From a virus (taxonomy: Duplodnaviria; Caudoviricetes), in the IMG/VR virus record IMGVR_UViG_3300012667_000399, positions 1-30,071 of that record: a stretch of DNA of 30,071 nucleotides; one strand, 5' to 3'. Position numbers and translations under genes: made by a program. Shown piece after piece: positions 1 through 30,071 of this stretch (the stretch's first letter is position 1; each line of letters opens with the position of its first letter). Below the pieces are notes generated by a model that searched no databases, was not told the DNA's origin, and saw nothing but the letters and a program-made list of their open reading frames with translations.

Positions 1-126
1 GTATAAACTAGTATGAACTATTTTTAGGTAGTTATAGTTTACACCACTTGTTATTGCGGAAGATGTAGGACCTTGCTTGTATCTTGAAGTCTTCTCTTCG
101 GCAGTAACTAATTTGTTCAGTATCAT
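1..126 (-). CDS. Possible small hypothetical protein, runs off the window edge
   Basis: Hand translation from ATG at 126: MILNKLVTAEEKTSRYKQGPTSSAITSGVNYNYLKIVHTSLY, no stop before position 1; AT-rich upstream. Confidence 0.3.
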   Translation of the reverse strand, partial: MILNKLVTAEEKTSRYKQGPTSSAITSGVNYNYLKIVHTSLY

Positions 127-170
127 GCAGTTAAGTATACTAAGTTAAATTAATTAATTAGTATATGAGG

Positions 171-212
171 AAACAAAAGGAGAAAGATGGCCTAAACGGC
201 CATCAAATCTCC
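171..212 (-). terminator. Rho-independent terminator for the minus-strand gene 192..371
   Basis: GGAGA(179-183)-AA-GATGGCC(186-192)-TAAAC-GGCCATC(198-204)-AAA-TCTCC(208-212) hairpin, followed on the minus strand by TTTTGTTT (178-171); overlaps the TAG stop. Confidence 0.7.
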
Positions 213-371
213 GACTACAATTTGCAGTCTTTCCACCTCGCTGGTGAGCAAGGGCTCGCTCGCGTGCTTGATGATAATGTTATTCTCATCGCGCTCTTGA
301 GCAAAGTGAGCCATCGTGTAAGCTGGATTCTTAGCAGCTACGATTAAAGAAATTATACGCTTTGTTTGCAT
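192..371 (-). CDS. 59-aa hypothetical protein, first gene of the leftward unit (below ORF-track cutoff)
   Basis: MQTKRIISLIVAAKNPAYTMAHFAQERDENNIIIKHASEPLLTSEVERLQIVVGDLMAV*; protein-like composition, AT-rich start context, terminator at the stop. Confidence 0.7.
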   Translation of the reverse strand: MQTKRIISLIVAAKNPAYTMAHFAQERDENNIIIKHASEPLLTSEVERLQIVVGDLMAV

Positions 372-560
372 AATATTGGACGCGGGGGTTTTGATCCGCT
401 TCGCTTAGTGGGGGTCGTTGAATACGTAGGACATCACTCGCAAAAATTTCCCCCAAAAAAATAATTTTTAAAAAAATTTTTTAATACCCCTTAAGGTACA
501 ATATTCCAAACACTAACTTAAAATATCACCGATAGGGTATTTTATTCCAGACATTATTAG

Positions 561-568
561 TATTTTTG
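561..568 (+). promoter_or_regulatory. Bacteroidota -7 promoter box
   Basis: TATTTTTG matches TAnnTTTG, 27 nt before ATG 596. Confidence 0.55.
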
Positions 569-595
569 AAACCTAACTTAATTAACTTTAAATCA

Positions 596-733
596 ATGGC
601 TAAGGCAAAACAAACTAGCACATCATTCGTTGCTAAACCTAAAAGAAAGCGTCCAGGAATTCACGCTAAAACTAAATATTCCTCAATCAAAACTTCAAAA
701 AATTACAAAAAAATTAGTAGGGGTCAGGGATAA
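596..733 (+). CDS. 45-aa very basic phage protein ending RGQG
   Basis: MAKAKQTSTSFVAKPKRKRPGIHAKTKYSSIKTSKNYKKISRGQG*; resembles recalled small basic phage proteins ending in (Y)RGQG. Confidence 0.8.
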   Translation: MAKAKQTSTSFVAKPKRKRPGIHAKTKYSSIKTSKNYKKISRGQG

Positions 734-738
734 TGTTA

Positions 739-746
739 TATATTTG
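739..746 (+). promoter_or_regulatory. Bacteroidota -7 promoter box upstream of the structured non-coding region
   Basis: TATATTTG ends 3 nt before the first stem arm at 750. Confidence 0.6.
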
Positions 747-749
747 TAG

Positions 750-1030
750 TACGAACCGTTATCACTAACGATCACCTCTGAGGGCCAAAAGGTAAGTAAG
801 AGGTCAGAAGTTGGGTTCTAATAATGCACACGAATAGGTAACCAATCCACCACGACATAGGCATTAGGAGTTGTCCCCAATAGTTCGTAAAAATGTTAAA
901 GAGATAAAAGTCCTGGGGTGGGTTATAACTATAGGCTGAAAGAAATGTTCCACCGAAGGCTAAAGACGGCAGTGACTTAAAACTCTTTAATCAACAAAAA
1001 ATCGCTAAGGGGATAATTGTATCTTTTTAA
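750..1030 (+). ncRNA. Putative structured non-coding RNA (or long structured leader), family unknown
   Basis: No ORF in the track; about 42% GC (hand count 751-990). Nested stems 750-756/883-889, 757-761/766-770, 774-779/799-804, 811-815/876-880, 822-827/861-866, 895-903/983-991, 908-915/970-978, 917-922/949-954. Promoter before; weak hairpin plus T-run at about 1008-1028. Confidence 0.6.
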
Positions 1031-1063
1031 GATTTAGTGTAACGGATTTAAAATCAACAACTT

Positions 1064-1162
1064 ATGGAAATTTTACTAATGTTTGCAGCGTCAATTGCAG
1101 CAACAATTACTGTCATCATAAAAATTAATCAGCATTATACTGAGAAGTTTAAGAATAAATAG
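1064..1162 (+). CDS. 32-aa single-pass membrane peptide
   Basis: MEILLMFAASIAATITVIIKINQHYTEKFKNK*; hydrophobic helix plus basic tail; A-rich upstream. Confidence 0.55.
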   Translation: MEILLMFAASIAATITVIIKINQHYTEKFKNK

Positions 1163-1170
1163 TAACTTTG
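1163..1170 (+). promoter_or_regulatory. -7 promoter box, probably giving a leaderless mRNA
   Basis: TAACTTTG followed by 4 nt and ATG 1175. Confidence 0.6.
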
Positions 1171-1174
1171 TGTC

Positions 1175-1408
1175 ATGCCTACAACTCTATACACTGGTGT
1201 TATGGTCAATAAAGACCCAGTATTAAATACTGAAGATAACTACTCGCCTGCAGTAGTAATTACTGACCATGTAATTCAAGTGTTTAACGAGCAAGACCAA
1301 CTTACGGTTGAGTTTACTTACGAAGAGCTTAGAGGTATAATGGGAGTAATGGCTGCTGAACAAGAAAAAGAGCATTTCATTATTCGCGCTAAAATTAAAG
1401 AAAACTAA
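1175..1408 (+). CDS. Hypothetical protein
   Basis: 77-aa ORF with promoter directly upstream, in series with the next gene. Confidence 0.75.
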   Translation: MPTTLYTGVMVNKDPVLNTEDNYSPAVVITDHVIQVFNEQDQLTVEFTYEELRGIMGVMAAEQEKEHFIIRAKIKEN

Positions 1409-1415
1409 AATTAAA

Positions 1416-1892
1416 ATGGGAAAAATTACTAGAAAAAATTACAATGCTAAAGGATACTCAGCATTTGAAAATGGATTTGCTAAAGTATGGCATGTAAATG
1501 ATATTTATGAAACAACACTTCCTTACAAAGTGTACACAGCTACATTTGTTTTTAATGGAAGTGATCTTACTACTCCTCTTATAGTAAATGTTTTGCAAAA
1601 TACTTTAGCAGACACTTTAGAATATTCAGTACAAGAAGAAGGTAAATTTGATTACGTAATTACTAGCGGTCCTAACAGTTATGATATATTCACTCTAAAT
1701 AAAACATTTATAACTATTACAGCTCCGTCAGATGACAACACTGTTTTATATAGCCCAACATTTTCAATAACTACTGAACGAGAAATTGTTTTTAGAGTAT
1801 TAGATAGTGCAAGTGCAACAGTTACTGCTGTTGGAACACATGGATCACCTGAATCATCATTTGGAACATTAGAAATTAGAGTATACAATTAA
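1416..1892 (+). CDS. Beta-rich hypothetical protein, possible virion accessory
   Basis: YKVYTA...VLQNTL...LEIRVYN pattern recalled from Bacteroidota phage structural proteins; Thr/Ser-rich. Confidence 0.6.
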   Translation: MGKITRKNYNAKGYSAFENGFAKVWHVNDIYETTLPYKVYTATFVFNGSDLTTPLIVNVLQNTLADTLEYSVQEEGKFDYVITSGPNSYDIFTLNKTFITITAPSDDNTVLYSPTFSITTEREIVFRVLDSASATVTAVGTHGSPESSFGTLEIRVYN

Positions 1893-1894
1893 GT

Positions 1895-2440
1895 ATGAAA
1901 CAATATTCTATAGAAGATCTTAAAAAAGAATTTGCTAGACTTAGTTATAAGTTCCCATCATTTCATTTAGTTGGTATACGTTCTAAAGCAAACGCAAAAA
2001 ATCAATTTGATGATTTGATTGCAGTTATTAATAATAATGAAATCACTTGGTACACTTGTACTACTAATCCTGGAACTCATTGGTTAAAAAATCTTTTAAA
2101 TCCAAAAGGTGCAGCAGTTCTTAAACCAGGACAGTATTTAGACTCATGGCAGATTGGACTTCATCAAGGAAAATATCAAGCTCTTACGCAGTGTAAACCA
2201 ATTGCAGTTTATAGAGATGGAGATAGAGATGATATTGCAGAAGAATCTAAGATTACAGAAACTGGAATATTTGGGATTAACATTCACAGAGCTAACCCTA
2301 ATATAGTATCTAAACTTATAGACAAATGGAGTGCAGGTTGTCAAGTTCTTAATGATCCAAAACAGTTCAATGAACTTCTTAATAAATGTAAAGCGACGAA
2401 AAACAAAACTTTTACTTACACTTTACTAAATGAATTTTAA
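1895..2440 (+). CDS. Putative endolysin, L,D-transpeptidase (YkuD)-like fold
   Basis: GINIHRA...IDKWSAGCQV matches the His...S-x-G-C catalytic motif; first gene of a holin/spanin cluster. Confidence 0.7.
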   Translation: MKQYSIEDLKKEFARLSYKFPSFHLVGIRSKANAKNQFDDLIAVINNNEITWYTCTTNPGTHWLKNLLNPKGAAVLKPGQYLDSWQIGLHQGKYQALTQCKPIAVYRDGDRDDIAEESKITETGIFGINIHRANPNIVSKLIDKWSAGCQVLNDPKQFNELLNKCKATKNKTFTYTLLNEF

Positions 2441-2669
2441 AGAAATGATGACTAGCATATTCTCAGCAGATGGGAATTTATCTTTTAAAAGAGTTGGATC
2501 TGGAGTTACTCTTGTTGCTTTACTTGTACTAGCTTTTATTAGTACTATGAGCAATTACAAAACTCCTGATTATATTTTTGATTGGCTAGTCATTATAATC
2601 CTTACAGGATTTGGAGGGACTGCAGCTGAGAATATCATTAAAGCTAAAAATCCAAATACAAATGTCTAA
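2430..2669 (+). CDS. Putative holin (2 TM)
   Basis: Two hydrophobic segments (VGSGVTLVALLVLAFIS; IFDWLVIIILTGFGG), S-x-KR before TM1; overlaps the endolysin. Confidence 0.7.
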   Translation: MNFKEMMTSIFSADGNLSFKRVGSGVTLVALLVLAFISTMSNYKTPDYIFDWLVIIILTGFGGTAAENIIKAKNPNTNV

Positions 2670-3009
2670 GATAGAAAAAGGAGTTATACTATCCATTCTA
2701 ATTATACTAGGAGTTTTATTTGTGTCTTTATTATTTACTTCTACTGATCCTAAACCAGTTCCAGTAGATAATACTACAGAGTTAGAACTAAAGTTAGAAA
2801 ACCAAAAACTACAGTTTTTAATAGACTCTTTAAGTTTAGTAGATAGTTTACATTTAGTTCAGTTAAAAGAAAAACAAGTCATTATAAAATATAAGAAAGA
2901 TGAGATTTATAAAGTTATTAATTTTATCCCTAATGCTGATAGCAAGTACAAAGACAGTTTATGGTCAGTGCATCTTGCGGACTCCGTCGGGAGAGGTAGT
3001 GTTAACTAA
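2662..3009 (+). CDS. Putative inner-membrane spanin-like protein (start refined to ATG 2662)
   Basis: MSKIEK followed by an N-terminal TM and a coiled coil; 3' end overlaps the next gene by 110 nt. Confidence 0.55.
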   Translation: MSKIEKGVILSILIILGVLFVSLLFTSTDPKPVPVDNTTELELKLENQKLQFLIDSLSLVDSLHLVQLKEKQVIIKYKKDEIYKVINFIPNADSKYKDSLWSVHLADSVGRGSVN

Positions 3010-3325
3010 AACACAAGAAGATAAAATTCTTCAGTTGCTTGAGGAGAAAGAAATCTTATATTTGGAAATCCAAGGTAAAGATCTGGAAATAAACTATCTA
3101 AATAATAAACAAATGGAATCTTTTAGACTAACTCAAGCTTTAATGGAGAGTAACGAAAAACTTCAAGGTAAGTTACTAGCCGTATCAAAAAAATTAGATT
3201 CTCAAACTGCAGAGACTTACAAGTTACAAGCAGAGTTAGATATCAAACAACGTAGATTGCGTACTTGGCAAATAGCTACAGCAGTAACATCTACAATAAT
3301 TCTTATAAAGATCTTTCTTATGTAA
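2900..3325 (+). CDS. Putative spanin-like partner: signal peptide, coiled coil, C-terminal TM
   Basis: MRFIKLLILSLMLIAS signal, YGQC, heptad-rich middle, terminal WQIATAVTSTIILIKIFLM. Confidence 0.5.
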   Translation: MRFIKLLILSLMLIASTKTVYGQCILRTPSGEVVLTKTQEDKILQLLEEKEILYLEIQGKDLEINYLNNKQMESFRLTQALMESNEKLQGKLLAVSKKLDSQTAETYKLQAELDIKQRRLRTWQIATAVTSTIILIKIFLM

Positions 3326-3335
3326 AAGATTTGAT

Positions 3336-3343
3336 TATATTTG
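3336..3343 (+). promoter_or_regulatory. -7 promoter box upstream of groES
   Basis: TATATTTG in the intergenic gap, 20 nt before ATG 3364. Confidence 0.6.
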
Positions 3344-3363
3344 CACATATAAACTAACACATT

Positions 3364-3672
3364 ATGGCAAATTTAATCAATTTTAATCCAACTCGTGACT
3401 GGGTTGTGGTTCCAGACCCATCAGTAAGAGAAACTGAAAGTGGTATTATGTTATCAGAAGGTGCTGCTATGGCAGCTAAGAAACCAACATCTACAATCGT
3501 AGCATGTGGTCCTCAATGTACTCAAGTTAAAGTAGGAGATGAGATTCTAGTTCATCCAACAGCTGAAGGTTTTTTCTTTGAAGTTGATGGAAAGAAATAT
3601 GCAGCTATTAACGAGTTCATGGTTCTTGGTGTAATTCCATCAAAAGCTATTCAAGGAGCTACTAATCTGTAA
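3364..3672 (+). CDS. groES: Co-chaperonin GroES (Cpn10)-like
   Basis: FNPTRDWVVV, mobile loop ETESGIML, IVACGP...VKVGDEIL, VDGKKYAAINEFMVLGVI. Confidence 0.88.
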   Translation: MANLINFNPTRDWVVVPDPSVRETESGIMLSEGAAMAAKKPTSTIVACGPQCTQVKVGDEILVHPTAEGFFFEVDGKKYAAINEFMVLGVIPSKAIQGATNL

Positions 3673-3696
3673 ACTAAAAACCTATTAATTTGTACA

Positions 3697-3960
3697 ATGG
3701 ACGGCACGGTAACAATATCGTTGAAAGATTACGATGAGTTGCGTAATCAGGAAACATTCGTAAAAGATACAAAACAGGCTTTACTAAAATCAGCTAAAGA
3801 GTTAGAAGTATTCTTATCTTTTCTTTGTACCAGGGAGTCAATTACTGAATACATAGATGAGTTTAATACTCACGCAAAGACTTGCAAAATTAGACTGATA
3901 GATGGTAGAGCTAAAATAGAATTATTAAATGCAAAGCAAGATGAAAGCGATCAAGATTAA
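3697..3960 (+). CDS. Hypothetical protein
   Basis: 87 aa; N-terminal TVTISLKDYDELR pattern common in small phage proteins. Confidence 0.75.
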   Translation: MDGTVTISLKDYDELRNQETFVKDTKQALLKSAKELEVFLSFLCTRESITEYIDEFNTHAKTCKIRLIDGRAKIELLNAKQDESDQD

Positions 3961-4258
3961 AGCACAGACTACTTTTAAATATCTTTCATTTTTTAACGGA
4001 TTATTTAAGCTCACAGAAAATGAGCTTAAAGTTCTTACAGCTCTAATTGAAAACAATGAAGAGCAAAATCTTTGTTCAGCTGCTAACAAAAAGAAAATAG
4101 CTGAGCTTCTAGAGATTAAAGATCATAATACGTTAAACAATTACGTTAAAAGATTGAAGGATAAAAAAGCTATTATTAAAGATAAAGCTAACTATAAACT
4201 AAACCCAATGCTTGTAAAACAGAACAGGGTTATAGCAATTATAGCTGATGAAAGTTAA
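3929..4258 (+). CDS. Winged-helix/HTH DNA-binding protein (start may be ATG 3941)
   Basis: LTENELKVL...KKKIAELLEI..NTLNNYVKRLKDKKAI...YKLNP, a MarR/RepL-like wHTH pattern. Confidence 0.7.
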   Translation: MQSKMKAIKIKAQTTFKYLSFFNGLFKLTENELKVLTALIENNEEQNLCSAANKKKIAELLEIKDHNTLNNYVKRLKDKKAIIKDKANYKLNPMLVKQNRVIAIIADES

Positions 4259-4400
4259 TATAGCTAAGAAAGTAATTCAAATCTGGGATGTAAGTTATTA
4301 CTATTTAACTATCATTCAAGATAAAGATGGAACTTTAGAAGAATGTATAATTGAACAATATGAATTCGAAAATCAAGGCAAACATCCTACAGATGATTAA
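4248..4400 (+). CDS. 50-aa hypothetical protein (below ORF-track cutoff)
   Basis: MKVNIAKKVIQIWDVSYYYLTIIQDKDGTLEECIIEQYEFENQGKHPTDD*; fills the 4258-4351 gap and overlaps both neighbours. Confidence 0.6.
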   Translation: MKVNIAKKVIQIWDVSYYYLTIIQDKDGTLEECIIEQYEFENQGKHPTDD

Positions 4401-4692
4401 AAATTATACTGTAGACACATGGGATTACATAGCAGAGGGTTGTCCTCCTACCCCAAAGGAAGAGTATAACAAACGAGTAGAAATCTGCAGTAATTGCCCA
4501 TCAATAGTTATTGAGCAATTTAGGTGTTCAGAGTGTGGATGTCCAATGGCTAAAAAAGCTAAAAGACAAACAGCAACTTGTCCACTTAATAAATGGCCTA
4601 AAACTGTAATAGGATCTACAGGTAAAAAAATTCAAATAACTAAAGGTGAAAAAAGAAAAGAAACTAATAATCCAACTGGCGACCAAGCATAA
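4360..4692 (+). CDS. Cys-rich metal-binding protein (DUF6171-like by recall; ATG 4360 or 4393)
   Basis: RVEICSNCP...RCSECGCPM..KAK...CPLNKW. Confidence 0.75.
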   Translation: MNSKIKANILQMIKNYTVDTWDYIAEGCPPTPKEEYNKRVEICSNCPSIVIEQFRCSECGCPMAKKAKRQTATCPLNKWPKTVIGSTGKKIQITKGEKRKETNNPTGDQA

Positions 4693-4885
4693 TCTTTCTC
4701 TACATGCAGTGGAGGAGATTGTGTTTAGTCAGTTTAAGTTTACTGCTGAAATAATGAAACAGCCTGATTTTCAAGTAATTAGGCTACCTTATTTTGGAAA
4801 ATTTCATGCAAAAAAAGAACGTATAGCTCACATTAACGAAAGAGTTAGACGTAGACAAGAAAACAAAAATAAAGAAACTAAATGA
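4646..4885 (+). CDS. HU/IHF-like DNA-binding protein
   Basis: LIIQLATKHNLS...VEEIV...VIRLPYFGKFHAK matches the HU/IHF pattern; GTG start. Confidence 0.7.
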   Translation: MKKEKKLIIQLATKHNLSLHAVEEIVFSQFKFTAEIMKQPDFQVIRLPYFGKFHAKKERIAHINERVRRRQENKNKETK

Positions 4886-5379
4886 AAGATCTACTAACAT
4901 TAGCAGAGGGTAAAGTTGAACCATCTCCGTATGCTTTAACTATCCCAGAGTTTAGTAAACTAACAACTAACGAATTATCTTTTGTTTACTTTTTTGTAGA
5001 CCATAGATCTAGTTATGCAGCTTACGAGCAAGATGAGAGACAAGAAATTCTTACTAAAGATTTAAAGATAACAATCACCCCAAAACTTAAAGGGGCTATT
5101 GATAAATACAAAGCATTATCTGAAACTCACGCTATTAAATTGCTTAAGTCTGCACGTATCTCAGTTACTAAATTAGAGAAGTATTTTGAAAATATTGATT
5201 TAACAGAGATGGATGAGAATGGACGGTTGATCTACCAGGCAAAAGACTTAGTTGCTAACTTATCTAAAATGGGGGATGTAGTTGAGGGATTAGATAAACT
5301 AGAAGAATTAGTTAAAAAGCAAACAGAAAAAGATAATCCAAATCGTGGAGGAGTTGTTACTAATAAATACAGTGAATGA
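4882..5379 (+). CDS. Helical protein directly upstream of terL; candidate small terminase
   Basis: ATGA-coupled to terL; helical and coiled-coil; C-terminal NRGG. Role inferred from position only. Confidence 0.5.
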   Translation: MKDLLTLAEGKVEPSPYALTIPEFSKLTTNELSFVYFFVDHRSSYAAYEQDERQEILTKDLKITITPKLKGAIDKYKALSETHAIKLLKSARISVTKLEKYFENIDLTEMDENGRLIYQAKDLVANLSKMGDVVEGLDKLEELVKKQTEKDNPNRGGVVTNKYSE

Positions 5380-7346
5380 TAAAGTTTAAAGATACACACT
5401 TATTTTCCCCAGCATCTACTACATATTTGACCAAAGGGTATTATACCGATGAGAATAAAAACTCTAAAAGGTACTATGAATTTTGGGATGAAGAAAAGCA
5501 TAGATGTTTGTACGGATACGAAGTTAATGGAGTTCACATTACAGGGTTCCATTACTTTTATCTTAACTATTGCGTTATTGATAGGGTTGTAGACGTAGTT
5601 GACCCAGTAACTGGAGAAGAATACTCACAACGTGAACGAACTTTCCCTGCATTTTATGATGGAGATTACGACTACTTTCAATCAATAGAAAAAGCACGTA
5701 AAACTAACAAGCATATTGTAGTACTTAAGGCTCGACGTAAAGGTTATTCATACAAAGCCGCAGCTATGTTAGCTAGAAACTACTACCACTTGCGTAATTC
5801 TAAGAACTTTGTATTTGCATCAGATAAACAATACTTGATTGGTGATGGTATTATGTCTAAAACGTGGGATATTCTTTCGTTTATTGATGACAATACAGCA
5901 TGGACTCAACCAAGAATTAAAGATACTGATATGCATAAGCAGTCAGGATACAAAAAGAACGTAAATGGTGCTGATGTAACCCTAGGTTTTAAGTCTCAGA
6001 TACTAGCAGTGAGTTTAAAAGACGATCCAGACAAAGTCCGTGGTAAAGCAGGTGAGTTAATTTTCTTTGAAGAAGCAGGATCCTTTACAGGGTTATTAAA
6101 AGCTTGGGAAGTTGCTATGCCAACTATGAAACAAGGGTCAAAAACACTTGGAACTATGGTGGCGTTTGGAACTGGTGGAGAAGAAGGACCTGGTTTTGAA
6201 GGACTAGAAGAGTTATTCTACCATCCTGATGCATATGATTGTTTAGCATTTGAAAATGAGTGGGATGCTGGTGCAATGGGCACACAATGTGGATTTTTTC
6301 ACCCTATTTACAAAAACTTAGATGGGTTTATTGACAAAGATGGGAATAGTGACACCAATGCAGCTATAGAATTTGAGTTAGAACAGCGAGAAAAGAAGAA
6401 AAAAGGTAATGATGCTAAGTCATTTGACCAATATGTAGCAGAACATGCCTTTACTCCGCAAGAAGCTACACTTCAAGTTACTGGAAATACATTTGATGTG
6501 ACATCTTTAAAAGAACAGTACAATAGAGTGATAGCAAACAACCTAGATGCTATTGGAGTTGCAGGAGAATTGTACTATACCTCTGATGGTAAGGTAGATT
6601 TTCGTGGTAATTCCCCACATAGACCTATTACTAAGTTCCCACATAGGAAAGATGATGACGTAACAGGTGCAGTTGTAATCTACGAAACCCCATATAAGAC
6701 TGATGTAGAACAAGTTACCCCAAAAAACATGTACATAATTGGGCATGACCCTTACGCGCAAGCGGGTACGTCAGGATCTTTGGGGGCAGCATACGTTATT
6801 AAAGTCCCAAATAACCTATCTAAACCAGATGACTTAATTGTTGCATCATATGTAGGCCGTCCACAGACTCAAGATGAGTATAATAGAAATCTGTTTATGC
6901 TAGCAGAATACTATAACGCAAAAATAGGATTTGAGAATGACCGAGGCGAAGTTATACCTTATGCTAAACGTTTTAGAAAGTTACATTTACTACAAGAAGA
7001 GTTTGAAATGCTAGATAAACGTGATCTTCGTAGTAAAACAGTTAAGCGCCAGTATGGAATGCACATGACTGAGCAACGTAAAAACCAAGGAGAACTTTAT
7101 ATTAGGGATTGGCTGATAGATAGTAGAGGATCTGACGAAGACGGTAATGTTACTCTTAATATGCATAAGATTTATGACCCAGGGTTACTGCAAGAGTTAA
7201 TTAAGTTTAATCGTAAAGGCAACTTTGACCGATCTATGGCGTTAATGATAGCAATGTACCATATGCGAGAGTTATATAACAAAGAAGTCTATGTCCAAAT
7301 CAATGATAATTCAGCAAATGATTGGTTTGATAAAAATTATAAGTAA
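5376..7346 (+). CDS. terL: Terminase large subunit
   Basis: Walker A LKARRKGYSY, Walker B IFFEEAG, coupling motif FGTGG, nuclease IIGHDPY and NFDRSMA; upstream of portal. Confidence 0.95.
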   Translation: MIKFKDTHLFSPASTTYLTKGYYTDENKNSKRYYEFWDEEKHRCLYGYEVNGVHITGFHYFYLNYCVIDRVVDVVDPVTGEEYSQRERTFPAFYDGDYDYFQSIEKARKTNKHIVVLKARRKGYSYKAAAMLARNYYHLRNSKNFVFASDKQYLIGDGIMSKTWDILSFIDDNTAWTQPRIKDTDMHKQSGYKKNVNGADVTLGFKSQILAVSLKDDPDKVRGKAGELIFFEEAGSFTGLLKAWEVAMPTMKQGSKTLGTMVAFGTGGEEGPGFEGLEELFYHPDAYDCLAFENEWDAGAMGTQCGFFHPIYKNLDGFIDKDGNSDTNAAIEFELEQREKKKKGNDAKSFDQYVAEHAFTPQEATLQVTGNTFDVTSLKEQYNRVIANNLDAIGVAGELYYTSDGKVDFRGNSPHRPITKFPHRKDDDVTGAVVIYETPYKTDVEQVTPKNMYIIGHDPYAQAGTSGSLGAAYVIKVPNNLSKPDDLIVASYVGRPQTQDEYNRNLFMLAEYYNAKIGFENDRGEVIPYAKRFRKLHLLQEEFEMLDKRDLRSKTVKRQYGMHMTEQRKNQGELYIRDWLIDSRGSDEDGNVTLNMHKIYDPGLLQELIKFNRKGNFDRSMALMIAMYHMRELYNKEVYVQINDNSANDWFDKNYK

Positions 7347-7381
7347 CTTTGCTAATATAAGACATTTTATATTTAATTTTG
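7344..7381 (+). promoter_or_regulatory. Tandem TAnnTTTG boxes upstream of portal
   Basis: TAACTTTG 7344-7351 and TAATTTTG 7374-7381; the first TTTG could serve as the -33 element of the second. Confidence 0.55.
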
Positions 7382-7387
7382 TAAGTA

Positions 7388-9598
7388 ATGTACGGACAAG
7401 CCCATATACCTAAACAAAGAGTTCCACTAAGTCAGAAAGATGAGAAGTGGAAAAAAGATTGCGTAGATGCATTTATTAATTTATCTAAATTTGGTATCAG
7501 TGAGCGTCGTGCATATTTGCGATCTTTGTATGACTACTATAATGGTGTAATAGATGAAGAAGACTATAACTATGTACTTAAACCTTACGGAAAAACTAGA
7601 AAGAATTTCCCAACTAAGCTACGAAACTACCCAATCATTAAACCCATTATTGATTTACTTCTTGGAGAGAAATCTAAGCGTCCTTTAGAGTATACAGTAA
7701 CCGTACAGAATGCTGATGCTATTAGTCAGAAAGAAGAACAGCTACAAAACTTGCTTTTAAATAACATTCGTACTCAATTCTTAAATGAATTAATTAAACA
7801 AGGGCAAGTTCAAGGAGAACAACAAGAAGTTCCGCTTCCTAAACAAGTTCAAGAAGAATTCAATAGATCTTATGTAGATTCTAGAGCAATTAGAGGACAA
7901 CATGCATTGAATTATATTATGAATCAACAAGAGATTTATGATAAGTTTCAAAAACAGTTTTTCCATTTTTTAATTGCAGGGGAGTGCTACTCACACAAAG
8001 GAGTTAGACGTAATGAACCATTTTATGAAGTCATTAATCCATTAGATGTTGACTTTGATAAAGATCCAGATATCGATTTTGTAGAAGATGGGGATTGGGC
8101 AATCATTAGAAAGTTCTCACATGCATCTACTATTATTGATGCTTATGGAGAGTTCTTAACTGATGAACAAATCTTAGAATTAGAATCTCCTACTCATACA
8201 TCTGCAGAAGCTTATCTTTTGTATCGTGCAGAAGCTTCAGGAGCTGATGATAATATCTATCGTAACAGATTGATAGAAGTTGTAACGGTATACTGGAAGT
8301 CAAGAAAAAGAATTGGGTTTTTAAATTACATAGATCCCAATACGGGAACTCAAGAAGTTAAAGAAGTTGATGAAACTTTTAAGTTAACCAAAGAGATGAA
8401 AGAACAGATGGGAGCATCTGTAGAATGGGAGTGGGTTAACGAAGCATGGGAAGGAGTTAGAATTGATAGAAGATTCTACATTAAAATGAATCCTCTAGCT
8501 ACTCAAAGAACTAGCCTAGACAATCCATCAATTTGCAAACTACCAATTAATGGAAGAAAATACTCTGATATTAATTCTCAACCTATCTCTTTAGTTAGTC
8601 TTGGAATTCCATATCAGTTAAATTACAATATTTACAAGTACCGTATGGAGTTAGCAATAGCCAGATCTAAGGATATTGTTGCTCAATTTGATATTAACAT
8701 GATCCCTAAAAATTGGGACATGGATAAGTTTATGTACTATGTAGAGGGTACAGGTATTGCTTGGGTAGACTACAACAAAGAGGGAATACAACTATCCCCC
8801 CAGCACCAATCCGTGTTGGATATGTCAATTAAGACGATCTCACAATATCTTACCCTCTTAGAATCGATAATGGTTGAGTGGGAAAAATTGAGTGGTGTTA
8901 ATAGACAACGTCAAGGATCAGTTGGAACATATGAAGGAAAAGCTACATCTCAACAAGCCATTGTCCAATCTTCTCATATAACAGAAGATATATTTAGAAA
9001 GTTCTCAAACTTTGAGCAACGTGAATTACAAGGGTTAATCGACTACTCTAAAGTAGCTTGGATTAACGGCAAGAAAGGAATGTTTGTAATGCCAGACAAT
9101 ACTTTAGCTGAATTGGATGTTGAAGGATTAGGACATTTAGAGTCTGAATACGGAATCTTTGTTTCTGATGCTGGTAAAGATGTAGAAAAACTTCAAGCTA
9201 TTAGAGGATTTGCACAAGCCGCTGTACAAAATGGTCTTCCAATGTCAGCAGCTATCTCAATCTTTGAAAGTGATAGTTTCCCACAAATTAAAGATAAAAT
9301 TAGACAAGCTGAAAAAGCTCAAGAAGAATTGCAGAAAGCTCAACAAGAAGCACAGACTCAACAAAGTCAACAACAAATGCAAATTCAACAAGCTCAACTT
9401 GAAGCTCAACAATTGGATAAAGAAAAAGATCGTCAATTACAAATTGAACTTGCTCTTATTGCAGCTGAAGGTGATGATAAAAAGAATTCTGCATCATTAG
9501 AAAAAATGATGAGAGACTTTGAAATTAAACAAAAACAATTGGAACTTAAAGAGCAAGAAATTAATAATAAACTTACTCAAAATAATACCCCAGAATAA
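7388..9598 (+). CDS. Portal protein (crAss-like)
   Basis: 736 aa after terL; NYPIIKPIIDLLLGE, SGVNRQRQG, Q-rich C-terminal coiled-coil barrel. Confidence 0.92.
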   Translation: MYGQAHIPKQRVPLSQKDEKWKKDCVDAFINLSKFGISERRAYLRSLYDYYNGVIDEEDYNYVLKPYGKTRKNFPTKLRNYPIIKPIIDLLLGEKSKRPLEYTVTVQNADAISQKEEQLQNLLLNNIRTQFLNELIKQGQVQGEQQEVPLPKQVQEEFNRSYVDSRAIRGQHALNYIMNQQEIYDKFQKQFFHFLIAGECYSHKGVRRNEPFYEVINPLDVDFDKDPDIDFVEDGDWAIIRKFSHASTIIDAYGEFLTDEQILELESPTHTSAEAYLLYRAEASGADDNIYRNRLIEVVTVYWKSRKRIGFLNYIDPNTGTQEVKEVDETFKLTKEMKEQMGASVEWEWVNEAWEGVRIDRRFYIKMNPLATQRTSLDNPSICKLPINGRKYSDINSQPISLVSLGIPYQLNYNIYKYRMELAIARSKDIVAQFDINMIPKNWDMDKFMYYVEGTGIAWVDYNKEGIQLSPQHQSVLDMSIKTISQYLTLLESIMVEWEKLSGVNRQRQGSVGTYEGKATSQQAIVQSSHITEDIFRKFSNFEQRELQGLIDYSKVAWINGKKGMFVMPDNTLAELDVEGLGHLESEYGIFVSDAGKDVEKLQAIRGFAQAAVQNGLPMSAAISIFESDSFPQIKDKIRQAEKAQEELQKAQQEAQTQQSQQQMQIQQAQLEAQQLDKEKDRQLQIELALIAAEGDDKKNSASLEKMMRDFEIKQKQLELKEQEINNKLTQNNTPE

Positions 9599-10086
9599 TG
9601 GCTAAAGATACTATGTCAAAATACCTAACTCCTCTAGATAGTTTAGAGAAAAATGGAACAGAAGTAATTAAAGACTTAGAAGCAGGTTTCCGTGGGTCAG
9701 GTAGATTAGATAACTTGGTAGCAGAACTAGCATTAAGCATGTTAGAAGTTGCTAATAAAGTTCATCTTCTTCATTGGGGAATGACTGGTCAAGGTTCTTA
9801 TGCTGCTCATCAAACTCTTGGTGATCTATATGATAACCTAAGAGATAGAGCAGATGAAGTTGTAGAAAACTACCAAGGTATTTCTGAAACATTATTGACT
9901 TTTATGGACTTTAATGTTAGTCCTAAATTTAAAGATGTAACTAATTGCATGACTGCATTAGATACACTTAAAAATAAAGTTGATGATTTGCAAAAAGAAA
10001 GTAAATTTTCTGAATTCAACAACTTACTAGATGAAATTAAAGCAGATATTAATAAAGCTAAATATAAACTTACTTTCTTGAAGTAA
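9598..10086 (+). CDS. Dps/ferritin-like protein (DUF5856-like by recall)
   Basis: HLLHW...SYAAHQTLGDLYD...DEVVENYQG, a Dps-type ferroxidase signature; four-helix bundle; TAATG-coupled to portal. Confidence 0.85.
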   Translation: MAKDTMSKYLTPLDSLEKNGTEVIKDLEAGFRGSGRLDNLVAELALSMLEVANKVHLLHWGMTGQGSYAAHQTLGDLYDNLRDRADEVVENYQGISETLLTFMDFNVSPKFKDVTNCMTALDTLKNKVDDLQKESKFSEFNNLLDEIKADINKAKYKLTFLK

Positions 10087-11081
10087 TGGATAATGCTACT
10101 AGAAGACAGATATTAGAACGAGTAAAGCAATTAGGTTATCCTAATACTGTAGAGGCTTTACAAAATCCTCAAATACTTGATCAGTATGAACAACAATTGC
10201 AGGCTCAGTCTCAACAGCAGCAACAGCCCATTCAACAACCAGAACCTGTTAGTTTTCCTACTCCTCCTGTTACTACTCCTAACTATAAAGTACCTCAGCC
10301 TAGACAGTCCGAAGCTAAGCCTTTGGTAATGTCTTTTAATCAAACTGCTCCGCAGTTAATGGCAGATGGAGGTCTTAAAGATCCTCCTAAAAAGAAAGAA
10401 CCACGTGTTATATCAGATCCTGAAGAATTTAAAATAGCTAATCAAGCATATGCTGATAGTTTATCTACCTACAATTATACAGTAGATACATTGAATGCTT
10501 TAAAAAAATTTAAATATTCAGATAAAAATAGTCAGTTAGATTATAATAAAATTTTAGACTCTAGTCGTCCTAAAACAAATATTTCACCAATAGATGTGAT
10601 TAATACTGAAACATATGTTGAAAAAAATAAATTAGATTTACCTAACCCTAGGTGGTACAATATTCCAATATATAAAAAACCAACTCAACCTGTAGTATTC
10701 GAACCACCATTAGAAAAAATAGAACCATTACCAATTAAAAAGTTACCAATACAAGAACCTCAACTAGAACCTATTAATTTAACTACTGGTAAAAACAATA
10801 CTAGACGTTTTGATTCTTATGAAACAGCATATGATCAAAGATCTGGTAAACTAAAACAGGGAACTTATTACTACGATGAAAATCTTAAGAAGTGGCAATA
10901 TAGAGATGCTGAACCAGAAGAAGTAGAATATGAAAGAAGTAAAGGTGCAATTGAACAATCTAAACCTGCTTTAAAAAAATCTGCAGGAGTTATGAAGTTT
11001 AAAAATGGAGGCAAAAAATGCTATACTTGTAGCAGTTCAAAAATGAAAGTGCTATATAATAAAGCAAATTATAAAAAATAA
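10086..11081 (+). CDS. Low-complexity Q/P/K-rich protein with xxGG motifs; possible internal virion protein
   Basis: 331 aa with poly-Q, LMADGG-LKDPPKKK and FKNGGKKC; between portal and scaffold. Confidence 0.7.
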   Translation: MDNATRRQILERVKQLGYPNTVEALQNPQILDQYEQQLQAQSQQQQQPIQQPEPVSFPTPPVTTPNYKVPQPRQSEAKPLVMSFNQTAPQLMADGGLKDPPKKKEPRVISDPEEFKIANQAYADSLSTYNYTVDTLNALKKFKYSDKNSQLDYNKILDSSRPKTNISPIDVINTETYVEKNKLDLPNPRWYNIPIYKKPTQPVVFEPPLEKIEPLPIKKLPIQEPQLEPINLTTGKNNTRRFDSYETAYDQRSGKLKQGTYYYDENLKKWQYRDAEPEEVEYERSKGAIEQSKPALKKSAGVMKFKNGGKKCYTCSSSKMKVLYNKANYKK

Positions 11082-11111
11082 TTAAACAGTTTTTAATTAA
11101 AACCCTTAATA

Positions 11112-11119
11112 TATCTTTG
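11112..11119 (+). promoter_or_regulatory. -7 promoter box for the scaffold-capsid operon, probably leaderless
   Basis: TATCTTTG + 4 nt + ATG 11124. Confidence 0.65.
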
Positions 11120-11123
11120 TGAT

Positions 11124-12260
11124 ATGAGTAAACCAACAGTAAAATTCGAAGACATTACTTTAGACGATGTTCTAGGGGATGGTCTAGAATCAACCAGTGC
11201 AGGCGAAGGCACAGCAGTTGATTCCAATTTAGGAGATGACCTAAATATTGACAAAACTAATTCTAAACCAGGAAGTGATCCATTAGATGATGAAGATGAA
11301 GATGAAAAGTCCAGTAAATTTGATAAAAAACTGGACACAGATGATTCTGATGACGATACTGATTCTGATTCTGACGATGATGACAACAGTGGTAATTTCG
11401 GTGATGGTGATGATAGTATTATTTCTTCTATTGCTAAATCACTTGGTTATGAATTGGAAAAAGAATATGCAGAGACAGAAGAAGGTCTAGCAGAATTTAC
11501 TAAAGACATTGCACAAAACATTGCAGAAGATCAACTCGATGGTTTGTTTAAGCAGTTTCCTTTAGTACAAAAACATTTGGATTTTGTTTTAGCAGGTGGA
11601 GATCCTGAAAAATTCTTTGATGCTTACAATCCAAGAACAAGTTTTGAAAATGTAGAGTTAGAGCAAGAAGATTCTCGTACTCAAAAATATATGATTACTG
11701 AATTTTTAAGAACCAAAGGTCATGACGATGAGTTTATCAAAGACATGATTAATGATTATGAAGATTCTGGTAAGTTGTATGATAGAGCTAAAGTTGCTCA
11801 ACGTAATCTTGCTACTATTCAAAAGCAAGAACGTGAAGGTTTAGTTCGTCAACAACAAGAGCAACAAATGCGTGCTCAACAAGAAAATGAAAGATTTTGG
11901 GAAGGAGTAGCTAGTACAATTCAAGAAGGAAAAGAATTTGCTGGTATCCGTATTCCAGATCGTGAAAAAGCTAAATTCTTTGATTACATTTCTGAACCTA
12001 TTAGCGATAATGGTCAGACTCGTAGAGATAAGGATTATGCAGAAGCTAATCTAGAAGCTAAACTTGCTTTGGATTATTTGATGTATAAAGGCTTTAACTT
12101 GAAAGATATTATTAACGTAAAAGCAAAGACTGAAAGCGCTGTTAGTTTGAAAGAAAAGATTAAACAAAACGAAGAGCGTGTAAGGTCAATGCAGACAAAC
12201 GATAAAAAAGGAAAGAAATTTGATGCAGATAATCTGGATCTAAAAGCATTGTTTGGGTAA
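11124..12260 (+). CDS. Putative capsid scaffolding protein
   Basis: Very acidic disordered N-terminus and helical C-terminus; directly upstream of the major capsid gene, as in crAss-like phages. Confidence 0.75.
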   Translation: MSKPTVKFEDITLDDVLGDGLESTSAGEGTAVDSNLGDDLNIDKTNSKPGSDPLDDEDEDEKSSKFDKKLDTDDSDDDTDSDSDDDDNSGNFGDGDDSIISSIAKSLGYELEKEYAETEEGLAEFTKDIAQNIAEDQLDGLFKQFPLVQKHLDFVLAGGDPEKFFDAYNPRTSFENVELEQEDSRTQKYMITEFLRTKGHDDEFIKDMINDYEDSGKLYDRAKVAQRNLATIQKQEREGLVRQQQEQQMRAQQENERFWEGVASTIQEGKEFAGIRIPDREKAKFFDYISEPISDNGQTRRDKDYAEANLEAKLALDYLMYKGFNLKDIINVKAKTESAVSLKEKIKQNEERVRSMQTNDKKGKKFDADNLDLKALFG

Positions 12261-12299
12261 CTAAGCAATATAACAATTAACTTTAAATAAATTATAACT

Positions 12300-13724
12300 A
12301 TGGCTCTAATGCAAGTTCTTAAAACGTACTATAACGATGCCCAAATGACCGACACTAACTCGTTGGTTAACGCACTTATGGAACGTCCAGAGGAGATCTC
12401 TCCTATCATTACTCACTTGGCTGGTCGTGAGGAAAAGAAATTTCCATTGTCTTTCTTAACTGAAGGTGTTGGAAACACTCGTTCAATTGATCGCTACGAA
12501 TATGAATATCGTGTTAAAACTCACGAAATTAATGTTCGTCCTGTTATATCTGCTGCTCCTGGTGGAGTTGTTGGTGCTGGTGGTGCAATGTTTACATTGA
12601 CTTTTCCTGACAAATGGTTTATTTTCCCTTACACTTTGGTATCTCAATCTGGTACTCTTGCTCGTATTATGAATGAGCCAGTTGCTGATGGTGGTGGATG
12701 GAAATACACTTTGCGTTTGGTATCTCCTGATTCACCTTCTGTTTCTGTTGCTGATGCTTCTCCTGGTGCTTTGTGGGGTATGATGTATGCTAACGTAGGA
12801 ATTGACTTCTCTCGTGGTAATGCATCTAACTGGACTGCTCCTGGTTTGGTTCGTAGCAAAATTGGTACTGTACGTAAATCTTACCATTTCTCTGGAAATG
12901 CTAAAGATTATGTTGCTCAATTTGAATTGCCTTTGAAAGAAGGAAGTAAGACTAAATTGTGGATGGATTACGAAGAGTACCGTCACATGTTGAAGTTCAA
13001 AGAAGAGTGTGAAATGTACTACTGGTATGGTCAAAAGACTCATGATGCAAATGGTGTTAGCACTATGTTGGATGAGAATGGTCAACCTGTAGTTTCAGGT
13101 CCTGGTTTATTGGAGCAAATCATTAACAAAGACACTTTCTCTAACTTGACTCAAGCTAAGATTGAAGAAGTTATCGGTGATTTGTTCTATGGTATGACTG
13201 ATGCTACTGATAAACAAGTAACTCTTTACACTGGTATCGGTGGAGCTCGTGAGTTTGACCGTGCTTTGAAAACTTACTATTCTAATAATCCTTATTTGCA
13301 AACTACTCAACCTACCTTTATTACTGGTTCTGGTCGTAGTTTGGGAATCACTGGTTATTTTACTAGTTATGAGCACGTTGATGGTCATAGAGTTAACGTA
13401 GTTAAATCTCCTTTGTTTGATCACGGTCCTGTTGCTCAAGCTTCTAAAAAGCACCCAGTTTCTGGTTTGCCTTTGGAATCTTATCGCATGGTGTTTGTTG
13501 ACCAATCTACTTATGATGGTGAAAACAACTTGCAAATGATCAACAAGAAAGGTCGTGAATTGTTGCGTTGGTGTGTTGCAGGTTCAGTTGTTCCAAAAGG
13601 ATTCACTGAAACTGATACTCGCGCAAGTGATATTGATGGTGCTTCTGTGCATATGTTGAAGACTGCTGGTATTTTGCTTCGTCGCTTCGATACTAGCTTG
13701 GATCTTCAGTGTGTTGCATCTTAA
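12300..13724 (+). CDS. Major capsid protein (crAss-like, HK97 fold)
   Basis: 474 aa; MTDTNSL, FPLSFLTEG, GPGLLEQI, LYTGIGG, HPVSGLPLESYRM; biased codons (CGT, GGT, TTG); terminator follows. Confidence 0.92.
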   Translation: MALMQVLKTYYNDAQMTDTNSLVNALMERPEEISPIITHLAGREEKKFPLSFLTEGVGNTRSIDRYEYEYRVKTHEINVRPVISAAPGGVVGAGGAMFTLTFPDKWFIFPYTLVSQSGTLARIMNEPVADGGGWKYTLRLVSPDSPSVSVADASPGALWGMMYANVGIDFSRGNASNWTAPGLVRSKIGTVRKSYHFSGNAKDYVAQFELPLKEGSKTKLWMDYEEYRHMLKFKEECEMYYWYGQKTHDANGVSTMLDENGQPVVSGPGLLEQIINKDTFSNLTQAKIEEVIGDLFYGMTDATDKQVTLYTGIGGAREFDRALKTYYSNNPYLQTTQPTFITGSGRSLGITGYFTSYEHVDGHRVNVVKSPLFDHGPVAQASKKHPVSGLPLESYRMVFVDQSTYDGENNLQMINKKGRELLRWCVAGSVVPKGFTETDTRASDIDGASVHMLKTAGILLRRFDTSLDLQCVAS

Positions 13725-13744
13725 GTTGTGTTGGTTTATAAAAA

Positions 13745-13780
13745 GTAGGGGGGAGTTAATCCTCCCCTCTTCTTTTCCTT
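13745..13780 (+). terminator. Rho-independent terminator after the capsid gene
   Basis: AGGGGGGAG-TTAAT-CCTCCCCT G/C stem followed by CTTCTTTT. Confidence 0.7.
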
Positions 13781-13840
13781 ATATAAAGAACTCCTAGTTA
13801 TTCTTAATCTGGGAAATAATTAAATAAAAAGAACAATATT

Positions 13841-14644
13841 ATGAGAACAATTATTATTAGAAGAAAGGAAGTACTTAATCACCTTCCAAAAGAAATCAGA
13901 GCTGGAGCTAAAGTTAAAATTGGATCCATCTTTGTAAACAGACTTCCACTCAAAGGAGTAGAAGGAGTAGAAGAAGAAAAATTATTGAAAGAATTGGTTG
14001 ATGTTCCACCTACACACAACGAATGGCCTGCAAAAACAAAAGACTTCTGGTCTAGTTTAAGCATTACAGTTCCATTTGAAGGAGTAGAATTGAACATTGA
14101 AACAACTGAAGATGGTACGCCAATTAACCCAATTGATTACATTAAATACAAGTGGGCAATTAAACACCGTCAAGTTGCAATGTCTGAAGATGAAATGAAA
14201 ACTTCTCCCGACAAACGGTTTTATATTTATGATCCTCAAAAAGATCTTCTTAAAAAGAACAACAAAGTTCAAGTTAAGAAAGAGGCTGATAAAGAATTTA
14301 TTAAATTGACTGGAAACTTTGATTTAATGCGTACCTTGCTACGTGTATTAGCAAAAGGAAATCCAGAGAATTTAACTGACATGGAAGTTGAAAACCAACT
14401 TTATGATGTAAAAGATTCTGATCCAGAACGCTTTTTGAAGTATTGTAAAGACGACACTTTGGAGTTACGTTCTGAAATTTTAGAAATGATTGAAAAAGGA
14501 GTTCTTCGTCAAATTGGTAATCAAATCATTTACCAAGATGAAACAATCGGAGAAACTATGAAAGACTCAATTGTTTACTTTAAAAACAAGAAAAACTCTG
14601 GAGCTGTAAACGCAATGCGTGCACAACTTAAAGAAGTTAAATAA
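13841..14644 (+). CDS. Conserved crAss-like protein downstream of the capsid gene
   Basis: PINPIDYIKY, FYIYD and DPERFL motifs; syntenic position. Confidence 0.7.
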   Translation: MRTIIIRRKEVLNHLPKEIRAGAKVKIGSIFVNRLPLKGVEGVEEEKLLKELVDVPPTHNEWPAKTKDFWSSLSITVPFEGVELNIETTEDGTPINPIDYIKYKWAIKHRQVAMSEDEMKTSPDKRFYIYDPQKDLLKKNNKVQVKKEADKEFIKLTGNFDLMRTLLRVLAKGNPENLTDMEVENQLYDVKDSDPERFLKYCKDDTLELRSEILEMIEKGVLRQIGNQIIYQDETIGETMKDSIVYFKNKKNSGAVNAMRAQLKEVK

Positions 14645-15795
14645 TGAACGTAAATGAAATGCATATAGCTGTTAACCTGGGGGTGCAAAAACTTGCATCT
14701 TTCCAGGTTGACAACTTATTACCTGAAGAAATAGATCATGAGTTAAACTTAGCTCAACTTAGATTTGTTAAGCAACGATTTAATGCTAGATCTAATCGTC
14801 AAGGTAAGGGATTTGAACAATCTCAAAAAAGAATTGATGATCTTAAATCTTTAATTGTAGAACATCAAGGACTTACTAAATTTTATGGGGAAGTATTTAC
14901 TTCTAAATATTCTCCTATTTATGTAGATAGATATACACTTCCGTTAGACTATCTATTTTTAGTATCAGTTAGAGCACACGTTAACTACTCTTGTACAAGT
15001 GCTCCTCAAGTAACGTTATTAAATTCAACTACATCATATGTAAAGGTTAATCTAACAGCTCCTGTAGAAGGATATGTTTTACAAGATCTTTATTATTATG
15101 ATGATGATAATAGTGTTTGGGTTAAAGCAAACGTAGTAGATTTAACTACAATTACTCAAGTATTAGATAATGCTAGTTATGTTGCTAACGTAACTCCTGC
15201 TTTAGCTTTACCAGAACAAAATTCTGAAAACTTAACTAACCACATATCTCCTAATATAGATAGTAATCATATTTATATAGGATTTAAAAGTAACCTTTAT
15301 TTAGGGTTAGATCCAACAGTAGGACCAACAGAAGATGCTTGTGTTTATACTGTGTGGGTAGATCCTCTAGATGGAAATAATACTTCCACTGTTTATGTAA
15401 CAGAATTTACCGATATAACTACTCAAACTAGAGTATTTATACAAAATAATTCAATTCCATTGTATAATAAAATTTCTTATTGTACATTTGCTCAGCATGA
15501 CGATATGTATGCTTTATTAGATGATCCATTTAATAGAACAGACTACGAATTGCCGTTCTATAACATAGAAGAAAGTTATTTAGATATTTATACTGATAAT
15601 ACATTTATTGCTGATAAAGCAATAATTAAATATATAAAAAGACCAATTGCTATCTCAAAAAGTCTTGGAGTTGGAAGTGAATTACCATTTCACACACACG
15701 AAGAGATTGTAGAGATGACAATTAAAAGCATACTAGAGGGAGTAGAATCCCAAAGGTATAACACGCAATCAATGGAAACATTTGAAAGCGAATAA
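14644..15795 (+). CDS. Tail/neck ring protein (crAss-like) with central insertion
   Basis: EEIDHELNLAQ, GFEQSQKRIDDL, LPLDYLF, YIKRP, ELPFHTHEEIVEM. Confidence 0.7.
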   Translation: MNVNEMHIAVNLGVQKLASFQVDNLLPEEIDHELNLAQLRFVKQRFNARSNRQGKGFEQSQKRIDDLKSLIVEHQGLTKFYGEVFTSKYSPIYVDRYTLPLDYLFLVSVRAHVNYSCTSAPQVTLLNSTTSYVKVNLTAPVEGYVLQDLYYYDDDNSVWVKANVVDLTTITQVLDNASYVANVTPALALPEQNSENLTNHISPNIDSNHIYIGFKSNLYLGLDPTVGPTEDACVYTVWVDPLDGNNTSTVYVTEFTDITTQTRVFIQNNSIPLYNKISYCTFAQHDDMYALLDDPFNRTDYELPFYNIEESYLDIYTDNTFIADKAIIKYIKRPIAISKSLGVGSELPFHTHEEIVEMTIKSILEGVESQRYNTQSMETFESE

Positions 15796-15831
15796 ATTAA
15801 ATTAATGTTAAACGCCTAAAATTTTAAAAAA

Positions 15832-16848
15832 ATGGCACCTTCTAATCTAAGTCAAGTATTTATCGCTAATGATATTTCTGACACAACTAATGGTACTATG
15901 CTTGACGGCAGTACTTTCTCTGTTCAAGCTACTAGTGGTGTAGCTGCTGGTACTCTTGTAGGAGTATGGAATGCTAAAACTAATGCTTACATTTTAACTG
16001 ACATTGTTGCAGCAACAGGTCCAGTTCAAGTAGTTCAAACAATGCTTGCAGGAAATCCAATTGCGTCTCCGCTAATTGATCCTAAAGATATTGTTCGTAT
16101 TAAGTATACTCCTTATGCTGCTAGTACAAAAGCTGCTACTACATTGACTTGTGGTACATTTGGTGCTGGAGAATTTGCTACAGTAAAAGTAGCAATTCGT
16201 ACTGCTCCAACTGCTTATGAGTATTATGCTAATCCTAATAATCCTGCTTTGGATTTGACTGGAGAAGGATATGTATTCCCTTTGCTTGGTAATTTTTCTG
16301 CAGGTCGTACTTTGATTCCTATTTGTGAAATCAGTAGTGGAACTGCTGCTACTAATGCTACTGCAATTAAAGATGCAATCGAAGGAGATCCTAAATTGAA
16401 TGCAATTTTTAATGTTAGTACTAGTACTGCTGATGTAACTATCACTGCTCGCCATGCTGGTGTAGTTTTTGATTTGACTTTGATAGATCAAGATGGCGCA
16501 AATCCAGGATTTTCTCAATCTGTAGTAGGATTTGCTGCAGGTAGTGGTAACTACTGGCAAGCTATTTCTGATGAAAAGGCAATGCGTGCAAAATATGGTA
16601 ACTTTAACCGTATGTATTTCCCAATGTCTTTCCCAGAATTTGCTATTGCAGGTAATACTTATGAAGTAGTTGAAATTTCTTACAGACATTCTCATCCTTC
16701 TTCTACTGGTATTGCACGTGCAGCTGAGTTGAATAATATTAAAATCTACAATAAAGTAGCAGCTGAAGGCGCTACTAAAGCAGATTTGGTATTCTTAGCT
16801 AGCGAGACTTCTGATTGGGGAAGTGCTGCTGTAGAAAGATTGTTCTAA
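15832..16848 (+). CDS. Abundant structural protein, probable auxiliary capsid protein
   Basis: Ala/Thr/Gly-rich beta protein with capsid-like codon bias; AAGSGNYWQ; followed by a terminator; crAss-like synteny. Confidence 0.6.
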   Translation: MAPSNLSQVFIANDISDTTNGTMLDGSTFSVQATSGVAAGTLVGVWNAKTNAYILTDIVAATGPVQVVQTMLAGNPIASPLIDPKDIVRIKYTPYAASTKAATTLTCGTFGAGEFATVKVAIRTAPTAYEYYANPNNPALDLTGEGYVFPLLGNFSAGRTLIPICEISSGTAATNATAIKDAIEGDPKLNAIFNVSTSTADVTITARHAGVVFDLTLIDQDGANPGFSQSVVGFAAGSGNYWQAISDEKAMRAKYGNFNRMYFPMSFPEFAIAGNTYEVVEISYRHSHPSSTGIARAAELNNIKIYNKVAAEGATKADLVFLASETSDWGSAAVERLF

Positions 16849-16861
16849 ATTTAAACTAATT

Positions 16862-16891
16862 AAAAAGCCTCACAATTTGGTGGGGCTTTTT
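16862..16891 (+). terminator. Rho-independent terminator, potentially bidirectional
   Basis: AAAAAGCCTCAC-AATTTG-GTGGGGCTTTTT. Confidence 0.85.
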
Positions 16892-16895
16892 ATCT

Positions 16896-16903
16896 TATAT
16901 TTG
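16896..16903 (+). promoter_or_regulatory. -7 promoter box restarting transcription after the terminator
   Basis: TATATTTG, 16 nt before ATG 16920. Confidence 0.65.
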
Positions 16904-16919
16904 TAATAAATAAAAACTA

Positions 16920-17474
16920 ATGGCTTTAGCAATATCATTATTAGGAGTATCAGCAAATTGTCAATCAGTATCTACAACAGTTACTGGTTCTACTGATAAT
17001 TATACACTTAGAGTATATCTTTTAGAGGGAGAAGCAGAAACTTTAATATATCAAGAAGCAGATATTGATGAAAATACTTCACCTGTAACTACAGTTACTA
17101 TTGAAGATTTAACTAATAGTACTTTCAATGAACTATATGATACAGATCCTGATCTTGATATAATTATTGAAAGTGTTACAAGCTTTGATGGTTTATTTAA
17201 AGTAACAATTGATGATGGTGCTACTACTGAAATAGTATATTCAATTGGCACTTGTTCAATTGATTGTTGTTTAGCAAACCTTATTCAAGCAAATCTTGAT
17301 TGTACTTGTACAGACGGAGATTGTTGTGAAGATATTAAAAAAGCAGAAAAGATTCTTATCTTAACTCGTGCAGCAATTTTAGATGGCGCTAATGGTGATA
17401 TTGTTGGTGCAACGGAAAAATATAATAAAGCAGTAGAACTTTGTGGAAGTACTCCATGTGATTGTAATTGCTAA
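16920..17474 (+). CDS. Acidic structural protein with Cys-rich C-terminus
   Basis: CSIDCC...CTCTDGDCC...CGSTPCDCNC; precedes the fibre genes. Confidence 0.7.
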   Translation: MALAISLLGVSANCQSVSTTVTGSTDNYTLRVYLLEGEAETLIYQEADIDENTSPVTTVTIEDLTNSTFNELYDTDPDLDIIIESVTSFDGLFKVTIDDGATTEIVYSIGTCSIDCCLANLIQANLDCTCTDGDCCEDIKKAEKILILTRAAILDGANGDIVGATEKYNKAVELCGSTPCDCNC

Positions 17475-18700
17475 TGGCTATAACTCCTGAAAAACTACAT
17501 GGTAAGTCTTTTGAAGACTTCATGGCATTTGTAGACAATGTAACTGTCCTACAAAATGATGTATTTTATTCTAAATTAATTGCAGGAGTAGAGTGCAGTG
17601 GAACTGAAACTGCTAAATTAAATATTATTAACTACTTACTTACTAAGTATAAAGATGCAGAAGCTTTAGATTGTGTGTATAATTTGCGACCATTCTTAGG
17701 ATTGATAAGCGAAGATTATACAGACAATGCTAAACTTAATGATTATACTTATTTAGAAACGTTTACAAACTATCTGCAAAAAAATTATAAGCAATGCGGA
17801 ACAACTAAAATTATTGTTAGAACTATGCCTACTGGAACAAGCCCATTTACATTAACTCCTAGCGGTGGAATTGAAGTAAGTACTGATGGTACTACTTTCT
17901 CTACTGACTCTATTATAATTCAAGGAGGAGATACAGTATATATTAAAGCTACTGCTAACTGTACAGAATGTGGTAAGTCTGCATATGAGATTTGGTTGGA
18001 TTTAGACAATACTGGAACTGAAGAAGATTTTATTGATTCTTTAACTGGTCCACAAGGTCCTCAAGGAGAAAATGCTAATATTGAAGGAATAACTTGGGAA
18101 GGAACTTGGTCAGCAACTCCACCTATTGCATATGCAATTAATGATGCAGTTCAATATGATGGAACTTCTTATATAAAAATTGCAAATGCTAACCCAGCAT
18201 CTGGTGCTCCTAATACTAACTCTGATTGGGAAATATTAGCGTTACAAGGTATGCCTGGAGATGACGGAGCTACTGGAGCGGCAGGTGCAGATGGCGTTGA
18301 TGGAGCTACTGGTGTTAATGCTATTAGAGCAGTTACTGCTAGTACTACATTATTAACAACAGGATCAACTGAAGGAGTTGACCCAGGAACTGATAAAGGA
18401 GTTCTTGTTACTATTAATAGTGCTTCTGCAACTACTTTTACTATTCCTTATTTTGACGGATCTACAACTCCTACAAATACAACTTCTTTGACTAATTACC
18501 CAGTTAAGTTTCAAACTTCTGTAATGCAATTAGGTACTGGACAAGTTAGAATTGTAGCAGGTACTAGTGGATCAAATTCAGTTACAATTCGTAGTGCTAA
18601 TAATATGACTTATTTAAGAACTCAATATAGTGCTTGCACTATCATTAGAGTTGCTACAAATGAGTATTATATGTTTGGAGATTTAACTAATATTGTTTAA
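17474..18700 (+). CDS. Fibre protein with short collagen-like repeats (start refined to TAATG-coupled ATG 17474)
   Basis: GKSAYEIW...GTEEDFIDSLTGPQGPQGE, WEGTW...YAINDAVQYDGTSY, Gly-X-Y run GMPGDDGATGAAGADGVDGATG, C-terminal QLGTGQVRI...LRTQYS...GDL domain. Confidence 0.75.
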   Translation: MAITPEKLHGKSFEDFMAFVDNVTVLQNDVFYSKLIAGVECSGTETAKLNIINYLLTKYKDAEALDCVYNLRPFLGLISEDYTDNAKLNDYTYLETFTNYLQKNYKQCGTTKIIVRTMPTGTSPFTLTPSGGIEVSTDGTTFSTDSIIIQGGDTVYIKATANCTECGKSAYEIWLDLDNTGTEEDFIDSLTGPQGPQGENANIEGITWEGTWSATPPIAYAINDAVQYDGTSYIKIANANPASGAPNTNSDWEILALQGMPGDDGATGAAGADGVDGATGVNAIRAVTASTTLLTTGSTEGVDPGTDKGVLVTINSASATTFTIPYFDGSTTPTNTTSLTNYPVKFQTSVMQLGTGQVRIVAGTSGSNSVTIRSANNMTYLRTQYSACTIIRVATNEYYMFGDLTNIV

Positions 18701-20373
18701 TGTTAACATTAGCAGCAGCACAATCAGCTATTTGGGGATATGATTCTAAACTATCATATGATGCTACTGGTTTTACATATACTGGTAGTACAAGTTATAT
18801 AGGAACTTGGACAACTCCAACATTAGCTCCTAATGGTAAATTATACTCTATTTTATCTTGTGCTAGTACTACTGCTACAGGGTCTACTAATTCTTATGTA
18901 ATAGCTATTATTACTCCTAATAATGCTAACCATACATCTACAAATTGGAGTGCAGCAACTGTACAGTACATTACTGCAGATGGTTCTGCAAATAGACCTT
19001 ATTGGGATGCGCCTTATTCACCATTAAATGATATTAGTAATAATGCTTTAATTAGATTTTCTCAAAAAGGAATTTTAGCAGCTAATGGTAAAATATATTT
19101 TATGCCATTTAAAAGTGTAATATCTGTAGGAGCGCATCCTAAATGGGTTGTACTAACTCCAGGAGATGCTACTACAACAACTTGGGAAACAGTTTCATTT
19201 ACTAATACTTCATATTTACCAGGAGCTTTAGGAGGATGTGTAGCAGGAAAAGATGGATATTTATATGTAGTACCAAATACAGATAATGGTACATCAACTG
19301 CTACTGCACACCCATTCTTTAGAATTCATCCAAAGGATGTAACAATTGGAGGAGTTACAGCTACTGTTGATACAGCCTATATTGGATATTGGACAGGAGT
19401 AACAGGAAGAAGATTATTTGCAGATTATTTAAATACATTAAATTGGAGAAATTCTGCAGGAACTGTTACAGCAGATGCTGCAACTGGCGCTGTAACTAAA
19501 TCTTATGATGCAGATACAAATAACGGAACATTTGCTGATATTATAGTTCACGCTAATGGTAATATTTATTTACTTCCAAAAGATAATGGAAGAGGTAGAA
19601 TATTTTATATCAAACCATCAGAATTTGGAAATGCTCACGAAATATGTTCTGAAACAGGATTACATATTAATCAATTAGCAGGAGGAGCAGGAACAGGATT
19701 ATATTTATCTTGTCATTCTGGATTTTTATCAAGTAAACAAGGATTACCATTAGAAAATAATCAGTTATTGAAACTTTACATTATACCTAATGTAAAAACT
19801 ACAGGTAGCCCAGCAACAGTTGTTACAACTAATCTTACAAAAATACTTGTATTAAATGCTGTTTCAAATACGTTAACAGCAATAAATTATACACCAGTAA
19901 ATAGTGGGGCATTTAATGGAGCTTCTGTTAATTTAATGACAGGATTTCCAATGGCTAATGGTACAATTTTACTTAGTAATATTGGAGCAGGAACTTCTAA
20001 ATCATTAGATCAATTAGTGACTGGTAAAGATGCTGCAGGTTCTTATAAATTTGTAACAGCTACAAGTGCTAATGGAATTATAGCAGGAACAACTGCTCAA
20101 TTAAATACAGATTTTGGAATAGGAAATACTGCTGGAAATAGAAGAGATATTAGTAGTTACCATGTAGGAGTTAATTTAAGTAAAACTTTGGTAGTAACTA
20201 ACCAACTTAAAATTACAGAATTAATGCCTGTAAAAGGTTATCATCCAGATGTTACTTATTTTGATTCATATTTAAGTGAACCTACTGATGCTAATAGCAT
20301 GTATGATTTCCCTACAAACATTACTATTACTCCAACATCTTTGTACAATTCTCAAAAGAATAAGTTAAAGTAA
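18700..20373 (+). CDS. Putative receptor-binding beta-propeller-like protein
   Basis: Repeats LAPNGKLY, LAANGKIYFMP, VAGKDGYLYVVP, VHANGNIYLLP; T/G/A-rich; coupled to the fibre gene. Confidence 0.65.
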   Translation: MLTLAAAQSAIWGYDSKLSYDATGFTYTGSTSYIGTWTTPTLAPNGKLYSILSCASTTATGSTNSYVIAIITPNNANHTSTNWSAATVQYITADGSANRPYWDAPYSPLNDISNNALIRFSQKGILAANGKIYFMPFKSVISVGAHPKWVVLTPGDATTTTWETVSFTNTSYLPGALGGCVAGKDGYLYVVPNTDNGTSTATAHPFFRIHPKDVTIGGVTATVDTAYIGYWTGVTGRRLFADYLNTLNWRNSAGTVTADAATGAVTKSYDADTNNGTFADIIVHANGNIYLLPKDNGRGRIFYIKPSEFGNAHEICSETGLHINQLAGGAGTGLYLSCHSGFLSSKQGLPLENNQLLKLYIIPNVKTTGSPATVVTTNLTKILVLNAVSNTLTAINYTPVNSGAFNGASVNLMTGFPMANGTILLSNIGAGTSKSLDQLVTGKDAAGSYKFVTATSANGIIAGTTAQLNTDFGIGNTAGNRRDISSYHVGVNLSKTLVVTNQLKITELMPVKGYHPDVTYFDSYLSEPTDANSMYDFPTNITITPTSLYNSQKNKLK

Positions 20374-20390
20374 ATTATAAACCAACACAT

Positions 20391-20798
20391 ATGTTAATCA
20401 CACAAACAAACCAAGCTTTTTTGAATGTCTATAAAGCACTTCAAGATAGCAAAGAATGCAAAGGATTGGAATTTGCAAAAGCAGTTATTGCTAACTCAGA
20501 TGTAATTAAAAATCATCTTCAATACATTGAGGATATGGTAATTCCATCAGAAGAGTTTATCAAGTTATCAATTGAAGCTAAAAAGTTTATTGATGCAGAA
20601 GATATTGAATCTCTTCAAAAGATGGAAGCAGAAGAAGGTAATGCTGCAGTTATAGAAGCTCGTAAAGAGCAATTAGAAAAAGCTAATGAAGAACTTAAAA
20701 AAGAAGCTACATTAGAACTAGAAATTATTAAAGAAGAAAGTTTGCCAAAAGATATTTCAGTAGCTAACTACGAAATGTTGAAGGCTATTATTAAATAA
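20391..20798 (+). CDS. Acidic helical protein, possible fibre chaperone
   Basis: E/K-rich helical 135 aa within the fibre cluster. Confidence 0.6.
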   Translation: MLITQTNQAFLNVYKALQDSKECKGLEFAKAVIANSDVIKNHLQYIEDMVIPSEEFIKLSIEAKKFIDAEDIESLQKMEAEEGNAAVIEARKEQLEKANEELKKEATLELEIIKEESLPKDISVANYEMLKAIIK

Positions 20799-21217
20799 TG
20801 CAAGCTACAAAGTCTGAAATATTACTTAATAGGATACTAAAGAATGTGGGGTTGATTGATACAGCCCCATATCTTTATGTTGCAGATCCTAATCCGTATT
20901 CAACAAAAACGGAAAGACTTTTGTATTTAATCGAATTGCATACTAGAGGATTAGGTCCGCTAATAGATGATCTTAGATTAAACAAAGAATTTTATTTTGA
21001 CTTTCAAACCATAGATTATATTAACTTTACAGTACCATTTACTTGTGTATTAAAGGAAATAGTATCAAGTAATGAAGCTGCAATAATAACTATTGAAAAA
21101 TCAAATGGTACTCCTGTTGGAATAGATGATGAAGTAGATGCATATACACCACTTAAAATAACTAGTGACATAGTAACTCACGTTACACTTAAAGTTAGAC
21201 TAAATGATTATATCTGA
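20798..21217 (+). CDS. Hypothetical structural protein
   Basis: 139 aa, TAATG-coupled; internal repeat TKSEILLNRI / TKTERLLYLI. Confidence 0.65.
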   Translation: MQATKSEILLNRILKNVGLIDTAPYLYVADPNPYSTKTERLLYLIELHTRGLGPLIDDLRLNKEFYFDFQTIDYINFTVPFTCVLKEIVSSNEAAIITIEKSNGTPVGIDDEVDAYTPLKITSDIVTHVTLKVRLNDYI

Positions 21218-22937
21218 TAATAAAAAAATTAAAGTACAGAATTACGGATTGTATGCAATAAGTGCTAACAAAGTAGTTATTGTAAAAGGTAAAAATATTG
21301 TACTAGCAGATCCTTCTGATCCTGAAATTTATATACATCCATTAGCAATTACTCTTCAATATTTTGAAATAGGATCTTATGGAGAAGTATTATTAGGAGG
21401 TACGTTAGATAATATAAACACTACTATATATAGTGAGCATTTAAATACATCATTATATCTTGCTGCAAATGGAGGAATTAGTTCTACTGTTAGCGCTGTA
21501 ACTATTGGTAGTATTTCTAAACTAGCTGATACGGGTTCTATTTATATTAACTTTATTGTAGAACCGTCAATTAAATGGGGAGATATTAGTGGAGATGTTA
21601 CAGATCAACAAGATCTTCAAGATGAGTTAGACGCTAGAGTTCCATACACAGGAGCAAATCATGATGTAGATTTAGGAATTTATAAATTAAGTGCAGACGC
21701 TGTAGAATTTAGTTTAACTCCAACAAATACTCCAGGAGCAGGTCAGATTGCTTATGATGGGACTACAGGATCTTTGTCTTACTTAATGAATAGTTCCAAT
21801 GTTGTATGCCATATAGGACAGCAGTTCTTTGCTTACGTTAAAAATGCTGAATCTATAACAATAACTAAAGGACAACCTGTTTATTTATATCAAGCATCTG
21901 GAAATAAAGCAACTATTAAACTAGCTTATAATACTTCTGATGCAGGATCAGCGAAGACTTTAGGATTAGCTGCTGAAAATATTACATCTGGTCATAATGG
22001 ATTTGTTATATGTCAAGGCGTATTATCAGGAATAAATACAGGAAGTTATAATGAAGGAGATACTTTATATTTAGGAGCTACAGCAGGTACTTTAACGACT
22101 ACTAAACCTTATGCTCCTAATCATTTGGTTTATATTGGAGTTGTTGAAAAAGCTAACAACGGAGCTGGACAAATATATGAAAAACCTCAAAATGGGTATG
22201 AACTTGATGAACTTCATGACGTTGCTGTAGGAGACTATGTAAATAGAGATGTATTATACAGAGATACTGATAATAATCTTTGGAGAAATGGGTCATTGTT
22301 TGATTTAATGGGAGCAGCTTCTGATGCTCAAGATGGTTATTTAAAAGCATCTGATTGGACTATATTTAACGATAAACAAAATGCTATTACTCTAACTACT
22401 ACAGGAACTTCTGGAGCCGCTACGTTTGATGGAACTACTTTAAATATTCCACAATATAGCGGAGGATCTGGTGGAGTATTGGTATATGCTAAAAACTCAA
22501 CTACATATAGTTCTACAGGAACAGGTTCTCAAATTATACATTCATTACTAATCCCTGCTAATACATTTGCTGCAGGAGATACAGTTAGAGTTACTGCAAG
22601 ATTTAAAAAAGTAGGAACTGCTACCACACAATCTAATATTACTATTAATACTTCTGCTTCATTATCAGGAGCAACGGTAATTAAAGCAAACGTATTTGCC
22701 ACAGGTACTTTAGCAGCAACCGTTCAAGGTTCTGCGGTTATTATTAACTCAACATCTAATACTCAATTAGCTTGGACAGCAACTAACTTAGGTACTTCGG
22801 AACTAGTGAACTCAACAAGTGCTTGGCAAGAATCAATTTCTATTAACTGGACTGCTAATCAATACATTATGTTTAGTGGTAATCCATCAGGTACTGACGT
22901 TTTATCTGTAATACATTATATGATTGAAAAACTATGA
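21204..22937 (+). CDS. Mosaic tail fibre protein
   Basis: WGDISGDVTDQQDL, VPYTGANHDVDLG, ITKGQPVY...GDTLYL...NHLVYIG, NGYELDELHDV, DGYLKASDWTIFNDKQNAITLTTTGTSGAAT..TLNIPQY are recalled fibre modules. Confidence 0.8.
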   Translation: MIISDNKKIKVQNYGLYAISANKVVIVKGKNIVLADPSDPEIYIHPLAITLQYFEIGSYGEVLLGGTLDNINTTIYSEHLNTSLYLAANGGISSTVSAVTIGSISKLADTGSIYINFIVEPSIKWGDISGDVTDQQDLQDELDARVPYTGANHDVDLGIYKLSADAVEFSLTPTNTPGAGQIAYDGTTGSLSYLMNSSNVVCHIGQQFFAYVKNAESITITKGQPVYLYQASGNKATIKLAYNTSDAGSAKTLGLAAENITSGHNGFVICQGVLSGINTGSYNEGDTLYLGATAGTLTTTKPYAPNHLVYIGVVEKANNGAGQIYEKPQNGYELDELHDVAVGDYVNRDVLYRDTDNNLWRNGSLFDLMGAASDAQDGYLKASDWTIFNDKQNAITLTTTGTSGAATFDGTTLNIPQYSGGSGGVLVYAKNSTTYSSTGTGSQIIHSLLIPANTFAAGDTVRVTARFKKVGTATTQSNITINTSASLSGATVIKANVFATGTLAATVQGSAVIINSTSNTQLAWTATNLGTSELVNSTSAWQESISINWTANQYIMFSGNPSGTDVLSVIHYMIEKL

Positions 22938-23158
22938 TTTTAGAAATAACAAAAATTGAAGGTGGATTACGTTGGAATAATATAAATAGATTATTCACCT
23001 ATTCTATGCTAGCTAATGGTTATGATATTACTGGAGTAGACCTATGTTACATTGAACTAGATAATCAACTTTATATGATGTGTAGTAATGATTCAACAGT
23101 GGATGGTAATACTTTTGACAATATTCAAGATGAAATAAATTATATATATGAAATTTGA
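22934..23158 (+). CDS. Small protein coupled to the fibre gene
   Basis: 74 aa; ATGA overlap. Confidence 0.65.
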   Translation: MILEITKIEGGLRWNNINRLFTYSMLANGYDITGVDLCYIELDNQLYMMCSNDSTVDGNTFDNIQDEINYIYEI

Positions 23159-24311
23159 AGATGTAGTAGCATATTGTTTAGCTAACCCATCGTTTTTTAA
23201 ACGATCTAAACACGAACTTGCAAAAGTTTTAAGTGTAGATGTAAATCTAGCAGAGAAAGCTAGAAAGCAAGCTAGAGCAATACTGTCTAAAAACAATATT
23301 AAGCACTACAATTCAAGAGATACTAGAAACAATAGATTAGATCCTGCTACTAAAGAAGATTATAGAAAGTTTTTAGAAGCTCATGGAATTAATCAAGATC
23401 GTGTTAAGTCGGTTAAGTATTGGCAAAACATGGGAGGTGACTTTAGATTCTCTGTAGTTACTAATGAACAAGTTAAACCTGAAGCACTTAAAGCAGACTT
23501 TTTAAAGTTTGTAGAAGAGTATAGCCCAGTTGCTAAAAAGACTGCAAAACCAATCACAAAAAATCCAGTAGTATTAGAGATATCAATCCCAGATATTCAT
23601 TATGGTAAATTAACTGATACTAACTTAGAAGCATTTGAGCAATTATATATGGATACAGTAGTAGAGCTTCTTGAAAAAGCTAAAGGTTTGGAAATCAAAC
23701 AAATATTACTACCTATCGGTAATGATGGCTTAAACTCGGATAATATAAACTACACAACAACAGCTGGCACACCACAACACGATTCTGTTCATTGGATGAA
23801 GAGCTTTCAAGGATATTGGAAGTTATTAGTTAAGGCCGTAGATTATCTAAAACAAACTGCTCCAGTACATGTAGTAGTTGTTCAAGGTAATCACGACTAT
23901 GAACGAATGTACTATGTGGGAGAAGTATTATCTGCTTGGTACAAAAAAGACGAAAATGTATCAGTAGATAATGATCAAAATTCAAGAAAATACTTTAACT
24001 TTGGAGTTAACTTAATTATGTACACTCACGGTAACAATGAAAAAGCTGCAGACTTGCCTTTAATTATGGCAACTGAACAACCTTTATTGTTTGCTAATGC
24101 TAAATTTAGAGAAGTGCATTGTGGGCATTTACATAAAGAAATGGTTAATGAATACAGAGGAATTAAAGTAAGATTTATTCCATCTATTTGTCCTGCAGAT
24201 TTATGGCACAAGAAAATGGGTTATGAAGCCCAACGTGCTGCTCAAGCTTATATATGGAATTATAAAACAGGATACGAAGGACATTTACAGTGTAGTATAT
24301 TAAACGATTAA
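23148..24311 (+). CDS. Calcineurin-like metallophosphoesterase with N-terminal HTH-like extension
   Basis: Motifs PDIHYG, GND..NSD, GNHD, THG, GHLH. Confidence 0.88.
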   Translation: MKFEDVVAYCLANPSFFKRSKHELAKVLSVDVNLAEKARKQARAILSKNNIKHYNSRDTRNNRLDPATKEDYRKFLEAHGINQDRVKSVKYWQNMGGDFRFSVVTNEQVKPEALKADFLKFVEEYSPVAKKTAKPITKNPVVLEISIPDIHYGKLTDTNLEAFEQLYMDTVVELLEKAKGLEIKQILLPIGNDGLNSDNINYTTTAGTPQHDSVHWMKSFQGYWKLLVKAVDYLKQTAPVHVVVVQGNHDYERMYYVGEVLSAWYKKDENVSVDNDQNSRKYFNFGVNLIMYTHGNNEKAADLPLIMATEQPLLFANAKFREVHCGHLHKEMVNEYRGIKVRFIPSICPADLWHKKMGYEAQRAAQAYIWNYKTGYEGHLQCSILND

Positions 24312-24313
24312 CC

Positions 24314-25015
24314 ATGACTTTAGACGAAATTGCTTACAACATTAGAAACTTATACCGAGGAGGTAGATCAAATCAAGATGATCCAATAAGTTTATCTCAA
24401 CTTAAATTTAATATTAAGTACTACCGTGCTATGTTCATTAGACGAGACTATGCTCGTAATGGACTAGTTACCAGACATTTAGAACAAGACTTGCGATGCA
24501 TTCAAATTGAAGAGATTGATGCTAGCAAATGTTGCAATGTAACATTGTCTTGTCCTGTCTACAGATCTGTTCGTCGTATTCCACGTACAGTTAGATTTAA
24601 CTTTGAAGAAGCGATTACATTTGTAGGGGATGTTACTGGTCACGGTAGAATTCAATTAATCAAACCATACGAAGTTAACTTCTTGACTTATGATAAATAT
24701 ACTTCTAAAGTTAAGAAAGCTTTTATGTTAGAAGATTATTTGTACATAATTAATCCTGAAGGTATGGAAACTGTCAATCTTCGTGGTATCTTTGAAGATC
24801 CAGAGGAGATTGGTAAATTTATAGACTGTAATGGAAGCCCTTGCTATAACGGAACTGATATTTTTCCTATGCCTATGGATATGGTGCAAGGAATTGTTTC
24901 GGGAATTGCTGGAGGAGAATTAAGATTATTAGCTGGTAGTGTGAGTGATACAGAGTTAGATAGAGGCTCAGACGGAATATCCCAAGGATCTGCACCTAGA
25001 GAAACTAAAGATTAA
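24314..25015 (+). CDS. Tail ring protein (crAss-like)
   Basis: MTLDEIAYNI, YRAMFIRRD, DYLYI, LRGIFEDP, FPMPMDM. Confidence 0.7.
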   Translation: MTLDEIAYNIRNLYRGGRSNQDDPISLSQLKFNIKYYRAMFIRRDYARNGLVTRHLEQDLRCIQIEEIDASKCCNVTLSCPVYRSVRRIPRTVRFNFEEAITFVGDVTGHGRIQLIKPYEVNFLTYDKYTSKVKKAFMLEDYLYIINPEGMETVNLRGIFEDPEEIGKFIDCNGSPCYNGTDIFPMPMDMVQGIVSGIAGGELRLLAGSVSDTELDRGSDGISQGSAPRETKD

Positions 25016-25033
25016 TAAATTGAATATAACAAA

Positions 25034-25300
25034 ATGGCATCACCCGCTTGGCAAAGATCAGAAGGTAAGAATCCTAAAGGAGGATTAAATGCAAAAGGTA
25101 GAGCAAGTTATCGTGCAGCTAATCCTGGTTCTAAATTAGGAGCACCACAACCTAAAGGTGGCAAAAGAAGAGATTCTTTTTGTAACCGTATGTGTGGAAT
25201 GAAGAAACGATTAACGTCTGCTAAAACAGCAAATGATCCTAACTCTAGAATTAATAAAGCCCTAAGAGTTTGGAGATGTGGTAGTTGTTCAAATTGGTAA
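25034..25300 (+). CDS. Small basic phage protein (DUF6321-like by recall)
   Basis: AWQRSEGKNPKGGLNAKGRASY...RRDSFCNRMCG...DPNSRINKALRVWRC. Confidence 0.8.
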   Translation: MASPAWQRSEGKNPKGGLNAKGRASYRAANPGSKLGAPQPKGGKRRDSFCNRMCGMKKRLTSAKTANDPNSRINKALRVWRCGSCSNW

Positions 25301-25306
25301 ATAGTT

Positions 25307-25534
25307 ATGGAAACAAGATTATTACATTACATTAAAGAACAGGCAATGCATATAGAATGGGCAACAATAAACTTAGCATGGGTAACATGGACATGGGCTA
25401 TGTTCTCTAATGCTGTTACCTGGTTTCTAGGAGTTGTCGGTGCTATCACACTTATATGGTTTAACGTAGAAAGAGCGTTAACTGCTAGAAAAGAAAGAGA
25501 ACTTTTAAAGAAAAACAATGAGCAAGTTGATTAA
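25307..25534 (+). CDS. Small membrane protein, holin-like
   Basis: Trp-rich hydrophobic core with a charged C-terminus. Confidence 0.65.
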   Translation: METRLLHYIKEQAMHIEWATINLAWVTWTWAMFSNAVTWFLGVVGAITLIWFNVERALTARKERELLKKNNEQVD

Positions 25535-26198
25535 AAGAGCTGATGGCTCATACTCTAAAAGAGGTCTTTGGGATAATATTCGCGCTAACAAAGGATCAGG
25601 TAAAAAGCCTACTAAACAAATGTTAGAGCAAGAACGTAAAATTAAAAAAGAAGAAAATATGAAAATGGAATACAAAAAAGGCGGTAAAAAATCTATCGCT
25701 AAAGAGGCTAAAAGAGAAAAAGAATCTTTTATGCAAGAATCCAAAGAAATTAAGTTTGGTGCTCCTTCTAAAAAGTTTGAAGATGGTGGAAATATAAATG
25801 GTGATCCAAAAAAGAAAAGTACTTCAAACTCACAAACGCCTGAAAAACAAGATCCTATAACTTATCTTGGGGAATCAAAAAAAAGAGTAGATGCAATAGT
25901 TACTGAACAAAAGAAAAAAGAAGCAGCTAAAGGTATTAATACTTATCAAGATTATCTTGATCAAAAAGTAAAAGAAAAAAATTCTAAACCTAACTTAAAA
26001 ATGGGTGGTAAAAAGACTATGGAACCTGGTGGTGGTGGCCGTTTTGCTAAAATGGTTAACAAAATGAAAGGTGAAGGTAAGTCTGAAGAATCTGCTAAAG
26101 CAATTGCTGCTAGTGTTGGTCGTAAAAAATACGGTAAATCTAAGTTTCAAGAGATGGCTGCTGCAGGTAAAAAGAAGATGGGTGGTAAAAAGTGTTGA
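25518..26198 (+). CDS. Lys-rich modular protein with four xxGG motifs
   Basis: GLWDNIRA module; YKKGG, FEDGG, LKMGG, KKMGG; GGGGRF...AASVGRKKYG module. Confidence 0.75.
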   Translation: MSKLIKRADGSYSKRGLWDNIRANKGSGKKPTKQMLEQERKIKKEENMKMEYKKGGKKSIAKEAKREKESFMQESKEIKFGAPSKKFEDGGNINGDPKKKSTSNSQTPEKQDPITYLGESKKRVDAIVTEQKKKEAAKGINTYQDYLDQKVKEKNSKPNLKMGGKKTMEPGGGGRFAKMVNKMKGEGKSEESAKAIAASVGRKKYGKSKFQEMAAAGKKKMGGKKC

Positions 26199-26202
26199 TT
26201 GA

Positions 26203-26706
26203 ATGCAAAAACAATCACAAACAATTAAAGAAGCTTACGCATTTTACAAGAAAAATTCAGAACATCCTGTAAGTCAAAAGCTTTTTGATGAAATATGTAA
26301 AGAGTTTAATATTAAATTGTTTGATTTAATATTAGACGGATACGAATTTGATATGGGCTCTAACATGGGGACCATATCAATTAGAAGGATAGAACGCTAT
26401 CCAGGTAAATTAACAGTAGATTGGGGAGAAACTAATAAACTTAAAAAGGAATTAGTTGAGCAAGGAGTTAAACTTTATAATAGTGCTACTGGTGAAGGTG
26501 AGAAATATCAAGTATATTATACTGATAAGTTTTATTGCAAATATCATTGGACTAAGTCTAAATGTAAAGTAAAGAATAAAACAGTATATAGATTTTCTCC
26601 TACCCGTGGTAAGAAAGGAAACAAAGAAAAACTAGTTGATTTACTACACAGAGACGATTTAGCTTATTTAAGATTTAAAAAAAATGGTATACAGATTAAC
26701 AAGTAG
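26203..26706 (+). CDS. crAss-like IHF-subunit-like protein
   Basis: ILDGYEFDMGSNMGTISIRR, VDWGET, YHWTK, YRFSPTR; directly upstream of the tail tubular gene. Confidence 0.7.
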   Translation: MQKQSQTIKEAYAFYKKNSEHPVSQKLFDEICKEFNIKLFDLILDGYEFDMGSNMGTISIRRIERYPGKLTVDWGETNKLKKELVEQGVKLYNSATGEGEKYQVYYTDKFYCKYHWTKSKCKVKNKTVYRFSPTRGKKGNKEKLVDLLHRDDLAYLRFKKNGIQINK

Positions 26707-27580
26707 TAAAGCAATAGTAAGAAAGATCATGCGTGATCTTAAACCTCCAGGGGACAACTGGATTGATGATTCTATTGAGTGGATAGGTGAGGCTTTAGAG
26801 CACATCGGAGCAACGCCACAACTTGTACAGAAAGGTAAAGTACTTAATGTAGTAGACTACAAAGTACTTATGCCTGATGATTTGTATTACATTAATCAAG
26901 TTGCTATTAACAACGTTATTAGTCCTACAATAACTAATGAACTTACAGAGTTAGTAGCACAATTAACTGCATTAAATGCACAAGTAGTATCTAATCCTAA
27001 TGATAAGATTTCTTATAACTACCAACTACGTGAAATAAACGCTAGAATTGGAGTATTAGAAAACTTGTATTTAGCAGCAGATAATACTCTTAGTCCATTA
27101 CAATATGGAACATCTACATTCCCTGCAGGAATTCATTGTGATAATTGTGTGAATCAATTTATCAAATGCAAAGAAACGTATATTGTAGATGGTGGATATA
27201 TTAAGACTTCTTTTAAAGAAGGTCCTATTTGTTTAAGTTACACAGCTTTCCCATTAGATGAGGATTGTTATCCTATGGTACCAGATGATATTAGCTATAA
27301 AGAAGCTATGTTTTGGTATGTGTATAAGCAAATGATGTTAGGTGGTTATACTCCATCTATGAATGGAATTGATTACAATTTTGCTGATCAAAAGTGGAGA
27401 TACTATTGCACTCAAGCAAGAAACGCTGCTAACTACCCAAGCATTGATAAGTACGAATCATTCTTGAATCAATGGGTTAGATTGGTACCTAATATCAATA
27501 GACATTCTACAGGATTTGAGAATTTGAACACAAGAGAGAATTTAGACAGAGGGCGTTATAATAATTACGGAACAATATGA
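26684..27580 (+). CDS. Tail tubular / ring protein (P22 gp4-like in crAss annotations)
   Basis: IEWIGEALEHIG, YIKTSFKEG, DEDCYPMVPDD, WRYYCTQAR. Confidence 0.78.
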   Translation: MVYRLTSSKAIVRKIMRDLKPPGDNWIDDSIEWIGEALEHIGATPQLVQKGKVLNVVDYKVLMPDDLYYINQVAINNVISPTITNELTELVAQLTALNAQVVSNPNDKISYNYQLREINARIGVLENLYLAADNTLSPLQYGTSTFPAGIHCDNCVNQFIKCKETYIVDGGYIKTSFKEGPICLSYTAFPLDEDCYPMVPDDISYKEAMFWYVYKQMMLGGYTPSMNGIDYNFADQKWRYYCTQARNAANYPSIDKYESFLNQWVRLVPNINRHSTGFENLNTRENLDRGRYNNYGTI

Positions 27581-30071
27581 AGTTTTTAAAAGGATTATAT
27601 AAAGATTCAGGATTAGTAGATCAACCACAAAGCACTCATAGAGATGCTTTGAATATGGTTATGAATTTAGATAAAGGTGCAGTTGCTACAGAATATGGCA
27701 ATACTCCTTCTCCTGCTACTGTTAGAATTCAACAAACTCTTACTGATGACAGAAAGATTAATGGATCAATCCTTTTACCAGATAATAAATTCATAGTATT
27801 CTATTCTAAAAAATATACTAACACATCTACTTCATATATCTATTTATATGATTCTGAAGGAGATATGATGACATTGTTATTTGCTACATCTAATAATTCT
27901 AACGACCCTTATTACGATCCAGATACCAAACATTTAAATTTCTCTATAGAATATCCTATTACTGGAGAAGCTAGAGTAGCTGCTAATGGAGATGTTGTAG
28001 TTTATTTTACAGATAACTATAAAAATGTAGCAGTAGAACCTGTTACTAATATTGAGTATTTAGAAGAATATAATCCTCCTAGAACCTTTAATGTAACTAG
28101 ACAATTAAAGAATTTAAAAAATGGAGCACCTGTAACTGCTTTATACACTAGTATAACAGGAACTAAATCTCAAATTACAGGTAAGAGTGTAGATTACTTA
28201 AACCTATTTTTAATTACTAATAAGATCCCAGAATTAGCTGGTCATAGACTTATTAAAGGTGGAGCACTAGAGACAGGTACATATTACTTATGTTTAGCCT
28301 ATGCTACTGAAGAGTTTACTGAAACTAATATCTATACTGTAAGTCAACCTGTTTATATTCCTAAAGGAAACTACAATGATGATGGTTTATGCCCTGTTGT
28401 TCCTTTTGAACATATGACTGGAGCACCTGCAGGAACTCAAACTTCTTTTGGTGTATCTTGGGAATATGGATCTAGAGGATATACTCCAGATTCTAACTAC
28501 AATTACATTGTTCCTTATATCATTAAACTATCAGGAAATGCTAGAACAGCGTATAAACTTCCTTTAGTTCCATTAAATGATATGGGATATATAACATTTA
28601 CAGGTACTGAAAATTATGCAACTAGTTCTGTAGAAGATATTGTATTAGATAAAGCTACATATCTTACATCTAAATCACTTACACAATTAGATAATAAATT
28701 ATATCTTGGTAATCTTACTGCTAGAAAAGATATTGGTTATCAACGTTTTGCAAATAACATTGAAACTATTCCTGTAATTAAAAAAGTAAAAAGATTTGAT
28801 GCTCGTGTTTACGATACATTGAACTTAAATTATGGGTATACTCAAATATTAAAACAAAGTAGTTCAGGAACTTACAATCAAGATTTTGATGATTATAAGT
28901 TTATTTCTAACTACTATACTAAATATCAGACCTCTAGTATTTATGATTCTGATACAGATTTTTGGACATCAAATGGTGCAGGAGGGTATCGTCCTGCTAC
29001 ATATATTGATGATATGGGTGGATATAGAAATCAAAAGTATGCATCATATCTTAAGTCTTATCGTAGAGGAGAAGTTTATGCTTTATATATCTCTTTTGTA
29101 TTAGATGATGGAACTGAAACTTATGCTTATCATGTTCCTGGAAGAGATAGAACAATGATAGAAGCATGGCAAGTAGATAACTCTACAGATGTTAGTGAAG
29201 AAGTGTTTCCAAATGGTACTTCCACATCAGGAGATATAGATTATGCATTTGAAGAATATGATGTTAATGCAGATACTTATAGAAGATCTAGTTTAAACTT
29301 TGATTTAGCTGAACGTATTGGTACATACGAGTACAATAAAATTAATGATACTAGTAGAACTATTCTTCCTAATAGAACAAATGCTGGAGATACTAACTTA
29401 ATGGGAGCATGGAGAAATGAATCTGAAATATATCCAAATACTCCTGACTTTGATGTAATGTCTGTAGATGTATTTGGTAATCCTGAGTATAGTTCTTCTA
29501 TTCAAGGTAGTAGAGTACGTCACCATAAATTTCCATCTAATCTTAGTAACGGATATTCTTTTGTTGATTTTGATAGAACTAACTTATACAGAATTAAAAT
29601 TCCAAGTTCAGGAACTCCTATAGGACACACTGAAGCAAGTATGTTAGTTAACCTTAGAACTGCTACTGCAAGTTGGGATGATCAATACAATCAATCAGCA
29701 TTCTTTTATGAGACTATTAATATCTTAGGATTCCAACTTAAAAATGTTAGAATTCCTAAATTTATTCTTAAGCAAATTCAAGGATTTAAAGTTTACTATG
29801 CTAAAAGAACTATAGAGAATAAAACTATTCTTGGTCAAAGTTTACTTCACCCATCTTTCTTTAGAGCACATGGTTTCTTTTCAACTACAAGATTACCACT
29901 GTCTAATAAAAAATTAGGACCATATTACAGATATTGGAGTTTTTATGCTAACATTCCAGATGTACTATCTGCAGATGTTAACTCATATATTAAATATGAT
30001 TCAAAATATATAGGTAAATACTATAATACAACTGGAGGCGGTGTTACAGATAATGATACATACTTTGGAAG
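27577..30071 (+). CDS. Tail stabilization / muzzle protein (P22 gp10-like), 3' truncated
   Basis: ATG 27577 overlaps the previous stop; MKFLKGLYKD...RDALN, YFTDN, NKLYLGNL, KSYRRGEVYA, RVRHHKFP seen in frame. Absent from the ORF track, consistent with no stop inside the window. Confidence 0.85.
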   Translation, partial: MKFLKGLYKDSGLVDQPQSTHRDALNMVMNLDKGAVATEYGNTPSPATVRIQQTLTDDRKINGSILLPDNKFIVFYSKKYTNTSTSYIYLYDSEGDMMTLLFATSNNSNDPYYDPDTKHLNFSIEYPITGEARVAANGDVVVYFTDNYKNVAVEPVTNIEYLEEYNPPRTFNVTRQLKNLKNGAPVTALYTSITGTKSQITGKSVDYLNLFLITNKIPELAGHRLIKGGALETGTYYLCLAYATEEFTETNIYTVSQPVYIPKGNYNDDGLCPVVPFEHMTGAPAGTQTSFGVSWEYGSRGYTPDSNYNYIVPYIIKLSGNARTAYKLPLVPLNDMGYITFTGTENYATSSVEDIVLDKATYLTSKSLTQLDNKLYLGNLTARKDIGYQRFANNIETIPVIKKVKRFDARVYDTLNLNYGYTQILKQSSSGTYNQDFDDYKFISNYYTKYQTSSIYDSDTDFWTSNGAGGYRPATYIDDMGGYRNQKYASYLKSYRRGEVYALYISFVLDDGTETYAYHVPGRDRTMIEAWQVDNSTDVSEEVFPNGTSTSGDIDYAFEEYDVNADTYRRSSLNFDLAERIGTYEYNKINDTSRTILPNRTNAGDTNLMGAWRNESEIYPNTPDFDVMSVDVFGNPEYSSSIQGSRVRHHKFPSNLSNGYSFVDFDRTNLYRIKIPSSGTPIGHTEASMLVNLRTATASWDDQYNQSAFFYETINILGFQLKNVRIPKFILKQIQGFKVYYAKRTIENKTILGQSLLHPSFFRAHGFFSTTRLPLSNKKLGPYYRYWSFYANIPDVLSADVNSYIKYDSKYIGKYYNTTGGGVTDNDTYFG

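Follow-up and report, generated by a model that had tools for sequence, protein, structure and literature searches.

A conserved, covarying two-domain RNA with a pause-like tail at the head of phage late modules: a candidate leader acting on paused RNA polymerase

Organization of the locus

The window, i.e. the whole stretch of 30,071 nt to which all window positions refer, is a linear virus record of 30 kb that is 35% complete. It encodes a crAss-type capsid protein and a terminase downstream of the RNA described here and on the same strand (Table 1), and it represents a crAss-like phage. Such phages occur in large numbers in the human gut and also in water. The first-pass annotation, which was made from the sequence alone, had placed a structured RNA in a gap of raised G+C content at the head of the late module. 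This placement was borne out. Between positions 734 and 1063 only ORFs of fewer than 30 codons occur, and the G+C content is 42-43% in the core (150-nt windows) and 38.7% over positions 739-1030, compared to 23.6% at positions 451-590 and 33.3% in the whole window. The promoter box that had been claimed directly upstream is also present (Table 1). It conforms to TAnnTTTG, which we take to be the Bacteroidota -7 type consensus, and this box or a variant of it is located 5' of the RNA in the close clade as well as in crAss001, cr128_1 and cr111_1. Further boxes and two intrinsic terminators occur within the late region. The terminator behind the 338-aa gene is immediately followed by the box at 16896, and the one behind the capsid gene has no such box after it.

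The gene directly upstream of the RNA encodes a 45-aa basic protein, which was considered as an N-like partner and rejected: the RNA is found at only 10 of 80 loci harboring the protein, and the protein is encoded upstream of only 9 of 80 RNA representatives. The protein is widespread, with 210 viral matches, of which 80 were kept, in varied gene contexts. Further upstream, the stretch at positions 415-500 lies at the strand switch and contains a G-run with A/T tracts and C-runs behind it. Similar stretches occur 5' of the RNA in relatives, and the stretch may be a packaging start or a genome end. On the minus strand, a hairpin and a tag-like stretch at 190-370 were examined as a possible tmRNA and turned out to be a 59-aa ORF (192-371) that ends in a GC hairpin (187-204) and has no Pfam or PHROG match.

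Table 1. Features of the window around the RNA and in the downstream late module
Feature	Position	Strand	Remarks
Gene for 45-aa small basic protein	596-733	+	phrog_516; directly upstream of the RNA; neighbour, not dedicated partner
Promoter box TAnnTTTG	739-746	+	TATATTTG; presumed Bacteroidota -7 type; predicted start near 750
Domain 1, multi-way junction	750-889	+	closed by P1 (750-756/883-889; 97% of cells paired)
Domain 1, P2	757-770	+	
Domain 1, P3	774-779/799-804	+	100% of cells paired in 41 relatives
Domain 1, junction YAGAM	805-809	+	
Domain 1, P4	810-815/876-881	+	100% of cells paired in 41 relatives
Variable P4 extension	822-866	+	loop ACAUAG at 855-860
Near-invariant UGUCCCC	872-878	+	domain 1
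Domain 2, P6a	895-903/983-991	+	
Domain 2, conserved internal loop	903-907	+	UAUAA/GAARU in the family; GAUAA here
Domain 2, P6b	908-915/970-978	+	
Domain 2, P7	917-921/950-954	+	97.5% of cells paired
Purine-rich bulge, clade-specific	957-969	+	domain 2; missing in minimal members
Conserved tail, predicted RNA-polymerase pause	1008-1024	+	G-11 = 1010, G-10 = 1011, T-3 = 1018, G-2 = 1019, Y-1 = 1020, +1 = A1021, then three pyrimidines
Downstream late module	1064-30069	+	lysis and GroES-like genes, terminase, portal, capsid, tail-region genes
Terminase large subunit	5376-7346	+	within the late module
Probable portal	7388-9598	+	assigned by position
crAss-type major capsid	12300-13724	+	PF23898
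Internal TAnnTTTG boxes in the late module	1163, 3336, 7344/7374, 11112, 16896	+	
Intrinsic terminators in the late region	13747-13770; 16861-16892		after the capsid gene; after the 338-aa gene

Fold and covariation of the RNA

The region from position 750 to approximately 1020 is a conserved, covarying RNA that consists of two domains (Table 1). All helices that had been proposed from the sequence were recovered in the minimum-energy fold: P1, P3, P6a and P6b as listed in the table, P2 as 757-761/766-770, P4 as 811-815/876-880 and the stem 822-827/861-866 of its extension. An unusually low folding energy, which had been suggested as a check, was not found (z-score of -1.15, 28 of 200 shuffles folding equally well). 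Covariation, the other proposed check, is strong. In an alignment of 41 relatives from the window clade 88.1% of the cells are paired, compared to 72.8% in shuffles, and none of 500 shuffles reaches the observed value. Changes on both sides occur at 26 of 38 pairs and include P1, P3 and P4, and slid-structure controls are paired at only 35-53%.

The two lower helices of domain 2 show only 47-53% paired cells in this alignment, because it is out of register there. Anchored by its flanking motifs, P6a is paired in 93.6% versus 56.6% in shuffles (57 of the 88 representatives of the family, those with unique anchors). For P3 the values are 99% and 77% in the 71 of 88 representatives with an AYC anchor, a choice of anchor that is partly circular. 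The shared core has the order AYC-P3-YAGAM-P4-UA-P1, followed by an A-rich linker, P6a, the UAUAA/GAARU internal loop and P6b. Toward its apex, domain 2 is clade-specific, including the bulge at 957-969. A GUC:GGC pseudoknot and a presumed likeness of the bulge to 23S rRNA were both dropped, as the bulge is missing from minimal members. No pseudoknot is supported by the covarying fold, which is nested, and T-loop-like UGANA motifs are not enriched in domain 2 (20 of 63, with 16.8 expected).

Four members (L363, L368, L372 and L430) harbor an ORF of 44-73 codons within the P4 loop, which leaves the core unharmed. Three of these ORFs are Cys-rich and two contain a CDGSH motif, presumably resembling iron-sulfur zinc fingers. 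In L363 and L430 the reading frame enters the P4/P1 strands.

Distribution of the family

The first homologues were obtained from loci retrieved via two flanking proteins. A pattern of invariant bases matched 67 viral loci, one of which (L222) was spurious on inspection. Relaxed patterns gave further loci; a profile match was present at 102 of the 114 viral ones and at 116 of the 118 from metagenomes. A pattern restricted to domain 1 matched at least 120 loci, approximately 230 being estimated. Filtering left at least 236 distinct members, with 88 representatives below 85% identity; counts of P4 on the 236-member set are circular, as the filter demanded P4 pairing. Scanning GTDB with the window-clade pattern gave 13 matches, of which 11 were chance matches and two were real, both on phage-like contigs in metagenome bins.

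With the window RNA as query, blastn gave no match among 50,697 phage records, and members in named phages were reached solely via profile steps. They include the gut Steigviridae crAss001, cr111_1 and cr128_1. In crAss001 a promoter box (651), a domain-2 match (820-914) and the tail (966-984) are located at the head of the late strand. The domain-2 match has an E value of 1e-5 to 5.5e-5 with a subclade profile that was built without crAss001, the subclade itself being picked after crAss001 had been seen. The cr111_1 member matches profiles of environmental members with E values of 2e-5 and 3e-5 and has kept the canonical P4, and the profile match in cr128_1 has an E value of 0.002. Across 29 records, the region is 98-100% identical. 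A search for the family RNA in phi14:2, crAss002 and Fpv3 detected no member.

In Kehishuvirus 'tikkala', bajarodcaudo virus 1 and cr85_1, the late-promoter slot is occupied by a second conserved non-coding sequence (L713:921-1212, L731:412-705 and L732:113-470). It is unrelated to the family by profile search, has no Rfam match and is possibly a second, swappable RNA class. In 'tikkala' the RNA in this slot ends in the same pause-like tail as the family described here.

A pause-like tail in fixed register

The first-pass annotation had noted a hairpin with a T-run at positions 1008-1028. This hairpin is not a canonical terminator; the conserved part is a G-run in fixed register with a T-R-Y-R motif. 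The tail motif was recovered de novo by a random-start motif search downstream of P4 in the 88 representatives. Among these tails, G occurs at -11 in 87 and at -10 in 86, T at -3 in 81, a purine at -2 in 73 (G in 33), a pyrimidine at -1 in 87 and a purine at +1 in 87 (A in 56, G in 31), followed by pyrimidines at +2, +3 and +4 in 84, 78 and 80; as the sites were selected by their own profile, these counts are partly circular. The tail scores above the 95th percentile of shuffled regions in 83 of 88 cases, and in L472 and L564, which have just two G, these are placed exactly at -11 and -10.

The consensus of the elemental pause is g-11 G-10 t-3 g-2 Y-1 G+1 according to the accessible text of PMC11077087, and the polymerase of B. 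fragilis pauses at this consensus, as stated in the accessible part of PMC11685472. At least five of the six positions are matched in 48 of 88 tails, compared to 2 of 88 in a register shifted by two. The tail of the window matches five positions (1010-1021) and is the top-scoring site of the window on both strands. The distance from the end of P6a to position -1 could be measured in 54 cases; it never falls below 27 nt and is 27-34 nt in 20 of them. Against a pause it has to be noted that A outnumbers G at +1 and that G is found at -2 in a minority of the tails. The pause consensus does not account for the pyrimidines at +2 to +4, for which pairing with the G-run of the tail is conceivable; they are 90-94% pairing-compatible but show no covariation.

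Intrinsic terminators were not found within positions 400-1300 of the window, and a T-run (at least six T in eight positions) occurs at the tail in only 15 of 75 representatives. Covariation is lacking for pairing of the tail to the UAUA loop, to the CCCC of P4 or within its own hairpin, as 171, 165 and 494 of 500 shuffles, respectively, reach the observed values. This absence of covariation, together with the occurrence of the same tail behind the unrelated 'tikkala' RNA, argues for a pause signal. The tail was also considered as a ribosome-binding site and as the -33 box of a following promoter. Both were ruled out, as neither the distance to the ATG (0-109 nt) nor that to the next box (3-113 nt) is fixed.

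Genomic context in other phages

In 68 of 75 representatives an ORF on the same strand follows within 160 nt of the tail. The distance is at most 30 nt in 31 of the 75, so that the RNA is likely co-transcribed with the next gene. The identity of this first gene varies among members, as does that of the upstream genes, and 10 (strict search) to 24 (loose search) of the 75 have a promoter box between the tail and the ATG. The RNA is often located at a strand switch near a contig end, immediately before terS/terL. In crAss001 the record begins approximately 0.65 kb from it, and in one terminal-repeat genome the end is approximately 0.35 kb away.

The crAss capsid was found in seven of 15 tested genomes, and in all seven the RNA is on the capsid strand, 10-22 kb upstream. 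It is absent from six complete or nearly complete genomes of 50-58 kb, which also carry the RNA. In two of these, non-crAss phages of 52-55 kb, the RNA heads terS, terL, portal and capsid genes, with the gene of a protein small terminase directly behind it (G008), or terL and portal (G015). Inspection of these two genomes revealed sigma-70-like boxes before the RNA, the regex-based classing of promoters being too coarse for counts. The usual place at the head and packaging module has an exception. In a 143-kb genome (G005) the RNA is positioned in a replication region, between a helicase and a DNA polymerase region, and not before virion genes. In a 102-kb fragment it lies ahead of a gene with weak endolysin matches.

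Expression in RNA-library contigs

Eight of 24 listed runs were examined, namely seven RNA runs from seven studies and run X24, whose kind is not on record. The RNA was covered by a contig in all seven RNA runs. None of these contigs extends upstream of position 758, and in six runs they are confined to 758 to approximately 1011; the contig of X2 extends to 1058. X1 contains a second contig of low depth at 969-1149, and X24 covers 586-736 and 803-1192. The containment within the RNA has a P value of approximately 0.0007 under a crude uniform model and is a weak hint. Assembled contigs cannot give ends or levels, the runs had been retrieved with words from this region, and absent contig cover of the flanking genes was not counted as proof. 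A discrete RNA of about 240-280 nt had been proposed initially. The two-domain RNA and its occurrence in RNA libraries agree with this proposal, but a purely discrete, terminator-ended form does not fit the absence of an intrinsic terminator and the short distance to the next gene in many members.

Relation to known RNAs

The RNA is undescribed and is not put, EAR, opsX, RNase P RNA, tmRNA or a member of any Rfam family. At gathering score, Rfam gave nothing relevant in the window or in 20 further loci, mostly family members, and only tRNAs in the crAss001 stretch. An Rfam search of window positions 400-1300 at E values up to 10 gave chance matches only, and ARAGORN found no tRNA or tmRNA gene in the window, as expected from the first inspection. 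The strand leading from the junction into P4 presumably resembles conserved region V of RNase P RNA. RNase P was rejected, as the P4 pseudoknot expected between regions I and V is absent, the strand instead pairs with a downstream strand in a nested helix, and Rfam gave no match. HDV-like/theta and other self-cleaving ribozymes were likewise rejected, as Rfam gave no match at E values up to 10 and the strands that might form a pseudoknot are confined to particular clades. The literature searches found no account of the RNA. Four searched files among the viral candidate-RNA supplements of PMC10690425 contain no motif match; pieces of the RNA may be among the unnamed candidates of 29-151 nt in that work, whose supplements were searchable in part only.

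To our knowledge, very few cases of elongation control by an RNA alone exist, namely put and EAR. The put elements of phage HK022 (putL and putR) are, in the accessible text of PMC9378689, cis elements of a phage that follow a promoter of the host polymerase and have two structural domains. The RNA described here shares this position, ahead of the genes that it would control, and the two-domain layout, and no dedicated phage protein was found for it. As further stated there, putL acts in a distance-dependent manner on a pause 21 nt downstream, without a dedicated phage protein. Here, a pause-like sequence follows at a minimum spacing of 27 nt. The differences are considerable. A put element comprises approximately 70 nt in two simple stems and serves lambdoid early genes (PMC9378689, accessible text), whereas the present RNA comprises approximately 200-320 nt (270 nt in the window), combines a multi-way junction with a domain containing an internal loop, has no visible sequence in common with put and mostly heads late modules. 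Moreover, HK022 put binds the zinc-binding domain of beta' and suppresses termination without a phage protein, whereas contact with the polymerase is only predicted here.

Likenesses to other systems are more limited. The opsX/UpxY system of Bacteroides and ops/RfaH of E. coli likewise have a consensus-like pause in the 5' leader of a long operon (accessible part of PMC11685472), a likeness that here exists at sequence level. They differ in that a large conserved RNA, and not a simple pause hairpin, precedes the pause here, and in that a NusG-family gene (PF02357) was found in none of five genomes tested (controls were detected in 10 of 14), which indicates that the phage does not supply a UpxY/RfaH-like protein. 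The EAR element of B. subtilis is named as an RNA-based antiterminator in the accessible text of PMC8632103 and is likewise a larger structured RNA proposed for processive antitermination; however, it belongs to the chromosomal eps operon and not to a phage, and the RNA described here has no Rfam match.

The late leader of lambdoid phages comprises the promoter PR', a leader RNA of approximately 194 nt, the terminator tR' and the protein Q. As in the present case, a host promoter heads the late operon, and the leader RNA may accumulate; unlike there, no intrinsic terminator is present here and the fold of the leader is conserved and covarying. ROOL, GOLLD, OLE and raiA are large covarying RNAs of unassigned function, some of them phage-borne. 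The present RNA differs from these by its fixed leader position and pause-like tail, and has no Rfam match in the window and 20 loci, mostly of the family.

Possible function

We tentatively propose, as a reading that could well be correct, that the nascent leader RNA folds on a paused polymerase and renders it resistant to termination, comparable to HK022 put though with an unrelated fold. Host RNA polymerase would start at the promoter heading the virion operon and produce the two-domain leader. As soon as domain 2 had emerged, the polymerase would be paused by the tail, and the folded nascent RNA would bind the elongation complex, alone or together with a host or phage protein, and enable it to resist termination all along the extended operon behind it. 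From unconverted polymerases, a stable RNA of approximately 270 nt would be released and accumulate. A put-like nascent RNA is the simplest account of the leader position, the pause-like tail in fixed register, its minimum spacing and the lack of a terminator. The intrinsic terminators in the late region, one of them without a following promoter box, argue for read-through, and the ORFs in the P4 loop that leave the core intact suit an element that is folded only briefly during transcription. Of the roles listed in the first-pass annotation, a regulator of late expression fits best, and packaging, sponge, decoy and replication functions fit less well.

Several observations speak against this proposal. 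Internal promoters occur every few kb in the late region of the window, and together with the promoter boxes between tail and first gene in some members they suggest that long-range read-through may be dispensable there. With approximately four times the size of put and many invariant junction bases, the RNA exceeds the known need of an antiterminator. The G005 member is not located before virion genes, and phi14:2, crAss002 and Fpv3 manage without a detectable member. Contigs restricted to the RNA are also expected from a free RNA.

A free, abundant late RNA that acts in trans is the main rival explanation, which we regard as rather unlikely. Such an RNA might serve as ribonucleoprotein scaffold, protein sponge or anti-defence decoy, and its tail would set the 3' end by pausing with release or by processing, or fold back on the core. 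The containment of the contigs in six of seven RNA runs, the separate promoter box behind the tail in some members and the many invariant junction bases are consistent with this, and phi14:2, in which no family member was found, produces abundant unexplained intergenic RNAs according to the accessible text of a preprint (10.1101/2020.03.07.982082). However, the contigs show neither ends nor levels and come from runs selected by words of this region, and those of X1 and X2 continue beyond the tail. The close first ATG, the lack of an intrinsic terminator and the translated ORFs that enter P4/P1 in some members also disagree with a free RNA. An RNA tied to the genome end, either a pRNA-like part of the packaging motor or an R-loop primer for replication made at the pause, is improbable, even though a two-domain junction fold and a location at a strand switch near contig ends, directly before terS/terL, would suit it. 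The pRNA of phi29 forms intermolecular loop-loop pairings and is a motor part in place of a small terminase. The RNA described here often lies near genome ends, but a protein small terminase follows it in G008 and inspection revealed no covarying loop-loop pairing. Furthermore, one member is located in a replication region, and record ends may be curator-set.

That the RNA is a ribozyme, or an element that processes the late transcript by cutting or capping its 5' end, is very unlikely. The size of the RNA, the invariant junction bases and an end near the first ATG in many members are compatible with such a role, as are ORF insertions in a peripheral loop, which also occur in self-splicing introns. 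Yet the nested fold and the lack of Rfam ribozyme matches argue against it, and in minimal members UGUC and the bulge at 957-969, which look like candidate catalytic motifs in the window clade, are variable or missing. Least probable of all is a riboswitch or attenuator that senses a ligand, with domain 1 as the binding site of a small molecule or signal nucleotide and the pause buying time for the decision. The invariant junction of domain 1, the leader position and the pause-like site would be expected for this function, but no conserved switch between terminator and antiterminator or at a ribosome site is present, an exchange between the G-run and CCCC lacks covariation and fails in members with two G, and the downstream genes have no metabolic theme.

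Middle and late genes of crAss-like phages are thought to be read by the host polymerase from similar promoters, and in crAss001 middle genes start 10-30 min and late genes 30-60 min after infection (accessible text of PMC8375218 and 10.1101/2020.03.07.982082). The accessible parts of PMC8375218 and of the phi14:2 preprint describe no late switch for these phages. A leader RNA with a built-in pause would be a concrete candidate for this switch, testable in crAss001 and its host Bacteroides intestinalis. If the RNA instead is free, it represents a new family of large ornate RNAs that has hundreds of members and can be studied in a cultured phage. It is conceivable, though doubtful, that a widespread, undescribed class of large phage RNAs seizes the host polymerase at a built-in pause and switches on late genes without a phage protein. 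Such RNAs would be present in crAss001, would work with the polymerases of different hosts (behind Bacteroidota-type promoters in crAss-like phages and sigma-70-like promoters in the two inspected non-crAss phages) and could be replaced by a second RNA that is unrelated to them.

Some further observations concern the surroundings of the RNA and matches to its tail. L237 and L242 harbor additional hairpin-rich non-coding sequence 3' of the tail. A small basic protein is common to the window phage (25034-25300) and a 52-kb non-crAss phage (L734:12301-12546), where it is encoded near the RNA and terS. The best match to the tail profile in the phi14:2 genome (16.4 bits; NC_021806, approximately 97,400-97,505, plus strand; L718:18686) is located in the g109-g110 gap opposite the late genes, approximately 50 nt behind a rightward promoter-like motif and with no family RNA before it. 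The second-best match of the window (16.3 bits; 8782-8800, minus strand) lies within the probable portal gene in antisense orientation and belongs to a hairpin with a T-run.
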